Part shown: positions 1 through 64,000 of the stretch, piece after piece | Layout: every line of letters begins with the position of its first letter | Numbering within the stretch: the stretch's first letter is position 1 | DNA from: a virus | IMG/VR virus record: IMGVR_UViG_3300049846_001393 | Span: 15,163 to 79,162 of that record | Strand: one strand, 5' to 3' | DNA length: 64,000 bases | Program-made: the position numbers and the translations under genes | Notes under the pieces: model-generated | The model's database searches: none | Told to the model about the DNA's origin: nothing | What the model saw: only the letters and a program-made list of their open reading frames with translations

Positions 1-628
1 TACAAAGATCATTAACTACATTAAGACCCTTGCGCTGAGTTAGCCTACCTATATAAAGAAGATAATCTTTTTTCTTTTCATATAAAGGAAAGTCGGTAAA
101 ATTATAATAATTAGGTATCACAAAATCAAAATAACGCCCATCCTCTATTCCGCACTTTCCATAAACATAATGCATCCAAGCATAAGATTCAAAAATACAA
201 AAATTAGAAAAGATGCCTTCATATCCAATACCGTACTCAACAGAGGTATGGTTTGGGAAAGCGTCAGCAATTGGCTTCTGGCAAACTCCACCAATTAAAC
301 AAATGAAATCGTTAGGCTGGATGCGTTTACCAATCTCCTCAACCGAACCAATATTCATTATTTGCCAATAAGCTAGTTTAGAATCCCATTCAATAGGAAA
401 AAAAGTTTTAGTATGATCATCCCTAAAATAATAGTTCTGCATTTTCTTTGAGATAATGCTTACATGCTCAGTTACCTCAGCATCATTATCTTCACTTGAA
501 TACAGAAAAACTTCATGACCAAGACTTGTCATCATATTACAAAAACGCACAACCTTAGTTGTGTAAGCACAATGAACAAAGTCTTTAGTTGTTTGTGTAT
601 GTGGAAGAGAAACTACATGAAATCTCAT
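1..628 (-). CDS. GT4-like glycosyltransferase (partial, runs off window)
   Basis: Not in the ORF track. Hand translation from ATG 628 (TGATG overlap with upstream gene) gives MRFHVVSLPHTQT...GHEVFLY...DYLLYIGRLTQRKG, typical GT-B/GT4 motifs. Confidence 0.75.
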   Translation of the reverse strand, partial: MRFHVVSLPHTQTTKDFVHCAYTTKVVRFCNMMTSLGHEVFLYSSEDNDAEVTEHVSIISKKMQNYYFRDDHTKTFFPIEWDSKLAYWQIMNIGSVEEIGKRIQPNDFICLIGGVCQKPIADAFPNHTSVEYGIGYEGIFSNFCIFESYAWMHYVYGKCGIEDGRYFDFVIPNYYNFTDFPLYEKKKDYLLYIGRLTQRKGLNVVNDLC

Positions 629-1209
629 CAAACAAGAACCCTACCTACGCTCCAAAGATTTTCTTTTCCAAAAACAAAATCAAGTCTAAGATAAGCATTT
701 GTGTGATACAGTCCATCACCAGTATACATATTAACTCTTAGCAAAGAGTTGCCTTTAAGTTTTTTTATTCTTATAGTTTTTCCACCAGGTATATCGGTAG
801 TATGACCTGGATCAGTTGAGCTTATTATTTGAACAAAATCCGTATTTGGATATATATAATCAAGTTTTGGTGTGTGAGACATAGCACAACCAGCTCCATC
901 GTTATAAGACCCAGTTCTAAATATCAATGTCTCATTCTGAAACTCAGGCTGCAAATCACACTCTAAAGTTAATTCTATACGTTCAAATTCCGAATTTTGT
1001 CTCTCAACCCTACCCCTATAAGTAACATCAATATACCCTGCCCTAACAGAGCCCCTAGCAGTAAAAGACTGTGTATTTGCATTTGTGCCACCACAATTAT
1101 AGCTATCCTCAAAATCTATTTGAGCTCTTGTTGGAGATAAAATATATTCTGGAACACCAACAAAACCATTTGTCTGTTGATCTGCAGGATTCCAGACTAT
1201 TCCAGCCAT
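628..1209 (-). CDS. hypothetical virion/tail-associated protein
   Basis: 193-aa ORF, translationally coupled at the end of the tail operon. Confidence 0.55.
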   Translation of the reverse strand: MAGIVWNPADQQTNGFVGVPEYILSPTRAQIDFEDSYNCGGTNANTQSFTARGSVRAGYIDVTYRGRVERQNSEFERIELTLECDLQPEFQNETLIFRTGSYNDGAGCAMSHTPKLDYIYPNTDFVQIISSTDPGHTTDIPGGKTIRIKKLKGNSLLRVNMYTGDGLYHTNAYLRLDFVFGKENLWSVGRVLV

Positions 1210-1628
1210 TACACCGATCTTCCATAAAGTTGAACAGTTACATTACTATGTCCACCAGCAGCACTACATCTAATCTTAATCCAGTTAGTTGGACTAACAA
1301 CGATATGATCAACATAACCAGAAGTTATATCAGCAGAATTTTTTAAACTTGTAGCAACAAGAGAAATAGTTCTAGCAGTTTCAGTGCTACCAAAAGTGTT
1401 GTCACCTATAATCAAATCAAATGTTGTAGTTGCTGTACCAACGCTTCCAGCTTGGACATACCAGTCAGTAAGCAAAATATTAGCTGACGGCGACCAAGGT
1501 CCAGAGGTAGAAACTTCAACCTCGCCATCTAAATAAAATGGAGGAATATTAATATATGAAGCTCTTAGACCTGCTGTAAAAACATCTGTTGTCTGTGTTT
1601 TAATTATGCGATTTCTTTCATTAGCCAT
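1209..1628 (-). CDS. putative minor tail protein
   Basis: 139-aa beta-rich ORF in the tail operon. Confidence 0.5.
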   Translation of the reverse strand: MANERNRIIKTQTTDVFTAGLRASYINIPPFYLDGEVEVSTSGPWSPSANILLTDWYVQAGSVGTATTTFDLIIGDNTFGSTETARTISLVATSLKNSADITSGYVDHIVVSPTNWIKIRCSAAGGHSNVTVQLYGRSV

Positions 1629-1636
1629 GATTATTC

Positions 1637-2083
1637 CTAAATTGGATTACCAAAGGCTACACCAGTCAACTGCCACTGGACAATAACCTTTTGAGTTGGG
1701 GCACCAGTGACGACAACAGCAAGTTCGCAGCCTCTGTAAATTCTAGAAAATGGAGGATTCTCAACAGTTATCCATCTGCTTACAATTACAGAAACCGTTG
1801 GGAAAAAACCATCAACAATAACATCGCCCTCTTGAACTTCTGCGCCAAAAGTAATCAAAGGCTTTTCAGAGAAAGCGATAGGGAAATCAATTGGCACACG
1901 CTTCTCCCCAGAGTTCTTGATAAGAAACTCCCCAGTAAGAGTAGTGGGACCAGCCGCTGCCGAAGACATAGCAGCAGTCATGTCTTTTGCTATCATTGAG
2001 TTTCTAAATTTTTCAACTGCTTGAGCAGGGCTAGGAAAAGGTCTTTTAAAAACTTGTGCTTCATCACGCCAATCCATAATCAA
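1637..2083 (-). CDS. putative minor tail protein
   Basis: 148 aa, 'IDFPIAFSEKPLIT' motif resembles tail-fibre/H-lectin-like small domains; tail operon position. Confidence 0.5.
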   Translation of the reverse strand: MIMDWRDEAQVFKRPFPSPAQAVEKFRNSMIAKDMTAAMSSAAAGPTTLTGEFLIKNSGEKRVPIDFPIAFSEKPLITFGAEVQEGDVIVDGFFPTVSVIVSRWITVENPPFSRIYRGCELAVVVTGAPTQKVIVQWQLTGVAFGNPI

Positions 2084-4791
2084 TCCTCCACGTATTTAGT
2101 ATCTGAAATAGTTTTTTCATCAAAGTTATCAGAATCAAACCATACTCTTAAAGTTGCAGAACCAGACTGCAGAGTATCACCATAAATGTTGATAGTGTAA
2201 GTTCCCTCATTTAAGTTACCCAAATTTTTGGTATCGCCAGAAAGTGGAAGATCAAAAGTATTTGAATATGGTGTTGCATCATTCTTGGTTATACTAACGG
2301 CACCATTATAAAGAATATCTTCTGAATAAGTAAACCTGATCTTTGAATTAATAGCCTGATCAGGCACCACTAGTGTCGCTGTATAACTCCAAGTTGCTCC
2401 AGTGAACTCGAAGATATCTAGATTTAGAAAAAGATCACCGTCTACAACTACAATATCAGATGAACCTAGTGTATCTAAAATTGCATTAATTTTATCTGTT
2501 TCAGAATTATGTATTTTAGTAATTGCTAAAGGTAGTGTAGTTAAAGTTTTTACATAGTCAATAACATCTGGCCACTCTGCTGCAGTAAAATTACCTTGAA
2601 TAGCAATAGCGTCAGCAAAAACTGTTGGTGTAGCAGCCTCAATCCCATTGATAAATGTTTCCAATGCTTCAATATCTCTGGAGTCCATTCTTACACCATT
2701 ATAAAAAGCATCAGAACCAGAATATCTAGCCATCAATTTTATATTTGGACCATAAACTTGTATGCCAGGAAAGTTATGGATTTGATCTGCTAAAGCATTA
2801 AACATAGTAATATAAGTATTTATATTATGAGAAGGAGAAGACTGGAATCCCAGAAGATCATTCCAAATAAAAACTTTAGAAGCAGATCCAAAAACTGCAG
2901 CAACGCCTGCTGCTAAAGCAAAATTATCAAGCCTAGAAAAATCTGGAATCAGATTAGCTGTTCTAATCTGATTACCACCAGAATCAAGAATACTATTAGA
3001 GTTAGAAACCAAAGAAGCAAACTCTGTAAGTTCATCGCTTGGATCTGGTATCACAGTTTCTTCACTTTTTTCAGAATAGCTAAAAGCAATGACTTTTGAT
3101 CCATATCCATCTATTTCAGAATTGATACAATAGTTATAAAAAGAATTAAGCCAATCAACAATATCAGAGGATAGAGGTGGTGTTGCAGCAGAGCAATTAA
3201 TGCTAATAGAAATACCAAGTTCCATATATTTATCTAATGCCCATGCTCTTACTGGCTCTAGATATGGAATATAAAACTCTGCATTATCATAAACATCAAT
3301 AGATATGAATACAAGATCCCAATATCTGGCATTATAATTTGCATCATCTATCATTAGATTAATTGGATCATTTCCACCAAAATCACTCAAGGAATGCGTG
3401 CAAATAAATCCAATATTTAGACCAACAGGAGTCGCTTCAGCAATTGCTTCATCAAGTTTGTATTTAAACCTTTCCTGAAGACCCAGCCAACCAAGAATCG
3501 TATATGTAGAGCCATCAATAAAACTTTTTGGATTTGGAGCAATACATACCCAAGCAGGACCAGTTAAAGAATCGATATTGTCAATAATATCTCTAAAGTC
3601 TGAATCATGAACCTGTGGAGAACCCTCACTCCAGTCATTAACAAAAATAATGAAAATAGGAAGAGCATCTTCATCAATAGCATCCTGTCCTAATGTTGGT
3701 ATATCAGAAATAACATATGGAACAGAAGGAGTAGCCCCAGGATCTAACTCAATTAAGAAATTTTGAATGCCAACATTTTTAGTGGCAATACTATTAATTT
3801 TAGAAACATTATTTACTATAGAGCTGAAACCAGTTCTTACGGCAAAGTTATTATATGCAATAGAACCGGGAAAATTTCTTTCCAATATAACATCTGGGCA
3901 TTCTTCAATATTTATTGCTGTACCAACATTAGCTTTTACAAAATCATAAGTTGCAGAATAAAAACTCTGCGAAAGATAGTTACCAGTGCTAGAGTATCCA
4001 GAAGTCCAAATATTACTATCAACTGAGAGAACTCCATACGACATTCCCCTATCTATGCCACTTGGAATAATTACATCAACATCATTGACAGTTGGATAGT
4101 CGCCTTTATCAACAATATTGAATCCTTGAGCAGCACCAACATCATAATTAGATACACATTCTCCAGTAACAATTATTCCGGGGATATGTCCAATATCATC
4201 AGAAAAAATTTGATTCTGAGAATCAGAAACTAGTATTTGATAACTACCCCAAGTTACTTTATATCTATCAGAACCATCAAACTGAAAAATTAGATCTTGA
4301 GTAGCTGCTACAGTTGAAATATCTACAAGTATAGATTTAATTTCTGTAAGAACAGAACCATCTGCAGAAATAGAACCAAAGGTCAAAAGTTTTGTAGACT
4401 TATTTATAGAACAGTAATAACCATCAGATATGCCAAGTGAATCTGAAATAGTTAGTGTTATAGAAAAATCAATTGAACTTAGATCAATCTCAACTCTTTG
4501 ATAAAAACCAGAAGAAGTTATATTTATATCTAAGATTGCAAATCCCATACCATTAGCAGAACCAAATCTACCGTCAGTAACTCCACAAGCATCTAAAGCT
4601 GGATTAAGTATAGAGATGTCAAAAATATCTACAGGATCAAGAGACTTTGAGCCATTTGACTGTGTTAGAATAGGGGTAGCAGAACCCATCTCAGAGAAAA
4701 TAAACTCTGCCTGTGGAAAAATATTCGTCGCCATTGATCTAGAATCAACATAATTGAAACCAACATCAGCGAACTCTGGTCTAATAGCCAC
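2080..4791 (-). CDS. large acidic tail/receptor-binding protein with degenerate glycoside-hydrolase-like domains
   Basis: 903 aa, GTG start with GGAG RBS; segments resembling clan GH-A barrels (FIWNDLLGF...QVYGPN; YWDLVFISIDVYD). Confidence 0.55.
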   Translation of the reverse strand: MAIRPEFADVGFNYVDSRSMATNIFPQAEFIFSEMGSATPILTQSNGSKSLDPVDIFDISILNPALDACGVTDGRFGSANGMGFAILDINITSSGFYQRVEIDLSSIDFSITLTISDSLGISDGYYCSINKSTKLLTFGSISADGSVLTEIKSILVDISTVAATQDLIFQFDGSDRYKVTWGSYQILVSDSQNQIFSDDIGHIPGIIVTGECVSNYDVGAAQGFNIVDKGDYPTVNDVDVIIPSGIDRGMSYGVLSVDSNIWTSGYSSTGNYLSQSFYSATYDFVKANVGTAINIEECPDVILERNFPGSIAYNNFAVRTGFSSIVNNVSKINSIATKNVGIQNFLIELDPGATPSVPYVISDIPTLGQDAIDEDALPIFIIFVNDWSEGSPQVHDSDFRDIIDNIDSLTGPAWVCIAPNPKSFIDGSTYTILGWLGLQERFKYKLDEAIAEATPVGLNIGFICTHSLSDFGGNDPINLMIDDANYNARYWDLVFISIDVYDNAEFYIPYLEPVRAWALDKYMELGISISINCSAATPPLSSDIVDWLNSFYNYCINSEIDGYGSKVIAFSYSEKSEETVIPDPSDELTEFASLVSNSNSILDSGGNQIRTANLIPDFSRLDNFALAAGVAAVFGSASKVFIWNDLLGFQSSPSHNINTYITMFNALADQIHNFPGIQVYGPNIKLMARYSGSDAFYNGVRMDSRDIEALETFINGIEAATPTVFADAIAIQGNFTAAEWPDVIDYVKTLTTLPLAITKIHNSETDKINAILDTLGSSDIVVVDGDLFLNLDIFEFTGATWSYTATLVVPDQAINSKIRFTYSEDILYNGAVSITKNDATPYSNTFDLPLSGDTKNLGNLNEGTYTINIYGDTLQSGSATLRVWFDSDNFDEKTISDTKYVED

Positions 4792-4799
4792 CTTAACTC

Positions 4800-7700
4800 C
4801 TAATTAAATCCACCAGTTAGCGTTATAGGCTCAACACCAAGACCGCTGAACTGCAATTCCCTATTTGTAATCTGCTGCCATCTATCAACTCGCTCAGAGA
4901 TAGATACATGACTTATTGGATTATAAACATTATCGCTAGTAATAACCCAATCATTTTCATCGCCAAGCCAATTGGTTGTAAGACTCATTTCATACTGGCC
5001 TGTATCAAGATCCATAGTAGAAGAAACACCTCTAACATAATGGATATATGTTTCACTTGTATTTCTTTCAATAATACGAATCTGATCATTTATCTCTATA
5101 TTAGGATTAGCAACGCATGTAAGGCTTCCAGCTCTCTGACTAAACCAAATCTGAAGATTGATGAGTTCGGCCATCAATTTCTGCTCTTCTTTGTCAGTAA
5201 AGGTATTATCGATCCAGATTGCTGGACGAATGATATTCCTTAGAGCGGGAACCCCCGGCCTAATCTCATCATTAGCAGATCCAGGAACGAAACGAACATA
5301 CGAAGTTGCTCGTGGGTTGTTGGGATCTGGCTGGTCCGAGCCAATAATAATCTCAGACCTAAGAGAATCACCACCAATGGACACCTGATACTGCTTTAAT
5401 GTTGTGGTCTCGTTTATTTCTGGGATAAACGGCTCAGCACCGGGGGTACTAGAGCTTACTCTGGTATAGTTACCTTCTTCATCATATGTAACATAGATTT
5501 TTTGACCATCACCATAGGAATCGAAGTTTCCAGCAGACCACCAGTTAGGACTTTCAAACCTTGCCCCACCCTGTTGGTCTATAAAGAAGTTATATCCAAC
5601 AACCTGCTTAATTTCATTTATACAGTCAATGATAGTTCTCTTATCAAACTTGTCACCAGTAATATCTTTATCAGTAAAAATACCGGTAGATTCTATATTA
5701 CCAAAGATAGAAGGTCTATCATTTGCATCTGGAGAACCGGGATAGCCAACCCAAAGATCAGCACCAGTATCCGTCTGAACACCAAAGAAACCATCATATC
5801 TTAGAACAAGCCTAGCGTTAGATCTAGTGTATGTCCTTGTATTAAATAATGCAGAACCTGCAGCTGAATACACAACAAAATTACCATCTGACTGCATTAC
5901 AGCATAAGCACCAGAGTTTCCATCAGTCTCGGATTCCCAAACAACATTTTGAAGAGTAGTGGTACCTCCGACAGTAATGAAATTTCCAGTACCTAAAACT
6001 AGATTTCCATCTGTTTGCATAATAAGAGTATAGTCATCTACCTGCTCATAGCTTCCAGATGCTAAAGTTTTCGTAGCCCAAGATTTAATTGTCTCAATAT
6101 TTGAGTCATAATAAGTAAAGCCAGACCAGCAAAGCATATCTTTAATAATATCAATATATTCTTTAAAATTACCCTGCTTCCAACGGTAACCAGTTTTACC
6201 CCACCATCCAGGCTGGCCCCAGAATCTGGCATCATAACTAAGAACAGAACCATTAGCAACAAGAACCCAGAAACCCTTACCATCTGGATCTCTAGCCAAA
6301 TCCCAAACCAAATAACGAAAGAATGACCAATCATTAACTTTATCTTCTGGAATCTTAAGATCAATCTGGGGATTATTCTGGTAAACATATGATGTTCCCT
6401 GCTTAACAGCGTCACCAAAAGCAGCAATATGACCATCAGCAAATGCAATCCAATAACCATCACCAGATTTAGTAGAAGTCATGCCATGACACCAGTTGCC
6501 ATAATCAACACTAAAAGAATCTGCACTATTTTTATTATAGATTCTATTTACTAAACCGCCATAATTTTGCACATTTCCAAATGCCCAAACTTGACCAGAT
6601 CCATCTGTAACCCAAAATCCCATCTTTTTTGGATGAGCAGCTATAGCAGTTCCCCTTCTAGCCCAATTATATGCAGTAGATGGCTGCTGTCCAACATCAA
6701 AGCCAGCAGGACTTTGACCAAAACCTGTACCATAAGGTTTGCCAAATAGATACTTATAAGTCTTCCCACTATTAATCATTGATGCTGTAACTGAAGTATA
6801 TGGCGTCTGTGCAAACGATGGAGATGCATCACCAAAACCTCTAACACTTCCATCAGAATAAACAACCCAATAACCATTACCAGTATAGGTAACAGCCATA
6901 TTCATAGCAGCTACGCCAACGAGAGCAAACTGCTCGCCACGCCAAGGAACAATATAATGTCCATAATGATTTGCTTCACCAAAAGCATAAACCCTACCAC
7001 TTGGATCAAGAACCCAATATCCCTCACCAGATGGATGTGCAGCCATTGAAGTTGCCCCTGGCTTCAAATATGTTCCACCAAGACCGCGAACATAATGAAT
7101 ACCATTCACACCACTAGCATACGGTGGGGATACAAAATTTACCGGACCAAAAGCTGTTGAATCAAAATCAGCAGCATCACCAAAACCATGAACATAACCA
7201 TTGGACTCACAAACCCAATAACCACGAACAGGATGGGATTCCATAGCATAAGTCCAAGGAAGTTCCGTGAATGGCACAGAATATTCAGAAGTCTTATTTC
7301 CAACAGCCCTAAATACAATATCTCTAATACCACAACGGTAATTATTTCCAGAACCATCTGCCATACCTGAATAGGTAAGTGGATCTCCAAAAGTAATTCT
7401 AATCTGATCAGCTTTATACCAATAAGAACCAAAATCTCTCAGAACAGATATTTCATTCTCAGCAGGATTTGCAACACCAAAGTCAACAGAAATTTCGCGC
7501 TCATTACCATCAGGTGGCATAAGGGGAATCTGAATCTTCTTAACATAAGGAATAGAGCCGCCATAATCTGGAACAGTTTCTGTACCAAACCAAGAGCCAT
7601 TATACTTAATAGAAATATATGCAGTATATCCACCAGCCCAAGGAGTAAAACTCATACCTTGAATACGACGACCGCTACCACCAGTCTTCTCTACATCAAA

Positions 7701-8648
7701 CTCCCACCAAAAATATCCATACCCATTGTTTCCGGTGGGCTGGGCTTTAGCTGGAGAAAGTGCATATGTATTCCTATTGCCATCTGAAGCATGACTACCT
7801 TTATGACCAAAGATAGAATAATCGTAGGAACCAAAAATATCATCAGTGGCAGAATCTTTATAAATTGCTCTCACTTCACCAAATGAAGCATTGAAAGAAC
7901 CCTTTGGATCTGGACCAAAAGGAGAATCAAAAGCAGAAACACCGGGAGACTTATACTCAATAGGATAAAGACTCTGAGGAACTAGAGGGGGATAGGTGAT
8001 CTGTTCAAGAAGGAGTCTACCAACATCACGGCATTGAATGGTAAGCATTCCATCTGTGCCAGTCGAAATAGAATCAATCAACCAAGCACCCGTTATCATG
8101 ATATTCTCATCATCAATTGCTTGCTGAACAGAAACGTCGTTACCGCCATAGCCTTGATATGTTCTAATTAAAGCATTAGGAACAATAACATTTGTCCAAT
8201 CAAAATCTGGATCATAGGTTCCATCTTTAAGAGTGGCACCCTGTCCCGGCTCTTGATTCCATAAAGCCTGCGCCTCAGCAGACTCACCACGCTTAGGCCA
8301 AAAATATCCAGGTCGGCCAAGCTGATTAGTGAGTTCAGGAACAATCACACCAGTAGCAGCACTATTAGAATAGTGCCACTGGTTATACATTGCAATATTG
8401 CAAGTTGCAATATCCTGAGAAGTCGAACGCTCAATCTGAATTGATTTAATATTAGGAATCTCTACCTCAACCTGATCGTTAGCAGAGTCCTGCCAGTAAC
8501 GAAAAGGTCCACGGACAGAACCATCATAAACCGGGTCTGTGGTTTTTAGCGTCCAGTCAGGCTCAATCGTAACTCTGCCACAAGGCTTAGTATCACCAAT
8601 CATTACACCTGAACGAACAATATTATGTATTGTCTGATTCAGTCTCAT
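4800..8648 (-). CDS. baseplate hub / central tail protein with beta-propeller repeats and bulb-type lectin domain
   Basis: 1282 aa, second gene after the tape measure; about 6 GYW..DG.V.AFGDA repeats; QSDGNFVVY B-lectin motif; hub-like C-terminus (ANPNIEINDQIRI). Confidence 0.75.
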   Translation of the reverse strand: MRLNQTIHNIVRSGVMIGDTKPCGRVTIEPDWTLKTTDPVYDGSVRGPFRYWQDSANDQVEVEIPNIKSIQIERSTSQDIATCNIAMYNQWHYSNSAATGVIVPELTNQLGRPGYFWPKRGESAEAQALWNQEPGQGATLKDGTYDPDFDWTNVIVPNALIRTYQGYGGNDVSVQQAIDDENIMITGAWLIDSISTGTDGMLTIQCRDVGRLLLEQITYPPLVPQSLYPIEYKSPGVSAFDSPFGPDPKGSFNASFGEVRAIYKDSATDDIFGSYDYSIFGHKGSHASDGNRNTYALSPAKAQPTGNNGYGYFWWEFDVEKTGGSGRRIQGMSFTPWAGGYTAYISIKYNGSWFGTETVPDYGGSIPYVKKIQIPLMPPDGNEREISVDFGVANPAENEISVLRDFGSYWYKADQIRITFGDPLTYSGMADGSGNNYRCGIRDIVFRAVGNKTSEYSVPFTELPWTYAMESHPVRGYWVCESNGYVHGFGDAADFDSTAFGPVNFVSPPYASGVNGIHYVRGLGGTYLKPGATSMAAHPSGEGYWVLDPSGRVYAFGEANHYGHYIVPWRGEQFALVGVAAMNMAVTYTGNGYWVVYSDGSVRGFGDASPSFAQTPYTSVTASMINSGKTYKYLFGKPYGTGFGQSPAGFDVGQQPSTAYNWARRGTAIAAHPKKMGFWVTDGSGQVWAFGNVQNYGGLVNRIYNKNSADSFSVDYGNWCHGMTSTKSGDGYWIAFADGHIAAFGDAVKQGTSYVYQNNPQIDLKIPEDKVNDWSFFRYLVWDLARDPDGKGFWVLVANGSVLSYDARFWGQPGWWGKTGYRWKQGNFKEYIDIIKDMLCWSGFTYYDSNIETIKSWATKTLASGSYEQVDDYTLIMQTDGNLVLGTGNFITVGGTTTLQNVVWESETDGNSGAYAVMQSDGNFVVYSAAGSALFNTRTYTRSNARLVLRYDGFFGVQTDTGADLWVGYPGSPDANDRPSIFGNIESTGIFTDKDITGDKFDKRTIIDCINEIKQVVGYNFFIDQQGGARFESPNWWSAGNFDSYGDGQKIYVTYDEEGNYTRVSSSTPGAEPFIPEINETTTLKQYQVSIGGDSLRSEIIIGSDQPDPNNPRATSYVRFVPGSANDEIRPGVPALRNIIRPAIWIDNTFTDKEEQKLMAELINLQIWFSQRAGSLTCVANPNIEINDQIRIIERNTSETYIHYVRGVSSTMDLDTGQYEMSLTTNWLGDENDWVITSDNVYNPISHVSISERVDRWQQITNRELQFSGLGVEPITLTGGFN

Positions 8649-8650
8649 AA

Positions 8651-9031
8651 TTACCAGTCCAAGACAATAGCTTCAATAGAGTAATTATGACGCCAAGGAT
8701 AGTTAATTGATCTTACCCTCGTTGGGTTGAAACTTTTAATATAAATCCAGAACTCTCTACCGAGATCATCAGTCAAACGAATCTGATTTCTTTTTAGATA
8801 CCAATCATTAAGAGTATTAAACTGGCTTTCAGTTAAGATTGTACCAGAGAAAGAAAGACTTGCAGGACTCTCTCTGCCCTCAAAAGCAAGAGTCTGGCCG
8901 TTAGGGGCAGCCGTAGCCTCATAAGAAATATTCTTAGATCTACTTGGATACCCGCCATCATTAGGATTAATTTCCCAATTATAAGTCTCATTACCTACTG
9001 GATCATAAAATTCCCACGCAACTCTTGGCAT
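8651..9031 (-). CDS. distal-tail-like minor tail protein
   Basis: 126 aa directly after the tape measure. Confidence 0.55.
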   Translation of the reverse strand: MPRVAWEFYDPVGNETYNWEINPNDGGYPSRSKNISYEATAAPNGQTLAFEGRESPASLSFSGTILTESQFNTLNDWYLKRNQIRLTDDLGREFWIYIKSFNPTRVRSINYPWRHNYSIEAIVLDW

Positions 9032-9039
9032 CTTAACTC

Positions 9040-12000
9040 CTAGTACCTTCTAGATTCCAAACCTGATGTGCCAACATTCATGGCCTTAGCAAGAGAATCA
9101 ACAACCTGACCCTCACTCATACCATTGTTAACGACAACCTGAACTTGGATATTACGATTATCCTGATAGCCAACAGATGGACCATTTGCACCACCGCTGA
9201 CATTACCAAACTGGCCGGACTGATTTAACCTACGAACCTCATAGAGAGTAGGAAGCATAAGGCTTGTTGGAAGATTAGCCTGAAGATTGCCACTAATGTC
9301 GTCTTTAAGATTCTTGATAGTAACCTCAAGATCTCTGAACTGCTTAGTGCCAGGGATAAGAGTAGACTTCAAACCCTCAAGATAATTAGCATACTCAGTC
9401 TTAGTGATCTGGTCAGTATCCAATAGATACTTGTATTCATCAAGCTTACCCTGGAAGATAGCGTCACGAGCAGCCTTCTCAGCAGAAATAACACCAGCCC
9501 TTAGATTATTAATTTCTGCAGCACCCTTACCGGCATTAATTGCCTGAGCCAACTGCTCTCTAGCAGCAGCCGCGGCAACCTGAGCAGCACCAATATCATC
9601 ACCAATAGCAGCCAACTCTGCCTGACGAAGGCTGAACTGCGAATTACGAACGTCATTCATTGCGTTCGTCATTGCTCTCTGAGCATCAATTAACTGTCTT
9701 TGTGCAGCAATTCTTTCATCGTTAGTCTTTGCTTCAGCCAGCAACTGCTGTGCAAGGGTAAGGTCATACTGAGCGTCCTGAACAGGATCTTCTGTCTGAG
9801 CCTTAGCAAGATCAAACATCGCCTCCCTTCTTCTCTTAAACGCTTCACGCTGAGCACGCTCTGCTGCAATAAGTTCCATCCAAGCCTGCATACGCTCTTC
9901 TGGGCCAACAGCATTTGCCATATTCATTCTGGCAATATTTACATCATACTGAGCCTGATCAAGACTGTCCTGTGATCCAAGAGCCTTTAGAAGCTGAGCA
10001 AACGTTTTAGCTCTGTTATTTATATTATCCCTAAGAGCAGCGCGTGCTGCAATCTGTGCAGCAACAGCATTAGCAGCGCCCTCCTTGTCGTTTGCAGCAA
10101 CAGCAGCAGCATAATCCTTATTAGCTTGATCAAGATCAAGAACAGCCTGAGCGACAGAATCCTTGTTTGCAGCAGCCTGAGCCTTAGCAATACCACGAAC
10201 AGCATCAGCAACAGCCTTAGCAGCATCAATCACAGCCTGCTTAGCTTCACGACGTTTAGCATCTAACTCATCAAGAGTCTGGGCATCCAAACCATCAGCA
10301 ACAGCTTTTTGGTAATCTTTTTCTGCCTGCTGAGCATCCATCATCGCTTTAGCTACAGAATCTTTGTTTGCTTTGGCTTTGTTTAGATTTGTTGCAGCTT
10401 GAGCTCTTTGCTGGTATGCGGAGAACTGTGCTTTCTTATCATTAACCTCATTGCCAGTATCGCCAGGAAGCTTTCCAGTAGTATTAATACTATTAATAAT
10501 GGCATTTGCGCCAGAAATAGCCTGATCATATGCCTGAACTGTTGGATCATTAGCTTTAGCTCCAGTCATCTCCATGAATAGAGCGCGTTGAGTTTCGAGA
10601 TCCTTCTTTCGCTTCTCCATCATTGCTTTAACTTGATCAATTGATAGTGATCCATTACTTAAAGCAGTTGTTATAAATGTTATAAAGTCATCAGCAGTTT
10701 CACCAAAAGCAGTTTCCCAACCCTTAGTAAATGTAGACCAGTTACCAACCAAAGTTCCAAGCTGACCCTTAATAGCAGCAACTCTAGTTTCAATAGGAAT
10801 TTTTATTGGCCTACCAGCAATCTCTGCAGCCTCCTCGGCAGTGGCTGCATTCTGAATCATGGCAATGGCCATCTCTTTTTGAGTCTGAACAAGCTCAAGT
10901 GCAGCTTTGCGAAGATCTTCTCCAGTTAAACCAGAATTAATTGCAGTTTGAATAGCTGCAGCCTTCTGCATAATACCAGCTATTGTTGTTGGATCGCTAG
11001 TAAGATTGATAATATCAAGAGTTGCAGTTAAAGCCTTCTGAGCTTGCTCATTAACAAAACCGTTTATAGTTTTATCAATATTGAATAGCTGTTCATATAA
11101 AAGTTTTTTATTACCAGTAACTTTAGGATCATTAATCTTAGCAAGAATAGATGCTCTTAACTCATTCAAACCAGCAAGATATGATTCTGGAGAAATTCTA
11201 CCAAGATCAAGATCTTTTTGTAGCTGTTCAAGAGACTTCAGAGAAGCAGCGGCAGCGTCATCAAGAAGACCATTAGCCTCAAGTAATGCCTTTACCCTAG
11301 GATCATTCTCCCCAAGTTCAATAATTTTATCAAGAACCTCTTTAGCCTGTTTCTGTTCTGCATCTGTATATTTTCTATCCTTATCCTGTACTATTTCTTC
11401 CAATGCTTTAGTTGGATTAGCTGAACCAAGAGCAGAAGCAATATCTCCATCAAGATTATTTAGATTAAAACCTAGAGCTTCAGAAATTTTTGTGAGTCTC
11501 TCTAAGGCGGCTGCTCTAAGCGCATCACCAGCATCAGCCAAATCTTGGTCAAACTGGAAAGCCCTAGAATCACCAAGTCTACCCTCACCAGCATAAGCAT
11601 TTCTAATATATGCCTCTACGTTAAATTTACCCTTATTAGTGCCAGTTTTAATTCTGGCTTTATCTGCTGCTTGCTTTGATTTTTCTTCAGCCTTCTGCTG
11701 AGCTGGGCCTACTCCGACATTGCCAGCTGGATTGATATCAATTCCCCCAGCAGTAATTCCTTCATCAGCAATTACATTTGGAAGAGCATTAGCACCACTA
11801 AGTCCAGAAATTCTTTCCAAGAAGAAGTTTACAGCAGACTGCTGATTAGCTAAAATATCTAATATTCTCTGCTCATTTTCATCAAATGCAGACTTAGCAA
11901 AAGCAAGAGCCTGAGCATACTCTGCCTCACTTTCATATCTTGCACCAGTAAAGAATCCAGATAAACGTGCACCAATACTTATACCAGCATTAACCTCTCT

Positions 12001-15000
12001 AAGATCTCGAGCCTTAGCTTCAAGATCTGCAATAGAAGTATTCGCATCCTCAGCAAATGCCTTAATCTTATCAAGGTTAGCATTCTGCTTATCAACACCA
12101 GACTGGATAAGAGAATAAGCGACCATAACACCAGTTAAAGCTAGTGTTGTAAAACCGCCAACAGCAGCAGAAGCTTTCTGTGCAGGAGTCTTCAATCCAG
12201 CCTTATTAAGCTTTTCAACATTTTGACTACGCTGATTAAATCCAGCACCTAAAGCAGATAGCCTCCCCTGACCAGCAGCACGGGCATCAATATATGCCTG
12301 TCTTCCTGTTCTACCAAAATTACCACCAAGCATACCTGGTGCTGTCATAGTGCCAGTTCTAGGGTTAATGCCATACTGTCCAGCACCAGAAGTTCCACTC
12401 ATAAAATTGAATAAAGCAGCCATTTGGGCACGCTGGCTAGCATTAACTGTGCCCATAACAGCTTGACGCTGCAAAGCATTTGCTCGCATATTTGCAAACA
12501 AACCATTATTGCCTCTTAACCCACCAAGAGCGCCAGCAATACCACCACCAGGACCAAATCTAGTTGCTGCCTTAAGAAGTTTGAATGCTGCAACTGCAGC
12601 AAGAATCTTTACAGGTAAACCATCAAAAGCACCAAGAACTGGCGAGACAGCCTTAAAAATTAATCCAAATCCCTTAGCTATAATACCAAGAAGACCAGCA
12701 ACTTCCTTAAGAAGATCTTCCAAGCCAGACTCAAGAAGTGTCAAGAACAGTTTTCTTACCTGCTCTCTCAAACGCTGGAAGGTATTGGTAAGAGTAGCCT
12801 GAACTTTCTTAAATCGCTCTTCAAGTTTACCAGCACCATTTTCGGCAGCATCAGTAAGACCCTTCAAAGCCTGAGGGTTGGAAAGGGCAGGAAGAATTGC
12901 AGCAGCCTCACGACGACCACCAAGAAGATTAACAATGAAATCTTTAGATTCCTTGTTTAGACTATTAAACGCCTCTCCAATTCCAAAAAGAATTCCTCTA
13001 GTATCAGATTTATTAATAGCGGTAATAAATTCTGGAGTTCCAAGTTTATCATTAGTTATCGCAATATCCAAAAGAGCTTGACGACTCTGATAAATAGCAG
13101 GAATAATACGACCAAACTGCTCAGCAAGAGCAGCGCCACCACGACCAGAACGCTGCTGAGCAAGAGCGGCAAGGGCTGCGAACTCTTCAAGAGAGAAACC
13201 TGCTTCTGTAGCAACAGGAGCAATATCGCCAATGAAAGAAATTGTCTCCTTAGCAAGTACACCAGACTTTTGCTCAAGAGCAATAGCAACGTCACCAATT
13301 TTTTTGAACGAAGCTTCGAAAGCAATAGATGCAGCAGTAAGACCATCGGTAATTTCTGCAAGAGGAAGACCTGTAGACTGAGCAATCTTTGCAGCAGATT
13401 CAATCTGGGCATTTACCAGATCAGTACCACCCATACCCTCAATAGGTCCAACGGTACTAAATGCTCCAATCAACTGAACTGTAAGAAGAGCAAGTTCATC
13501 TGCAGCAAGACCAGTCTCAAGCGAGATATCCATAATCTGCTTCTTGAACTGCTGGGTAACTACTGCGGCATCCTCACCAAAGGTTGCTTGGATCTGGCTT
13601 TCAATTTTTGCCAAGTTGAACTGAAGCTGCTCAGCTTCTTTGATTGAATCTTTGATTCCACCAAGAGCACCGTAAAGAAGCATTGAAGGAACGGCATAAC
13701 GAACAGTTGAAAGCAAACCAGAGCCAAAGAAGCCGGCAGCGCCACCAAGACCACGAACCCTAGAAACAACATCTCCACGCTGACCGCCGCCGCGGCGACC
13801 CATTCCACCTGGGACTACCCCACCGCCACCGCCACCGCCACCAGTACCGCCAGTGCCACCAGTGCCGCCAGAAAGAAGAGTAAGCTTTCTACTCTCAAGA
13901 ACCTGCAATTCAGTCTGCAAACGGCTAAGCTCTACCTGTGCCTGTGGATCAACAGAAGTATCAATCTTAATAACTTCTGCATTAATAGCCTTAACACGCG
14001 ATTCAAGATCGGCAATTTGCTTAGCTCTAAGTGCAGGATCTTTTTCCTTACCAATCTTACCAAGAAGAGTCTGCTCAGCAACAATCTGAGATCTATAATT
14101 CTTTAGCTTTGAAGAAGCTTTAACAGCATTTGGATTACTAAGTTCAAAGTTTAACTGCTTTTGAGCTCTAGTAACTTTTTGTATAGCAAGATTGAGGGCA
14201 TCATATTCAACTTTTTGCTGCTTGGTTAAATTATTGTAACCACCAGCACCCTTAATAAGATTGTCTCTCTCTTTCTTAAGAGATCTCAGACTTTTTTCTG
14301 ACTGACCCAGCGCCTGCCCACTTATAGTTGGATCGCTAATAGAAAGAGAAGCAGCATCTTTAACATTAGAACCAATAAGTTTAGCTCTCTTAGTCAAATC
14401 TTTAATATCTTTAGAAGTATTATCTTTTGGAGTATCTAAAGCAGTAGAAAGATTCTGTGGAGCATTTTTACCAATCTTTTGTAGATCAGCAATCTTCTTT
14501 TCAAGAACAGCAGCTTCTTTACTAAGATTCTGAAGGACGGCAGTAGCAGAAGCATCATTAATCGTAATGGTTACATCATCTTTAATATCAGTTTGTAACT
14601 CATCAAGCTGCTTTTTAATATTCTTAAGAGCATTTAAAGCATCCTTAGGATCAAGCTTTACAGCAGCCTGAACACCCTTCTGAACCTGAGCCAACTGTCG
14701 CTTACGTTCGGCAGCAATAGCAGCCTCATCACCTGGAACCAAAACACCAGCAACAGCACCCCTAGCGGCAGTAAGACGTTCTTTCCTAGTAGAAACACGC
14801 GAAGGGTCAACGCCCTTTAATGCTGCCGCCTCAAGAGCAGCACGCCTTCTAGCAGCACGAGTCTGAGCAGCAACAACATCTGCCTCAGCAAGACGAGGGC
14901 CATAAAGAGCCTGAGCAGCAGCACCGGTAGCAGCCTGTCCTTCTGTCTTAAGAACTTGGCCCTCTGCGGCGCCAGCGACAAATGAAGGATTAGCATTCTG

Positions 15001-17529
15001 CAGCGCAGCAACCTGATTAGCAAGTCTCTGATTATATAAAGCAGCCTGAGCTCTTGCTTCAGCAATCTCTTGAACTAGTCCAAGATTTTCTCTTTCAAAA
15101 CCAGCAGCAGCTTGAATAAGAGCATCAACATACTGTCTATATGCCTCTGCAATACCAGAACTTTCAACAAGATCACTGGGATCTCCAGACTGAACGTTCC
15201 CTCCAATATCTTGCATATCAGCAGCTCTTTGAGCAGCAGCTTGAGCTGCAGCCTCATATGCGCTTACATTTTCTTCATCACCAAATGGATCATTGCCAGC
15301 AGCACCGCCACGGCCACCGCCACCGCCCCCGCCAGTACCACCAATTCCGCCAGAAAGTTTTTTGGCTGTACTACCCTTGCTAGTTAATGAAGAAACAAGT
15401 CCACGTTCTGCTTTAGCAAACTCTGCATAAATACCTTTAAGTAGCTGAGTCTGCCTATCAAGAGCCTTAGACTTATCATTTAAAGCTTTAACAAGATTTT
15501 TTTCTGCACTAGAAATATTTGTTGCAGTAGAACCAGTGGCTTTAGCACCAGTAGCTTTAGCGCCGGTAGTTTTAGCTCCGGTAGGGCCAGTAGTTTTTGG
15601 ACCAGTAGCGGCAGGACCAGTAGCTTTAGGTCCAGTAGCAGCAGCACCAGTAGTTTTAGCTCCGGTAGCAGCAGGACCAGTGGGACCAGTAGCTTTAGGT
15701 CCAGTAGCAGCAGGTGTCTGACCTTCAGCACCAGTAATTTGTGCAACAGTTTCACGAAGAGCAGCCGCAAGGCTATCAAGCTCTTCGTTTAACTCATCAA
15801 CACTTAAACCGCTTAACTCTTTTAATATTTCAGAAGTTACATCGCCAGCCATAGTAGCTGGAGATCCCTTGCCAAGCGGTATACCTGTTCTTAGCGCTAC
15901 TGATTCAGCAATTGTCTCATAAAGATCTTTAGTACCATACTGACTAGTTCCAGCAGCTAACTTTGATCTTTGTTTTGCAGCATCTTTATAAATAGGATTA
16001 TCTCTTCCAAGATATTCCTGCAAAGTTTGAGCCTTAAGTCTACCCTTAGGTGTTAAACTGAACGGTCCTGTCTTTAAACCAGTAACCTTCATTGCTTCTG
16101 CATTTTGTCTCTGAATAAATTCTTTCAGAGACTTCATATCACTAAGACCTGGATTTAGTTTCTTTACATCAGCAAGAGAAAGTGTTCCAGATTTTGTTCC
16201 GCTAGCAGCAACTCTTAAAGCTTCAGCATTTCTTGAAAGACCAATTACAGACTTAGCCTCTCTCCCACCAGTAATCCCATCTCCAAATATACCTGCACCA
16301 CGCTCTACAAGCTTTCCTCTAACACGCGATCCAATACTTGGATCAACAGATCCCGCCCTAAAATCACCGATATGACCAAGCTCATGGAGCATTACCTGCA
16401 TAGCGTCAGTTGGATTAAGGTCTTTTCTTAGGGCAACACCCATATTTTTTGGACCAGCATAACCCGAAGCCTTACCAGGCTGGACATTATAGTCCAAAAC
16501 TTTTCTTGAAGTCTTAGAAAATGTTTGGAGTTGTTCAGGCGCCAACGTTGGGAACTGCATCAAGGTCTTTTTCAAACCTCTATTAACTACTTTTGCAGTT
16601 CTAGGATCTTCAAATTCAGAAAGGAATTTAGGAGTTAAAAGCTTTTGAAACGTAGGCTCTAACTTTCTTCTAACCTTGCCTCTTTCAATTTGAGCCTGAA
16701 GTCGCTCATCTAAAGAAAGACCCTTAGCACGGGCAGTAGATCTAGTAACAGGTCTACCATATCTATCAAGTCTAGCGTTTTGCTTAGTTACACCACGATA
16801 TGGCTCGGTATACTGTTTACCACCACCAATTTCAGCCTCTGCACTAACTAAATCTTCTGGGACAAAATCTTCAGTAGATCTCTTTGCCCTTGTTTTTCTT
16901 CTTGTAGTAGAAGGTGCAATATCTCTTGCAGCAGAAGCTCTACGCTCAGCAGCAGAAGGGGCGCGTGGAGTAGGTGCAGCCGTAGCCTCAGCCTGACGAA
17001 CAAGAGTCTTGGCTGGAACAGTTTTAGCCTGCGCGGCCTTAGAACCAACTACAGCCTGAACTTCGCGATTATAAAGATCGCGAACAGCAGTACCAATTCT
17101 AGTCGGTTTAATCTTGCTTAACTGCCTATCAAAGTCAGCAAAAAAAGTATCAAAAGATTTAGTAAATTTTCTAACTACAGCAGTCTGCTGAGACTTAGGA
17201 AGAAGCTCAAATCCCTTAAAAGAAGACTTGAAAGAATCAACAGAAGCAGCTCTAATCTTGCTCAAAGAGGGAGTGTCAAGACCAAGTGCTTTAGCCTGCT
17301 GCATCTGCACCTGAGCATTAGCGGCAGCGATCCTGGCAGAACCAGTAGCAGCAGCGCTACGGTCAGCAGTATTAACTCTACTTAAATTTTGCTGAACAGG
17401 TGGAGCAGAGGCAACCTGCTTAGAAGAACCAGAGGCGACACGCTTTGACTCAGCATCAAGCCTTCTGATGCTTTTCATAACCTCGCTATCATCCACACCA
17501 AGCTTGATATTAAAGTTAAAATCAGCCAT
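9040..17529 (-). CDS. tape measure protein with N-terminal HExxH metallopeptidase-like domain
   Basis: 2829 aa, Ala/Gly/Lys-rich helical; follows the frameshifting chaperone; HELGH motif at 16372-16386. Confidence 0.9.
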   Translation of the reverse strand: MADFNFNIKLGVDDSEVMKSIRRLDAESKRVASGSSKQVASAPPVQQNLSRVNTADRSAAATGSARIAAANAQVQMQQAKALGLDTPSLSKIRAASVDSFKSSFKGFELLPKSQQTAVVRKFTKSFDTFFADFDRQLSKIKPTRIGTAVRDLYNREVQAVVGSKAAQAKTVPAKTLVRQAEATAAPTPRAPSAAERRASAARDIAPSTTRRKTRAKRSTEDFVPEDLVSAEAEIGGGKQYTEPYRGVTKQNARLDRYGRPVTRSTARAKGLSLDERLQAQIERGKVRRKLEPTFQKLLTPKFLSEFEDPRTAKVVNRGLKKTLMQFPTLAPEQLQTFSKTSRKVLDYNVQPGKASGYAGPKNMGVALRKDLNPTDAMQVMLHELGHIGDFRAGSVDPSIGSRVRGKLVERGAGIFGDGITGGREAKSVIGLSRNAEALRVAASGTKSGTLSLADVKKLNPGLSDMKSLKEFIQRQNAEAMKVTGLKTGPFSLTPKGRLKAQTLQEYLGRDNPIYKDAAKQRSKLAAGTSQYGTKDLYETIAESVALRTGIPLGKGSPATMAGDVTSEILKELSGLSVDELNEELDSLAAALRETVAQITGAEGQTPAATGPKATGPTGPAATGAKTTGAAATGPKATGPAATGPKTTGPTGAKTTGAKATGAKATGSTATNISSAEKNLVKALNDKSKALDRQTQLLKGIYAEFAKAERGLVSSLTSKGSTAKKLSGGIGGTGGGGGGGRGGAAGNDPFGDEENVSAYEAAAQAAAQRAADMQDIGGNVQSGDPSDLVESSGIAEAYRQYVDALIQAAAGFERENLGLVQEIAEARAQAALYNQRLANQVAALQNANPSFVAGAAEGQVLKTEGQAATGAAAQALYGPRLAEADVVAAQTRAARRRAALEAAALKGVDPSRVSTRKERLTAARGAVAGVLVPGDEAAIAAERKRQLAQVQKGVQAAVKLDPKDALNALKNIKKQLDELQTDIKDDVTITINDASATAVLQNLSKEAAVLEKKIADLQKIGKNAPQNLSTALDTPKDNTSKDIKDLTKRAKLIGSNVKDAASLSISDPTISGQALGQSEKSLRSLKKERDNLIKGAGGYNNLTKQQKVEYDALNLAIQKVTRAQKQLNFELSNPNAVKASSKLKNYRSQIVAEQTLLGKIGKEKDPALRAKQIADLESRVKAINAEVIKIDTSVDPQAQVELSRLQTELQVLESRKLTLLSGGTGGTGGTGGGGGGGGVVPGGMGRRGGGQRGDVVSRVRGLGGAAGFFGSGLLSTVRYAVPSMLLYGALGGIKDSIKEAEQLQFNLAKIESQIQATFGEDAAVVTQQFKKQIMDISLETGLAADELALLTVQLIGAFSTVGPIEGMGGTDLVNAQIESAAKIAQSTGLPLAEITDGLTAASIAFEASFKKIGDVAIALEQKSGVLAKETISFIGDIAPVATEAGFSLEEFAALAALAQQRSGRGGAALAEQFGRIIPAIYQSRQALLDIAITNDKLGTPEFITAINKSDTRGILFGIGEAFNSLNKESKDFIVNLLGGRREAAAILPALSNPQALKGLTDAAENGAGKLEERFKKVQATLTNTFQRLREQVRKLFLTLLESGLEDLLKEVAGLLGIIAKGFGLIFKAVSPVLGAFDGLPVKILAAVAAFKLLKAATRFGPGGGIAGALGGLRGNNGLFANMRANALQRQAVMGTVNASQRAQMAALFNFMSGTSGAGQYGINPRTGTMTAPGMLGGNFGRTGRQAYIDARAAGQGRLSALGAGFNQRSQNVEKLNKAGLKTPAQKASAAVGGFTTLALTGVMVAYSLIQSGVDKQNANLDKIKAFAEDANTSIADLEAKARDLREVNAGISIGARLSGFFTGARYESEAEYAQALAFAKSAFDENEQRILDILANQQSAVNFFLERISGLSGANALPNVIADEGITAGGIDINPAGNVGVGPAQQKAEEKSKQAADKARIKTGTNKGKFNVEAYIRNAYAGEGRLGDSRAFQFDQDLADAGDALRAAALERLTKISEALGFNLNNLDGDIASALGSANPTKALEEIVQDKDRKYTDAEQKQAKEVLDKIIELGENDPRVKALLEANGLLDDAAAASLKSLEQLQKDLDLGRISPESYLAGLNELRASILAKINDPKVTGNKKLLYEQLFNIDKTINGFVNEQAQKALTATLDIINLTSDPTTIAGIMQKAAAIQTAINSGLTGEDLRKAALELVQTQKEMAIAMIQNAATAEEAAEIAGRPIKIPIETRVAAIKGQLGTLVGNWSTFTKGWETAFGETADDFITFITTALSNGSLSIDQVKAMMEKRKKDLETQRALFMEMTGAKANDPTVQAYDQAISGANAIINSINTTGKLPGDTGNEVNDKKAQFSAYQQRAQAATNLNKAKANKDSVAKAMMDAQQAEKDYQKAVADGLDAQTLDELDAKRREAKQAVIDAAKAVADAVRGIAKAQAAANKDSVAQAVLDLDQANKDYAAAVAANDKEGAANAVAAQIAARAALRDNINNRAKTFAQLLKALGSQDSLDQAQYDVNIARMNMANAVGPEERMQAWMELIAAERAQREAFKRRREAMFDLAKAQTEDPVQDAQYDLTLAQQLLAEAKTNDERIAAQRQLIDAQRAMTNAMNDVRNSQFSLRQAELAAIGDDIGAAQVAAAAAREQLAQAINAGKGAAEINNLRAGVISAEKAARDAIFQGKLDEYKYLLDTDQITKTEYANYLEGLKSTLIPGTKQFRDLEVTIKNLKDDISGNLQANLPTSLMLPTLYEVRRLNQSGQFGNVSGGANGPSVGYQDNRNIQVQVVVNNGMSEGQVVDSLAKAMNVGTSGLESRRY
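15530..15720 (-). repeat. imperfect 15-bp tandem repeat encoding (A/T)TG(P/A)(K/A) units inside the tape measure
   Basis: repeated ACCAGTAGC/CCGGTAG units; peptide ATGPKATGPTGPAATGAKTTG... Confidence 0.85.
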
Positions 17530-17576
17530 CCTGCCACCTAAAAGCCCTAGTAATCTACTATATCAATAACGACTAA

Positions 17577-17927
17577 CTACTCCTTAAATCTAGCCGCATA
17601 AATATTCTCATCCCAAATAGGCTCAGAACTATCATCTGAGATAGACTGGTCATCGCCTCCATATTTCTTTCTACGTTCAGCATCAACCTTGAGGAAATGC
17701 TCTTCCAATTCCCAATCAAGATTCCACATCCAACGTGGAGGCATTTCATCGCTAGGAAGATTTTCCTGCCAAGCAAGAATTCTGATCGCATGATCAAGAG
17801 CAGCATGAAAATCGTGAGGAACTTCCTGAACAGACTTTACACCTTCAGGGTATAAAGAAACGTCAGAAATAGATTTAGAAGAAGAAACTATCCTTAAAAA
17901 ATAAGGGTCAGCTGCTAGTCTTTTCCC
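17577..17927 (-). CDS. tail assembly chaperone, -1 frameshift extension (gpGT-like)
   Basis: Start-less 117-codon open frame entered by -1 slip at G GGA AAA; KRLAADPYF...EMPPRWMWNLDWELEEHF...ARFKE*. Confidence 0.85.
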   Translation of the reverse strand, partial: GKRLAADPYFLRIVSSSKSISDVSLYPEGVKSVQEVPHDFHAALDHAIRILAWQENLPSDEMPPRWMWNLDWELEEHFLKVDAERRKKYGGDDQSISDDSSEPIWDENIYAARFKE

Positions 17928-18697
17928 TCAACGCCCTCAACAGTCATCTCGCGATAAACAGAAATAATCTCAGCCAAAATACGAGTATCAAGACACTTGA
18001 CCTCATCAATTGACTCAAAATAGCGCTCATCATGATTCTCTGGAAGACGAGTGGCATAAAAAGCCTGATAGAAAGAAAACTCGTTCATCCAAGCGAAATC
18101 AGCTTCCATTTCAATAATCTTATTAATAACCTTAGTCTTAAGTTCATCTGTTTCAATAAGATCAAATTCTGAATAAACATCTTGCTTATCAACATCAAGA
18201 GCCTTATCTACCTCATCAGTATAACGCTTAAGCTCCTCATAAATACGATTAGCCTCAGCATCATCATCAGTGGTAATCCAAGTATCTCTTACACCATCAT
18301 TCCAAGCCTGCTGAAGAGAGTTTAGATAATCGTCCTTAGCCCACTCATCATCTGCGGCAATGCGCTGCTCAGCAGAAAGACGAAGTTCGTCAATACGGCT
18401 AGAAGCAAGGAAATCAATAAACTCTTCACGAGTATCAAGACCCATATCACCCAACTGATCCTCGTAAAGAACTTTCTCCTCTTCTGGAGCATGCTTCATT
18501 GAAAGCACTGCGGCTCTGGCCTTAGTACCAAAATCTGCTGCATCACGCTGCTCAATTGGGGAAATCTTCTGAAGATATACCTCAATCGGATCGCCATCAC
18601 TATCATCATTAAGCTCAAGAGCCTTGCCGACCATATAGAGATCGCCAAGCCTACGACGCTTAGGGGCAACGACATTATCAGTCTTCTTATCGGACAT
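17915..18697 (-). CDS. tail assembly chaperone (gpG-like)
   Basis: Acidic protein between major tail protein and tape measure; start at MSDKK with AAGGAG RBS. Confidence 0.85.
   Translation of the reverse strand: MSDKKTDNVVAPKRRRLGDLYMVGKALELNDDSDGDPIEVYLQKISPIEQRDAADFGTKARAAVLSMKHAPEEEKVLYEDQLGDMGLDTREEFIDFLASSRIDELRLSAEQRIAADDEWAKDDYLNSLQQAWNDGVRDTWITTDDDAEANRIYEELKRYTDEVDKALDVDKQDVYSEFDLIETDELKTKVINKIIEMEADFAWMNEFSFYQAFYATRLPENHDERYFESIDEVKCLDTRILAEIISVYREMTVEGVEGKD
17921..17927 (-). other. programmed -1 ribosomal frameshift slippery site GGGAAAA
   Basis: X XXY YYZ heptamer in the correct phase, one codon before the chaperone stop. Confidence 0.85.
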
Positions 18698-18755
18698 GAT
18701 ACTCCTTAAATCCAAGAATTTGCACCAGTATAGATGCACCTAAAAACCTGTTAAC

Positions 18756-18782
18756 ATAACGGAAAAGAGGGCGGTATTTAAA
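18756..18782 (-). promoter_or_regulatory. putative phage-sigma promoter TTTA-N15-TCCGTTAT
   Basis: Recurring motif with sigma28-like geometry, upstream of the tail chaperone gene. Confidence 0.6.
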
Positions 18783-18790
18783 CCGCCCCC
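18763..18790 (-). terminator. intrinsic terminator after major tail protein
   Basis: GGGCGGT-TTAAAT-ACCGCCC hairpin followed by TCTTTT on the minus strand. Confidence 0.7.
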
Positions 18791-18812
18791 CAATCCAAGA
18801 AAGTGTTTACTA

Positions 18813-20105
18813 TCAGGCAGTACGAGCGCCGTTGTAAACGTACATAAGACCAGCATCTGAAGTGAATGACAGGGTGGTCTCAAGCTTCTGCTGGATCTGA
18901 CCGGAGTAACCGGGGACCTGGAAACGAGCATCTGGTACGTAAATGGTCTTTACGCGGCTGCCGGTATCTGGGTGGTTGATACGAATCTCCAGAGGAACAG
19001 GAACAGCAGACTTAGGACCAACAACATTGGTTGAAGTAACACCAGTGATCTGAGCAAGCTTGTCCCACATATCTGCAGGATCGAATGGACGAACACCAAT
19101 CGAACCAGAAACCTCAGGAACATCATAGTCAGTAGCAACATAGTGCTCGTTACCGAACTCCTGATCGTTGTCAAGAGTTACTGCCCATGAAACCTCAGCA
19201 GACTGAACTGAGTTGAAGCGGGTGAATACTGGAGTAGCACCAGTGGTACCGATGTAAACATCAATATCCTTGGGGCGTACAGCAGCAGGCTTCACTGAAG
19301 CATTCTGGTGAACAGCGTTACCGTTAGGATTATTGCCAGACTGGGTGTATGAGCCAGTGGTGGTTGAGCTGTAGACGATACGAATTGTCTTGGTTGAACC
19401 GTCAAGAGCAGCAACACGGGCTGAACCAGTAGCAGTAAGGGTTACAGCGCTTGAAGTATTGGTGTAGTCATCACCGAAGAACAGACGACGGTAATCGCCA
19501 GTATCGGAAACAGCAACAATACAAAGAGCATAAAGATCGTCAGTACCCTCTTCGTAAAGAATGGCGGTATTGTCGAAGCTGTATGGGCCAACACCAGAGT
19601 AGGTCTCTTCCTGATAGTAAGGCTGACCTGGGGTGTAGTAGATTGAATCGCCACGAAGGGTGAATGACTGCGTAGCATTCTGGCCAATACCGTAACGGTA
19701 GGTTGCATTCTCAAGGGTAAGGTAAGGAATTGCTACACCCTTGACAATATTATACTGGTTACGGCGTGACTTGAATGGTGAGATTACGTCGATTGGAACG
19801 TGATTCTGGAAATCGATCTCGTTGCTACCAACAACGCCAGAAAGCTGATTGCCAGCAGCAGCGGAACCGGGATTAGCGGCGCCAGCCTTGCCAAGCAGTA
19901 GAGCCTCAAACTCGCTGAAAACATCGAACGACTCAAGATCGAATGAAAGATCGGGAATATCACGAACGGTAGCGACTGTCTGCCAGTTACCAAGCTCGTA
20001 AATCTTCTCCTCGGGGATGTTAAGGCTGCCGGGTCCACCAGTCTGGATACGGTCAACCACAAATCCGTTTACATCAGTTAAAATAGCACCGGCCTTAATA
20101 GCCAT
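18813..20105 (-). CDS. major tail tube protein
   Basis: 430 aa, strong GGAGG RBS, high-expression codon bias, upstream of the chaperone and tape measure. Confidence 0.8.
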   Translation of the reverse strand: MAIKAGAILTDVNGFVVDRIQTGGPGSLNIPEEKIYELGNWQTVATVRDIPDLSFDLESFDVFSEFEALLLGKAGAANPGSAAAGNQLSGVVGSNEIDFQNHVPIDVISPFKSRRNQYNIVKGVAIPYLTLENATYRYGIGQNATQSFTLRGDSIYYTPGQPYYQEETYSGVGPYSFDNTAILYEEGTDDLYALCIVAVSDTGDYRRLFFGDDYTNTSSAVTLTATGSARVAALDGSTKTIRIVYSSTTTGSYTQSGNNPNGNAVHQNASVKPAAVRPKDIDVYIGTTGATPVFTRFNSVQSAEVSWAVTLDNDQEFGNEHYVATDYDVPEVSGSIGVRPFDPADMWDKLAQITGVTSTNVVGPKSAVPVPLEIRINHPDTGSRVKTIYVPDARFQVPGYSGQIQQKLETTLSFTSDAGLMYVYNGARTA

Positions 20106-20206
20106 GATAAACCTCCAATTAAAAGTTAACTGTATCCAAACCTAGAAACTTATCTAAGGTTCCTGCATAAAAAAAGATGCACAAAGTCCTGTGAATTCTT
20201 AACACT

Positions 20207-20233
20207 GTAACGGAAATTATTCAAACAATTAAA
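20207..20233 (-). promoter_or_regulatory. putative phage-sigma promoter TTTA-N15-TCCGTTAC
   Basis: Same motif, upstream of the major tail gene. Confidence 0.6.
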
Positions 20234-20234
20234 A

Positions 20235-21197
20235 TTAACGTCTTCTTGTTGAACCTCTAGTTGCAGGAGGCTTAGGCTTTACGGTTGTTTTTCTTGTACC
20301 ATTCCCAGCTTTTTTAGAATTCTTCTGAGAATCTGCAACATATTTGTTAAGAACAGCTGTAAGCTTAACACCATATTCTTTATTCATCTTAGCAATACCC
20401 TTATCCAAGAATCTCCAGCCAAGAATACCCTTAGATTTCTTTGGCTTGAAAGATCTCTGTCCAAGGCCCCTAGTTTTAAAAGGATATACATAAATATATG
20501 GACCTCTTGGAGTTTGAACAATAGCCCTTGCAGATGGTGTTCTATCATATGGCTTACCAGATCCAACACCAACAGCGCCCCTACCCTTGCGTTTTGAACC
20601 CTTCTTTTTAGCAATCAAAGGGCTAGAAGGAACAACGAAACCAGATCGTGCACCAAACCTACTAAGATTTGGAGAGTCAGCAAGATTTCTCCTAAAAATC
20701 TTAACCTTCTCTGTTTCAGCTTTTTTTGAACCACGAGGAGATGCGCCAAAGTTTAGCCTAGCCCACTGTTTAGCATATTTATCAAGCTCAATAAAATTAA
20801 AACCAATACCCCTTGCAGAAGTAACAATAAGCCTATCGCTATTAAGACCCTTCTCCATCTGACCAGCAGAGTATCTTTTCAACTTGCCAGTATCAGCTTG
20901 ACGATAAGGCTTTCTACCACGCTTCTTGCCAGCCTTATAAGCCCTAAGCATTTCTTTTCGAGCAACCTCTCCAAGTTCCTCATGCATTACAGCAAGCTGG
21001 TTTCTAAAAGCAGAACTTCTTAAAGAAGTAGAAAAACTAGCTTTAACCCACTTAGCAAGCTGCGTGTTAGCCTCACTTGCAGCCTGATTAACAGCATCCT
21101 TAACTTCGATCTTAGCCATTACAGCAATAAGATCATTCTTACTTGTATTTGCTGTTGGACCTGGCTGAAAAATAAAGTTGCCACTCAACTTAGCCAT
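20235..21197 (-). CDS. basic neck/tail completion protein (HK97 gp10-like position)
   Basis: 320 aa, very Lys/Arg-rich; LNFG and GWRFL motifs; position before the major tail gene. Confidence 0.5.
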   Translation of the reverse strand: MAKLSGNFIFQPGPTANTSKNDLIAVMAKIEVKDAVNQAASEANTQLAKWVKASFSTSLRSSAFRNQLAVMHEELGEVARKEMLRAYKAGKKRGRKPYRQADTGKLKRYSAGQMEKGLNSDRLIVTSARGIGFNFIELDKYAKQWARLNFGASPRGSKKAETEKVKIFRRNLADSPNLSRFGARSGFVVPSSPLIAKKKGSKRKGRGAVGVGSGKPYDRTPSARAIVQTPRGPYIYVYPFKTRGLGQRSFKPKKSKGILGWRFLDKGIAKMNKEYGVKLTAVLNKYVADSQKNSKKAGNGTRKTTVKPKPPATRGSTRRR

Positions 21198-21199
21198 AA

Positions 21200-21448
21200 T
21201 TAATCCTTATTCAATATACTATATATATCGTCCAAACGATTCATAAATTCTTCATTCCAAACAACTTCATCTGGCTGAATCAAATCAAAAGCCATGTCGC
21301 AAAGATCATTAATGTCATCAAGAAACTTTTTTCTTAGTTTAGAAGAAACATCTTGAGGAAGAAAAGCATCGCACTCTCTTTCTTTAAATGACAAAAAAGA
21401 AGCAATAACCCTATCTCTACGCTTAGCTAGCAAACTATTATTATCCAT
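21200..21448 (-). CDS. hypothetical protein
   Basis: ORF coupled to neighbours. Confidence 0.55.
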   Translation of the reverse strand: MDNNSLLAKRRDRVIASFLSFKERECDAFLPQDVSSKLRKKFLDDINDLCDMAFDLIQPDEVVWNEEFMNRLDDIYSILNKD

Positions 21449-21725
21449 ATTGTCCACCCAAAGACCATGCCTCTGCCTCAGCAATCAAATGCTGCGGCTC
21501 TTGATGTATAACATTAGCAGCATCTTGCAGCGGAATAACATTAAGAACAACTAAAAGAGTTGCTAAAGCACCAGTTGAATCTAATGGTGGATATGGATTA
21601 ACAATAGTTTCTCTAGAAATTTCAATACCATTACTATAATTAATAACAACTACAGATCCATCAGAATTTTCTATAGTTTGTTCTATAAGAACACCATCTA
21701 AAGTAGTAATTTCAGTTAAAATCAT
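21441..21725 (-). CDS. hypothetical protein, possible fibre assembly chaperone
   Basis: ATGA overlap with the collagen-like gene stop. Confidence 0.5.
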   Translation of the reverse strand: MILTEITTLDGVLIEQTIENSDGSVVVINYSNGIEISRETIVNPYPPLDSTGALATLLVVLNVIPLQDAANVIHQEPQHLIAEAEAWSLGGQYG

Positions 21726-23851
21726 GGGGTACTCACTCTCATCCAAACATGAAATACGTTCCCTGTAATAGTACGACCTAAAGAAACTGTGGGATTATCA
21801 GCAAATGCTCCAGAAATTGAAGAACTTGTAAAAAATGTAAACATATTATTACTTGCAGCAGGAGTAGTTTCTCCAGCAATTTGTGCGGCAACAGAGCAAG
21901 CAGCAAATGTTGGATTAGCTCCAGCAGTATCAATATTTTGAGTAGAAATAGCTGCCCAATACCAACCGGGTGAAAGAGTTACTTCTGCAAATGTTTTAGT
22001 TAAAACACCAGTAGCATTTATAGAAGCTGTACCAGCATCTATTTTTACAGTTCCGGGTCTACCTGAATTATCATTATAAATACCAATGCGTACAACTGCT
22101 GAAGCTCCTGCATTTAAAGCAGTGCAATAAACAGAAAGTGCTGTAGTACCAACCTGTTTGCCAATATAGAATGGAACATATCTAACAGCATTATTAGAGT
22201 TTGCAGCACTTGATCCAGTAGACTGTGTAGTATATCCATTTCCATGCTGATGAGATAACAGCATATAGTCATTAGTAGCTAATGGAAGTTCGTTAACGCC
22301 TGGACCAGTTGCGCCAGTGCTTCCCGTAGAACCAGCGGGACCAGTCGCACCTGTGGCTCCTACAGCGCCATTGGTTCCATTGGTTCCTGCTGGACCAGCA
22401 GGCCCGGTAGCGCCAGTAGCACCAGCACCAGTAGCCCCTTGAGGACCAGTAGCGCCAGCAGGTCCAGTGGGTCCAGAAGGGCCAAGTTGGGTATACATGA
22501 CTTGCGTAGCAGTTAAAATAACGCTTGGAATAGCTGGAGAAGGAGCTGATGCTGCTGAATACTCAAGAAACAAGTCAGTATGTGTTGTATTCCAAAAAAG
22601 TTCAATATAGTCACTAGCGGTTAAATTTAAAACAAAATTTACAGTTCCAATATTATGCCCATCAATATTTCCATGATTTTCGTTAACACTCCACTTACTA
22701 TCACTATCATTTATATTAGTTCCATTTTTCTTTAACCAAACATTAACATCTTTAATTTGATTATTAGAATTTGCAAACTGAATAGAGAAAGTAATGCTAT
22801 AAACACCAGAATTAGAAAAAGTAATTTTACTATTATCTACAACAGAAACGCCATTATTGGATAAATCAGAATTGTTATAAGTAATTGGATATTCCGTGTT
22901 TGCGGAAACAGCGGTTTGATCTTGCGTAGACCAAAAAGAACCCCAATATCCTAAAGAGCCACCAGCACCCGCAGGACCAGTCGCACCCGTTGCGCCAGCA
23001 CCAGTTGCGCCCTGTGGTCCAGTAGAACCCGTTGCACCCACAGGACCAGTCCAACCATCACTGCCGGGTAGCCCCTGCGGACCTGTAGCGCCCGTAACAC
23101 CAGTCGGTCCAGTAAAGCCAATATCACCACTTGCAGACAAAAGAGTCCAAAATGTTCCCTCTACCGGAGTATCGCCAGTATTCCCACCATTAGCATTTAT
23201 ACGATACCAAGTTTGTCCACCATAAGTAGCAACATCACCAACCGCATACGATGCCCCTACGTTATAGGCACCAGTAAAATTCCAAAGAGCATTCGCACCT
23301 GTTGGACCAGTAGGACCTTCGGGACCAGTAGGACCGGTAGCACCTGTAGCGCCTGCCGAACCAGCAGATCCCGTAGCCCCAACAGCGCCAGTAAAACCCT
23401 GAACACCCTGAATTCCCTGTGGCCCCGTTGCTCCAGAAGCACCGACCAAACCTTCATTTCCTTGGATTCCCTGCGGACCAGTTGCGCCAGTAGAGCCCAC
23501 ACCACCAGTCAAACCAGTCGAACCAGTTGCACCAGTAAAACCTTGCGAGCCAACGGCGCCAGAAGCGCCTGTAGCGCCAGAATCACCAATAGGGCCAGTA
23601 GGCCCCTGTGGACCAGTAGAACCTGTTGCGCCAGCACCAGTTGCACCAGCGGGGCCAGTAGAACCAGTAGCACCCACACTACCAGTTGGACCAGCAGGCC
23701 CACTTGGACCAGTAGAACCCTGAACACCCTGTGGACCCTGAACGCCATCAACAACAATAGAAGGAACTGCCTCTTCTATCACTTCGATATAAGTGGCATC
23801 CTCAGAATCAACTATGATTATTGTTTCATCTTCCTCTTGAAAGGATGCCAT
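21722..23851 (-). CDS. collagen-like fibre protein with CBM5/12-like and C1q/BclA-like domains
   Basis: Three Gly-X-Y tracts; YAVGDVATYGGQTW...W module; SGVYSITFSIQF beta-sandwich. Confidence 0.85.
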   Translation of the reverse strand: MASFQEEDETIIIVDSEDATYIEVIEEAVPSIVVDGVQGPQGVQGSTGPSGPAGPTGSVGATGSTGPAGATGAGATGSTGPQGPTGPIGDSGATGASGAVGSQGFTGATGSTGLTGGVGSTGATGPQGIQGNEGLVGASGATGPQGIQGVQGFTGAVGATGSAGSAGATGATGPTGPEGPTGPTGANALWNFTGAYNVGASYAVGDVATYGGQTWYRINANGGNTGDTPVEGTFWTLLSASGDIGFTGPTGVTGATGPQGLPGSDGWTGPVGATGSTGPQGATGAGATGATGPAGAGGSLGYWGSFWSTQDQTAVSANTEYPITYNNSDLSNNGVSVVDNSKITFSNSGVYSITFSIQFANSNNQIKDVNVWLKKNGTNINDSDSKWSVNENHGNIDGHNIGTVNFVLNLTASDYIELFWNTTHTDLFLEYSAASAPSPAIPSVILTATQVMYTQLGPSGPTGPAGATGPQGATGAGATGATGPAGPAGTNGTNGAVGATGATGPAGSTGSTGATGPGVNELPLATNDYMLLSHQHGNGYTTQSTGSSAANSNNAVRYVPFYIGKQVGTTALSVYCTALNAGASAVVRIGIYNDNSGRPGTVKIDAGTASINATGVLTKTFAEVTLSPGWYWAAISTQNIDTAGANPTFAACSVAAQIAGETTPAASNNMFTFFTSSSISGAFADNPTVSLGRTITGNVFHVWMRVSTP

Positions 23852-23853
23852 TT

Positions 23854-24201
23854 TTACCTCGTTACTTCATCAGTTACTTTAAAAGATCCAAAGAACGGGC
23901 AGGAAACATCGCCATTCGAACCAGAGATAATTTCAATATCATACTTGTAAGAACCTGGATCGAACAAAGAAGAAGTATCAGAATCAGAAATAAATAGTTC
24001 AATATAATTATCGGCAATAACAATACCACTATTTTCAGTAGTTAATTCAATTATTGCGTCAGAATCAAAATCAACTTTGATTTGCATTCTTCCTGTATAA
24101 GTAGAAAGATCTAAAGGCTTTTTATCTTTGTCAAAAAGATACCACTTTTTTCTAAAAGTAGTTCCCTTCTTGCAAGAAAGAGGATACTTTATAGGAGTCA
24201 T
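23854..24201 (-). CDS. BppU-like fibre attachment protein
   Basis: PLDLSTYTGRMQIK...YKYDIEI motif, common upstream of phage collagen fibres. Confidence 0.6.
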   Translation of the reverse strand: MTPIKYPLSCKKGTTFRKKWYLFDKDKKPLDLSTYTGRMQIKVDFDSDAIIELTTENSGIVIADNYIELFISDSDTSSLFDPGSYKYDIEIISGSNGDVSCPFFGSFKVTDEVTR

Positions 24202-24203
24202 AA

Positions 24204-24557
24204 TTACGACTCCCAAGCAGGCTTAGCAGTAAGAATATCTCCAACCCAATAAGTAGGTGTTGCACTAGAAGTTACAGAAATATAATACGTCTGCTTAGTA
24301 GCATCAGTAAAAGTCTCAACAATCTTATAAACAGAACCAGAAGGCTGAATAAGATCGTTCTCAACGACATCATTAAGAGACCACTCACCATCAGCATTAG
24401 CTGAAGTAGTCCTAGCGCCAGAAATAACGGTATCTGTAGAAGGAACTCTAGCAATGGGGGAAACATCAGTGTCCCAAGACAGGGTTACAGAAACCTGAGC
24501 AAAGCTCTGAGGTGACGAAGTTCCCGACCTGTTAATTTTATTCTCAATAGTAGCCAT
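24204..24557 (-). CDS. hypothetical virion protein
   Basis: 117-aa beta-rich ORF in the neck module. Confidence 0.5.
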   Translation of the reverse strand: MATIENKINRSGTSSPQSFAQVSVTLSWDTDVSPIARVPSTDTVISGARTTSANADGEWSLNDVVENDLIQPSGSVYKIVETFTDATKQTYYISVTSSATPTYWVGDILTAKPAWES

Positions 24558-25087
24558 TATCCTACCTCGTCATCCATATAATTATCCATAATTTCAACGG
24601 CAATGGTCCACCAAAACTTATTGTATCTTAGATCCCAATCCCTATTTCTAGTAATTTCAGGATTTTCAAACTCGCAATAAAAAATTTGTGGCTGACTTGA
24701 CTGAGTTAGGTCATAAACCCTAAGTCCACCATCAGCAATACCAGCATCTCTAAGAGCAGAAAACTTGCCCCTAATTATGTCATATACATCACCGGAAAGC
24801 TGAGTACCTATAGGATCATCCTGAGCAAAGATATCTACATAAGCAAAATGCTGTGTCTGCTCCAACATAGAACCCATCTCAAGTTCAGTAGAAAAAGAAT
24901 CCTCTATAGAAACAGCAACAACATTTGGTTTAATTTCCTCAGAAGGATCATAAGGAGTTGACTTGACTGAAACAGGGAGATGTTTTCTATTCTCGCCAAA
25001 CCAACCAAGTTCAGTAAGACCATCTTCGATCATCTTACGAAAACTATCCCTAACAAGTCTAGTTCTTATACCACCAACATAACTCAT
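24557..25087 (-). CDS. tail terminator-like protein
   Basis: 176 aa acidic, YVDIFA motif, neck position. Confidence 0.55.
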   Translation of the reverse strand: MSYVGGIRTRLVRDSFRKMIEDGLTELGWFGENRKHLPVSVKSTPYDPSEEIKPNVVAVSIEDSFSTELEMGSMLEQTQHFAYVDIFAQDDPIGTQLSGDVYDIIRGKFSALRDAGIADGGLRVYDLTQSSQPQIFYCEFENPEITRNRDWDLRYNKFWWTIAVEIMDNYMDDEVG

Positions 25088-25539
25088 GACTCATCCACCG
25101 ACATTAGATACATATTATAAACAGTAACTTCAAAAAGTCCAGTTGGTGGAGCAGTATAATCAATTACATAAGTATTGCCACCAAGCAAAACTTCATCAGC
25201 ATCCTTAACCTGATCATAGTGAATATCAAGAATAGTCAATATAACTCTATTGTTATCAAACTCACCCATGGCAGTGCCATTGCCATCAGAACCAGAGAAC
25301 TGAACGGAGACAGGAACCTGAACATCAGGTTTAGAAACTGTAGTAGCAGGCTCTCCAGTAAAGTCGTAAGGATTACCTTCAGGATCTGCTACATCATAAG
25401 TATAGTGTGTATTCCAGCGAAAAGTAGCCCTATCAGAAACATTCTCTGGAAGACCCATCTCCATAGCAGAAGTAATAGCAGACCTGAAAAGAGCAGCATC
25501 AAACCCAGCGCCAAAATTAGGATCGGTAACTTTAGCCAT
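25084..25539 (-). CDS. head-tail stopper/adaptor-like protein
   Basis: Size and position in the head-tail module. Confidence 0.5.
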   Translation of the reverse strand: MAKVTDPNFGAGFDAALFRSAITSAMEMGLPENVSDRATFRWNTHYTYDVADPEGNPYDFTGEPATTVSKPDVQVPVSVQFSGSDGNGTAMGEFDNNRVILTILDIHYDQVKDADEVLLGGNTYVIDYTAPPTGLFEVTVYNMYLMSVDES

Positions 25540-26036
25540 CAGCCGTTCCAATCAATAAGACTACCACGCAGGGATTCGTCACGGCTCCTAACAGCATCAA
25601 TATAGAAAGAATCAGTAAATCCACCATCAGAAAGACGCTGAAGAATCGTCGCCCTCTGAGCCAAAAGAGAATCAAGCAAAGACTTAATAACCTGAGCAGA
25701 CTGCTGAGTTTCATACTCAACATCGCCAGCCCTAGCCCTGAACAAAGTCTTCAACTGCATAATCTGATTCTGATAAATATTGATCGCAGCATACATAATA
25801 ACGATCTGCTGAAGATCCCTACCAAAAGTAGCATCGCCAGAAGCCGGTGAAACAATCCCGTCCTCGTCACAAACAAAGCCAGAGATAATGCCATCGTTAT
25901 AGGCACTCCAAAAAGCATTGCGAAGACGGGTTAACCACTCCGTATCAGACGCAGTAATAAACGGAGAAGTCGCACCAGGAACAGTCACAGCACCCTCAAG
26001 ATCGCCAATGAGTTCACTTAAATCCACTGACGCCAT
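25539..26036 (-). CDS. head-tail connector-like protein
   Basis: 165 aa, GGAGG RBS, RAGDVEYE motif, position after the capsid genes. Confidence 0.55.
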   Translation of the reverse strand: MASVDLSELIGDLEGAVTVPGATSPFITASDTEWLTRLRNAFWSAYNDGIISGFVCDEDGIVSPASGDATFGRDLQQIVIMYAAINIYQNQIMQLKTLFRARAGDVEYETQQSAQVIKSLLDSLLAQRATILQRLSDGGFTDSFYIDAVRSRDESLRGSLIDWNG

Positions 26037-26094
26037 GAGAACCTCCTGTTGACCTACACTTGATAAACGTCAACGTTATATGAAAATTTAGGTA

Positions 26095-26571
26095 CTATGG
26101 CTTGATAACCTCAACCTCAGAGACCTCAGCAACATCGCCACGAACCTCAGCAAGACGGCTCTCCAAAGCCCTGAACTGAGCCATAGAAACATTCAGAGAC
26201 TCATCGCTTGCAAGCTCATGCATACGCTCCAAAGCAATAACATTAGTAATGTCATCAAGTTTCTGAGAAAACGTCTTACCCTTAGTCTTAAGGATATCAA
26301 GCATATCAGTCTCAGTCAGATGATTAGGATTGCTAGCAATCTCCTCATAATCATCAGCACTATCAACAAGACGCATAGGAGCAAGACGACCATTACTAAA
26401 AATGTCCATATCTGCAGAAGCAGCACGATCCTGATTCAACTGACGCTCCTCAACAGAAATAGTCAACGACTGACCAGCCCTAATCGGAACAGAACGCAAA
26501 GCGCCCTTGTGATCATAGGTGAGAATAAAAACATCACCCTTGCCAATATTCGACCAAGTTTCCTTGTCCAT
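26095..26571 (-). CDS. hypothetical protein downstream of major capsid
   Basis: 158 aa, AGGAGG RBS. Confidence 0.6.
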   Translation of the reverse strand: MDKETWSNIGKGDVFILTYDHKGALRSVPIRAGQSLTISVEERQLNQDRAASADMDIFSNGRLAPMRLVDSADDYEEIASNPNHLTETDMLDILKTKGKTFSQKLDDITNVIALERMHELASDESLNVSMAQFRALESRLAEVRGDVAEVSEVEVIKP

Positions 26572-26624
26572 AACTAACCTCCTAAATCCATAATATAATA
26601 AACCAAGTCACACTAAAAATAAAA

Positions 26625-26661
26625 ACAAAAAGGAAAAAGGGGAGGGTTTTACCCCTCCCCC
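26625..26661 (-). terminator. intrinsic terminator after major capsid gene
   Basis: GGGGAGGG hairpin followed by a T-rich tract on the minus strand. Confidence 0.8.
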
Positions 26662-26683
26662 AAATCCGACTAGATCAGAAAGA

Positions 26684-27634
26684 TCAAGCAGAGATGCTGG
26701 TATCCACGAATCGACGGACACGATCTGGGCGGTGAACAACACCACCAAAGTCCTTCTTGCCGATGTAGTGCCAGTACCAGTTATCATCCTCCATGTACTC
26801 CTTCGACTTCATGCCACCCCAGAAGGCGAACTTAGAAGCGTCAGTTGAGATGACGTACATCTCGTTACCGGGGATGAAGGGCTCCTCATTCTCATCAAGG
26901 TAATTGGTGAGAGAGATGATGCTGGCGCCACGGTATGTGCCAAGAAGGCCACGGCTAACCATTTCCTCGTTGGTAGCAGGCAGGAAGCCAGAACCATTGT
27001 AGGAAGCACCAAGAAGCTCATCCATGATCTGCTCAGTCATCGTAGGACGACCAACAATCACAACCTCACGGGTACGTGAGGCATCACGGACTGCAGTAAG
27101 AGCAGAGTTAAGAGCAGCAAGGCTCACGCTAGTACCCGAAACATAGTAGGGGCTAGATGAGGGGATTGCAGCCTGGAAGAGTGAGAAGACACGCTGGTTA
27201 ACAGCAGCATCCATACGACGAACAGCAAGGTCCACAAGGGTAGCGGAGGTCTCAGCGAAGTTGGTCTCCATCTTCTCCTCAAACTCTGTTACGTGGAAAC
27301 CAACCGTGTCACGGGTAATCTCCATTACGTCAGCGTTTAGAGTAGAAGCCTCAATGTGACCGCCACGGGCGACCCAGAAAGCCTTAAGACCACGAACTTC
27401 CTTTACGAAAGAACGGCCATCGAACGGGAGATTCTCAACCTCAGCCATAAGGCTAAGAAGATTCTCATGCTCGAAACCCTCATAAATGGTCTCAGTCATT
27501 TCCTGAGCACGCTCACGACGCCACTGTGGATCATCAAAGTTCTCACGAGCCTCTGCGTTCAACTGGGCGACCTTCTGACGAAGGGCATCTAGTTCTGGAT
27601 TTGATTCCTTACCGAAAAGCTTAAAGCTAGACAT
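26684..27634 (-). CDS. major capsid protein
   Basis: 316 aa from MSSFK, AAAGGAGG RBS, strong codon bias, GLLGTYRGASII motif, strong terminator after. Confidence 0.8.
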   Translation of the reverse strand: MSSFKLFGKESNPELDALRQKVAQLNAEARENFDDPQWRRERAQEMTETIYEGFEHENLLSLMAEVENLPFDGRSFVKEVRGLKAFWVARGGHIEASTLNADVMEITRDTVGFHVTEFEEKMETNFAETSATLVDLAVRRMDAAVNQRVFSLFQAAIPSSSPYYVSGTSVSLAALNSALTAVRDASRTREVVIVGRPTMTEQIMDELLGASYNGSGFLPATNEEMVSRGLLGTYRGASIISLTNYLDENEEPFIPGNEMYVISTDASKFAFWGGMKSKEYMEDDNWYWHYIGKKDFGGVVHRPDRVRRFVDTSISA

Positions 27635-27647
27635 TTTAACCCTCCTT

Positions 27648-28211
27648 TCAGAAGTTAATACGGGCCTCAACCTCACCGGTTGAAGCATTGACGGCGGTTA
27701 CAACAAGCCAACCATTAGCGGCAGTGGCAGTCTCAGCCCAGTAACCGGCAGAATCATTGCCAGTGCCGGGGGTGAGGTAGTCACCAACAGCGACAGTTGG
27801 AGTGGCACCAAGGCCAGCAACCATCACGCGAGCGGTTGGGTAATTCTGACGGGTGAGGAATGAAGTAGCAGTGGTATTCTTGAATGCCACCTTTACGTCC
27901 TCGCCATTTACAACCTGCACGGGCTCACCAGCGGGAACCGTGTCGAAGTCAGAGTAGGTTGAGAGATATGGGTCCTGACCAATGTGCTGAATGTGCTCAT
28001 AAACTAGAACACCGCCAGTACCTGGCTTGGGCTTGGCCTGAGCGCCAGTGGCAAGCTCTACACCAAGACGACCAGTAGCTGAATCGGCCTCACCGCTAAG
28101 TACCACAGGGGCACCAATGGGAAGGTCGGTTGAGCCATCTAGGTAGTATCGGCCAGCGCGATTGCCGCCCTTAGGAGTTACTCTAAAAGAAAAATTACGA
28201 CCGTAAGACAT
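27648..28211 (-). CDS. capsid decoration/cement protein
   Basis: 187 aa Ala/Gly/Thr-rich, between scaffold and capsid, strong RBS. Confidence 0.65.
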   Translation of the reverse strand: MSYGRNFSFRVTPKGGNRAGRYYLDGSTDLPIGAPVVLSGEADSATGRLGVELATGAQAKPKPGTGGVLVYEHIQHIGQDPYLSTYSDFDTVPAGEPVQVVNGEDVKVAFKNTTATSFLTRQNYPTARVMVAGLGATPTVAVGDYLTPGTGNDSAGYWAETATAANGWLVVTAVNASTGEVEARINF

Positions 28212-28234
28212 TGCTAAACCCTCCTTTCAAAAAT

Positions 28235-28954
28235 TTATAGGTAACGAACGTCAACACCACGGTTACGAGCGCCGAAAACATCAGCGGCAACAGAACCAGT
28301 TGTGGTGTGGTCATCATTGCGGACATTGGACATTGCAGTCTCGGGGATTACGTCAGCCTCAGCCTCACCATTCTCGTCCTCATCGGCGCGAGCGGTGGAA
28401 GCAACAGCCTTCCAATCCTCAATAACTGCCTCAAATGCGTCGTCCTCCATCGCTACCCAGCGATCAAGGTTGGCATCAATGTAATCATCTGCGAACGGAG
28501 CCGCAGTCTTTACTGCCTCGCGGCGAGCCTCACGACGGGCCTGAACCAGTGCAGCCTGCTCAATAGCAGCAGCCTCAGCATCTAGATAAGCAACAAGCTC
28601 ATCATACTTTGCCTCAGCAGCAGCAACACGGATTTCAGCCTTATCAAGGTCTGCCTGTAGCTCGGCAATCTGACCATCCAATTCAGTACGAGCCTGAGAA
28701 GTACGAAGCTCCTCAATCTCTGACTGCAGCTCAGCGACCTTAGTCTCGGCAGCAGCCTGAAGAGGGGCGACAGCCTCGGTTACAGCAGCAGTAAACTCAT
28801 CTTCGGTATAAGTCTTCATGTCACCCCCTCCAATGGAGTAATCATTATTGTTAATGGAAATATCCTCATTGCAGAAGGGACAATCCTCTGCAATGTGATC
28901 GGCGGTTTCCGGCTTCTCTTTTAAGAGTAGATCATGAAAATCTTTAAGAATCAT
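28235..28954 (-). CDS. capsid scaffolding protein
   Basis: Acidic coiled-coil; second in-frame start (GGAGG...MKTYTEDEF). Confidence 0.7.
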   Translation of the reverse strand: MILKDFHDLLLKEKPETADHIAEDCPFCNEDISINNNDYSIGGGDMKTYTEDEFTAAVTEAVAPLQAAAETKVAELQSEIEELRTSQARTELDGQIAELQADLDKAEIRVAAAEAKYDELVAYLDAEAAAIEQAALVQARREARREAVKTAAPFADDYIDANLDRWVAMEDDAFEAVIEDWKAVASTARADEDENGEAEADVIPETAMSNVRNDDHTTTGSVAADVFGARNRGVDVRYL

Positions 28955-28979
28955 AACTTTACCTTTCACGCCTGAAACA

Positions 28980-29006
28980 ATAACGACTATGCGTAATTAA
29001 ATTAAA
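28980..29006 (-). promoter_or_regulatory. putative phage-sigma promoter TTTA-N15-GTCGTTAT
   Basis: Same motif, upstream of the scaffold-capsid operon. Confidence 0.6.
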
Positions 29007-29012
29007 CTAAAA

Positions 29013-29837
29013 TTAAAGAATTGTCCTAAAATTAAGGACGGTTTTTTCTGCGAGATGAAGTGCAGAAGGAGCATTGTCGTTATCTGAAGCAACTTCTTTT
29101 GCATTAGTTAGGCTAAGAATCTCAAACATTAGAGACTCCCACTTAGCTGGATCTAGGTGAGGAACACTACTAGCAACCTCATCATAAACTCGCTGTTTTT
29201 CCTCGTCAGACGCAACCTCATCAATAGAAGCGTTCTTCCAACCTGGACGATCAGGTGGAAGAATTAAACCACCTGCTAAGAAAGTCGGATTATTCAACTG
29301 ACGATAAGAAGCACGGCTCTTAATGTGGTCACAATAATTTTCTGACATTGGGCCGGCATAATCAAAAGTTTGCCCACAGCCCATTGGGCCAGCACAAGTT
29401 ACAGACTCAGAAACGCACTCCATTGACTGGTGAAGAGCGCCCATATCATAAGCCTTCTCAACCATTCCAAGCTCCTCTGGGAAGTAATACTTCCAGAAAA
29501 CTGAGGCTGTTTCGATATAAGCATTCATCTCCTGATCTTTAGGATAGATCATTTCCGAACCAACATATGCACCAACGATATAGTTCTGCCTATGACCCAT
29601 ATTCATTGGTGAATAGTCAATGCTTGGCTTGGAAACACGAAGATCTTCAAGAGACCAATACTGACCATTGCTATTAGCATTGTCAGCCTCAACATACTTG
29701 CCAATAATATATCTAAACATTGGGTTTGTCTTTATGACACTTGAAGCCCAATGGGAAGCCATATCACGATCATGATTAATAAGTTCAGCCGATGATGTGA
29801 AATAAAATGAGTTTGAGTTCTCTGTTAAAATCGTCAT
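29013..29837 (-). CDS. capsid maturation protease-like protein
   Basis: Between portal and scaffold; NSNG, MNMGH and SMEC motifs with a Cys-rich insertion. Confidence 0.65.
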   Translation of the reverse strand: MTILTENSNSFYFTSSAELINHDRDMASHWASSVIKTNPMFRYIIGKYVEADNANSNGQYWSLEDLRVSKPSIDYSPMNMGHRQNYIVGAYVGSEMIYPKDQEMNAYIETASVFWKYYFPEELGMVEKAYDMGALHQSMECVSESVTCAGPMGCGQTFDYAGPMSENYCDHIKSRASYRQLNNPTFLAGGLILPPDRPGWKNASIDEVASDEEKQRVYDEVASSVPHLDPAKWESLMFEILSLTNAKEVASDNDNAPSALHLAEKTVLNFRTIL

Positions 29838-29866
29838 AATTGTTGAACGTCCTTTAAAACTACAAA

Positions 29867-31519
29867 TCAACTAGGCTTTACAACTGGGGTTGTAAACGAT
29901 TCTGGATTAGTGCCACCAGTAGAACCACTACCATTTGGAGTGACAACACTACGTCCTTCTGGGTTTGCTGGGTTAACCGGATTTGGCGAAGAGAATGGAA
30001 CATTAACTGGTGAGAAAATCTCATCCATAGTCTCTGCCTCACGCTGGCGCTTAATTGCCTCATCTTGTTCAAGAATGTCAAGTTCAGCAAGAATTGTTTC
30101 ACGAGAAATATCGCCACGATCACGAAGCTGCTGCATGTAATTAGCAATATTTGGATCAAAGTCCAGAGCAATTCTTCTTGGATAGAAAGCCATCTTCGGC
30201 TCAGTCAAAAGCTGATCGTTCTTCATCCACATTGGGCGGAAAACGTTTCGCATGAACGAGTCACGAATATGGTCACGACGAGCCTCCATTGAAGAAGCAA
30301 TAACCTTTAGAAGCTTCATTGAATCATCGGTTGCAGTACCAGCAGCATAGTTGCCAGTTGATAGAATCTGATACATTCTTGCAGTAATACGTGAATCAAT
30401 ACCATTGTATCGCTCTGGAGCAAGAGTTTTATCAGTCTTTGGAGTAATGATTTCAATATTCAGACGATGGTCACCAACAATAATTGGAACACGAGAAGTT
30501 GTCTGAACCTGAGCACTTAATTGCTCCAACTCTTGCGGTCGGGCAGGATGGTCTTTGTCGCCTTTCTTAATCAAGATAATAGCATTAGTGCTTCCGAGGA
30601 TTGCTGAACGGTCCATCTCGCGAAGCTGCTGCTTGAGATCAAGAAGCTCGAACACCGACTCCATACGCACAGAAGCGAAACGCTGATAATGGGGGCGTGT
30701 TGATGTGATGCGCCAAACATTCTCTGGTCTTAGTAGATACATTCTGCTTTCTATCGCAGTCTGGCCAGTAAGCTCCATAAGATATCTAAGCTCATCTCTA
30801 CCAGCATCCCTAATAGCGGGATTAGTTGAATTCCAAGGCTCATATTTTCTTTCAATCAACTGATTTACAATCAGATCAGAAGTATTATAACCAGCAAGAG
30901 TATCAAACTCCTGCGACTCTGACTTATCAGCAAGATAAACCAATCTTTCCTGATTGAACATGAAGTTTCCAACAGGAATAACCTTCATAGGATCAAGATA
31001 GGTAATACCCTGAGGAACAAGAAGATCTTTATACTCCTTCTTCCTTCCCTTACCCTTAACCTTATAAGATTTTCTAGTATAAAGAACTGCGGGATAGCAC
31101 TGAGAAATAGTGAACAGCTCTCTCCATCCTTCACGAAGACGTTCTGGAAGATCGATCTCATCAACAATCTGATTCCAGATATTCTGCTCGTTCTCGTCAT
31201 CACATTCCATAGCAATGCGCTTGAAAGCTAACTGCTCAGTAGTCTCAACTACGTTAGAAACAGCATCATCTCTTTCAACTGCCTGCTGAGCAATCTGGAA
31301 CTTGTCAAAAATGCTAGAAGGATTCACATACCTATCACGATCAAAGATCGTCCTTCTACGAGAAGCGCCCTGAGAATTAACAGCCCAACGGCGAATAGCA
31401 GCAACCTCAGGATGGCTCATAATTTCACTCCTGATTTCAGGTGTCATAGATACACCATCTTCAGCAATAAAAGAAATACCAAACTCTGGATCAAACTCAA
31501 TTTCTGAACCTTCAGGCAT
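29867..31519 (-). CDS. portal protein
   Basis: 550 aa downstream of terminase; portal-like architecture. Confidence 0.75.
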   Translation of the reverse strand: MPEGSEIEFDPEFGISFIAEDGVSMTPEIRSEIMSHPEVAAIRRWAVNSQGASRRRTIFDRDRYVNPSSIFDKFQIAQQAVERDDAVSNVVETTEQLAFKRIAMECDDENEQNIWNQIVDEIDLPERLREGWRELFTISQCYPAVLYTRKSYKVKGKGRKKEYKDLLVPQGITYLDPMKVIPVGNFMFNQERLVYLADKSESQEFDTLAGYNTSDLIVNQLIERKYEPWNSTNPAIRDAGRDELRYLMELTGQTAIESRMYLLRPENVWRITSTRPHYQRFASVRMESVFELLDLKQQLREMDRSAILGSTNAIILIKKGDKDHPARPQELEQLSAQVQTTSRVPIIVGDHRLNIEIITPKTDKTLAPERYNGIDSRITARMYQILSTGNYAAGTATDDSMKLLKVIASSMEARRDHIRDSFMRNVFRPMWMKNDQLLTEPKMAFYPRRIALDFDPNIANYMQQLRDRGDISRETILAELDILEQDEAIKRQREAETMDEIFSPVNVPFSSPNPVNPANPEGRSVVTPNGSGSTGGTNPESFTTPVVKPS

Positions 31520-31521
31520 TT

Positions 31522-31824
31522 TTACCCCTTACTCATTTCCCACTCGGAAGTATTAATTGATGCTACTCTTGACCAAATTTTAAACTGAAAATCAGTCTCT
31601 TTCAGAAATGGAACAATCTCCTCAAACTTAAAATCATTTAAAAGACGATTCTTAGATGAACCTATCAGATTGTTCATATAAGTTGCTCTAGCTGAAAATC
31701 CAGAAAGTTTCTTAAGAATTCTTGAAGGATCATCCAAGTTTCCAAATTCACCCATTTCCCTCAAATAACCCAAAAGTTCCTCTCGCCAACCCTTAACTAC
31801 CTCTTCTGAAGAGTTTTTTTCCAT
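31522..31824 (-). CDS. hypothetical protein
   Basis: 100 aa with GGAGG RBS. Confidence 0.6.
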   Translation of the reverse strand: MEKNSSEEVVKGWREELLGYLREMGEFGNLDDPSRILKKLSGFSARATYMNNLIGSSKNRLLNDFKFEEIVPFLKETDFQFKIWSRVASINTSEWEMSKG

Positions 31825-32072
31825 TTTCTACCTCCATTTACGTCATTCAACCCGTTGAAATCAATTGCAGACTTTACAGCATCAGCAAGTGTTGGTGATC
31901 GCAAAATAAAACATTCGAACGGATATACCAGTTCTATATAGAAAGTATTTTTTATAGAACTATTTACAACAATGAACCAGTCAGAAAAGCATTCATCGCA
32001 TACCCAAAACTTTATAGAACCCTCTAATCCTCTAAGCTTTGGATAATCTGATCCGCACTGAATACAGGCGAT
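31797..32072 (-). CDS. small CxxC...CxxC zinc-finger-like protein, start uncertain
   Basis: CIQCG...CDEC fills the gap after terL; no nearby canonical start codon. Confidence 0.4.
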   Translation of the reverse strand: MACIQCGSDYPKLRGLEGSIKFWVCDECFSDWFIVVNSSIKNTFYIELVYPFECFILRSPTLADAVKSAIDFNGLNDVNGGRKWKKTLQKR

Positions 32073-32073
32073 G

Positions 32074-33696
32074 CTAGAGAAATAGCATTGGAGGTGGCTC
32101 CCACTGCCTGTCGTTGCTGTTGATGAAGTCTTCGATAACTTGCTGCTGGAACGCAAGAACTGCCATACGACACGCATCAAGTGTGTGAAAGTTTCCATTG
32201 CTAAAGATCCTTTTCCTACCATAAGAGTCCATAGCCGCCTTAGCAAAACTCCAAGTCTGCCCCTGAAACTCAGCAATAATAGACTTATCGTAAGGAAGTA
32301 TAAGCGTCTGTTCATCTACCATACCCCTAAGAATATCGGTACTCCACTCAAGAACATTCCTATGAATTGCAGCCTCTTTATAACCATCTGGAGAATTCTC
32401 ATCAATAGTAATTGAATCATCAAATTCTGCAATAATCTTTTCAGAAAAGTTATAGCCCTTGATTCTTGATGTTAGATTTTTAAGATTAGGATCTTCCCTA
32501 GTTGCTTTCTGAACATAATCAAACAAAGGCAAACCAGCTCCAGTTGAGTCCATTGCAAAAGCGACTGGCCTATAGAGATCAAGAAGATGAAGAATCGCAG
32601 CAGCCTGATCTGGAGCAGCAACCTTCTTTAGAAGAATTCTTGCAAGAAGTTTAAGACAAGTCTTACCTTTTCTAGTTTTGTTATCTTCAGCAAAGATTAC
32701 AATAGAACTAGGAGCAATAGTCCAACCAAGGTCCATGCCAATCCAAAAACGCTTATAAGATCTATGATTTCCTGGAAGATCTAGAAGAGGAATAATTGAA
32801 CCATACTCACGTACAGCAGCCTCATCAATCTCTAAAGATGTGTATTCAAATTCGTTATAATTGCTTCCAACATCAACATCAGTAGCAGCCATAAGACGGT
32901 AAAGTACAAAGATTGGTGAGTTCTGGTCACCGGGCAAACCAAGAATATTACGTCGATAATCAACAGAATCTACGTGACCACCATACTCTTGAATCTTTTG
33001 CTCACGCTCTTCTGTAGTCCAGTTTGGGCGAAACATTGCCGGTAAAGCATGAACTTTCCAACCACTATCTGGCTGACAACGCTCATCGAAACCACCACCA
33101 ACACCACGGGTTACCCCATGAGCACGCCAACGAGCACGGGGATTCTGGATCTTTACAGTCTCAATAATTTCTGCCCAAGCCTGTTCAGGGAAATCCGAAG
33201 CCTCGTCCTGTTCAAGCCAAAGAGGGTGAGTACCCTTCAAACCCTTACCATCACGCTGAGGAATACGGCCAATAATTCGACCTCCGTTGACAAAGTTAAT
33301 CATGAAAGGTCTGTGCTTAATGCCACCACGACCCTTAGCAATCATCTCTCTTGCAAGCCTATTGTTAGTATATAGAGATTCAATGTTGTCGGTAACAGCA
33401 TCAAGATGGATACCCTCTGGCGCTGTGATGACCATTTCTTCACCAGGGCAAACAAATGGGAAAGCGTAGGCCCTGAACTTGATTGACAACGATTTGCCAA
33501 CTGAACGACTGCCTCTGTCAATCTGCTTCTGATCTTTACATCTCCACCAGAACCACTGCACAGGCCAAGCCCTAAAAACGCTGTCATCCTGCGTTTCGTC
33601 AAGAAAAGAAAATTCTGCTAGATCAAGGCCAGACTCATCTTGAAGTATAGAAAATAGGTAGCATTCCTCTTCTGAGAGATTCTCATAAACACTCAT
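32074..33696 (-). CDS. terL: terminase large subunit
   Basis: Walker A SRSVGKS, Walker B EQDEA, nuclease GMDLG and HTLDA. Confidence 0.9.
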   Translation of the reverse strand: MSVYENLSEEECYLFSILQDESGLDLAEFSFLDETQDDSVFRAWPVQWFWWRCKDQKQIDRGSRSVGKSLSIKFRAYAFPFVCPGEEMVITAPEGIHLDAVTDNIESLYTNNRLAREMIAKGRGGIKHRPFMINFVNGGRIIGRIPQRDGKGLKGTHPLWLEQDEASDFPEQAWAEIIETVKIQNPRARWRAHGVTRGVGGGFDERCQPDSGWKVHALPAMFRPNWTTEEREQKIQEYGGHVDSVDYRRNILGLPGDQNSPIFVLYRLMAATDVDVGSNYNEFEYTSLEIDEAAVREYGSIIPLLDLPGNHRSYKRFWIGMDLGWTIAPSSIVIFAEDNKTRKGKTCLKLLARILLKKVAAPDQAAAILHLLDLYRPVAFAMDSTGAGLPLFDYVQKATREDPNLKNLTSRIKGYNFSEKIIAEFDDSITIDENSPDGYKEAAIHRNVLEWSTDILRGMVDEQTLILPYDKSIIAEFQGQTWSFAKAAMDSYGRKRIFSNGNFHTLDACRMAVLAFQQQVIEDFINSNDRQWEPPPMLFL

Positions 33697-34209
33697 CTAG
33701 CCACCAATCATTTTTTTATACCAAGAGGTTGCAGTCTCTGGATTCTTAATCAAAAGTGAATTAAAAGCATTTAAAACTATATAAATTCTATACTCAAGAA
33801 AATAAGATGGATGCTTGTTAAATGCAACAGCAATTTTTTCAATTACCTCTATAGAAGGAGAATCTTGTCCAGTTAAAAGTCTCTGTATATGAGACTTGCT
33901 TAAACCAGTCTTCACATTCAAAGAACGAACAGATCTTCCACCAGCCAAAACTTTAAAAGCCTTATCAAACTCTGCTGAAGAGTAGTCCCTGTCAAGTATC
34001 TTATTAAGTCTTTCTAAGCCATCTGTCTTAGTGAGACTCGGTCTCTTCCCAGGGGTAGAAACTTTTCGCTCAGACTTCAGAACATCGCCAAGCATCTTGA
34101 TGAATACATCGTCATGTTCTATTGCATCAGACCAATCGACGCCATCAATGCTTGGATACATTGACTTAATTTTTTCGTATCTCTTGTCCCAAGAAGTTTT
34201 CTTTGACAT
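33697..34209 (-). CDS. XRE-family HTH DNA-binding protein
   Basis: SVRSLNVKTGLSKSHIQRLLTGQDSPSIEVIEKIA. Confidence 0.75.
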   Translation of the reverse strand: MSKKTSWDKRYEKIKSMYPSIDGVDWSDAIEHDDVFIKMLGDVLKSERKVSTPGKRPSLTKTDGLERLNKILDRDYSSAEFDKAFKVLAGGRSVRSLNVKTGLSKSHIQRLLTGQDSPSIEVIEKIAVAFNKHPSYFLEYRIYIVLNAFNSLLIKNPETATSWYKKMIGG

Positions 34210-34862
34210 TATAGATCACGAATCCAAGTTGCTTGATTTTTTCTAAGTGCCTTATCAATTTCTTCAAACTCTTCAAATCTGCCCTTAAACCAATCAACTA
34301 GATTTTGCAGATTTGCACCAAACTCTTTTCTTTCAGAATCAGAAGAATTCTCATAAAGAGTTATCAGTGCTCTTGCTTCCATTAGCAATTCGATTGCTTT
34401 TGCAGCTTGCTCATTCCTTGAAATACCAAACTCTTTTGCCCTGATTCCAAGCATCTGAATATATTCAGCTATAGAATCGCCCTTATCCTTATCACGAGTT
34501 GACTTATCGATACCAAGATCCTTTTTAATTCCTCGGATCTCTCTTGAATATGTCTCAATAGACTTCTGAACTTCAGTTGGATTAATCTTACGACCATAAT
34601 AGTCTTCTTCTGCAAGAATCCATATACCCCAACGATAACACATAAGTTCCATAACAAGAATTCTGTCAAGCTCCAAAATATCTGAAACGTTTTTAAACTT
34701 GTTATCAGTCAAGTACCTCTTATGAACTTGATCATAGTAATCAGCTTCAGACTGATTCATTACTTTGATCGTAGCCCCAGATGGAGTAGTAACATCTACG
34801 CCAAGAACTAGACCCTCGTCATCATCATCAATTATCTGGCTAATATCGAAATCGTCAGTCAT
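34209..34862 (-). CDS. putative terminase small subunit
   Basis: Helical protein upstream of terL with LGIDKSTR motif. Confidence 0.45.
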   Translation of the reverse strand: MTDDFDISQIIDDDDEGLVLGVDVTTPSGATIKVMNQSEADYYDQVHKRYLTDNKFKNVSDILELDRILVMELMCYRWGIWILAEEDYYGRKINPTEVQKSIETYSREIRGIKKDLGIDKSTRDKDKGDSIAEYIQMLGIRAKEFGISRNEQAAKAIELLMEARALITLYENSSDSERKEFGANLQNLVDWFKGRFEEFEEIDKALRKNQATWIRDL

Positions 34863-34906
34863 GATACCTATCATTTACGAACTAAATGTCCCAGTATTTA
34901 GGGACA

Positions 34907-35878
34907 CTAAATCATATCATTCATGACCTGATCATAAACCCATGAATAAGTCTTCTCAAGGCCGGCCTTCAATGACTCACTCGGCTTCCACCCTAAAACC
35001 TCTTCAATCAAAGTGTTATCACTATTTCTACCTCGAACACCTTGAGGAGCTTCCAAATTGTAGACCCTCTGAAGATTGACGCCACCAATCTCCTCAACAA
35101 TCGAAACAAGCTGATTAATTGAAACAAGTTCGCTGCTTCCAAGATTTAAAGGATCGTGATAAGAGCGGCTCATCATTCTTGATATACCATCAAGACATTC
35201 ATCAACATAAAGGAAAGATCTGGTCTGATTGCCATCTCCCCAAATTTCAATAATTTTATCACCAGTAATTGCAGCAACTGCAACCTTTCGACAAATTGCT
35301 GCTGGAGCCTTTTCTCTCCCACCCTTGTAAGTGCCATATGGACCAAAGATATTATGGAATCTAGCAATAACTGTTTCTAGGCCAGTCTCTAACCTATAAA
35401 ACATAGCTATCTCTTCACCAAACAACTTCTCCATCCCATAGCCAGGCTCTGGATCTGCTGGCCAAGCATCTGTTTCTTTGAGAGAAACTTGCTCAATTTG
35501 CTGAATCTTGTCATTGTAAACACACGCAGATGAAGCATAGAAAAACTGCGAAACCTCGTTCAGTTCTGATGCTCTCAGCATATTGATGGTCACAAGAGCT
35601 GACTGCATACAGTCAACCCTATGAGTTGCAATGAAACCCATACCACCCATATCTGCTGCTAGATTATAGACAACATCTGCACCAATCGTCTTATCGCAAC
35701 AATTATCAAAATCTCTAAGATCGCAATCAGGTCTATTCTTAGCGTTACGATGAACCTGATACCACTCTTCAAGTGGCTTAATATCTACAGCGGTAACAGA
35801 ATTACCTTTTGCCAAAAGTTTTTTAACAAGATGACCACCGATGAAACCACCAGCACCAGCAACAACTACATTATTCAT
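34907..35878 (-). CDS. NAD-dependent sugar-nucleotide epimerase (GDP-mannose 3,5-epimerase-like)
   Basis: GAGGFIG, NLAADMGGMGFI, SSACVY, YGMEK, GGREKAPAAICRK, GVRGRNSDN. Confidence 0.9.
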   Translation of the reverse strand: MNNVVVAGAGGFIGGHLVKKLLAKGNSVTAVDIKPLEEWYQVHRNAKNRPDCDLRDFDNCCDKTIGADVVYNLAADMGGMGFIATHRVDCMQSALVTINMLRASELNEVSQFFYASSACVYNDKIQQIEQVSLKETDAWPADPEPGYGMEKLFGEEIAMFYRLETGLETVIARFHNIFGPYGTYKGGREKAPAAICRKVAVAAITGDKIIEIWGDGNQTRSFLYVDECLDGISRMMSRSYHDPLNLGSSELVSINQLVSIVEEIGGVNLQRVYNLEAPQGVRGRNSDNTLIEEVLGWKPSESLKAGLEKTYSWVYDQVMNDMI

Positions 35879-36390
35879 GATTTACTCGCAATAAAAAGAT
35901 CCATAGAACGATTAAGTTCAATATCAAAATTATATAATCTTGACAAATTGTGAATATCTGCCATAGACGGATATCCCTCTTCTGAGCCAAACAGTCTTAA
36001 ATCATCAACGATGACAATATGTGACTGATAAGACTTAAAAATAGTTATCAGTTCTCTTACTATAGGGGTTTCGGAAGGAGGCATAAGACCATCAGATCGA
36101 TTCACATTATGTGCATCAAGAAACCATACAGCAGGCTCATGGATATGAAACTCAAATAAATCAATCCAATCACTAGAATCACCATGAATTAATTTAATAT
36201 TATTAGTGTTCCAAAATCTTTCAATACAAGAACGATAAAGATCTTCCATAAATTCAATAGAAATTACCTGCTTAAAATTTTGAGAAGCCCAAAAAGTTGT
36301 CTCACCAACAGCAGTCCCAGTCTCAACAAAAACATCTCTACCATCTTTGACAGATAATACTATATCATAAAATTCTTCTGGATTATTCAT
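35875..36390 (-). CDS. SAM-dependent methyltransferase
   Basis: FVETGT, FLDAH, IVDD motifs. Confidence 0.75.
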   Translation of the reverse strand: MNNPEEFYDIVLSVKDGRDVFVETGTAVGETTFWASQNFKQVISIEFMEDLYRSCIERFWNTNNIKLIHGDSSDWIDLFEFHIHEPAVWFLDAHNVNRSDGLMPPSETPIVRELITIFKSYQSHIVIVDDLRLFGSEEGYPSMADIHNLSRLYNFDIELNRSMDLFIASKS

Positions 36391-37133
36391 AGCGGATCTT
36401 TCGCTTTCAAAGTTTTCAAAATGTAAGAATGAGTTCTATCAATCTCTGGAGATTGCTTTCTCCAATCTGAAACAGGGTTGACTGTGTTATATACATATAA
36501 AGGAATATCTATATATTTGTATCTTCCACCAGCAAGTTCAAGACAAGGAATCATTACAGCAGTATCACCAGCACACTTAAACCAAGAACCATCTGGCCAA
36601 GTAAAATCAGACTCATCTAAATTTTTGAAAAGCAAATACTTAACTGTTCTAAGATGATTAAAAAGAATCCCATGTTTATAAGCAGACTTTCTATAGGAGT
36701 TCGCCAAAACAACTTCTCTTGGATAAGGAGCTGGTTGAGGGCAGGTTTTTGAATATGGCTCTGTTACATAATTTCCATAAGTCATCAAGTAATTACCAGA
36801 ACTATAAACCGCTTCCAGCCTTTTTAGAACATTTCTATTTATAAGCCAATCGTCACCATCAACCCAAACAATAACATCATCATCTTCGGGCTCTAGCTTT
36901 GAGATTGCTTCTACTTGAGAATATAAAGCCCCTTTATTATTTTTATGAAGGATGCTTAACCAGCCATGCTCTTCACAAAAAGACCTTATAAAAGGCCACT
37001 GGTTTCTATCAGTAGAAGCATCATCAACAACACATACATTATAATTCGTATATGACTGATCAGCGATAGAAGCCAGCGTCTTAGGAAGCCAATCCATAGA
37101 ATTATAACTTGCTACAACTATCTGAAACTTCAT
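36387..37133 (-). CDS. GT2 glycosyltransferase
   Basis: VVDDASTD, VDGDD. Confidence 0.85.
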   Translation of the reverse strand: MKFQIVVASYNSMDWLPKTLASIADQSYTNYNVCVVDDASTDRNQWPFIRSFCEEHGWLSILHKNNKGALYSQVEAISKLEPEDDDVIVWVDGDDWLINRNVLKRLEAVYSSGNYLMTYGNYVTEPYSKTCPQPAPYPREVVLANSYRKSAYKHGILFNHLRTVKYLLFKNLDESDFTWPDGSWFKCAGDTAVMIPCLELAGGRYKYIDIPLYVYNTVNPVSDWRKQSPEIDRTHSYILKTLKAKDPL

Positions 37134-37774
37134 TAGTCAATTCTCTTTTTTCCATGAAAAATTCCGCCATAAATATGATTAGGATATTTATGTGGAATAA
37201 TTGTAACTTCAAAAAAGGCTCCAAGATATCTAACCCAATCACCCCATCTTGGATCTGGACCATGAAACTCTCCAGTAATTCTTTCAACTTTCATCAAAGA
37301 CTCTGGAGAAGCATTCAAAATAATATCTACCTCAGCGCCTTCAACATCAATCTTTAGAATATCGATAACTGAAAAAGATTCCGTAAGTTCATCAAAAGAA
37401 ATTGACTCTACAGCAATAGAGTTTTCCCCTGACTGCACAGCAGTTCCACCGCAATCAGCAACGATACTCACTCCATTAGAGTCAGACCAAACTGCCTTAT
37501 TTATCAAGTTGATATTAGAAATATGTCCACAGTTTTTTTCTAAGACAGAAAAGTTGTCTGGCTCAGGCTCAACAGAAGTAACAGAACAGTTAGGAAACTT
37601 TCTAACAATTCTCGAAGAGAACGCACCAATATTTGCACCAATATCTAAAACAATAGAAACATCATTCATAGTTTCAATTTCATAAACATCATGCAAAAAG
37701 ATTTCATTTAAAACAAATTCATCTGAAGTTTCTGGCCTATAATAAAGATCGCTTCTCTCATCAAGTTCTAACAT
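37133..37774 (-). CDS. FkbM-family methyltransferase
   Basis: LDIGANIG, LKIDVEGAE. Confidence 0.9.
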   Translation of the reverse strand: MLELDERSDLYYRPETSDEFVLNEIFLHDVYEIETMNDVSIVLDIGANIGAFSSRIVRKFPNCSVTSVEPEPDNFSVLEKNCGHISNINLINKAVWSDSNGVSIVADCGGTAVQSGENSIAVESISFDELTESFSVIDILKIDVEGAEVDIILNASPESLMKVERITGEFHGPDPRWGDWVRYLGAFFEVTIIPHKYPNHIYGGIFHGKKRID

Positions 37775-38360
37775 AAAAAGCATCTCCCCATCCAAACGGA
37801 GTCATTTCTGTAAGAACACGATCAAAATCTTTTAAGAAGTCATCCAGATCAGAAATCAAACAACAACCCTCATAGAGTTCATTCTCATTAACTTCTGTGT
37901 AAATGTAATCAACATTATCAAGCAAAGAACCCATACCCTTTAGTGCAAGAAGTTCTGCCCCCTGAATATCTAGGTTCAGAAAGTTGAACTCTTTTTCGAT
38001 TCCAAGGTTTTCAATCTTATACATAGTTACAGTTCTAGAAGAAACATATTCAACTTCTGGGTGAACCTCAGCGTGAGTTCCCAATTCAAGAATAGAACTT
38101 GACTGTCCATTATTGGCTTCGTGGAATGTAACCTCTTTACCAGTCTCGTCCCCGACGACAGCACAAATAACAGTATGAGAAGTTGGTACGATTTTTCTGA
38201 TCTTGTCAGCCCTTCTTGGATCTGCCTCAACCCAAACCACATCACTGACCTTATTGTGCTGGTAAATATCTACTTCTTCAGCAAGGTGACCTCCAACATG
38301 GAGAACGCCAGTGACTGGAGTATCAAAGAATCTTGACAAATCCTGCCAATCAATCAACAT
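37761..38360 (-). CDS. FkbM-family methyltransferase
   Basis: LHVGGH, LNLDIQGAEL, YIYTEV, WGDAFY. Confidence 0.88.
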   Translation of the reverse strand: MLIDWQDLSRFFDTPVTGVLHVGGHLAEEVDIYQHNKVSDVVWVEADPRRADKIRKIVPTSHTVICAVVGDETGKEVTFHEANNGQSSSILELGTHAEVHPEVEYVSSRTVTMYKIENLGIEKEFNFLNLDIQGAELLALKGMGSLLDNVDYIYTEVNENELYEGCCLISDLDDFLKDFDRVLTEMTPFGWGDAFYVRT

Positions 38361-39156
38361 TTTTTTCAGTCCAATCTGAAGGAATCATCCTTCTCCAAGG
38401 GATATGCCTAACTGCAGGATCTGTGCCAAACCAGCGGGATGGGTAGAAACCTTTTTTGCTTTCAGAAAGAAATGCTCCCCACCAAGAAAAAGTTGAGTTA
38501 GCAATTATGTGCTGCTTACACATAGCCATGCTGAATAGATCAAGATAGTCAGAGGGTTCGCCCAATCTATCCGCAACCTCAACTGGTCTTGGAGTTCCTT
38601 TAAAGAAAATAACTTTACCAGAATCAACTAGATTCGAAGTAAACTCATCTGTCTTATAATTAAATATTACTTGCTTTATTGAATCAGAAAAAACATAAAA
38701 TACTGTTTCTGGATCGGACGAAAGAGCATCCTGCATTGCAGATGAATAATATTGCATTGTTGGAATTGGAAAATGGTTTGGATGATTTAGATAATCTCCA
38801 AGACGATGATGAATAGAACAACCGTGAGACTTCATTGACTCAGCGTTGTCTCCAACATATTCAAGCGTATCATTGAGTGCCCTATCCGAAGGTTGGAAAA
38901 TTGACCAGATGTAAGAATTAATCTGCTGCCAATAGTGTAGTTCTTGGTAATACTCAAATCCACCATCAATAGAATCATCTGAAGCAGTTGCAAAAAGAGA
39001 ATCTGGAACTGAGAAGAACGGTCGATATTCCCAACTTGGAACAACAACACCATTACCACCGTTGCGATCAGCCTCTCCCAATGTCCAAGCAATCTGCCAC
39101 AACTGATTACCAAGTCTTCCAGCTAAACCAAGATTTTTGAAACTAAATTCTCTCAT
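38350..39156 (-). CDS. GT11 alpha-1,2-fucosyltransferase-like
   Basis: GRLGNQ, HHRLGDY, IANSTFSWWGA. Confidence 0.9.
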   Translation of the reverse strand: MREFSFKNLGLAGRLGNQLWQIAWTLGEADRNGGNGVVVPSWEYRPFFSVPDSLFATASDDSIDGGFEYYQELHYWQQINSYIWSIFQPSDRALNDTLEYVGDNAESMKSHGCSIHHRLGDYLNHPNHFPIPTMQYYSSAMQDALSSDPETVFYVFSDSIKQVIFNYKTDEFTSNLVDSGKVIFFKGTPRPVEVADRLGEPSDYLDLFSMAMCKQHIIANSTFSWWGAFLSESKKGFYPSRWFGTDPAVRHIPWRRMIPSDWTEKNVD

Positions 39157-39805
39157 CAGACCAACCATATCTTAATGCATAATCTTTATTAAAAAGATTC
39201 CTATTTCTTATCTCATCTGCAGTATTAAAATCTGAATCACCTCTGGGATGCCATAAGTGGCATACGTGCGATCCACATCTCAAATGCTTACCAATTGTAT
39301 TATCTAGTTTTAATCTGAAGGCTACGTCTTCCCAGCCCCAACCCCTAAATCTTTCATCATAAAAACCAGCATCATTATACATATCTCTAGTTAATACTAA
39401 CGCACCAGCCCAAGAAAGTATTTTAAAATCAAACTCTAAATTGTCTTCATCTTCACAAATTGACAAATCTTTTGATATAAATATTTTCTCAGTAAAGTCT
39501 TTTGTTAAATTATAATAATTCTGGTATGGTATTACCCAAGTGTTTTTATCTTTTACAAGCTGTATAGCATCGAGAATTGCGTCCATGCTCACCCAAGTAT
39601 CAGCATCAAGAATAACAAGAAACTCTCCTTTGGCCTGAAGGAAGGCGTTGTTGCGGGCTCTTGATCTGTTCATGGACTGCTCATAGTCGTAACCAACGAC
39701 TAACTCGCAATCATTAGATGATTTAACATAATCTTTGATTAGGTTAAAAGACTGCAGTCGATATTTATCTTTTGTGTCATTCCATGGAATTATAAAAGAA
39801 ATCAT
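39143..39805 (-). CDS. GT2/GT7-like glycosyltransferase
   Basis: DAD, YDERFRGWGWED, HLWH. Confidence 0.85.
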   Translation of the reverse strand: MISFIIPWNDTKDKYRLQSFNLIKDYVKSSNDCELVVGYDYEQSMNRSRARNNAFLQAKGEFLVILDADTWVSMDAILDAIQLVKDKNTWVIPYQNYYNLTKDFTEKIFISKDLSICEDEDNLEFDFKILSWAGALVLTRDMYNDAGFYDERFRGWGWEDVAFRLKLDNTIGKHLRCGSHVCHLWHPRGDSDFNTADEIRNRNLFNKDYALRYGWSDERI

Positions 39806-39808
39806 GTT

Positions 39809-40435
39809 TTAATCCAAATAAACGTTTTTTATAGTTCTTGAAAAAGGCTTATATTCTGAAACTATCTGTGAATATACCTTTGAATGTAAAGAATGATCTG
39901 TATTTCTACTACCTTCACGAACACCAATGCAATAAATAGCTTTTTCAACTACTTTAATATTTGAATTAGCATTACATATAAGATTAAGAAAAAGTTCCCA
40001 ATCTTCTAAAATTGGATACTCTTTGAAACCACCGACTTTTATAAAGTCATATCTAGAAACCATCGATCCAATAACACAACTATTAGAAGTGAAAATGTCT
40101 CTGTTCGGAATAACAGATGGAGCTGGATCAGCTTCTCCAGATTCGTAGAAACCCATAGTCATTGGCTTAAAAATTATTGGACCATGAGAAACGTCTAATG
40201 CGTTATGCATTGCAATCAAATAATCTTCATGCAAAAAATCATCAGCATCTAAGAAAACAATAAAGTCAGCATTAGACATTTTTGCTCCACGATTCCTTGC
40301 CTTAGCTAAAGAATCTGAGTGGACAGAAATGACATTATTAAGACCTTCAAGAGTTGACATCGAATGACAAAGATCTGAGTTCTTGTCCTCCCAGTCTTTC
40401 GAACCAAATGTTCCAACAACAATATCAATCAACAT
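39809..40435 (-). CDS. GT2 glycosyltransferase
   Basis: ARNRGA, FLDADD, EDW. Confidence 0.85.
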   Translation of the reverse strand: MLIDIVVGTFGSKDWEDKNSDLCHSMSTLEGLNNVISVHSDSLAKARNRGAKMSNADFIVFLDADDFLHEDYLIAMHNALDVSHGPIIFKPMTMGFYESGEADPAPSVIPNRDIFTSNSCVIGSMVSRYDFIKVGGFKEYPILEDWELFLNLICNANSNIKVVEKAIYCIGVREGSRNTDHSLHSKVYSQIVSEYKPFSRTIKNVYLD

Positions 40436-41135
40436 TTAAACCAACAACATTCGGATACTTTTCATACTTGCCATCAGAAAGTATGGATTTTATATGTGAA
40501 ATGCTATGACCAGGTCTAGAAATATATCTGTTATATTTCTCTAAACGATCAGACTCTTTAGCATACCCAAAATGCAACATCTTAATATCATACTGATTTG
40601 CTGGATTGCCCCTAGCATAAAGAGGCTCAGAACCGCAGCCCATAGAAGCAGCCGGCCAAGAAGCGTTTCCCTGGAACCTAAAAAATCTAGGAGAACAGAT
40701 GCTATCCCAATAAGGATCTACCCTTACTGATAGCGAGTCGCCATCGACACCAAAAACCTCAAGAAAATGAATCTTCACAGAATCACTACCCAGTTCAGTG
40801 CACTTAAGAAGTGAATCGTGCAGCGGGAGACCAGAGTATAAAAACTCGTCTGCATCAAATGCGAGAACCCAGTCCTCTTCAGAAGGACTCAGCAAATCTT
40901 CAAAGTATGTCCATGCCTGCGATCTAAACATGCTTTCGTTTTCAAGAAAGGATGGAGATGAATCAGGTCTGACCGCAACGGTTGCAAAGTCAGAAGCAAT
41001 ATTCACAGAATCATCAGTAGATCTATCATCAAAAATAAAAATTTCATCAAGAAAAGAAGAAGACCATTCAAGACATTCTTTCAGATATCTATCCGACTCA
41101 TTCTTCATAACCATGAGTCCATAAATTTTAGTCAT
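40425..41135 (-). CDS. GT2 glycosyltransferase
   Basis: DDRSTD, DADEF, HFGY. Confidence 0.85.
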   Translation of the reverse strand: MTKIYGLMVMKNESDRYLKECLEWSSSFLDEIFIFDDRSTDDSVNIASDFATVAVRPDSSPSFLENESMFRSQAWTYFEDLLSPSEEDWVLAFDADEFLYSGLPLHDSLLKCTELGSDSVKIHFLEVFGVDGDSLSVRVDPYWDSICSPRFFRFQGNASWPAASMGCGSEPLYARGNPANQYDIKMLHFGYAKESDRLEKYNRYISRPGHSISHIKSILSDGKYEKYPNVVGLNVD

Positions 41136-41910
41136 GATCTATACCATGGGCTTCACAAAATTCAACAAAAATCTTCTTTGCCTCACCCATCCTTGAATCA
41201 ACTTCACCGCCAACAGGGGACGACTTATGCCATTCATGAATCATCTCAGCATTACCAAGGTACCAAACCTCTTTACCATGAGCCTGTGCGTGATAGGCGC
41301 AACCGGTTTCCTCATAGTAATGCTGCGTTGGAAGAAAGGCCCCAATTACATCTGGAAACATTGATGCATAAATGCTACAATTTGTTAATTCAGACCAAAG
41401 ATCTCTTTTGATAAAAAATGCTGACCCAGAAACTGTAACAGCCTTACGATCAAAGCGTAGCTCTTGGAGTCTTGGTGATCTCCAACCATTATGCTGTGGC
41501 TTTTCTAGCGTTCCAAAGATACCACCATGAGTTGCTCTAAAAGTTGAGTCGTACTGCAATGGGCCAACAATACCAACATCTGGATTTGAGTCCAAAAAAT
41601 CTACACAGTAGTCAACACATTCATTATCAACAAATCTTGTGTCAGAATTAAAGAAGGCTAGAACATCTGCATCAGAGTTAAATCCAGCATAGTTGCAAGC
41701 CAAAGCATATCCAAGATTCCAGTCTGATCTAACCGACCAAGCATCTGACGGAATTTTTAAGTCATCAAAACCATCTTCAGAATCTACATCAATAATAGTT
41801 AGATGGCTTTCTGTTTTTGGTTTAAACTGCTCATAAGAATCAATGAAAGCCTGAAGTAGATCATAAGTTCTATAATTTATGACAGAAATTTCTACTTTCA
41901 AAATCCACAC
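41128..41910 (-). CDS. GT2 glycosyltransferase (rhamnosyltransferase-like)
   Basis: NLGYALACN, NSD, VSGS, YEE. Confidence 0.82.
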   Translation of the reverse strand: MWILKVEISVINYRTYDLLQAFIDSYEQFKPKTESHLTIIDVDSEDGFDDLKIPSDAWSVRSDWNLGYALACNYAGFNSDADVLAFFNSDTRFVDNECVDYCVDFLDSNPDVGIVGPLQYDSTFRATHGGIFGTLEKPQHNGWRSPRLQELRFDRKAVTVSGSAFFIKRDLWSELTNCSIYASMFPDVIGAFLPTQHYYEETGCAYHAQAHGKEVWYLGNAEMIHEWHKSSPVGGEVDSRMGEAKKIFVEFCEAHGIDHD

Positions 41911-42632
41911 CTTTTATCAATCACAGTAATCATATTTTTACTCATAACATGCTTATTGCTAACTTTTCCGTCCCAAATGAGTTTTCCACCAGCGGCCTTA
42001 ACGTTTGCGGACCATCCAAGATCTTCACCGTTCTTGTGCCAAGAATAGTCAATATTATAAGCAAATGGTTTCATCAATTTTGCAGCCATAATAATATCAA
42101 CAGTTGCGATATCGTCAGTATCTCTTCTATAAAATCTTACCATGTCGCCATCTGACCAATACCCCATGCTTGGATGAACCCTTGTTGTTTCTGACATATA
42201 GCACTTCATTCCAACAGCACAAGCATCGGTATGCACACTTAAAGCAGACAATGCAGATGTGATTGCAGTTTCAGCCAAGAGGATATCTGAATCTAGACTC
42301 AAGAAAAGATCTGGAGCATACTCACGAACACCAGCAAGAAGTTCGTTTCTTAGATATGTCATATGAGAATATCTAGAGTCATTCCATCTTCTTTTATCTT
42401 CTCTTAGGTCTTCATCAATAACTCTTACTATAGAGTTTTCTAGAGAAGATAGATCGTTTAGATCCTTCTTGTTCTTATTTCCTGCAACAAAAATAAACTG
42501 AAAATCGGAGATTCCAGCATTAAAGCAGGCAAGATTTACATGATCAATCCACTTGTCAAGAATCCAACCCCTATCACTATATGGGCATCCAATTAAAAGT
42601 CTCAAATCTTTACCAATCTGTGAGAAGGGCAA
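41898..42632 (-). CDS. GT-A fold glycosyltransferase
   Basis: LRN, SLDSD, GED. Confidence 0.7.
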   Translation of the reverse strand: MPFSQIGKDLRLLIGCPYSDRGWILDKWIDHVNLACFNAGISDFQFIFVAGNKNKKDLNDLSSLENSIVRVIDEDLREDKRRWNDSRYSHMTYLRNELLAGVREYAPDLFLSLDSDILLAETAITSALSALSVHTDACAVGMKCYMSETTRVHPSMGYWSDGDMVRFYRRDTDDIATVDIIMAAKLMKPFAYNIDYSWHKNGEDLGWSANVKAAGGKLIWDGKVSNKHVMSKNMITVIDKRCGF

Positions 42633-42826
42633 ACACGCTTTTCGTCCCCTGACTTTGGGACATATTCTTCACCGTATACAAGTGAAACTTTCTCAACCTG
42701 AACTGTCGCAAACTTTCCAGTAAAATTAACTATTTTACCAAGATAAAAAGTTTGAGATGTATTAGTATTCGCAATTGCAATAACTTTAGAACCAAGATCA
42801 AGAATATTACCAAAAGCATCAAGCAT
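42602..42826 (-). CDS. small hypothetical protein
   Basis: 74-aa coupled ORF. Confidence 0.55.
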   Translation of the reverse strand: MLDAFGNILDLGSKVIAIANTNTSQTFYLGKIVNFTGKFATVQVEKVSLVYGEEYVPKSGDEKRVCPSHRLVKI

Positions 42827-43265
42827 TCTCTTGGCCCCACTTAGCCATCAAACAAGCTTCAGCCCTACCATGATCCTTTTTTCTTTTAAAAAGATCGCAT
42901 GAAGATGGCCAAGTATCTATAGCCCTAGCTCTAGCCATCTCCTTGTCAGAAGAAAGTCCCATAGATGCCTTCCATTTTCTAGGAGTAACATGCATTATTG
43001 GCAACTTCAACGCACCAAAAACTCCGAGTAAAGTTCCATAAGACTGACCAAACTTGAAAGTTGATGCAACACCCTGACCTGGCATTGATCCAACTTTTTC
43101 AACAATGACAATATCTGGAGTGCCGTGCTTAATAACTAAATCAGATAGAGCAGCAGCATCAACCCTACCATCCATTACAGGCATATCTACTGCATCTAAG
43201 ATATTGCCATCCATTACCCATGCAATGGCTCCAGAAAGGCCAGGGTCAACACCAACAACAAGCAT
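42819..43265 (-). CDS. ruvC: RuvC-like Holliday junction resolvase
   Basis: GVDPGLSGA, IVE, FKFG, TPRKWK, DHGRAEA. Confidence 0.85.
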   Translation of the reverse strand: MLVVGVDPGLSGAIAWVMDGNILDAVDMPVMDGRVDAAALSDLVIKHGTPDIVIVEKVGSMPGQGVASTFKFGQSYGTLLGVFGALKLPIMHVTPRKWKASMGLSSDKEMARARAIDTWPSSCDLFKRKKDHGRAEACLMAKWGQENA

Positions 43266-43642
43266 CAGTCATCTTCCTCAAGAAGACTTTGAATCTCCTT
43301 CTTTACTTCCATAATCTTAAAAGTAGTTGCTCTATTTTTATTTTCAACATCAATATCAATTTTTGCAAGAACCATATTAAACTCTATCTTAATACAAGTA
43401 CCATCATCTGAAAGGCTGATAGCATCAGGTAGCCAATCATCTACAGTGTCATACATGACAGCAGTAGCTCTCTTAATTCTTTCAGTGATTGCTTCACGGT
43501 ACTCTGGATTCATTTCAGAATATATCCTTTGAGAATTTATTGTTCTTTCAAATTCAGTAAATCTTGACTCCCAAAGAAGTGCAGGAGTGATCGCATCAAC
43601 AAAAATTTTTATATCAAAATCTTCTATTTCGAACTGTTCCAC
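43265..43642 (-). CDS. hypothetical protein
   Basis: 125-aa ORF. Confidence 0.55.
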   Translation of the reverse strand: MEQFEIEDFDIKIFVDAITPALLWESRFTEFERTINSQRIYSEMNPEYREAITERIKRATAVMYDTVDDWLPDAISLSDDGTCIKIEFNMVLAKIDIDVENKNRATTFKIMEVKKEIQSLLEEDD

Positions 43643-43679
43643 TCAGCAATCATATTCGGAAAAATAGTCGTATAAACCC

Positions 43680-43701
43680 AAAAAGCCCGCCGAAGCGGGC
43701 T
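43680..43701 (-). terminator. intrinsic terminator
   Basis: AGCCCGC-TTCG-GCGGGCT-TTTT on the minus strand. Confidence 0.85.
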
Positions 43702-43728
43702 AATCGGAGCTATTGCTAGTTTTAGCTT

Positions 43729-44067
43729 TTAATCTTCATCATCCCAATTATCAACAATATCCTTTAGAGACTCAAGTTCAACCTCAAACTCAGTTGGGGC
43801 AGCACGCTTAAACTCTTTTTGGATTTCGTATGACTCTGGATTAAGAACCCTATCTGACCATGCAGAGTCTGATACAGTAAACATGGTACTCATGTATATC
43901 TTAACCTTACCCTCTTTAACCAGATTTGGAACTTCATCATCATTGAAGTCCTCGTCCTCACCCTCGTCTGGGAAAACTGCAGCATCTACAGCGGTCATAT
44001 GAATGCCGATACTTGACATAGCAGCTTCAACATCTTCAATAACTGGTATAAGAAACTCGTGATCCAT
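43729..44067 (-). CDS. acidic hypothetical protein (leaderless)
   Basis: ATG 6 nt downstream of the -10 box. Confidence 0.6.
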   Translation of the reverse strand: MDHEFLIPVIEDVEAAMSSIGIHMTAVDAAVFPDEGEDEDFNDDEVPNLVKEGKVKIYMSTMFTVSDSAWSDRVLNPESYEIQKEFKRAAPTEFEVELESLKDIVDNWDDED

Positions 44068-44073
44068 GCCACA

Positions 44074-44102
44074 ACAATACACCATGGGCGGCGGCGTGTC
44101 AA
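44074..44102 (-). promoter_or_regulatory. sigma70-type promoter TTGACA-N17-TATTGT
   Basis: Consensus -35, 17-nt spacer, leaderless ATG. Confidence 0.75.
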
Positions 44103-44132
44103 GCAGCGCTCGGACCTCAAATGAGCATTTGG

Positions 44133-44384
44133 CTAGACTTCGCCCTCATCAGCGAGTTCACTACCACCATCATATGATGAATCTAAACTAGATGGAAGCG
44201 TTGAAGCAGAACCCTTAACACCAACCTGCGTTGCGGCAATAGACTTCAAAGCAGCAAGACCAATTGCTACAACTGGAATCCATACCTTAGGTAGATCAAA
44301 CATATCTACAGTAACAACAGCAAGCCCAGCCTGAATAGCTGTCCAGAAGGTTCTTTCAATAATATCTGCAGTAGTCTTATTCAT
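44133..44384 (-). CDS. holin (r1t-like)
   Basis: ERTFWTAIQA...LKSIA...SAS, two hydrophobic helices. Confidence 0.75.
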   Translation of the reverse strand: MNKTTADIIERTFWTAIQAGLAVVTVDMFDLPKVWIPVVAIGLAALKSIAATQVGVKGSASTLPSSLDSSYDGGSELADEGEV

Positions 44385-44662
44385 TTTTTCTCCTGATTTT
44401 TGTGAGATATATAAGATGCTCTAAATTTATCAAACTCATCTCCCCAAGGTATCTTATCTGGATCATACCTCAGAAGAAACTGATGCTTATACTTTGAAAC
44501 CAAACCAATATCTTGAAATTCTCTCATAACTATTGAAAGCCTCTGATAGGAGATTCCAAATCTTTTAGCAACTTCTCCCTGCGGGATAGCTACGATATTT
44601 TTTTGATCTCTATTTTCCCAAAGAAACCTATATAGGGCTTCTCTGCTGTGCATAGATTTCAT
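44381..44662 (-). CDS. winged-HTH DNA-binding protein
   Basis: QGEVAKRFGISYQRLSIVMREFQDIGLV. Confidence 0.65.
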   Translation of the reverse strand: MKSMHSREALYRFLWENRDQKNIVAIPQGEVAKRFGISYQRLSIVMREFQDIGLVSKYKHQFLLRYDPDKIPWGDEFDKFRASYISHKNQEKK

Positions 44663-46689
44663 CCCAAATCAATCTCACAGACGTCAGTGGTGCAGAACTT
44701 CTCGCCAGCACCCTCATTGGCCTTGGTGTAGAGAGCCTCAAGATCAAGTGGCTTAATCTTCTTCATCATCTTGATTGCCTCTTCCTCAGAGATTGGCTCA
44801 TATGGAGCCTGAGCATAAGTAGTACCCTCATCACTGATTGGAAGGAAAGAAAGGCTCTTGACCTGACCCTGAAGTGAACGAAGTAGAGGAGAAATTTCCT
44901 TCTGCTCATCAGGCTTAAATGAAACAGTTACAGAAACCATATTATCTGCCCAGTAACGCTGAGCCATTGCAGCAAGAGAAGCCTTCTCCCAAATAGAAAC
45001 CTCAAGTTCTGATCGAACCTCAAGACCCTTAGTTGGGAATGAAGCAACAGCAGTAGTCTTGGAATCCATCACATCGTCCTCAATATGATAGCCAGCCTTC
45101 TTAAGAATTGGAAGAAGTGGATCTGTCTTGTGGAAACGGATACGACGAATGTAATAACCAGAAGTTGTAGGCCAATGAACGCCGGAAGTGGTACCAGCAA
45201 TAATAGATGTTGTACCTGCAGGCTTAACGGTTGTCAGCTTAACAGAGTTTCTTACACCAAGCCACTCACTGTATTTAGTATCAACGTTCTCAAGATACTG
45301 ATAACCTTCATCCATCCAATACTGCATGTCTGACCATGAGCGATTCTCAATGAAGTCAACGATGCCGGTCATCGAAATACCGATACGACGGTTTCGGGTG
45401 ATAACCTCATTTGTCTCAGCCCAAGTTGAAGGCATAAGAGTTACAGCCTTAGCATACATATATGCATGCTTGACAGACTTCTTAAAGTCAGCAAATGTCT
45501 CATGCTTAGAAGGATAAAGTTCAACAAGGCAGCAGAACTCGCTTGACTCAAGAGAAATCTCTGCACATGGATTACAACCAGAAACACGATAGTCGCGATT
45601 ATTCTCTGGATCTGCCATCCTACCAAAACGACGCATCATATCTAGCCAGATAACACCGGGCTCACCATTGATGGCAATCTTGTCAACGAGATGATCAAGA
45701 CTATCGCCAGAGTTAATAAGAACAGAATTATTTGAGGTCCAAGCCCAACCATCAGGACCAGTACGCTCTGCGTTCTCTGGAAGATTCCAGTTCTTTAGAT
45801 TTACGTAGTCATCATCTTCAGCTTCACCAAGAGCAATTAGTGCAGAGCGTCGTGCGCCACCAGCAACTACAGCCTTACCAAGTTTATTCATAATATCTAC
45901 GATATCTCTGCTAGTAATCTTTTCACCGTGACGACCAGCAAACTGCTTATTAATCGATTCATGAACATCCATCAATGGGCCTGGGCCAGAAGCAGTGCCA
46001 CCAAATGACTTAAGTGGAGCACCTGCTGGGCGCACCTCTGAGTAATCAAACTCAATTGGCTGACGATTCTTAAAGAAGAAAGACTCAAGTTGGGCAGCGA
46101 TTGACTCGCTCCAACCCTCACGAGTGTCAGGGACAACGAACTTAACTGGATCGCCAGTTGGCTCCCAGATTGTTAGTTTGCCAGCACCATTTGTATCGAA
46201 ACCAACACCAACACCATTCATGGACATTTCCATAAGGCGTGAGAATGGCATTGTTGCCTCATAGGCTGAATGGGTGCTGAGCTTCTCAGTTGAGATGAAT
46301 GCACAGTTATTTAGACTTGAGTTTGACTGATTTAGGTGGACGTACTCTGTACCCATTGCCCACATGCCACGACCGGGTGGTGTCCACTTGAAGTGAAACA
46401 TGCGATCAAATGCATCTTGTGCAGCCTTTTGAGCCTTGAACTCATTCCATGGGGTACGCTGGTGGGCACAGTGATCTTTCAGAATTGAATACATGCCTTC
46501 AATACAACGACGGCAAACCTCGTACCACTTCTCCTTAGTACCATCAGCCTTCTTACGGCTATACTTGGTTAGGAAAGTTAGCTCGCTTAGAGAGTTTCCA
46601 CCACCAATGTCAAATCCCCAATCGACTTCTTTATTCTCGTACTCCTCAATAAATGAGTCTGAAAGATGGAAGGAAAGAAAGTCTGACAT
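44659..46689 (-). CDS. nrdJ: class II (adenosylcobalamin-dependent) ribonucleotide reductase
   Basis: PPGRG, LNNC, NPCAEI, TVKPAGT, C-terminal CTTDVC. Confidence 0.92.
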   Translation of the reverse strand: MSDFLSFHLSDSFIEEYENKEVDWGFDIGGGNSLSELTFLTKYSRKKADGTKEKWYEVCRRCIEGMYSILKDHCAHQRTPWNEFKAQKAAQDAFDRMFHFKWTPPGRGMWAMGTEYVHLNQSNSSLNNCAFISTEKLSTHSAYEATMPFSRLMEMSMNGVGVGFDTNGAGKLTIWEPTGDPVKFVVPDTREGWSESIAAQLESFFFKNRQPIEFDYSEVRPAGAPLKSFGGTASGPGPLMDVHESINKQFAGRHGEKITSRDIVDIMNKLGKAVVAGGARRSALIALGEAEDDDYVNLKNWNLPENAERTGPDGWAWTSNNSVLINSGDSLDHLVDKIAINGEPGVIWLDMMRRFGRMADPENNRDYRVSGCNPCAEISLESSEFCCLVELYPSKHETFADFKKSVKHAYMYAKAVTLMPSTWAETNEVITRNRRIGISMTGIVDFIENRSWSDMQYWMDEGYQYLENVDTKYSEWLGVRNSVKLTTVKPAGTTSIIAGTTSGVHWPTTSGYYIRRIRFHKTDPLLPILKKAGYHIEDDVMDSKTTAVASFPTKGLEVRSELEVSIWEKASLAAMAQRYWADNMVSVTVSFKPDEQKEISPLLRSLQGQVKSLSFLPISDEGTTYAQAPYEPISEEEAIKMMKKIKPLDLEALYTKANEGAGEKFCTTDVCEIDLG

Positions 46690-46738
46690 TGGGGCCTCCT
46701 AGAAGATTTACAGATTATTTACGACAAATGTTGTAGAA

Positions 46739-46776
46739 ATAAAAGAGAGGTGTGGAAAGCGGGTGACCTCTCTTTT
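46739..46776 (-). terminator. hairpin/terminator between sigma factor and nrdJ
   Basis: AAAAGAGAGGT...ACCTCTCTTTT inverted repeat. Confidence 0.65.
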
Positions 46777-46799
46777 GGGACAATAATAACTGAGGCAAA

Positions 46800-47549
46800 T
46801 CAGTCAGGAACACAAGATTTCCAAATGAAATCTAGAGCCCCCGTGTGGATCTGACAAACCCTTGACTCAGTTACCTCAAGCATCTCACCAATCTCTTTAA
46901 GAGAAAGACCCTCAATATAATGCAAGAAGAACACAGTCTTTTGCTGACTGCTAAGATCCTTAAACGAATCAAAAATCTTTTCTCTCAAAACTAAAAGATC
47001 TTCTTCATCTAAAACCTGATAGTTATTTGACTCATCAGGAATAATATCTGAAAGTTTAAAAGAATCTCCATCAGAATTAATAACTTCATCAATATTAAAA
47101 ACTGAAGCGGTACTACCAGCACCCTTAATTCTTGATATATCTTTTATATTCCAACCTAGTGCTTCAGCAACTTCTTCATCACTTGGCTCTCGTCCCAGAT
47201 CATTGGACAATTTCTCTGAAACAAAATCAATCTCACGATTCTTAGACCTTAAAGAACGTGGAGCCCAATCAAACTGACGAAGCCTATCAAGAATTTCTCC
47301 ACGAATTCTAAAACTGGCATAGGTTTCAAACTTATAACCATACGATGAATCATATTTTGTAATAGCATCCATCAGTCCAATAAAACCATCTGAAACAAGA
47401 TCATCATAGTCTACGTGATTAGGTAGACCTCTGGCGATGGAAGCAGCAGTGCTCTTAACAAGATATTCATAGGCAATAACTAAATCTTGAAAAGTAGAAC
47501 CATCAATTAAATATTGATTCCATAATTTTTCTGTATCCATAAAAAGCAT
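46800..47549 (-). CDS. RNA polymerase sigma factor, FliA/WhiG family
   Basis: DDLVSDGFIGL, FETYASFRIRGEILDRLRQFDWAPRS, LKEIGEMLEVTESRVCQIH. Confidence 0.93.
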   Translation of the reverse strand: MLFMDTEKLWNQYLIDGSTFQDLVIAYEYLVKSTAASIARGLPNHVDYDDLVSDGFIGLMDAITKYDSSYGYKFETYASFRIRGEILDRLRQFDWAPRSLRSKNREIDFVSEKLSNDLGREPSDEEVAEALGWNIKDISRIKGAGSTASVFNIDEVINSDGDSFKLSDIIPDESNNYQVLDEEDLLVLREKIFDSFKDLSSQQKTVFFLHYIEGLSLKEIGEMLEVTESRVCQIHTGALDFIWKSCVPD

Positions 47550-47649
47550 CTTAATGGTAAAAATACTTATTTAAACACAAAAACAAAAGAACTCATTTCT
47601 CAGTTAAGGCAGACTTCACCCCACCCCACAGGGAAAAACAGCAAAACTG

Positions 47650-48078
47650 TAACGGTCGGTGTCTTCACCTAAATGATATCTCAATCACTGGATCAGATTA
47701 CTACTCAGCAAGTTGCTTAGATGAAACTGCCCAGACGTTCCTTTACCAGTTTCCCTGCTTTTCGCTTGGGACGGCACTGATGACGGATTGCCCACCGGAA
47801 GAGTCAAGGCCACCTTCAGTCCTGCGGCGCTGTATGGGGCGCATCCCACAATCTTCATTCAGTTTTCTAAGCAAGCCGAGTGTAGGTCACGCTCAGCGAT
47901 TGTAATAACGCGAGCACAGAAACCAGGCTCTTCGAGGAGAATTTGTCTTAATGTAGATAAGGAACAGAGCTCTCGAGTCGTCCGGGTGCGACCGTCCAGT
48001 TATCTAGATAATATCATATTCCCTGACATCTTCCTGGGAATCACACGAGCATTGTTTTCATTTGCGACCGATCCGGTC
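47650..48078 (-). ncRNA. large multi-stem structured RNA of unknown class
   Basis: ~590-nt gap without a credible ORF; end-closing and internal long-range helices; G-U pairs favour the minus strand. Confidence 0.65.
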
Positions 48079-48093
48079 CATTATGTTAACAAA

Positions 48094-48122
48094 ACTGTCG
48101 TTATAGATACTGTAGCGACAGT
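48094..48122 (+). promoter_or_regulatory. 13-bp hairpin in the 5' region of the phosphoesterase gene
   Basis: ACTGTCGTTATAG-ATA-CTGTAGCGACAGT, with two G-U pairs on the plus strand. Confidence 0.5.
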
Positions 48123-48140
48123 CGCCTGAAAGGTTTCCCA

Positions 48141-49484
48141 ATGGCACAAAAGCCCAAGGGGGTTGCCGACCACCCAGCAAAAGATCTGATGGAACAGATC
48201 TGGAAGTCTGGTGGTCGTGCCAAAGATATCGTTGCTTTCTTGGAGGAGAACTCCCTACCTCTTGTAAAAGAAGCAACTATTGCTCGTTATGGTCAGAGAT
48301 TCTGGAATGAGCAGATCAAGATCACTACAGAGTCTGAATCTCCTGAAGATATTGCTACCACTATAAAAAAGATTGAAGATAGTGGTGTAGCTCGTGTAGT
48401 AAAGCTTTCTCATTCAAAAAAGAAGTATCCTGGATGGGAAAAAATTAATGGTGAAAATATTCAGGTAGAAAAAGAGTCTAACTCTTGGAATATTGATCTT
48501 GTTCCATCTCTACCTGCTCCAGATAAAGCATCTATTGGATCTTTTAAGATTAATGTTAAGGGTGTTAAGAAGCAGTCGAAGCCACATGGCTGGAATGTTG
48601 GGCTTGTTGTGCCTGACCCACAGATCGGATATTTCCGTGATGTGGATGGAAATTTGACGACAACCCACGACGAGGCAGCCCTGAACGTGGTTCATCAAAT
48701 TGGTGTATATCTTAATAACACCTATGGTCTTGACCTTACGGTTATCCTCGGGGACAACCACGACTTCAGTGCTTTCTCTACACATAGAAGCGCACCTGGC
48801 TATACGACCAATACCCAGTTAGAGATTGATCGCTTTGGAACTGAAGTTGCGTTGCAGCGTGAGATTGCTCCTAATGCGGAAATTGTAGTGTTGAGCGGAA
48901 ATCACGACGACCGCCTTAACAAGGCTATCGTAGATAAGCTTCCTGCTCTTGCTGGAATATCTAAAGCAAATAGCAGAGATCCAATCCTTTCAATTGCAAA
49001 TCTTTGTAGATTTGATGAATATGATATTACTTCAATAGAGGCATATCCTGATGGAGAATACTGGGCAAATGAATACCTAAGATTTGAACACGGATCAAAG
49101 GTTTCATCTGCTCCAGGCAGCACTGCTGCAAAATATCTATCAGATCTTAAAGTGTCCACAATCTATGGACACACGCACCGTCAAGAACTGGTATACTCAA
49201 GAATCCGTGGCAGAGGTTGGACAAGACCCATCTTTGCTGGGACACCGGGGACAACAGCAAGAATTGATGGCGTCCTTCCTTCAGGGCAGACCGGAATCAC
49301 ATCGAAGGGTAAGCAGGCTGGAAACTTCACAGAGAAGTGGCAGCAGGGTATCTTTGTGGTCTGGTATCAGCCAGAAGGTGATCAAAAAGCAGTAGTCGAA
49401 CCCGTTCTTATAGAAGAAGGATCTGCCTTCTACAGTGGTCAGATATTTGAGTCCACTGTAAATAAGAACGGGGATGAGTTATGA
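48141..49484 (+). CDS. calcineurin-like metallophosphoesterase with N-terminal extension
   Basis: PDPQ, LGD, GNHD, HG, GHTH motifs. Confidence 0.85.
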   Translation: MAQKPKGVADHPAKDLMEQIWKSGGRAKDIVAFLEENSLPLVKEATIARYGQRFWNEQIKITTESESPEDIATTIKKIEDSGVARVVKLSHSKKKYPGWEKINGENIQVEKESNSWNIDLVPSLPAPDKASIGSFKINVKGVKKQSKPHGWNVGLVVPDPQIGYFRDVDGNLTTTHDEAALNVVHQIGVYLNNTYGLDLTVILGDNHDFSAFSTHRSAPGYTTNTQLEIDRFGTEVALQREIAPNAEIVVLSGNHDDRLNKAIVDKLPALAGISKANSRDPILSIANLCRFDEYDITSIEAYPDGEYWANEYLRFEHGSKVSSAPGSTAAKYLSDLKVSTIYGHTHRQELVYSRIRGRGWTRPIFAGTPGTTARIDGVLPSGQTGITSKGKQAGNFTEKWQQGIFVVWYQPEGDQKAVVEPVLIEEGSAFYSGQIFESTVNKNGDEL

Positions 49485-49765
49485 GTTCAGAAGAGAACGA
49501 AGAAAGCCCCGAAATAATTGATGTAGAAAAGCTTTCAGACCTCGGAACTGGTCTTCATGTAATCACTATTACATTTGATAGTGATCCAGATGTTTTCCCT
49601 GAAGTTCATTTAGGGGATTGTTCACCATGGGTTGCGCTTACAATTCTTAAGCTTGCAATGGAAAGCATAGAAATACTATTACCACCAATTAATGTTTCTT
49701 ATAAAGGCGATACGATTCTTCAGCATTCAAATTTTGAAGATGAACAAGACCAAGAAGATCTATAA
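49481..49765 (+). CDS. acidic hypothetical protein
   Basis: ATGA overlap with the upstream gene. Confidence 0.6.
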   Translation: MSSEENEESPEIIDVEKLSDLGTGLHVITITFDSDPDVFPEVHLGDCSPWVALTILKLAMESIEILLPPINVSYKGDTILQHSNFEDEQDQEDL

Positions 49766-49911
49766 TTCCATACGAGAGAGCCTATTAAACTAATTATAAG
49801 ATTGTGGAAACTAACCAAGGATCACCACTTGACTTAGATCTTGTGGACTCTGATGGTGAAAGTGGAAGCTATCGTAAAATATACTGAAATATATTTTATT
49901 AAAAATCTTCA

Positions 49912-49956
49912 ATAGAAGAGGGATACTAACTATGTTGGTATCCCTCTTCTTTATTT
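49912..49956. terminator. bidirectional terminator between convergent units
   Basis: AGAAGAGGGATACTAAC-TAT-GTTGGTATCCCTCTTCT. Confidence 0.8.
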
Positions 49957-50093
49957 GTAAGATCATAGTAGTCTTTTGGATGATTATAACAATCCTGACA
50001 AAGTCCCATTATCTTAGACGGCTTATAATCTATTTCTCCACAATTAAGACAACACTCATCTTCATCAAGAAACTCTTCAAATTGCCTAGACAT
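49926..50093 (-). CDS. small zinc-finger protein (55 aa)
   Basis: Hand translation MSRQFEEF...CLNCG...CQDC; overlaps the DUF192 stop. Confidence 0.5.
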   Translation of the reverse strand: MSRQFEEFLDEDECCLNCGEIDYKPSKIMGLCQDCYNHPKDYYDLTNKEEGYQHS

Positions 50094-50487
50094 TAAATAC
50101 CTTTAAATTGCTTTTTGGCAGATTACCTGCCAGTGTTTCAACTACATATGTATATGGCTTTGGAGAAAACAGCGGTGCGTTGCTTCCAGCCTTATAAGTA
50201 CCTGACTTGATTAGAACTCCGCTTGAATCAAACCAAGCGATATCAAGATCAAAGCCCATATCCGCAACTGTAAATGGTGTGAATGATGGCTTATCATAAA
50301 AGAACATCATTCCATCAAGATCAAGATATGGAATTGTTGCAAGACCAATAGCTTTCTCTTCTTTATTCATTGCAACATAAACTTCAAGAACCTCTCCGTT
50401 ATCAAAAGAAATATCGATAACATTAAAGTTCTCTAACAACCTTGCTGTCGCAACAGCTGCTTGCATTTTATCTGTCCAATTATTCAT
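50086..50487 (-). CDS. DUF192-family protein
   Basis: GMMFFY, LDIAWFDSSG, YVVETLAG. Confidence 0.75.
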   Translation of the reverse strand: MNNWTDKMQAAVATARLLENFNVIDISFDNGEVLEVYVAMNKEEKAIGLATIPYLDLDGMMFFYDKPSFTPFTVADMGFDLDIAWFDSSGVLIKSGTYKAGSNAPLFSPKPYTYVVETLAGNLPKSNLKVFNV

Positions 50488-50510
50488 AACAATTGATCGG
50501 CATTCAAAAT

Positions 50511-50774
50511 TTATAATTCATAAAATACAGAAATTTTATGAGAACAAAAAAGTGCAGAATCTTCGCCAACCATTAAATAGTTCCTTGCTTGAAAATGGTG
50601 GAATATTGCAGAGTTAGAGCTAATCCAAGCGAAAGTTTCTTTCTTGGAATCCGGAGCGCATCTACACGCCTGCTCAGCAGAGCCAGAACGAATAAAGTCA
50701 AGATCAATATCGCAACCACAGTTTTGGCAAAAAAGATCTATATTTGGGATTCCTGCTGGTTTAGACATCATCAA
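50511..50774 (-). CDS. Cys-rich hypothetical protein
   Basis: CQNCGC...CRC. Confidence 0.45.
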   Translation of the reverse strand: MMMSKPAGIPNIDLFCQNCGCDIDLDFIRSGSAEQACRCAPDSKKETFAWISSNSAIFHHFQARNYLMVGEDSALFCSHKISVFYEL

Positions 50775-51084
50775 AACCTAGCTGAATAGATATATCAGTG
50801 ATTGGATCTGTAACTGTTTTGTTTTCAAAATCAAAAGAAAGAGTTGGAACTATAGCATAGTTTTTTCTTAGACTATAAATATATGTAGCATTACCTACAA
50901 ACTCTGTCCAAACAAGGTTTTCATCAAGCAAAGCAACAAATCCTATTTGATGAACATCATCAATAGATGCTTCATATATATCTTGAATTTTTATAGATAG
51001 TTTTGTTGAACCACAATCTGGACATATACTCATAAAGCTATGGCTAGAGAAATGCTGTCCGCATGTGTGACAAAAAGTAAACAT
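50761..51084 (-). CDS. zinc-ribbon protein
   Basis: CHTC...CPDCGS. Confidence 0.6.
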   Translation of the reverse strand: MFTFCHTCGQHFSSHSFMSICPDCGSTKLSIKIQDIYEASIDDVHQIGFVALLDENLVWTEFVGNATYIYSLRKNYAIVPTLSFDFENKTVTDPITDISIQLGFDDV

Positions 51085-51124
51085 TGTGTGCTAAATTTAT
51101 CTCAAGCACAACAATTTTTATCTT

Positions 51125-51526
51125 ATGAAGAATCAAGATTTCTGGGGATCAGAATTTATAGATGATGGAAACTTCGGGGCAATCAAAGAAGTATTTTCAT
51201 CACTGAAGTATTTGCCATTGGATTTAGTTCTTTATGTTGCTGACCAATCATATCTTGGCCAAATTTGGCTTAGAGATAAAGAGCATATAGAAAATCTTAT
51301 TTTATCTATACAAGCAAATGGGTTTGAAAACCCTGGGCTCATTGACTTCGACAACACTTCTGTAAGGCTCACAGACGGAAACCACAGATTAGTTGCGGCG
51401 CAACACTTGGGTCTGCAATACTTCCCCATCGAACTTCGACAAGTCGATGAAATTAAAGTAAGATCAGTAAGACTATATAACTTCTTCCAAAAAATATTGG
51501 AGTCACAATGGCAGGACCAAAACTAA
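51125..51526 (+). CDS. ParB/Srx-like domain protein
   Basis: SIQANGFENP, DGNHRLVAA. Confidence 0.75.
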   Translation: MKNQDFWGSEFIDDGNFGAIKEVFSSLKYLPLDLVLYVADQSYLGQIWLRDKEHIENLILSIQANGFENPGLIDFDNTSVRLTDGNHRLVAAQHLGLQYFPIELRQVDEIKVRSVRLYNFFQKILESQWQDQN

Positions 51527-51798
51527 AAAAGAATGTTCCATTCCAGCCTTCAGGGGATACCACAAGAATAATTTCTCTTGGTGGTGGAACTTGGGCCTAC
51601 CTATTTGATCATCTTGGTAAGACTCAGCATCTTCCACGCAACTCAGAAGAGTTTGCTGCAAAGTGCAAAGAGACTGATGATATTATGAATGGTAAAATTA
51701 CAGCAGAGCTTGAGGCTCTTGGCTGGACTGATGTTATTGAGAGGATGAACGCAGATGTTGAATCACCTGAAGAGTCTGTGGCAGAAGACGCAAACTGA
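51508..51798 (+). CDS. hypothetical protein
   Basis: GGAG RBS, 96 aa. Confidence 0.6.
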   Translation: MAGPKLKKNVPFQPSGDTTRIISLGGGTWAYLFDHLGKTQHLPRNSEEFAAKCKETDDIMNGKITAELEALGWTDVIERMNADVESPEESVAEDAN

Positions 51799-52054
51799 AT
51801 CAGAGCGAATCGCCAATGCGGAACTCCGTCAACGTCGTCGTGAAATCGTTGAGGTAATGCAGGAAAACGCCAAACTGCGTAAACGTATTGACGAACTTGA
51901 GTCTGCAATTCGTGAGCATCGCGACTTTGACCCGATTGAGTCTGCTAAGGTTCAACCTGACCTAGACCGTAAACTTTGGTCTGTGCTAGATTCAGGTCAT
52001 AAGTCTTGGGAAGAATATAAAGCTGAACATAATAATTTTAGAGTAGATCTTTAA
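51755..52054 (+). CDS. coiled-coil hypothetical protein
   Basis: 99 aa. Confidence 0.5.
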   Translation: MLNHLKSLWQKTQTESERIANAELRQRRREIVEVMQENAKLRKRIDELESAIREHRDFDPIESAKVQPDLDRKLWSVLDSGHKSWEEYKAEHNNFRVDL

Positions 52055-52063
52055 GGGGAATCA

Positions 52064-52171
52064 GTGAATACAACACTTCTATTTTTTATTATTGGTTTCA
52101 CATCATCTTTGGTAGGTTTTGCAGCGGGATACTTTGCTGGTGATAAGGCTGCTGAGATAAATGAGCGATGA
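52064..52171 (+). CDS. small membrane protein (35 aa)
   Basis: GTG start after AAGGGG; single hydrophobic helix. Confidence 0.45.
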   Translation: MNTTLLFFIIGFTSSLVGFAAGYFAGDKAAEINER

Positions 52172-52472
52172 TAATATGTATCCCATGTATCCAGTTAGCG
52201 ATAATGAGCGTGGGCAATTAGCTAATATGCTTCGTAGTTATGGTGAGGCATCACGGAATATCAGTCCGTTAGTTGGCTTAAAGTTACCACCTTATGTAGC
52301 AGAAAAATTTTTTCGTGCTGCTGACCTATTAGATATTGATAATGGTGTGGATATAGTTTCCGATGCTCTACGCCACTTTGCAGAACGTGCACTTTCCTGC
52401 TGGGAAGGTTCCGATGCTGATGAAGCAATCGAAGTAATGAATCAGGCTGCTAGCATACTTGATAAAAATTAG
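52161..52472 (+). CDS. hypothetical protein
   Basis: 103 aa. Confidence 0.55.
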   Translation: MSDDNMYPMYPVSDNERGQLANMLRSYGEASRNISPLVGLKLPPYVAEKFFRAADLLDIDNGVDIVSDALRHFAERALSCWEGSDADEAIEVMNQAASILDKN

Positions 52473-52477
52473 ATCGT

Positions 52478-52553
52478 GTGATGGTGGTGTAAGGAAAACA
52501 CAGTCTATTTCCGATAGAAAACTGCTGGGATCGGCACTCAGCCCATCACTCCA
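52478..52553 (+). tRNA. non-canonical tRNA-Gly(UCC) with encoded CCA
   Basis: Acceptor GTGATGG/CCATCAC, U73, CCA; D-stem GTGT/ACAC; anticodon loop TT-TCC-GA; T-arm GCTGGG-ATCGGCA-CTCAGC lacking TTC. Confidence 0.8.
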
Positions 52554-52561
52554 AGGTTGAT

Positions 52562-53188
52562 ATGAGAAAAGTAAGATTAGGTTTAGAAAAAGATATTGAT
52601 GAAATCCAAAATATCTATAATCATAAAGATAATAGAGAATTTTTGGGTGGATTTACAATGAGAGATCCGATCTCAGCAAAAGTTGCTCTTGGCTCTGAAA
52701 TCGTTGTCGAAGAAGACGGCAAAATAGTTGGCGCCGATCAGTGCGGGTTTGACCATAGCCATAGATGGAGACACCAGTTAGTTGGGGTATATCCAGAATT
52801 TAAGCGCCAAAGAATTGCAACATCTATGTATGTCTTCTCTATGCTTAAAGCAATGCTTAGTGGAAGATTTATAATGCACGATTATATTGTTTCAGACAAT
52901 TGCATAATGCCAATACTTCTTCCAACAATTGGATACAAATTAGAAGCAACGCAAAGATCTAAAGTCAGAAGACATAAAGATATTAGTCACTGGGTTAAAG
53001 AAATGACTGAAGAATCTTTTTTAGAATCTTTGCAAAGAGTTCCATCTAATTATGAATTTATTTTATCTGATAATGATAAATATCTTGCAAATTTTAAAAA
53101 ACTAATTAATGAACTTGAAAATCAAGATTTGATAAATCAGGTTACTGAAAATCGAAAATTTGCTTTAAAGTTTTTGGATATAAAATGA
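52562..53188 (+). CDS. GNAT-fold acyltransferase
   Basis: VRLGLEKDIDEIQNIY, VVEEDGKIVG, VGVYPEFKRQRIA, DN...IGY. Confidence 0.75.
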   Translation: MRKVRLGLEKDIDEIQNIYNHKDNREFLGGFTMRDPISAKVALGSEIVVEEDGKIVGADQCGFDHSHRWRHQLVGVYPEFKRQRIATSMYVFSMLKAMLSGRFIMHDYIVSDNCIMPILLPTIGYKLEATQRSKVRRHKDISHWVKEMTEESFLESLQRVPSNYEFILSDNDKYLANFKKLINELENQDLINQVTENRKFALKFLDIK

Positions 53189-53871
53189 TTGCTATATTTC
53201 CATTGCAAACAAATTATTTTTCTGATTTTGTGGATACTTCTTTCATTAAAAGCGCTAGATCGCTTATAAAAAAGAATCTACCGAGCATCCTGACTGCAGT
53301 TGATACTGAAACAAAAGAATATGCAACTATGGGTTGGAGAAGTAGAAGAACTAGCCATGCTTGCGAAATTACATACTTCGGCCATCAAAGAGATGATCTA
53401 CTAATAGAAGTATCTAAAAGTCTAATTCTATGCTCTATTCTTGAGGGAAGAAAAAGAATAGAAATATATAATGAGTTTGAAGATATAAATGAAATATTTG
53501 AAAAAGCTGGATTTGTAAATGAGGGATTTCATCCAAAGTTTACAAAAGATTTTTTAGATGTTACTGTCTTTGGATTCGTTCCATCTATAGATGGGCTACC
53601 TTCTTTGGGCTCTGAAACTTTTGCAAATTTTGTAATATCTAATGATGTTCTTATTTATAGAAATAAAAATTTTGATCTTTATAAAAAAGATAAAGATTGG
53701 GATAGATTATCTAACTCTAAATTAACTTTTGGAGAAGAGTTAAGTAGAGAAATTTCTGAAATTGAATCAACTGCAAATATTAATATACTTAATATTCCAA
53801 AATGGTCTGGTGATTCTAATAAATCTGATATAGCTTACAAACCAGAAGATTTTTATGTCAATAACAAGTAA
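53185..53871 (+). CDS. divergent GNAT-like protein
   Basis: IFEKAGFVNEG RimJ/RimL-like motif; ATGA-coupled to the first GNAT. Confidence 0.5.
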   Translation: MIAIFPLQTNYFSDFVDTSFIKSARSLIKKNLPSILTAVDTETKEYATMGWRSRRTSHACEITYFGHQRDDLLIEVSKSLILCSILEGRKRIEIYNEFEDINEIFEKAGFVNEGFHPKFTKDFLDVTVFGFVPSIDGLPSLGSETFANFVISNDVLIYRNKNFDLYKKDKDWDRLSNSKLTFGEELSREISEIESTANINILNIPKWSGDSNKSDIAYKPEDFYVNNK

Positions 53872-54334
53872 AGATATTAAATGGCTTAAAGCTTGTATAT
53901 CCTGTGCTGAAATCTTTGCTACTTGTGCTAAGGCCCAATTCTGGTGCTTCATCGTAGAAGAGAATGGTTATGGCCGCATAATCGGTCAAGGCTACAATGG
54001 TGTCCCAGCAGGAATGAAGCACTGCGTAGATGGTGGCTGTCCACGCTGGATCAACAAAGTCCCACATGGAACACCATACGATTATGGCGATGGTCTTTGC
54101 TACAGTTCACACGCTGAAGTTTCAGCCCTTGCCCACGGTGATGGCTCTCGCTACAAAGGTTCTACGCTTTATGTCAACGGGCCACCCTGCCTAACTTGCG
54201 CCAAGTCTGTGGCTGCTGCAGGAATCCGTAGGATTGTATGCCTATCCGAATCAGATAGATTGCATACCGATGTGACCGAGGCGTTTCTAGCCGCTGCTGG
54301 CGTAGAACTGGAGTATGTAAGTGATCTCAGCTAA
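53855..54334 (+). CDS. dCMP deaminase
   Basis: GYNG, HAE, PCLTC. Confidence 0.9.
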   Translation: MSITSKDIKWLKACISCAEIFATCAKAQFWCFIVEENGYGRIIGQGYNGVPAGMKHCVDGGCPRWINKVPHGTPYDYGDGLCYSSHAEVSALAHGDGSRYKGSTLYVNGPPCLTCAKSVAAAGIRRIVCLSESDRLHTDVTEAFLAAAGVELEYVSDLS

Positions 54335-55121
54335 AGTAATTGCTGACTCAATCTCTCCGCAAGGAAATAGATTGACAACTATGGAATGTACCTTTCATAG
54401 GTTCATTCTTCCAGAAGTAAACACATATCGAATGTGGTCACGCAATGCTGCTAGCAGTCGTGCAATTCCACTAAAGCGTCGTATTGAAGAAGTTCGATCA
54501 AATCCCGCTATACCCGTCCATTGGGGCAAGAATCAGCGTGGTATGGTTGCAGAGACTACTCTAGATCCAGATAGTGAAACAATGGCACACTATCAATGGA
54601 TTAAGGCTGCAAATAATGCAGCAGATGTTGCTGAAGAACTTGATAATCTCAATCTTCATAAGCAGGTGGCTGCAAGAATTCTTGAGCCATTCCTTTGGCA
54701 TACATCTGTTATAGCATCAACAGATTTCGAGAACTGCTTCTCTCAGCGAATCCATCCTGATGCACAGCCAGAGTTTCAACTTCTAGCAATTGAAATGAAA
54801 AAAGCGTTAGACTCTTCTAAGCCCGAACAACTTGGTTACAACGAATGGCATCTACCGTATGTCAGTCGTGCAGAGCAGATCTTGACACTTGAAACCAAAA
54901 AGAAAATCTCTGTTGCCCGTGTCGCCAGATCATCTTATTTAAATCAAAATAAGTCTGATATTGATGCAGATATTTCGCTTTACGAAAGACTCATTAGCGC
55001 AGAGCCGCCACACCTTTCACCTTTTGAAATGGTTGCAACTCCAGCAATTGGTAGTGCGCCAATTCCAGGAAATTATAATGGCTGGCATCAGCTTCGTCAT
55101 TCAATATCAATAAATCGATAA
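54321..55121 (+). CDS. thyX: flavin-dependent thymidylate synthase
   Basis: SRNAASSRAIP, HKQVAARILEPF, AQPE, HLSPFE. Confidence 0.85.
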   Translation: MISAKVIADSISPQGNRLTTMECTFHRFILPEVNTYRMWSRNAASSRAIPLKRRIEEVRSNPAIPVHWGKNQRGMVAETTLDPDSETMAHYQWIKAANNAADVAEELDNLNLHKQVAARILEPFLWHTSVIASTDFENCFSQRIHPDAQPEFQLLAIEMKKALDSSKPEQLGYNEWHLPYVSRAEQILTLETKKKISVARVARSSYLNQNKSDIDADISLYERLISAEPPHLSPFEMVATPAIGSAPIPGNYNGWHQLRHSISINR

Positions 55122-55148
55122 CGTTATTCTCCTAACAAGGAGACTACA

Positions 55149-55559
55149 ATGGCCGTAACTGGTATTTCTTATGATTTAATTATTTCTACAGATCTTAGAG
55201 ATTCTGCTGGACATAAAACAAAAATAGTTAAGTTAAATTCTTTTGATGGAACATACAATACTGGTGGTATTGTTTTAGACCCATCTTGGTTTGATTTTAC
55301 TGAAATAATAGCCATAGTTACGCAGCCAACAAGTGCATACCCTCTTTCTGGAGCTGGTGAGCCTTGGACATTAATTGGCTTTAATCATATAATTAAAGTT
55401 GATCAAGGTATAGCTAATGGTGGTTCTGCAAATGGTGTATCAGAGTGGAGAATTCTTCCATTCATTACCGATGGTACAACATTTAACGAACTTGCAGACG
55501 GACAATCCCTTTCATTCCCTGCTGGTATTGAGCCTGTGGTAATAATTATAGGTTCTTAA
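55149..55559 (+). CDS. hypothetical protein, possibly virion-associated
   Basis: AAGGAG RBS, 136 aa beta-rich. Confidence 0.55.
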   Translation: MAVTGISYDLIISTDLRDSAGHKTKIVKLNSFDGTYNTGGIVLDPSWFDFTEIIAIVTQPTSAYPLSGAGEPWTLIGFNHIIKVDQGIANGGSANGVSEWRILPFITDGTTFNELADGQSLSFPAGIEPVVIIIGS

Positions 55560-56380
55560 AATCTACTAGCAAGTATCTGAACCCAAGTATTGTAGCCGAC
55601 AACTCCGTCTGCAGTTAAGCCTCTATCCTTCTGGAACTGCTTGACCCAACGCTCAGTTGATGCACCAAAATCTCCATCAACTACAAGAACATTTTTCTTA
55701 ACTATAGCGTTAATATTTGATTGCAGATCTTTTACTGCATTACCCTTCATTCCACGTTTAAGTGTCGGCTTCTTTTTTGCTGCTTCTGAAATAGCTTTCA
55801 AAAAGTCATTTGTATTTGGTTTAGGTGGAGCAGGTGGTGGAGTTGGATTTGGTTTTCCTAAAAATACCCTGACCATAGATCGCATCTGATCACCGTCAAC
55901 ACCATAAGCGTCTATCTTACGTCTTGGTGCCCATTCCTTATGCTCACAAACTAGTTCAGGATTAGCACCATGAACTGAGATAAGGGCAGCATGTACCTTC
56001 GCAGCGGTTTCTGTCTGATCTGGACGCCAAGGCTCGGCACCAGTACCAACATTCTCACGCTCCACGCCAAACACACTAGAATTACCTACAAGGCCCCTCC
56101 AGCCACCTAGACCAGCATGGTTAGCTTTACCTGCTGCTACCACGTAACAAGTGTTGTCACGGCCTACAAGGACGTTACAGAGCGGTCCAGGGAGACCAGT
56201 TCGACCATTGACGCAAATGTTCAAACTCGGAGCATTACCATTTCGAGGCCCAGCGGTATGGTGGTCAACAGAACCACGGGGATTAAAAGAATCAGAGCCA
56301 CGGGTCTGCCAACCAGCAACCTCAACAACATTCAAACCAGCAGCACGAAGCCTATCTGCAATACCAAGATCACGACCCAT
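55556..56380 (-). CDS. endolysin: N-acetylmuramoyl-L-alanine amidase, Pro linker, peptidoglycan-binding domain
   Basis: HHTAG, ANHAG, HKEWAPRRKID, DGDFG...DGVVG. Confidence 0.9.
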   Translation of the reverse strand: MGRDLGIADRLRAAGLNVVEVAGWQTRGSDSFNPRGSVDHHTAGPRNGNAPSLNICVNGRTGLPGPLCNVLVGRDNTCYVVAAGKANHAGLGGWRGLVGNSSVFGVERENVGTGAEPWRPDQTETAAKVHAALISVHGANPELVCEHKEWAPRRKIDAYGVDGDQMRSMVRVFLGKPNPTPPPAPPKPNTNDFLKAISEAAKKKPTLKRGMKGNAVKDLQSNINAIVKKNVLVVDGDFGASTERWVKQFQKDRGLTADGVVGYNTWVQILASRF

Positions 56381-56528
56381 TGCTCAAAACCTTCCAATCA
56401 TAAACACGCTTCTCAACTGATTCAATGTCAGTTGGTGCAATATCAGCAAACAAAACGAAGCCATCTATATCCTCGTCAGCAAGAGGATCTTCCGTAAAAT
56501 CTAAATCACAACCATCAATATCGTCCAT
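56370..56528 (-). CDS. small acidic protein (52 aa)
   Basis: Hand translation MDDIDGCDLDF...; coupled to both neighbours. Confidence 0.5.
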   Translation of the reverse strand: MDDIDGCDLDFTEDPLADEDIDGFVLFADIAPTDIESVEKRVYDWKVLSNGS

Positions 56529-56815
56529 CATTTCTCCTTAGCAATCTTTCTAGCCAAAAAACCAATAGGATCTAACTTCTTTATAAAATCAAGTTTAGAA
56601 GGAATTAAAACGCCAAAAAGGTGAACTGTAAGAACACCCCATATAGCAATAATTGGCCAACGCTTTTTTGGATGCCTTAACGCATCGCCAAAAGCTTCAC
56701 TCATAGAGCAATAAGGTTGGCCAACTACTTGCTTTTTCTTTAAAAGAAAAATATCAACTATAAATACATAAATTACTAATCCAAACCAAGCAACTCCGCT
56801 TGGACGAACTTTCAT
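56528..56815 (-). CDS. small membrane protein
   Basis: Two hydrophobic segments; upstream of the endolysin. Confidence 0.6.
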   Translation of the reverse strand: MKVRPSGVAWFGLVIYVFIVDIFLLKKKQVVGQPYCSMSEAFGDALRHPKKRWPIIAIWGVLTVHLFGVLIPSKLDFIKKLDPIGFLARKIAKEK

Positions 56816-56820
56816 TTTGA

Positions 56821-58566
56821 TCAATCCATCCAGTTGTCTGGAAGCATATCCTGTGCGTCAAGTGCCTTAGCACGCTTGATAATATGCTTCTTAGCTGCAG
56901 GCTTATCCTTGGCTCTACCAAAAGCCTGAATAGCATTCTTAAGATCACCAATAGTTACAATCGGGTAAGAGCCATCTGGAAGAGCAAGACCTTCCTTTGC
57001 AAGTTTCTCACGCTCTTCGGGAGTAAAATCTCTAGCAGATTCTCTCTCACGCTTCTGCTGAGCCTCATAACTGCGAACAATTCTGTTAGTCCAAGACCAA
57101 GCAGCATCGCCACCCCAGAGCAGCCAAGCAATCCAACCATTACTAGTCTTATCATTCAGATTGTCACCAGCATGACGGGGGAAGTAGCGATTGATATGTC
57201 GAACCTTCTCAATGCCAATGGTCCCACCAGCAGCAAGCGTTCGTGCAGTATTTTCGCCAACATCAGTACCACCACGGCCAAACTTCTTACGAAGATCAAG
57301 GCCGCGCTGAGCATTCTTCTTTACACGGTCTGGAATTGGATAGGTTGCAGCCTCATCCTTCTTTTTGTCATCTTCGTTATTGTCATAGCTGCTATAGGTG
57401 TCATCTTCGATATCGTCAGGAGAATTTTCCTGATTATCAAGTTCACCAATTTTGGTAACCTCATCAGACATGCGACCAGTCATAAATTCAGTCTCTTGGT
57501 CGTCAATCCAAATTCTAATAAGAACAGCAGGATTCTCCATAGAAGCAGGAGAATAAAATTTTGATCCAGGAACACCGAAGTACCCATCATACATAACATG
57601 CTCAACTGAACCAACATGCTCATGCGTGCCCTGTGGTGGCATATCGTTATGGAACATGGAGTCATTCTCCATCATAAACTTTACAATATCGCCTTCTTTA
57701 AAAGAATCCATTTGAGCTACTCCTGCTTTCTTTTCACGTTCACGACGCTTTTCATGTTGAGTTGGTGTTTCAAGATTTTTTACATCTTCTTTACCTGGCT
57801 TATATCCGCTCTTTGGATCAGTTGCAGCATAAAGACTTTTAAGTTGATCATTAGCAGATTTCTGAGTTGCATGACAACCATGGACAATCCCAGACTTCTC
57901 GCCAATTACTCCATAGGGTTTGCTAACTGGACAGGATGGATGCTCTTTAACTACCCTAAAGTAAAGTCTTTTTTCTTGTGCCTCTTCGCTAGCTTTGCTT
58001 GAAAGAGGGTGATCTCTTGGAAGAAGATCCTGATCGAACGGTTTTCTTGGAGCCTTACCATTTTTAAGCATCTTAAGAAATGCTCTAACCCTTCCATAGC
58101 CCCACTGCTCTGCGCTAACCACATTTGGTCGAACGCTAGAAGGATTGGTCTTATAAGCTCCAACGCCCCTGTTAAAAACTTTAGTAAGAGTAGTCATAGT
58201 AACTTTCCTGCCCTCTGGAGCAGTCTTGTTATACTCTGACATTATACCTCTAAGCGTGGAATTTCTATCAGCAGACTCTGGCTCAATAGGTGTCTTGGAT
58301 ACACGAAGATCCGAAACAGGCTTAGCAACAACCCTGTCGGTCTTTGACTTAGGGTTGCCATCCTCATCAACAGCCCAAACCTCTATAGTTGCAACAGGAT
58401 TATCCTTAGTTGCCTCAAAAGATTCATTAGTACCATCAATCTTTACCATGCCAGAAGTTTTGATACTCTTAACAACCCCATGGGCATAGGTAGTGGCCTG
58501 AGGTGGCTTAGGCACCGCATACATCACATGATCGCCAACAGATACGTTTTTTGCTGAAAATTCCAT
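56821..58566 (-). CDS. modular multi-domain phage protein
   Basis: 581 aa; short modules VFNRGVGAY, GCHATQKSA, AWLLWGGD, PDGSYPI. Confidence 0.65.
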   Translation of the reverse strand: MEFSAKNVSVGDHVMYAVPKPPQATTYAHGVVKSIKTSGMVKIDGTNESFEATKDNPVATIEVWAVDEDGNPKSKTDRVVAKPVSDLRVSKTPIEPESADRNSTLRGIMSEYNKTAPEGRKVTMTTLTKVFNRGVGAYKTNPSSVRPNVVSAEQWGYGRVRAFLKMLKNGKAPRKPFDQDLLPRDHPLSSKASEEAQEKRLYFRVVKEHPSCPVSKPYGVIGEKSGIVHGCHATQKSANDQLKSLYAATDPKSGYKPGKEDVKNLETPTQHEKRREREKKAGVAQMDSFKEGDIVKFMMENDSMFHNDMPPQGTHEHVGSVEHVMYDGYFGVPGSKFYSPASMENPAVLIRIWIDDQETEFMTGRMSDEVTKIGELDNQENSPDDIEDDTYSSYDNNEDDKKKDEAATYPIPDRVKKNAQRGLDLRKKFGRGGTDVGENTARTLAAGGTIGIEKVRHINRYFPRHAGDNLNDKTSNGWIAWLLWGGDAAWSWTNRIVRSYEAQQKRERESARDFTPEEREKLAKEGLALPDGSYPIVTIGDLKNAIQAFGRAKDKPAAKKHIIKRAKALDAQDMLPDNWMD

Positions 58567-58572
58567 AAAGAC

Positions 58573-58599
58573 TTATCGGGAAATCAGGTTTCTATTAAA
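58573..58599 (-). promoter_or_regulatory. putative phage-sigma promoter TTTA-N15-CCCGATAA (leaderless)
   Basis: Near-perfect sigma28 -10 box 6 nt before the ATG. Confidence 0.65.
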
Positions 58600-59834
58600 T
58601 GGGACACTAATTCAGCAATCTGGCTTCTTTCAGATTTTTCAAGATTGATATGAGCAAAGATATCTTCGTTTTTAAGAGAAGATATTACTGACATAACACC
58701 ATCATATTTTCCAACTCTTAAATTATCTCGCTGAGCAACATCATGAGTCATCACCACTTTGCTGTTCTTACCCATCCTAGAAAGAGCAGTCAATAGAACC
58801 ATCTTCTCAAGATTCTGCGCTTCATCGATAATGACAAACGAATCGCTAAGCGTTCTACCTCTGATATGTGTAAGGGGAAGAACTTCAAGAAGTTCCTCTT
58901 CGATAATTTCTTCAATAACGTTAGGTCCACAGAAAACTTCCAAAGCATCAAATACGGCTGCTGCCCAAGGGGACATTTTTTCTTCGGCAGTTCCAGGAAG
59001 AAAACCAAGATCCTGTCCGCCAACAGCATAAAGCGGTCTGAAAATAATTACTTTCTTGTGAACTCTTTTTTCTACAACAGACTCAAGACCTGCAGCGATA
59101 GCAAGAAGAGATTTGCCAGTGCCGGCGTTTCCGCCAATAGAAACAATCTGAACTGAGTCATCAGTTAAGAAATCCAAGGCAATGCGCTGTTCTGCGCTTC
59201 GACCACGAACATCGAAAACATTTCGATCTTTAACATGGACAAGATGACCATTCTTGTATCTTGCCAAAGCAGAACTAGTACCGCTTGTTGCAATAACACC
59301 AGTATTTGTGGGAAGTTTTAGTTCGAAAGAAGTTTTACCAGTAGAATATAAATTCTCAATTGAGTCTTGATCAACTTCAATCTTTTCGATACCAGACCAG
59401 ACTTCGCTAAACTGATCAGAGAAGTAGTCATCCGCATTAAGACCAATCACTGAAGCCTTGAGTCGAAGCGGCAAATCTTTCGTAAGAATAGTTACATCTT
59501 CTTTTTTAGAAAGATTATATGCAACAGCAAGAATTTTATTGTCGTTCAAATTTTCTTTGAAAGCATTTGGTAGATCCGTGTTATCGATATTGTTAATTTC
59601 GATTCTTACACTTCCACCATTTTCATTTACAATCGGATCAATAAGGGAATCATTTTTTCTGATTAACTCAAGTTCTCTCAAACACTGTCTGGCAGAAAAG
59701 CCAAGTTCTGGGTGGTTACGCTTTTCCTCAAGTTCGGTAAGAACTATCAGCGGAATAACTATGTGCTTATCTTGAAGCCTTTCCATAGCTTTGGGATCGG
59801 ACAGAAAAACTGATGTGTCAATAACATAGATCAT
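58584..59834 (-). CDS. phoH: PIN-PhoH family ATPase
   Basis: PIN IDTSV...; GNAGTGKS; RGRT; IDEAQN. Confidence 0.92.
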   Translation of the reverse strand: MIYVIDTSVFLSDPKAMERLQDKHIVIPLIVLTELEEKRNHPELGFSARQCLRELELIRKNDSLIDPIVNENGGSVRIEINNIDNTDLPNAFKENLNDNKILAVAYNLSKKEDVTILTKDLPLRLKASVIGLNADDYFSDQFSEVWSGIEKIEVDQDSIENLYSTGKTSFELKLPTNTGVIATSGTSSALARYKNGHLVHVKDRNVFDVRGRSAEQRIALDFLTDDSVQIVSIGGNAGTGKSLLAIAAGLESVVEKRVHKKVIIFRPLYAVGGQDLGFLPGTAEEKMSPWAAAVFDALEVFCGPNVIEEIIEEELLEVLPLTHIRGRTLSDSFVIIDEAQNLEKMVLLTALSRMGKNSKVVMTHDVAQRDNLRVGKYDGVMSVISSLKNEDIFAHINLEKSERSQIAELVSHLIET

Positions 59835-59867
59835 TGAATCCCCAGATTAAATTGTAAATTTAAAATT

Positions 59868-59894
59868 CTAACGGAGACAATCTGTGATTTTGAA
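59868..59894 (-). promoter_or_regulatory. putative phage-sigma promoter TTCA-N15-TCCGTTAG
   Basis: Motif variant upstream of phoH. Confidence 0.5.
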
Positions 59895-59981
59895 TCAAGT
59901 CGATGTGCTAATGTGTCGGCACGGAGGCCGATGCGCTACGAGGTAGCGGCAAACATCAAATTTCTTGGGAAGCTGATGTTC

Positions 59982-60064
59982 GGGAGTGCTGCAGAGATGG
60001 CGATCTGCACCAGACTGTAAATCTGGCGTCGTTGACTTAGGGGGTTCGAATCCCTCCACTCCCA
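59982..60064 (+). tRNA. tRNA-Tyr(GUA)
   Basis: GGGAGTG/CACTCCC acceptor, CCAGA-CTGTAAA-TCTGG, long variable arm, GGTTCGAATCC. Confidence 0.92.
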
Positions 60065-60066
60065 CT

Positions 60067-60204
60067 ATGATAGTATTATTTTCTATTATTTTTGCTATTG
60101 GAGCTTGGATAGCTCTTTGGGCTTCAGATGAATCAAAAGATGGCCTAATGATACTTGGCATAAGCATCTGTTGTATTACTATTTTTTTCGCATCATTAAT
60201 TTAG
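60067..60204 (+). CDS. small two-helix membrane protein (45 aa)
   Basis: Hydrophobic ORF between tRNA-Tyr and queF. Confidence 0.5.
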   Translation: MIVLFSIIFAIGAWIALWASDESKDGLMILGISICCITIFFASLI

Positions 60205-60211
60205 GATTCCA

Positions 60212-60667
60212 ATGGACGAATTAACGCTTCTTGGCTCAGAAGTTGAATATAACTTTGATGAACCAAATAAGATTCACTTAGAAAAATTTGAGTATAGCCA
60301 GTATAAATTTCATCAATTAATTTCTTTTAAGACAGATGAATTTACTTCACTATGTCCAATGACTGGACAGCCAGATTTTGCGTCACTAGATATATGCTAT
60401 ATTGCAGATAAGTTTGCCATAGAAAGCAAATCTTTAAAGTTATACATATTTAGATATAGAAATCATGGAGCCTTCCATGAGGATTGCATTAATAAAATAA
60501 CTCAAGATATTATAGATGTAATTGATCCTAAATATATTAGAGTTATAGGTGATTTTTCTAAGCGTGGTGGAATTTCTATAAAACCTATAAGCGAATACTG
60601 TAGAGATGGCTTTAAAAAGCCGGTTGACCTAATAAATCAATACGATAATTTTAATTTCAAAAATTAA
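60212..60667 (+). CDS. queF: NADPH-dependent preQ0 reductase
   Basis: EFTSLCPMTGQPDFA, ESKSLKLY, HEDC, RGGI. Confidence 0.92.
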   Translation: MDELTLLGSEVEYNFDEPNKIHLEKFEYSQYKFHQLISFKTDEFTSLCPMTGQPDFASLDICYIADKFAIESKSLKLYIFRYRNHGAFHEDCINKITQDIIDVIDPKYIRVIGDFSKRGGISIKPISEYCRDGFKKPVDLINQYDNFNFKN

Positions 60668-60675
60668 AAAGTTAT

Positions 60676-60748
60676 TCCCAGATAGCTCAATTGGCAGAGC
60701 AGTTGACTGTTAATCAGCGGGTTGTAGGTTCGAGTCCTACTCTGGGAG
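60676..60748 (+). tRNA. tRNA-Asn(GUU)
   Basis: TCCCAGA/TCTGGGA acceptor, CTGTTAA anticodon loop, GGTTCGAGTCC. Confidence 0.95.
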
Positions 60749-61327
60749 CTATTGGTTGGCTTCAAAAAAATCTTTGGCAAAGCCGGCAGGCGTCATGGAT
60801 CTAAACTCTTTGGTCTGCTCAGATGCGCCACCAACCTTCCAAATAACACGACCTTGAGTGTTTTCTACTTCGTGGCGTTCTGGGGTATTGAAGTCTCCCC
60901 ATAGCCAAGTCATCTTTTGCCATGGATCGCCATGATGATACGGATGAAACTTGTATTGCACTGGTCCAAGTTCGGGGATAAGTTTATGAATCCTGCTCAT
61001 AGGATTTTCTACTACCCAAAATTTTAGTGTATCTACAGATTTGTAGAAATTTACTATTTCCATAACTTTCAATACCAAATCAACTGCCTCTGCAGTCCTA
61101 CCGTCAGCGTCTTTCTCCTTAAAGAAACGTGAACCTGAAAGAGAGAAGTGGGTGCATGGTGGTGCGGCAAGAATGCCGTAGACTTCTGGAAACTCTTGAT
61201 AGTCAAAATCAAAAATATCAGAACCAAGTTTGATATCGATTTGATGAACTTCATAGCCTGAATCTTTATATGGTTTACTCCAATTTCCAGAGTAATCAAA
61301 TAAAGATAATATAACTTTATTAGACAT
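60749..61327 (-). CDS. short C5 DNA cytosine methyltransferase
   Basis: LSLFDYSG, PPCTHFS, VENP; start at MSNKV. Confidence 0.8.
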   Translation of the reverse strand: MSNKVILSLFDYSGNWSKPYKDSGYEVHQIDIKLGSDIFDFDYQEFPEVYGILAAPPCTHFSLSGSRFFKEKDADGRTAEAVDLVLKVMEIVNFYKSVDTLKFWVVENPMSRIHKLIPELGPVQYKFHPYHHGDPWQKMTWLWGDFNTPERHEVENTQGRVIWKVGGASEQTKEFRSMTPAGFAKDFFEANQ

Positions 61328-61384
61328 AATATATACCAAATTATAGTTAATATAAGTTGTTTTAACTTTATATTGCAACCCGAT

Positions 61385-61413
61385 TTGACACCGGCTAAAA
61401 CCAATGATACAGT
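61385..61413 (+). promoter_or_regulatory. sigma70-type promoter TTGACA-N17-TACAGT
   Basis: Leaderless ATG at 61420. Confidence 0.75.
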
Positions 61414-61419
61414 CGTTAG

Positions 61420-61629
61420 ATGGACAATTTATTATACTTAGATTATTTTGGCGTTGCTGACGAAATAGAAGGCTTTGGAATTCCAGAAGATGAACTTCTA
61501 ACACTTGAAGATTTTGAAAAACCATTTATTGAAAAAGTTTTAGTATGGGCAAAAAGAAATAATGCACCATGGCCTCCAAGTTTTCAGTGGGCCGAAGACC
61601 ACTGGGACGTTCGTGACAAAATGTTATAA
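61420..61629 (+). CDS. hypothetical protein
   Basis: 69 aa, leaderless. Confidence 0.55.
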   Translation: MDNLLYLDYFGVADEIEGFGIPEDELLTLEDFEKPFIEKVLVWAKRNNAPWPPSFQWAEDHWDVRDKML

Positions 61630-61676
61630 ACGGAAAAGACCGCTGATAGAATTTCGACTCTAACGAAAGGCTAATA

Positions 61677-62336
61677 ATGCTAACTAAAGTTAAACCAACT
61701 GCAGCGATTATTGTTGTAGCAGTATATACCGCACTTCAGTTGATCTCTAATATTGCAAGTACCAAAATTGGTATGATAGGAACTTTTGCAATCGATATGG
61801 GAACGTTCCTATATCCTCTAACATTTACCATGAGAGATGTTGCACATAAGATTCTTGGCAAGGCGCATGTTAGAATCATGATTCTAGTTGCTGCACTTCT
61901 AAATCTTGCTATGGTTCTTTACCTATGGTTCTGCACACTTTTCCCTGCAGATCCTTCATGGCCACTAAACGAAGAGTTCAGTGCAGTTCTAGGACCTGTA
62001 TCAAGAATTGTAGTTGCTTCGATCCTAGCCCAGTTAATTGCAGAACTTGCTGACACTGAAGCATACCATTGGTTTGTGACAAAGATCACTAAAAGATTCC
62101 AGTGGGCACGAGTTTTGGTATCAAACGCAATTTCGGTTCCACTAGACAGCGTGGTGTTTGTTCTGATTGCTTTTGCCCCGATCACACTGTTCGGTTCGCA
62201 GGGTTTGGAATGGTCAATCGTCTGGTCAATTTTCTGGACCAACATCATTTTCAAGGGAATTGTAACACTAGCAAGTATGCCAATGATTTATGTAACACCA
62301 GACAGGGACTGGGATAGCGATAAATCTGATGCCTAA
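61677..62336 (+). CDS. yhhQ: queuosine precursor transporter (YhhQ/QPTR family)
   Basis: SNIASTK, GTFLYPLTFTMRD, RIVVASILA, RVLVSNAISVPLDSVVF. Confidence 0.88.
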   Translation: MLTKVKPTAAIIVVAVYTALQLISNIASTKIGMIGTFAIDMGTFLYPLTFTMRDVAHKILGKAHVRIMILVAALLNLAMVLYLWFCTLFPADPSWPLNEEFSAVLGPVSRIVVASILAQLIAELADTEAYHWFVTKITKRFQWARVLVSNAISVPLDSVVFVLIAFAPITLFGSQGLEWSIVWSIFWTNIIFKGIVTLASMPMIYVTPDRDWDSDKSDA

Positions 62337-62356
62337 AAATTAGGAACCACGTATCT

Positions 62357-62384
62357 GGCCGGGGCGTAAAAACCCCGGCCTTTT
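62357..62384 (+). terminator. intrinsic terminator after yhhQ
   Basis: GGCCGGGG...CCCCGGCC-TTTT. Confidence 0.8.
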
Positions 62385-62387
62385 ACG

Positions 62388-63710
62388 TTAGTGCCTCTTT
62401 AATCCTCTGAAATAATTTCTTTGAACATCCCTATCAAGATTTTCATAACCATTCATTCTTGCAATATCAAACATAATATTTCCGAAAGAAATTGCACCAC
62501 ATATGAACCTAACATTTTCTGCAACGATTCCCTCATCAGTTGATCTGCAGTCAAAACCTTCAAATCTATAATCTAAATTATAGAAAGAAGTTCTGATGCC
62601 ATCACTGGTATAGAAACTTCCAACTGCAGCAATCCTGTTCATTGAATTGTTATCAAGTGAAACAACATCGCTACCCATCATCTGCAGATATCTACGCTGA
62701 ACACCCCATGGTCCACCTAGTAGGTGAACTTTTCTTCCTTTAAATTTTTCTGGATCAACCTGTGTCATACCATAACTGGATGGGCAGCTATATCCTAGAA
62801 CGTATTGATCTGGTATGTCAGCGATACAGTCATACTTTGGAATTACGATCACATTTTCAGCGTATTTATTTAACTGTTCTGCCTGTTCCATTACTTCATC
62901 AAAAGTATGGTATTTGGTATCGTATCCTGCTGTTTCTTCTTCTGTCATTAAATCTATGACCGTACAGTATTTTGGCCTGAATGTTTTAACATTCTTTAAA
63001 TGGTTTTCAAAACTATATTTTTTAAAATCTATATCAATAAATATTTCATCGTACATAGATTCTTTATATACGCCATCTGTCTGGAATCCCATTTTCCATC
63101 CAGCATCATGTGCTGCGTGACGTAATCTATCTGAAATACTTGAACAGTATATGATGTCAATATCAACTGCTAGTTTAGCTTTCAATACTTCACCATTATA
63201 TTTTTTGTTTAGAATTTGATCATAGACATATCTAGAAGTTTTAACATCCTTGTCTTCTATGATATATACTTTGCCATCATCACCAATTCTTTTTCTTGAA
63301 TCGATATTCAGTTCTTTTCTGACACTAGCAACTGTCATATCTGATACGCCTAATTCTTTTGCAATAGAATTATTTGATCGTTCAGGGTTATCTGATAGTA
63401 CGTCAGAAATAATGGCACGTTTCTGTGCAGAATTTAGGTGGCGTCTGGCTACGTTCATAGAACGTGCATAGTTTCTTTTTTCTTCTTCGGTCATTCCTTT
63501 TCTGATGATAGTCGGGCATTCTATTCCCAGGTCCTGTGCAATTGACCATCTATGGTGACCATCTAGGATATTACCATCTTCATCAATTTCTACAGGATGA
63601 ATAATACCATGTTCTTTAATAGAATCATACAATACTTCATATTCATGTTTATTTAATGATGGAAGTAACTGATACTTATATTCTGACCTATGAAAAACAG
63701 GAACTTTCAT
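62388..63710 (-). CDS. ParB-like N-terminal domain + HTH fused to a putative TGT/DpdA-like barrel (DUF6610-like)
   Basis: ILDGHHRW, NVARRHL, IAKELGVS; C-terminal VIVIPK...VHLLGG...VSLDNNS. Confidence 0.65.
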   Translation of the reverse strand: MKVPVFHRSEYKYQLLPSLNKHEYEVLYDSIKEHGIIHPVEIDEDGNILDGHHRWSIAQDLGIECPTIIRKGMTEEEKRNYARSMNVARRHLNSAQKRAIISDVLSDNPERSNNSIAKELGVSDMTVASVRKELNIDSRKRIGDDGKVYIIEDKDVKTSRYVYDQILNKKYNGEVLKAKLAVDIDIIYCSSISDRLRHAAHDAGWKMGFQTDGVYKESMYDEIFIDIDFKKYSFENHLKNVKTFRPKYCTVIDLMTEEETAGYDTKYHTFDEVMEQAEQLNKYAENVIVIPKYDCIADIPDQYVLGYSCPSSYGMTQVDPEKFKGRKVHLLGGPWGVQRRYLQMMGSDVVSLDNNSMNRIAAVGSFYTSDGIRTSFYNLDYRFEGFDCRSTDEGIVAENVRFICGAISFGNIMFDIARMNGYENLDRDVQRNYFRGLKRH

Positions 63711-63906
63711 AACCAACAACTTTCACACGCGAAAAACTAAACACAATCTTACACTAATAATATTTTTTTAAACCCAAATACGTCAAATATAGAAAACGTC
63801 ATAAACAGCCCTAGAATGCGATCTAACAGCATCCAAACAAAACATATACAACTATACCACAACACATCTAGAAACCCGTTAAAACGCATTACAGCGCCCT
63901 ACAGGA

Positions 63907-64000
63907 CTATTTCTGTTTCAAACGTACCATATCAATAACATTAACTAACGGAATATTAATTCCATTAGCCACAGAACCATCACCATCATCACTAGTAACC
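63907..64000 (-). CDS. 3' end of a hypothetical gene entering from beyond the window
   Basis: Open frame ...VTSDDGDGSVANGINIPLVNVIDMVRLKQK*. Confidence 0.4.
   Translation of the reverse strand, partial: VTSDDGDGSVANGINIPLVNVIDMVRLKQK

What the first reader, a model, noticed from the sequence alone, without database searches (positions are those of the whole stretch)
47650..48078. Large ornate non-coding RNA upstream of the phage sigma factor
Seen, in a ~590-nt gap of an otherwise gene-dense genome (plus-strand sequences): end-closing pairings CGGTCG 47653-58 with CGACCG 48065-70 and AAATGA 47671-76 with TCATTT 48058-63, around a GGTG/CACC hairpin; ACTGGA with TCCAGT (47687-92 / 47995-48000); a long helix CTCAGC..TTGCTTAGA..AAACTG (47704-47729) with CAGTTT.TCTAAGCAA.GCCGAG (47860-47880) enclosing several hairpins; further stems at 47891-47915 and 48018-48041; and a perfect palindrome TTATCTAGATAA (48000-48011). 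Three mismatches become G-U pairs only on the minus strand, and an extended -10 (TGTTAACAT) lies just upstream on that strand. An alternative pairing (47652-58 with 47989-95) hints at a switch or pseudoknot. I do not recognise tmRNA, RNase P or group I/II intron cores. Inference: a GOLLD/ROOL-scale phage RNA or a new class, either standalone or a leader controlling sigma expression.
Basis: partly seen in the sequence, partly recalled or inferred. Interest (0 to 1): 0.82.

Follow-up and report, generated by a model that had tools for sequence, protein, structure and literature searches.

The report
Conserved leader RNA before phage sigma
A roughly 290-base non-coding stretch just upstream of this freshwater phage's sigma-factor gene is conserved better than the gene itself in seven related phage contigs and most likely makes a folded RNA of an undescribed family.

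Summary
It folds no better than shuffled sequence (z about -0.6 on both strands). Its outer half, 47900-48065, is variable or deleted in relatives.

What is real is a ~290-nt element at window 47605-47895. It lies on the minus strand, the same sense as the sigma-28-like gene. I found it in 8 aquatic viral or metagenome contigs (about 6 lineages), always between a diverging phosphoesterase gene and sigma-nrdJ.

- Its nucleotides are 82-92% identical between lineages, against 71-77% for the sigma gene.
- It holds no conserved reading frame.
- It matches no Rfam family.
- Two hairpins and one long-range pairing show repeated compensatory changes, and two more helices show one each.
- Conserved G-U pairs fit the sigma-sense strand.
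- The core also folds no better than shuffles. Several C-run and G-run pairings are mutually exclusive or cross each other, so the overall fold is unresolved.
- No canonical terminator separates the element from sigma. The unit ends at a strong terminator at 43684-43701.

My reading is a new, narrowly distributed leader RNA at the head of the sigma-nrdJ operon, with unknown mechanism. I found no expression data. This scan noted the same stretch once before in this genome, from an overlapping window.

The parts
47605..47895 (-). Conserved non-coding element of about 290 nt, the candidate structured leader RNA. This is the real feature.
   Evidence: Alignments A2/A3 of 8 sequences have long invariant blocks. 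Core identity is 82-92% against 71-77% for the sigma gene. There is no conserved ORF and no Rfam match. Another window's reader of this scan placed the same element at 47598-47898.
47881..47886 (-). 5' strand of the long-range pairing H1. Its partner is the variable patch at 47753-47758.
   Evidence: A3 columns 32-37 with 163-168. Two pairs change on both sides (CG/GU/GC and CG/UG/AU), and 83% of cells are paired. The pairing is weakest in the window and L001.
47753..47758 (-). 3' strand of H1, a hypervariable patch inside an otherwise invariant block.
47867..47880 (-). 5' strand of the long closing helix: CUCGGC, UU, GCUUAG.
   Evidence: GCUUAG/CUAAGC is invariant in 8 of 8 sequences. The extension duplex is -12.1 kcal/mol in the window and -10.4 in L006/L012 with different sequences. 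It is weak or absent in L004, L001 and L002.
47704..47720 (-). 3' strand of the long closing helix: CUAAGC, AACUU, GCUGAG.
47798..47817 (-). Hairpin GAAGG / UCUUC with a 10-nt loop.
   Evidence: A3 columns 104-108 with 119-123. There is one compensatory A-U to G-C change in L002 and a conserved G-U pair. The variable positions fall in the loop.
47730..47770 (-). Helix CCC(A/G) 47770-47767 with (U/C)GGG 47733-47730.
   Evidence: A3 columns 151-154 with 188-191. The window alone has A-U where all 7 relatives have G-C, a change on both sides.
47673..47688 (-). Hairpin GUGAU-UGAGAU-AUCAU, the best-supported stem.
   Evidence: The stem reads UGAU/AUCA (window), UGGU/ACCA (L001), UACG/CGUA (L002, L004 group) and UGCG/CGCA (L006, L012). 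The closing G-U is conserved in all 8.
47638..47650 (-). Hairpin ACAG-UUUUG-CUGU.
   Evidence: The stem reads ACAG/CUGU (window, L001), GUAG/CUAC (L002, L012) and GCAG/CUGC (L004 group, L006). The loop varies in length.
47617..47633 (-). C-run/G-run hairpin (CCC, loop, GGGG) followed by a second GGGGUG. The second repeat could pair with CGCCCCA at 47835-47841.
   Evidence: A local hairpin is predicted in every lineage. The long-range option, A3 columns 79-85 with 314-320, is 96% paired but never varies, so it cannot be tested.
47657..47669 (-). Invariant block G(A/G)UGAAGACACCG. It is a candidate partner of UCAUC 47779-47783 and CGGUG 47793-47797, which would form a pseudoknot across the closing helix.
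   Evidence: A3 columns 138-142/253-257 (U-A changing to U-G) and 124-128/261-265 (invariant) are 100% paired. This is inferred; no change on both sides was seen.
47899..47911 (-). Promoter-like motif GCGTTAT + TACAAT directly 5' of the element.
Evidence: TACAAT, TACGAT or AACAGA is kept at this place in all lineages. The sigma-70 consensus scan does not call it. The start site is not mapped.
47912..48065 (.). Variable spacer, not part of the conserved element.
   Evidence: It is divergent in L001, mostly deleted in L002, and has a different length and sequence in L004 and L006.
48078..48140 (+). Conserved promoter and 5' UTR block of the diverging metallophosphoesterase gene, with TCGTTAT at 48098-48104 and the hairpin CTGT-AGCG-ACAG at 48110-48121.
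   Evidence: It is near-invariant in the window, L001 and L002 and recognisable in L004 and L006.
46800..47540 (-). Sigma-28 (FliA/WhiG)-like sigma factor gene, the first gene after the element.
   Evidence: Pfam Sigma70 regions 2, 3 and 4, and PHROG 351. Relatives start at MD(T/I), which corresponds to 47540. The nearest database proteins are named FliA or WhiG by their sources.
43684..43701 (-). Canonical intrinsic terminator that closes the sigma-nrdJ-HTH unit headed by the element.
   Evidence: AGCCCGC-TTCG-GCGGGCT followed by a T-run, with 7 pairs of which 6 are G-C.

Best explanation
Window 47605-47895 (minus strand) is a roughly 290-nt structured non-coding RNA element of a family not in Rfam. 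It is confined to a small clade of uncultured freshwater phages.

Shown:
- It is under stronger nucleotide-level constraint than the neighbouring sigma gene.
- It is not protein-coding.
- It always lies 60-100 nt upstream of, and in the same sense as, the sigma-28-like gene that opens the sigma-nrdJ-HTH unit.
- At least five of its helices keep pairing through base changes.
- Its conserved G-U pairs fit only the sigma-sense strand.

Inferred:
- It is transcribed from a promoter just upstream (near 47899-47911) as the 5' leader of that roughly 4.2-kb unit. No canonical terminator separates it from sigma, whereas the unit ends in a strong one.
- It acts in cis to set the amount or timing of sigma (and nrdJ) expression.
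- The most likely way is a switch between its mutually exclusive C-run/G-run pairings and pseudoknot-like contacts, in response to a signal I cannot name, or a direct action on the transcribing polymerase or on the stability of the message.

I put about 0.6 on "functional sigma-sense RNA" and about 0.35 on the cis-leader mechanism in particular.
For: - Conservation: 8 homologous sequences (about 6 lineages) share the same synteny. Core identity is 82-92% against 71-77% for the sigma gene in the same pairs.
- Composition: G+C is 0.49-0.54 against 0.30-0.40 in the sigma-side flank.
- Not coding: 1-nt indels at A3 columns 98 and 195 shift every frame, the window's 57-aa ORF is not kept, and substitutions show no 3-base periodicity.
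- Structure: my 40-pair model is 96.9% paired and has 5 pairs changed on both sides, against 1.9 in shuffles (1 of 500 reach it). Its covariation score is 0.134 against 0.077 (0 of 500). Slid controls reach only 32-47% paired. Hairpins 47673-47688 and 47638-47650 each show three or four different complementary stems.
- Strand: the conserved G-U pairs (A3 108-119, 233-249), the U-A to U-G change at 141-254 and the wobbles in H1 would be A-C mismatches on the other strand. The alifold energy is -113.5 for the sense strand against -107.2 for the antisense.
- Operon context: no terminator-like site lies between the element and sigma in the window, L004 or L002. There is a canonical terminator at 43701-43684. 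The element sits at the head of the minus-strand gene block.
Against: - Thermodynamic folding is no better than shuffled sequence for the core in three lineages (z = -0.22, +1.00, -0.60), and the MFE structures differ between lineages.
- There are only about 6 lineages at 82-92% identity. I chose the helix model on the same alignment I scored it on, so the shuffle statistics are optimistic. Most pairs never vary.
- Many alternative pairings fit equally well, and the closing-helix extension is absent in L001 and L002.
- No transcript evidence could be obtained.
- No expression platform is visible. The conserved part ends 60 nt or more before the start codon, the spacer is A+T-rich and poorly conserved, and the sigma gene has no Shine-Dalgarno sequence to sequester.
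- L006 and L012 have a weak hairpin plus T-rich tail after the element, which could end a separate transcript.
- The 3' part contains CCGTTAC (47647-47653), which resembles the candidate phage promoter motif. Part of the conservation could therefore be at the DNA level.
Confidence: 0.55

Rival explanations
1. It is a stand-alone, trans-acting structured RNA gene, for example a protein-binding or scaffold RNA made early in infection. It merely sits next to the sigma gene, which has its own promoter in the A+T-rich spacer.
For: The 60-90 nt between the element and the start codon are A+T-rich and poorly conserved, and no expression platform is visible. L006 and L012 have a hairpin followed by a T-rich tail right after the element. 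Long invariant single-stranded-looking blocks such as GGUGGGCAAUCCGUCAUC suit a ligand- or protein-binding surface.
Against: No canonical terminator follows the element in the window, L004 or L002, although the phage uses a strong canonical one at 43684-43701. No sigma-70-type promoter is called in the spacer of the window, L004 or L006. The strict linkage to sigma in all 8 contigs fits cis action at least as well.
Confidence: 0.22
2. It is a promoter-proximal RNA that acts on the polymerase that makes it, giving put-like processive antitermination or pause control. That would let transcription run through the sigma-nrdJ unit, or beyond its terminator into the long leftward block.
For: The element lies directly after a promoter-like motif at the head of a block of about 47 kb of genes all on one strand. 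There is a strong terminator 4 kb downstream that could be overridden. No expression platform is needed for this mode of action. Other agents of this scan proposed the same for unrelated phage leader RNAs, which is a lead only.
Against: It is four times larger than the put RNAs and shows no resemblance to them. There is no experimental or comparative evidence of antitermination. Late genes appear to have their own nCGTTAT motifs, so read-through is not required.
Confidence: 0.1
3. It is a DNA-level element: a cluster of promoter and operator sites, or a replication origin at the divergence point of the two gene blocks. The hairpin covariation would then reflect DNA hairpins or chance.
For: It lies at a divergent transcription point with a local turn of cumulative GC skew. 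nCGTTAT-like motifs occur at both ends of the element (47905-47911 and 47647-47653) and in the diverging promoter. RNA folding energy is unremarkable.
Against: Near-invariant stretches interrupted by patches that covary over about 130 nt (H1) are not what binding-site arrays look like. Conserved G-U pairs are meaningful only in RNA. I noticed no iteron-like repeats while reading the alignments, but I did not run a repeat search. The GC-skew turn is explained by the switch of coding strand and is not the minimum for the window.
Confidence: 0.08
4. One reading: a single ornate RNA of about 430 nt (47650-48078), closed by the 47653/48065 and 47671/48058 pairings, on the scale of GOLLD or ROOL.
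For: The pairings exist in this genome. L001 keeps CGGTCG in the same place by shared ancestry.
Against: 47900-48065 is not conserved and is largely absent in L002, and the spacer differs in length and sequence in L004 and L006. The fold is no better than shuffles. There is no Rfam match to ROOL, GOLLD or anything else.
Confidence: 0.03
5. It is a small protein-coding gene, the 57-aa ORF 47685-47858 on the minus strand or the 113-aa ORF 47788-48129 on the plus strand.
For: Both ORFs are open in this genome.
Against: Neither has a Pfam or PHROG match. Frames are shifted by indels in 6 of 8 relatives, stops appear in the homologous frames, there is no start codon in L004, and the third position carries no excess of changes.
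Confidence: 0.02

Closest known systems
ROOL and GOLLD RNAs, the large ornate RNAs often carried by phages and prophages
   Same: It is phage-borne, non-coding, richer in G+C than its surroundings, has long conserved blocks, and has no known function.
   Different: It has no covariance-model match at the gathering score or at E <= 10. The conserved length is about 290 nt, against roughly 580 and 800 nt for ROOL and GOLLD (sizes from my own knowledge). It is fixed as the leader of a sigma-factor operon. Covariation is much weaker, and thermodynamic stability is not above shuffled sequence.
HK022 putL/putR and other promoter-proximal cis-acting leader RNAs of phage operons
   Same: It sits directly after a promoter-like motif at the head of a long run of genes on one strand, in the same sense as those genes. 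No terminator lies between it and the first gene, and it would need no expression platform.
   Different: The put RNAs are about 70 nt with two stem-loops (my own knowledge), whereas this element is about 290 nt with long-range pairings. There is no sequence or fold resemblance. Antitermination was not tested.
Pseudoknotted riboswitch leaders in 5' UTRs
   Same: It is in a 5'-UTR position. It has an invariant core with variable, covarying peripheral stems. Candidate pseudoknots exist (the 5' tail with an internal patch, and the core with the 3' block). Mutually exclusive pairings are possible.
   Different: It matches no known class. It has no terminator-antiterminator pair or ribosome-site-sequestering helix. 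No ligand is suggested beyond the gene content (sigma and a B12-dependent ribonucleotide reductase). Its distribution is very narrow.
Bacterial RNase P RNA. I considered it because AAGGAACGUCCGGGC and UAGAUGAA resemble its conserved regions I and IV (recalled from memory).
   Same: Two short motifs resemble the conserved regions.
   Different: No RNase P model scores even at E <= 10. The CCGGG motif pairs locally with CCCG (47770-47767 with 47733-47730, with a compensatory change) rather than forming a P4-type long-range helix. The order of the elements does not fit the RNase P topology.

Membership tests
ROOL / GOLLD (Rfam families) | A covariance-model match at or near the family's gathering score | tested here: not met
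   cmscan of the whole window at the gathering score gave only two tRNAs. cmscan of the region and of two homologs at E <= 10 gave only chance-level snoRNA-type hits.
ROOL / GOLLD (Rfam families) | A conserved length of several hundred nt (about 580 to 800) with many covarying helices | tested here: not met
   The conserved span is about 290 nt. Only about 5 helices show any compensatory change.
tmRNA | A tRNA-like domain plus a tag reading frame | tested here: not met
   ARAGORN finds only tRNA-Tyr and tRNA-Asn elsewhere in the window. There is no Rfam hit.
RNase P RNA | A covariance-model match and a P4 long-range helix between conserved regions I and V | tested here: not met
   No RNase P model scores at E <= 10. 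The region-I-like motif pairs locally instead.
Known riboswitch classes, including cobalamin, preQ1, 2'-dG and c-di-GMP | A covariance-model match to the aptamer | tested here: not met
   None is listed at E <= 10 in the window, L004 or L002.
Known riboswitch classes, including cobalamin, preQ1, 2'-dG and c-di-GMP | An expression platform (terminator or start-site sequestering helix) coupled to the aptamer | tested here: not met
   No conserved terminator-like site lies between the element and sigma. The conserved part ends 60 nt or more before the ATG.
put-type cis-acting antiterminator RNAs | A promoter-proximal position at the head of an operon, in the same sense | tested here: inconclusive
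   The position and strand fit. The transcription start is not mapped.
put-type cis-acting antiterminator RNAs | A two-stem-loop RNA of about 70 nt that makes the polymerase terminator-resistant | not testable with these tools
   The size clearly differs (about 290 nt). Activity needs an experiment.
Structured non-coding RNA in general | Pairing kept through compensatory changes, beyond controls | tested here: met
   5 pairs changed on both sides against 1.9 in shuffles (1 of 500 reach it). 96.9% of cells are paired against 32-47% when the partners are slid. Caveat: the model was chosen on the same 8 sequences.
Structured non-coding RNA in general | Folding energy lower than that of shuffled sequence | tested here: not met
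   z = -0.22, +1.00 and -0.60 for the core in three lineages.
Structured non-coding RNA in general | The element is transcribed | not testable with these tools
   No listed run is on record as RNA, and the four runs I laid were low-depth contigs that are probably DNA.

The most novel reading that the evidence does not exclude
It is the aptamer-like core of a new, large, pseudoknotted regulatory RNA class. By sensing a small molecule or binding the host polymerase, it decides when a phage switches on its own sigma factor (and with it the B12-dependent ribonucleotide reductase). That would be an RNA-level master switch of the phage's early-to-late programme.
Probability: 0.15. Interest if true: 0.75.

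Novelty: new variant of a known kind. Interest (0 to 1): 0.5.

Why it matters
Sigma factors encoded by phages set the timing of late gene expression, and little is known about what controls the sigma gene itself in uncultured freshwater phages. A 290-nt leader that is better conserved than the sigma gene points to control at the RNA level. If it proves to be a riboswitch-like or polymerase-acting RNA, it would add a new class and a handle on phage developmental timing.

As it stands, it is one more orphan candidate RNA motif with a narrow distribution. Its value is as a defined target (coordinates, strand, alignment A3, model R1) for transcript mapping and structure probing.

Tried and rejected
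**Searches that came back empty or unusable**
- Rfam at the gathering score and at E <= 10 on the window, L004 and L002 gave nothing real.
- GenBank phages, blastn of the gap: no match. The 8-kb neighbourhood gave one irrelevant 129-nt hit. tblastn with the sigma protein found no isolate above 38% identity.
- Four different exact or degenerate patterns against IMG/VR always returned the same four contigs.
- The metagenome scan gave 8 stretches. Three contigs were new relatives (L008, L012, L014), one repeated L001, and the other four stretches were chance matches on three distinct sequences.
- Prokaryote genomes: the first pattern gave 0 hits. The second gave 3, all chance matches inside G+C-rich coding sequence.
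- The L019 contig, which is cut 85 nt upstream of its sigma gene, has no copy elsewhere.
- More distant sigma-28-like phage loci (L023-L042) have no homolog by nhmmer or by covariance model R1 with filters off, and no Rfam family upstream of sigma.
The relatives that hold sigma proteins P0003-P0015 in other assemblies could therefore not be fetched, which capped the alignment at 8 sequences.
- Sequencing runs: no RNA holder is listed. The four runs I laid were low-depth contigs, probably DNA, and say nothing on expression.
- One literature search found no description of such an element.

**Ideas rejected**
- RNase P, tmRNA, 6S RNA and a cobalamin riboswitch, because no model matches. For RNase P the motif pairs locally instead.
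- A small ORF.
- The 47891-47915 stem, the 48018-41 stem and the 48000-11 palindrome as parts of the RNA, because they are not conserved.

**Left unresolved**
- The 5' tail (47881-47886) can pair with the internal patch, with AGUAG (47701-47705), or with the 3' G-runs.
- CGCCCC (47836-47841) can form a local GCGC hairpin or pair with the 3' GGGGUG.

Full report
**Setting.** The window is part of a 79-kb IMG/VR virus record. The finding lies in a 590-nt gap between two diverging genes. On the minus strand is a sigma-28 (FliA/WhiG)-like sigma factor, 46800-47540/47549, followed by a class II (B12-dependent) ribonucleotide reductase and a small HTH protein. On the plus strand is a metallophosphoesterase, 48141-49484. 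All genes to the left of the gap are on the minus strand, so the gap heads a long block of genes on one strand. The first unit of that block (sigma, nrdJ, HTH and two small ORFs) ends at a canonical terminator at 43701-43684.

**Checking the observation.** As a fold it is not remarkable. The MFE of 47640-48085 gives z = -0.61 on the plus strand and -0.66 on the minus strand, with a quarter of the shuffles folding as well. Rfam gives nothing in the gap, either at the gathering score or at E <= 10, and ARAGORN finds no tmRNA.

**Relatives.**
- Searches with the sigma protein and with exact DNA patterns found homologous loci in four IMG/VR contigs and three further metagenome contigs: L001, L002, L004, L006, L008, L012 and L014. 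All are aquatic.
- In every one where the flanks are present, the order is phosphoesterase gene, gap, element, sigma gene.
- Nothing was found in GenBank phages or in prokaryote genomes, where the only hits were chance matches in coding DNA.
- Nothing was found upstream of more distant phage sigma-28-like genes, by nhmmer or by a covariance model.
The family therefore stands at 8 sequences in about 6 lineages.

**What is conserved.**
- The three-way alignment of the whole gap shows two conserved parts. One is a 60-nt block next to the phosphoesterase gene (48078-48140). The other is a block of about 290 nt next to sigma (47605-47895).
- The stretch between them (47900-48065) diverges in the closest relative and is mostly deleted in L002. 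It has yet other lengths and sequences in L004 and L006.
It also contains the 48018-41 stem and the palindrome. The 430-nt architecture is therefore not conserved.
- The 290-nt block has invariant runs of up to 22 nt. It is 82-92% identical between lineages whose sigma genes are 71-77% identical.
- Its G+C is 0.49-0.54, against 0.30-0.40 on the sigma side.

**Not coding.** The window's 57-aa and 113-aa ORFs have no family match. Single-base indels at alignment columns 98 and 195 shift all frames in six of the eight sequences. The homologous frames acquire stops, and the variable columns are spread evenly over the three codon positions.

**RNA structure.** The evidence is mixed. Against a stable fold, the core folds no better than shuffles in three lineages (z = -0.22, +1.00, -0.60), and the MFE structures disagree with one another.

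For a fold, several helices keep pairing through base changes:
- Hairpin 47673-47688 has four different complementary stems (UGAU/AUCA, UGGU/ACCA, UACG/CGUA, UGCG/CGCA) and a closing G-U that never changes.
- Hairpin 47638-47650 has three (ACAG/CUGU, GUAG/CUAC, GCAG/CUGC). GUAG/CUAC occurs in two lineages that are not sisters.
- The 5' tail (47881-47886) covaries with a hypervariable patch 130 nt away (47753-47758).
- Hairpin 47798-47817 and helix 47767-47770 with 47730-47733 each show one clean A-U to G-C exchange.

A 40-pair model built from these helices plus three invariant ones is 96.9% paired. It has 5 pairs changed on both sides, against 1.9 in shuffles (1 of 500 reach it), and only 32-47% pairing when partners are slid by 1-3 columns. 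I chose this model on the same alignment, so these numbers are optimistic.

GCUUAG/CUAAGC is invariant. Its outer extension is strong in the window (CUCGGC/GCUGAG) and in L006/L012 (CUUGGA/UCCGAG), but weak or absent in the other lineages.

The 5'-tail pairing, and a candidate pairing of 47779-47797 with 47657-47669, both cross this helix and would be pseudoknots. That could explain the poor nested-fold statistics. It is equally true that the four C-runs and six G-runs allow many alternative pairings that I could not separate.

**Strand.** The conserved G-U pairs, and the U-A to U-G changes in the supported helices, would be A-C mismatches on the plus strand. The consensus fold energy is also slightly better in the sigma sense, -113.5 against -107.2.

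**Transcription context.**
- Directly 5' of the element lies GCGTTAT-TACAAT (47899-47911). The TACAAT-like hexamer is kept in all lineages.
I confirmed that motif in front of three late genes and of the phosphoesterase gene.
- The consensus sigma-70 scan calls no promoter here.
- No terminator-like site lies between the element and sigma in the window, L004 or L002. L006 and L012 have a weak hairpin followed by a T-rich tail.
- The 60-90 nt before the sigma start are A+T-rich, poorly conserved and lack a Shine-Dalgarno sequence.
- No RNA data could be obtained (see Tried and rejected).

**Interpretation.** The best reading is a new, narrowly distributed structured RNA, transcribed in the sigma sense as the leader of the sigma-nrdJ unit and acting in cis on its expression. 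I rate "functional sigma-sense RNA" at about 0.6 and the cis-leader mechanism at about 0.35. Rivals are a stand-alone trans-acting RNA, a put-like RNA that acts on the polymerase, and a DNA-level control region.

**Comparison with known families.** It fails the membership tests for ROOL, GOLLD, tmRNA, RNase P and all riboswitch classes in Rfam 15. In position it resembles promoter-proximal phage leader RNAs such as HK022 put. Other agents of this scan have reported unrelated leaders of that kind in other phages, which is context and not evidence.

**Novelty and score.** It is an undescribed RNA family of a familiar general kind, a conserved orphan leader or ncRNA motif. The support is moderate: strong conservation, limited covariation, no thermodynamic signal and no expression data. 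Interest 0.5.

Noticed in passing
window 43684-43701 (minus strand): A canonical intrinsic terminator (AGCCCGC-TTCG-GCGGGCT plus a T-run) closes a leftward unit of about 4.2 kb made of the element, the sigma gene, nrdJ, an HTH gene and two small ORFs. It shows that the host reads classical terminators, so the lack of one after the element is informative.
   Followed up: partly
window 48078-48140 (plus strand): A block conserved in all relatives in front of the metallophosphoesterase gene. It holds TCGTTAT (48098-48104), a small hairpin CTGT-AGCG-ACAG (48110-48121) and the invariant GCGACAGTCGCCTGAAAGGTTT. It is probably the gene's promoter and 5' UTR.
   Followed up: partly
window 17566, 18756, 28980 (minus strand); 47905-47911; 47647-47653; 48098-48104: An nCGTTAT motif recurs in intergenic DNA in front of late genes, preceded by TTTAA-like sequence 11-15 nt upstream, and also flanks the element. 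In a crude scan, 4 of its 33 occurrences were called intergenic, against about 4% intergenic DNA; the copies inside the gap were miscounted as coding under a spurious ORF.
   Followed up: partly
L025:1061-1500, L026:1183-1500, L033:880-1500: More distant phage contigs also have 300-600 nt of ORF-free, G+C-rich sequence directly upstream of their sigma-28-like genes. These stretches are not homologous to this element and match no Rfam family. Long leaders before phage sigma genes may be a recurring theme.
   Followed up: partly
window 47540-47549: The sigma ORF is listed from the ATG at 47549, but all relatives start at MD(T/I), which corresponds to 47540. The shorter start is the likely one.
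   Followed up: yes
window 48000-48011: The perfect palindrome TTATCTAGATAA lies in the variable spacer. L001 has TTATCAAGATAA and the other lineages lack it. It may be a lineage-specific operator and is not part of the conserved element.
   Followed up: partly

Follow-up and report, generated by a model that had tools for sequence, protein, structure and literature searches.

The window analysed here, a 64,000-nt stretch of DNA from a freshwater phage, carries a tRNA-like RNA placed directly in front of two overlapping genes for proteins with a GNAT fold. This raises the question whether the RNA and the proteins work together and, if so, whether the RNA serves as their source of glycine, as their substrate or simply as a neighbour. 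An earlier note had proposed the locus as a candidate glycyl-tRNA-dependent modification system with a split tandem GNAT as its enzyme. The features of the locus are compiled in Table 1.

Table 1. Features of the cassette in window coordinates
Feature	Position	Strand	Basis
Accessory cassette (103-aa ORF, tRNA-Gly-like RNA, ORF A, ORF B)	52161..53860	+	Presence/absence among close relatives
First cassette ORF, 103 aa, acidic, pI 4.3	52161..52472	+	ORF list
Cloverleaf resembling tRNA-Gly(UCC), CCA encoded, T arm aberrant	52478..52553	+	Sequence, ARAGORN at 92%, model R1
Shine-Dalgarno-like AAGG belonging to ORF A and overlapping the RNA at A76	52553..52556	+	Sequence
ORF A (208 aa): residues 1-150 form the GNAT domain, followed by a strand/helical extension; loop KRQRIA	52562..53188	+	Homologs, Pfam, fold
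ORF B (228 aa): divergent paralog of A with a GNAT fold, lacking the cofactor loop	53185..53871	+	hhalign, fold

A tRNA-Gly-like RNA precedes the gene pair

Reading of the sequence at 52478-52553 gives an RNA of 76 nt with a UCC anticodon, U73 and an encoded CCA. The acceptor stem is a perfect 7-bp helix (G1-C72, U2-A71, G3-C70 onward), followed by U8, a 4-bp D stem with the loop AAGGAAA, a 5-bp anticodon stem that includes a G27/A43 mismatch and bears the loop UUUCCGA, a variable region of 4 nt, and a 6-bp T stem with the loop AUCGGCA, after which come U73 and CCA. U8, A14, G18G19, U33, C35C36, U73 and CCA are intact; in the T loop A54 and G58 are aberrant and U55 is kept. The earlier description of a Gly-type cloverleaf with an aberrant T arm, U2-A71 and G27/A43, lying 8 nt before an AT-rich coupled gene pair, is thereby confirmed, as the 3′ end of the RNA lies 8 nt from the ATG of ORF A, the two ORFs overlap by ATGA, and their GC content is 0.25–0.33 as against 0.39–0.53 in the flanks.

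The minimum-free-energy fold of the RNA is the cloverleaf (−21.8 kcal/mol, with a z-score of only −1.7). ARAGORN at default settings called only a tRNA-Tyr (59982-60065) and a tRNA-Asn (60676-60749) in the window, and the Rfam tRNA model (RF00005) left the RNA unmatched at E ≤ 10, both on 1 kb and on 101 nt. When the threshold was lowered to 92%, ARAGORN reported the RNA as tRNA-Gly(tcc), in keeping with its original assignment and just below the default cut-off. Dinucleotide shuffles of the window (n = 300), searched at the same 92%, yielded 0.29 hits per window; hits 70–78 nt long arose in 16 of the 300 and CCA-ended ones in 2. R1, a covariance model trained on tRNA-Gly genes linked to GNATs in other phages, scored the RNA at 35.1 bits, compared with 23.6 for the real tRNA-Tyr of the window and at most 9.6 for noise; this match needs the filters to be off, and with default filters the 79-kb record returned only the tRNA-Asn. 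The RNA is tRNA-shaped and real, and stands far above chance expectation. Contigs spanning it in runs X5, X6 and X11 show 0–1 differences along the aligned 151–428 nt, and the exact pattern of its T arm was not found in viral contigs.

The identity set of GlyRS consists of G1-C72, C2-G71, U73, C35 and C36 (PMC7826273). The window RNA has four of these five, with U2-A71 replacing C2-G71, and is the most degenerate of the linked copies, its chargeability appearing doubtful in view of U2-A71 and the T-loop residues A54/G58. Codon supply is an unlikely purpose for such a tRNA, since GGA and GGG together make up only 25% of the Gly codons in the phage.

ORF A and ORF B are predicted to form a GNAT heterodimer

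Members of the GNAT superfamily (Pfam clan CL0257) share a mixed beta-sheet bearing a beta-bulge, together with helices alpha1-alpha4. ORF A has 86 homologs, one of which (P0002) stands at 78% to it. Pfam GNAT models matched 45 of the 54 aligned family members, the family profile matched YpeA and EctA in the PDB, and the AF2 model (pLDDT 97) gave a Foldseek E-value of 1e-9 and VIA Z-scores of about 20 to many GNATs. These profiles and models indicate that ORF A is a genuine GNAT; among the best 50 folds listed, those nearest to it are the N-alpha-acetyltransferases Ard1/Naa10, RimI and Naa50 (Z 18–21, rmsd about 1.7–2.2 Å over about 145 residues). It differs from them in sequence (10–17% identity), in a strand and two helices added at its C-terminus, in a variant cofactor loop, in the absence of the motif-B Tyr, and in having a tRNA and a pseudo-GNAT as partners.

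The loop KRQRIA, to which attention had been drawn before, is present in ORF A: its cofactor loop reads K-R-Q-R-I-A, compared with Q/R-x-x-G-x-G/A after beta4 in GNATs. The family consensus is R-R-x-R-I-x-T, with the fourth-position Gly mostly Arg, and a minority of members have a canonical loop (RxxGxG, e.g. R-R-Q-G-I-G), in some cases together with a motif-B Asn. In the profile alignment, the motif-B Tyr of YpeA (N-x(6)-Y-x(3)-G-Y) falls on the family-invariant Leu120. In many acetyltransferases this Tyr is the general acid that protonates CoA (Y140 in TacT). The loop Arg and the motif-B Leu are the changes to be expected of an enzyme that has given up acetyl-CoA as its donor; acetyl-CoA may nevertheless be used, as some members have the canonical loop and the motif-B Asn. 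The family comprises about 90 clusters without annotation in Pfam family models, PHROGs, NCBIfam or PADLOC, and peptides of ORF A had no match in viral contigs or metagenome contigs.

ORF B has 11 homologs, no match in Pfam, and its family had none in a set of one genome per prokaryotic species. When aligned to the ORF A family by hhalign, it matched with 95% probability (E 2e-8, 171 columns), and its AF2 model (pLDDT 85) gave a Foldseek E-value of 5e-6 to GNATs, which points to a distant GNAT-fold paralog of A. Homologs of A and B adjoin and overlap in every locus. Prediction of the A+B complex reached an ipSAE of 0.73, as against 0.00 for the best control, with a contact agreement between runs of at least 93% and a partner pLDDT of at least 86; when calibrated, this mark was reached by 58 of 80 solved complexes and by 2 of 110 mismatched pairs. 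A and B are thus predicted to form a heterodimer. Stretches rich in basic residues occur in both, at residues 132-139 of A (RSKVRRHK) and 52-58 of B (RSRRTSH). The description of two GNAT-like genes making up a split tandem GNAT has held up well, with ORF A recognized as a GNAT by both Pfam and fold and ORF B by fold.

Kinship with the Fem, Mom and TacT/AtaT families, by contrast, was not borne out for either protein. FemAB (PF02388) gave no match to A or B at E ≤ 1 or to the 54 family members at E ≤ 0.01, there was no Mom-family Pfam match for A, B or the same 54 members, and hhalign against Mu Mom (L063:1378-2103) returned probabilities of 1.2% for A (A3) and 0.3% for B (A6). DUF1778 was not matched in the cassette neighbours, namely the GNAT paralog and the acidic 103-aa ORF. 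With no model matched and hhalign probabilities to Mom of at most 1.2%, membership of A or B in the Fem, Mom or TacT families was rejected. PADLOC likewise assigned no defence-system family, and NCBIfam provided no name for any of the cassette proteins.

The linkage to tRNA-Gly recurs in other phages

A tRNA-Gly lies 13–101 nt upstream of the B-A pair in 9 of 9 homologous loci having upstream sequence (L036, L037/38, L039, L040, L041, L042, L043, L044 and L045), so that the linkage on which the earlier note had staked its proposal extends beyond the window. The gene order in these relatives is tRNA-Gly, B homolog, A homolog, as opposed to RNA-A-B in the window. Their layout is tRNA, AAAGG, ATG; the gap was measured eight times and is 13–22 nt long in all but L036, where it is 101 nt. 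ARAGORN calls these tRNAs by default, and they score 48–58 bits in Rfam (gathering score 29); their pattern had no match in viral contigs. As the window genome shares only A and B with the L036-type phages, the trio has moved as a unit. L036-L047 represent a single syntenic phage lineage, and independent Gly linkages are therefore few (that lineage and the window), the count of independent linked loci being a lower bound. Two unrelated phage backbones thus show the succession of tRNA-Gly and GNAT pair, the A and B genes standing in opposite order in them. L034 has B-A and no tRNA-Gly in the 90.9 kb of its sequence covered, which implies that the private tRNA is dispensable.

The anticodon of the linked tRNAs varies (CCC, GCC, UCC) and is always that of Gly. 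The acceptor stem GCGGCCG and U73 are invariant, all five anticodon-stem pairs covary, and all five elements of the GlyRS identity set are found in the relatives' tRNAs. The D loop is without G18G19 in six of seven distinct sequences (the exception being L045), the T loop is TGC in L036, L037 and L040, a pyrimidine occupies position 37 in the majority, and a C32-G38 pair can cut the anticodon loop to 5 nt. The linked tRNAs also carry U50-A64 and A51-U63. The remaining tRNAs of these phages are canonical. Together with the variable wobble base, the pairs U50-A64 and A51-U63 and the pyrimidine at position 37 hint indirectly at exclusion of the linked tRNAs from EF-Tu and the ribosome. The alternative that the phage tRNA is a resistant replacement for a disabled host tRNA-Gly fits poorly, because the linked tRNAs lack features needed for decoding.

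A third clade of the GNAT family is found behind an initiator-like tRNA-Met or behind a tRNA-like RNA that has no usable anticodon loop and bears G3.U70/A73 (Ala identity); three lineages of this clade have the GNAT without any tRNA. Over three clades, a same-strand tRNA occurs at most about 210 nt upstream in roughly 6 of 10 lineages.

The cassette is strain-variable

The 1.7-kb cassette is absent from the nearest relatives of the window phage (L002, L003 and L004). The alignment to L002, the nearest of all (ThyX 87%, dCMP deaminase 95%), runs to a 33-aa membrane ORF common to both (52064-52164) and resumes at 53861, and L002 has only a second small membrane ORF between the two aligned parts. 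A Logan contig from run X5 has L002-like sequence fused directly to 53861, with the cassette absent, and a 5.6-kb contig from run X7 carries the entire cassette, with ~4% of positions differing over the 2.3 kb compared. The cassette is thus strain-variable. Its first ORF, encoding the acidic 103-aa protein, is also missing from L002-L004 and had a sub-threshold match to DUF7523 only, with none in PHROG, PADLOC or NCBIfam. No flanking repeats were found at the cassette ends. A scan of 51000-55300 for promoters and terminators gave fewer promoter-like sites than in shuffles and no terminator on the + strand, and near or distant DNA matches to the region in the phage collection were confined to one thyX stretch.

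The genes for dCMP deaminase and ThyX come after ORF B, as the earlier note had stated when placing them in the same unit; the order stands, but the unit does not, as both genes are kept in relatives without the cassette. A link between them and the cassette is thereby ruled out: they are backbone genes outside it and, for the same reason, uninformative on its target.

A private glycyl-tRNA as possible donor

A functional coupling of the tRNA-Gly to the GNAT pair is, in our view, very likely. The explanation we favour, to which we give slightly less than an even chance, is that the split GNAT transfers glycyl from a private, non-decoding Gly-tRNA. The cassette would then be a self-contained module acting on glycyl-tRNA with three working parts. 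The RNA, with its tRNA-Gly identity (C35, C36, U73, G1-C72, CCA), would be charged by host GlyRS and decode poorly; ORF A would be the catalytic GNAT subunit; and ORF B would join A along the beta-strand interface usual in GNATs, so that the two make up a pseudo-tandem GNAT. The glycyl group would pass from the private Gly-tRNA to an acceptor, which might be a DNA base, a protein N-terminus, an envelope precursor or a small molecule. Charging, escape from EF-Tu, the donor direction and the target are what we infer here, with the donor chemistry modelled on the Fem transferases, which use non-proteogenic tRNA-Gly, and on phage Mu Mom.

The non-proteogenic tRNA-Gly of staphylococci are devoid of G18G19 and U55, have a TGC/TGT T-loop and contain the weak EF-Tu pairs U50-A64 and A51-U63 (PMC13443448, PMC7826273). 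The relatives' tRNAs resemble Staphylococcus NP1-3, the partners of FmhB/FemA/FemB, in keeping GlyRS identity and losing G18G19 (most of them) and U55 (some), in an anticodon loop that can be shortened, and in both of these T-stem pairs; as with FmhB/FemA/FemB, the tRNA-Gly accompanies GNAT-fold proteins in the form of two GNAT units. In contrast to the staphylococcal system, the setting is a phage and the tRNA gene lies directly beside the enzyme genes, and where FemAB is a two-domain polypeptide there are here two separate overlapping genes and a predicted heterodimer, an analogous architecture. The likeness to non-proteogenic tRNA-Gly that had been suggested for the window RNA is seen in its relatives; the window RNA itself retains both G18G19 and U55, its deviations being at positions 54/58 and in T-stem length.

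Mu Mom is a phage GNAT that transfers Gly from Gly-tRNA to DNA (PMC13219725), and its use of Gly-tRNA had been stated correctly in the earlier note. Mom (PDB 8BV8) and the pair studied here are both accessory, non-core phage proteins with a GNAT fold, and Mom is dimeric and uses Gly-tRNA-Gly. Unlike Mom, a homodimer with an HTH-like insertion that accepts any host isoacceptor, A and B form a predicted paralog heterodimer with a private tRNA in the cassette.

It is also possible, though we put this forward tentatively, that a whole phage GNAT family uses private, non-decoding aminoacyl-tRNAs encoded upstream and constitutes a new virus-borne class of aminoacyl transferases. The partners would be initiator-like tRNA-Met, elbow-less tRNA-Gly and the Ala-identity RNA that lacks an anticodon loop; in some of the enzymes an active subunit would be paired with a pseudo-GNAT one as a heterodimer, and amino acids would be placed on DNA, proteins or envelope precursors with the translational tRNA pool left undrained. 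To our knowledge, dedicated non-ribosomal tRNAs are essentially limited to staphylococcal cell-wall synthesis, and Mom, which takes host tRNA, is the only phage GNAT we know of that uses charged tRNA. A phage-borne glycine carrier with G18G19/U55 losses would, if real, represent convergent evolution of private aminoacyl-tRNAs in viruses and define a new GNAT family. Glycyl transfer could lead to new DNA, protein or envelope modifications, possibly with an anti-restriction role, and acetylation of Gly-tRNA to translation control; in addition, sub-threshold "pseudo-tRNAs" in phage genomes could be functional partners of adjoining enzymes.

Alternative explanations

Several observations count against the donor model: the nearest folds of ORF A are acetyl-CoA-dependent N-alpha-acetyltransferases (Z about 20), some family members have the canonical cofactor loop and the motif-B Asn, independent Gly linkages are few, L034 does without a private tRNA, and the window RNA is unlike those of the relatives (G18G19 kept, U2-A71, A54/G58, Rfam-negative).

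For the window only, the RNA could be a decaying remnant of a linked tRNA-Gly, with A and B now using host Gly-tRNA like Mom. We regard this as somewhat unlikely; it is compatible with glycyl donation, with acetylation of Gly-tRNA and with an ordinary acetyltransferase. Decay would fit an RNA that has no Rfam match, is sub-threshold in ARAGORN and shows U2-A71, G27/A43, a 6-bp T stem and T-loop A54/G58, and a pair without a private tRNA does exist in L034. It is harder to reconcile with the perfect 7-bp acceptor stem, with U73, CCA, U8, A14, G18G19, U33 and C35C36 all intact, with the 35 bits to R1, or with contigs that differ at 0–1 positions over 151–428 nt (X5/X6/X11) and at ~4% over 2.3 kb (X7).

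ORF A could instead be an acetyl-CoA-dependent N-alpha-acetyltransferase that acetylates the Gly on Gly-tRNA, as TacT and AtaT2 do, the linked tRNA being its preferred substrate, a decoy or sponge that holds the enzyme in check, or a lure for a toxin of the host, and ORF B regulating A in the manner of an antitoxin; we judge this unlikely. TacT and AtaT2 are small GNAT dimers acting on Gly-tRNA-Gly, and AtaT acts on Met-tRNAfMet in vitro (PMC9177977, PMC7470980), specificities that parallel the tRNAs adjoining the ORF A family, including the initiator-like tRNA-Met in front of the related clade. GNAT toxins mainly target Gly-tRNA-Gly and recognise it by its small side chain together with the acceptor stem (PMC9177977), and the acceptor stem is exactly what stays invariant in the linked tRNAs. 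The fold of ORF A is nearest to enzymes that acetylate alpha-amino groups, and strain variability of the cassette is as often seen for toxin, defence and anti-defence genes. Unlike TacT and AtaT, however, the family has Leu throughout in place of the motif-B Tyr and an Arg at the fourth position of the cofactor loop, its genes are phage-borne with a neighbouring tRNA gene, and there is no DUF1778/RHH antitoxin, ORF B being a GNAT paralog. Moreover, PADLOC gives no match, none of the 56 matches in the PDB profile search was to a chain named as a GNAT toxin, the Ala-identity non-decoding RNA beside a family member is unmatched among known toxin targets, and a lytic phage would have no evident gain from blocking Gly-tRNA.

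In the weakest alternative, which we consider improbable, A+B would be a conventional acetyltransferase whose target has nothing to do with tRNA. The upstream tRNA would then be either a hitch-hiker or an aid to expression, in the latter case a site for RNase P/Z processing by which the 5′ end of the GNAT mRNA is fixed. In its favour, most loci have the 3′ end of the tRNA right against the Shine-Dalgarno sequence, a layout that implies joint transcription followed by processing; the GNAT occurs without a tRNA in L034 and the three third-clade lineages; and a degenerate RNA such as that of the window would be tolerable in a mere processing signal. Processing would not, however, require Gly identity to be kept while the wobble base and anticodon stem change, nor the specific loss of G18G19 and U55 while other tRNAs of the phages are canonical. 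This reading is also at odds with the frequency of a tRNA near the GNAT (the roughly 6 of 10 lineages given above), which by a rough estimate lies far above that expected from the density of tRNA genes in phages.

Linkage of tRNA-Gly genes to the GNAT pair

A metagenome scan with the ORF B family returned 13 loci, and in every one that includes upstream sequence (L036, L037/38, L039, L040, L041, L042, L043, L044 and L045) a tRNA-Gly gene lies 13–101 nt upstream of the B homolog. The key prediction of the earlier note, that the tRNA and the GNAT genes would be linked in homologous loci, was borne out in all nine. These tRNA genes are called by ARAGORN at default settings and score 48–58 bits with Rfam in the six tested (L036, L037, L039, L040, L041 and L045); an A homolog directly follows B, and a Shine-Dalgarno sequence is found between the tRNA and the ATG, as in the window. 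The loci form one syntenic phage lineage unrelated to the window's phage, with only A and B in common and the order B-A as opposed to A-B in the window, so the linkage occurs in two different backbones; the number of independent linked lineages is small and a lower bound. In L034, B-A is present with no tRNA-Gly within the 90.9 kb examined, and the private tRNA is thus not obligatory. A literature search found no paper that describes a dedicated tRNA encoded by a phage together with a partner GNAT.

Seven distinct linked tRNA-Gly sequences were compared. Acceptor stem GCGGCCG and U73 are invariant, the T stem is nearly so, all five anticodon-stem pairs covary (5/5), and the anticodon begins with C, G or U but specifies Gly in every case. 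The D-loop lacks GG in six of the seven, five have a pyrimidine at position 37, TGC replaces TTC in the T-loops of L036, L037 and L040, and pairing of C32 with G38 could leave an anticodon loop of five bases. In these phages, the tRNAs for Leu, Arg, Val, Tyr and Asn are canonical. In staphylococci, non-proteogenic tRNA-Gly have neither G18-G19 nor U55; their T-loop reads TGC/TGT, their anticodon loops have five bases, and they contain three weak EF-Tu pairs, A49-U65, U50-A64 and A51-U63 (PMC13443448; PMC7826273). The phage tRNAs have U50-A64 and A51-U63 in common with them. Judged by sequence, the linked tRNAs look non-proteogenic and are poor candidates for decoding or host-tRNA replacement, because decoding features are lost and the wobble base drifts; the alternative in the earlier note, a resistant replacement for a disabled host tRNA-Gly, fits poorly for the same reasons. 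They would still be good GlyRS substrates (G1-C72, C2-G71, U73, C35, C36) and may avoid EF-Tu.

The tRNA-Gly-like RNA of the window

The source phage record in IMG/VR is 79 kb, with an estimated completeness of 63%. Reading of the sequence confirmed the 76-nt cloverleaf described previously, which is also the minimum-free-energy fold, with a stability only modestly above that of shuffles (z −1.7). At default, ARAGORN called only tRNA-Tyr and tRNA-Asn, the two window tRNAs set apart from the Gly-like RNA in the earlier note, and the Rfam tRNA model did not match the RNA, even in a 101-nt slice at E ≤ 10. The proposed ARAGORN check, negative at default, turned positive when the threshold was lowered to 92%, giving tRNA-Gly(tcc). 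At this threshold, 300 dinucleotide-preserving shuffles of the window gave 0.29 hits per window, with standard length in 16/300 and a CCA end in 2/300. As such hits are rare and the RNA occupies an intergenic gap of 89 nt in the coding-strand orientation, a chance match is rejected, yet this is not a canonical tRNA.

A covariance model (R1) of the seven linked sequences matched the RNA over its full length with 35.1 bits, compared to 23.6 bits for the window's true tRNA-Tyr and noise of at most 9.6 bits. The RNA departs from the linked set in keeping G18G19 and U55, and in having U2-A71, A54/G58 in the T-loop and one extra T-stem pair. It might be a decaying copy, whichever mechanism applies, although we regard this as somewhat unlikely.

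Coordinates of features in the window and related phage loci
Feature	Coordinates	Description
tRNA-Gly-like RNA	52478-52553 (+)	acceptor stem perfect 7 bp, then U8; D arm 4-bp stem, loop AAGGAAA; anticodon stem with one G/A mismatch, loop UUUCCGA; variable region 4 nt; T arm 6-bp stem, loop AUCGGCA; U73 and encoded CCA
ORF A	52562-53188	208 aa
ORF B	53185-53871	228 aa; ATGA overlap with ORF A
ParB-like nuclease-domain ORF	51125-51526	PHROG ParB-like, E 5e-7; ~0.6 kb upstream of cassette
tRNA-Tyr	59982-60065	
tRNA-Asn	60676-60749	
Very long ORF	9040-17529 (-)	2830 aa
Variable slot	52064-52164; L002:7303-7530	
tRNA-Met(CAU)	L050:3745-3818, L052:3717-3790, L053:2137-2210	GNAT e.g. L050:3866-4645
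tRNA-like RNA	L057:3882-3957 (also L058, L059, L061)	23 nt upstream of GNAT L057:3980-4717
tRNA, 8-nt anticodon loop	L053:4190-4263 (and L054)	ARAGORN anticodon 'ctcc', G3.U70/A73; 1.2 kb downstream of GNAT gene
Larger module of linked lineage	L041:1587-10439	same layout in L036, L038, L042, L043, L047

An accessory cassette

The closest relative, L002 (ThyX 87% and dCMP deaminase 95% identical), is collinear with the window as far as a 33-aa membrane ORF present in both (52064-52164); collinearity resumes at 53861, and in between L002 has one more small membrane ORF where the window has 1.7 kb. The insert is also absent from the relatives L003 and L004. Public freshwater assemblies contain cassette-plus and cassette-minus forms: one 5.6-kb contig covers the entire cassette, and in another, L002-like sequence is joined directly to position 53861. 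These comparisons delimit an accessory cassette made up of an acidic ORF of 103 aa followed by the RNA, A and B. The dCMP deaminase and ThyX, previously placed in the GNAT unit, are backbone genes kept in the cassette-less L002 and thus carry no information on the cassette's target; of the earlier interpretation, the tRNA-Gly linkage stands and this extended unit does not.

ORF A and ORF B

Both proteins are GNAT superfamily members by fold. ORF A alone gave only sub-threshold Pfam GNAT matches; an exhaustive HMMER search found homologs in 86 clusters, 45 of 54 aligned family members match Pfam GNAT models, and in the PDB the profile of the family picks up YpeA, EctA and further acetyltransferases. 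AlphaFold models ORF A with very high confidence (pLDDT 97), and among the best 50 fold matches listed the top ones are the N-alpha-acetyltransferases Ard1/Naa10, RimI, Naa50 and NatC (Z 18–21). The family cofactor loop reads R-R-x-R-I-x-T, with Arg at the usual Gly site (KRQRIA in the window, as noted before), and a minority of members carry a canonical loop. In the profile alignment, the motif-B Tyr of YpeA corresponds to an invariant Leu. In both respects the family differs from ordinary acetyltransferases.

ORF B had no match in Pfam, PHROG, NCBIfam or PADLOC and has only 11 homologous clusters. Profile-profile comparison aligned it with the A family over 171 columns, which take in the C-terminal extension, and identified it as a distant paralog (probability 95%, E 2e-8); its model (pLDDT 85) matches GNAT folds; the description of a second, coupled GNAT-like gene was therefore correct. 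It lacks the cofactor loop and has invariant residues of its own (RSRRTSH, LEGRKRxE). The predicted complex, with contact via the beta-strand edge used in GNAT dimers, supports binding of A to B: ipSAE was 0.73 (best control 0.00), three runs shared at least 93% of contacts, and partner pLDDT was at least 86, a level that 58 of 80 solved complexes attained, against 2 of 110 mismatched pairs.

A third clade of the ORF A family (alignment A7, loci L049-L061) has no B partner. In three of its lineages, an initiator-like tRNA-Met(CAU) (A11:U24, A73, U1-A72, G30G31:C39C40; Rfam 60–63 bits) directly precedes the GNAT gene, which follows after 45–210 nt. A fourth has a 76-nt tRNA-like RNA (z −4.5, no Rfam tRNA match, R1 35.5 bits) in which the anticodon arm closes into a 7-bp hairpin topped by a 4-nt loop, so that the RNA cannot decode; its acceptor end has G3.U70 and A73, which are alanine identity marks. 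Three lineages lack a tRNA. That this GNAT family recurs behind tRNAs apparently unsuited to elongation suggests that it acts on the aminoacyl-tRNA itself.

Possible functions of the cassette

Fem transferases move aminoacyl groups from tRNA to an acceptor. The phage GNAT Mom takes glycine from Gly-tRNA-Gly and attaches it to adenine in DNA (PMC13219725); the earlier note was right on its use of Gly-tRNA. The two proteins belong to neither family: a Fem assignment was rejected as there is no PF02388 match and there are two polypeptides, and a Mom-like one as hhalign against Mu Mom gave probabilities of 1.2% and 0.3%. A GNAT toxin identity was likewise rejected (no DUF1778 partner, no motif-B Tyr), and no defence-system or NCBIfam model matched. 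The chemistry could nevertheless be the same, with A/B passing the glycyl group of the private Gly-tRNA on to an acceptor; we tentatively favour this reading, in which we infer charging, EF-Tu avoidance, cofactor use and the acceptor. The linked tRNAs share adaptations of the only well-studied dedicated donors, the predicted heterodimer would reproduce the arrangement of two GNAT units seen in tRNA-dependent transferases, the exchange of Gly for Arg in the cofactor loop and the missing Tyr resemble a loss of acetyl-CoA chemistry, and anti-restriction or surface-modification functions of phages usually come as strain-variable cassettes.

A second chemistry that would fit, though we judge it unlikely, is N-acetylation by A/B of the glycine on Gly-tRNA, the reaction catalysed by the toxins TacT and AtaT2 (PMC9177977). 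In its favour, the modelled ORF A fold closely resembles N-alpha-acetyltransferases, some family members have canonical cofactor loops, and the tRNAs found here (Gly, initiator Met) match known toxin targets. A trivial reading, in which A/B would be an ordinary acetyltransferase and the tRNA would serve as a processing signal, is improbable, as it leaves the kept Gly identity and lost decoding features unexplained.

Neighbouring genes

In the linked lineage, a larger module comprises an HslV-like peptidase, an AAA_28 ATPase, a 257-aa protein without assigned function, tRNA-Gly, B, A1, a second A paralog (A2), two Amidoligase_2 proteins, a SAM methyltransferase and a 298-aa protein without assigned function; it might encode a pathway that modifies peptides, proteins or bases. 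The slot between a 99-aa ORF and the dCMP deaminase is hypervariable: in L002 it is occupied by small membrane ORFs and in the window by the cassette, and it is nearly empty in L003 and L004. The ParB-like ORF is conserved in L002-L005. The tRNA-Tyr and tRNA-Asn pair is kept in L002, L003 and L004; as anticodon nucleases are known to target both species, these may be counter-defence tRNAs.
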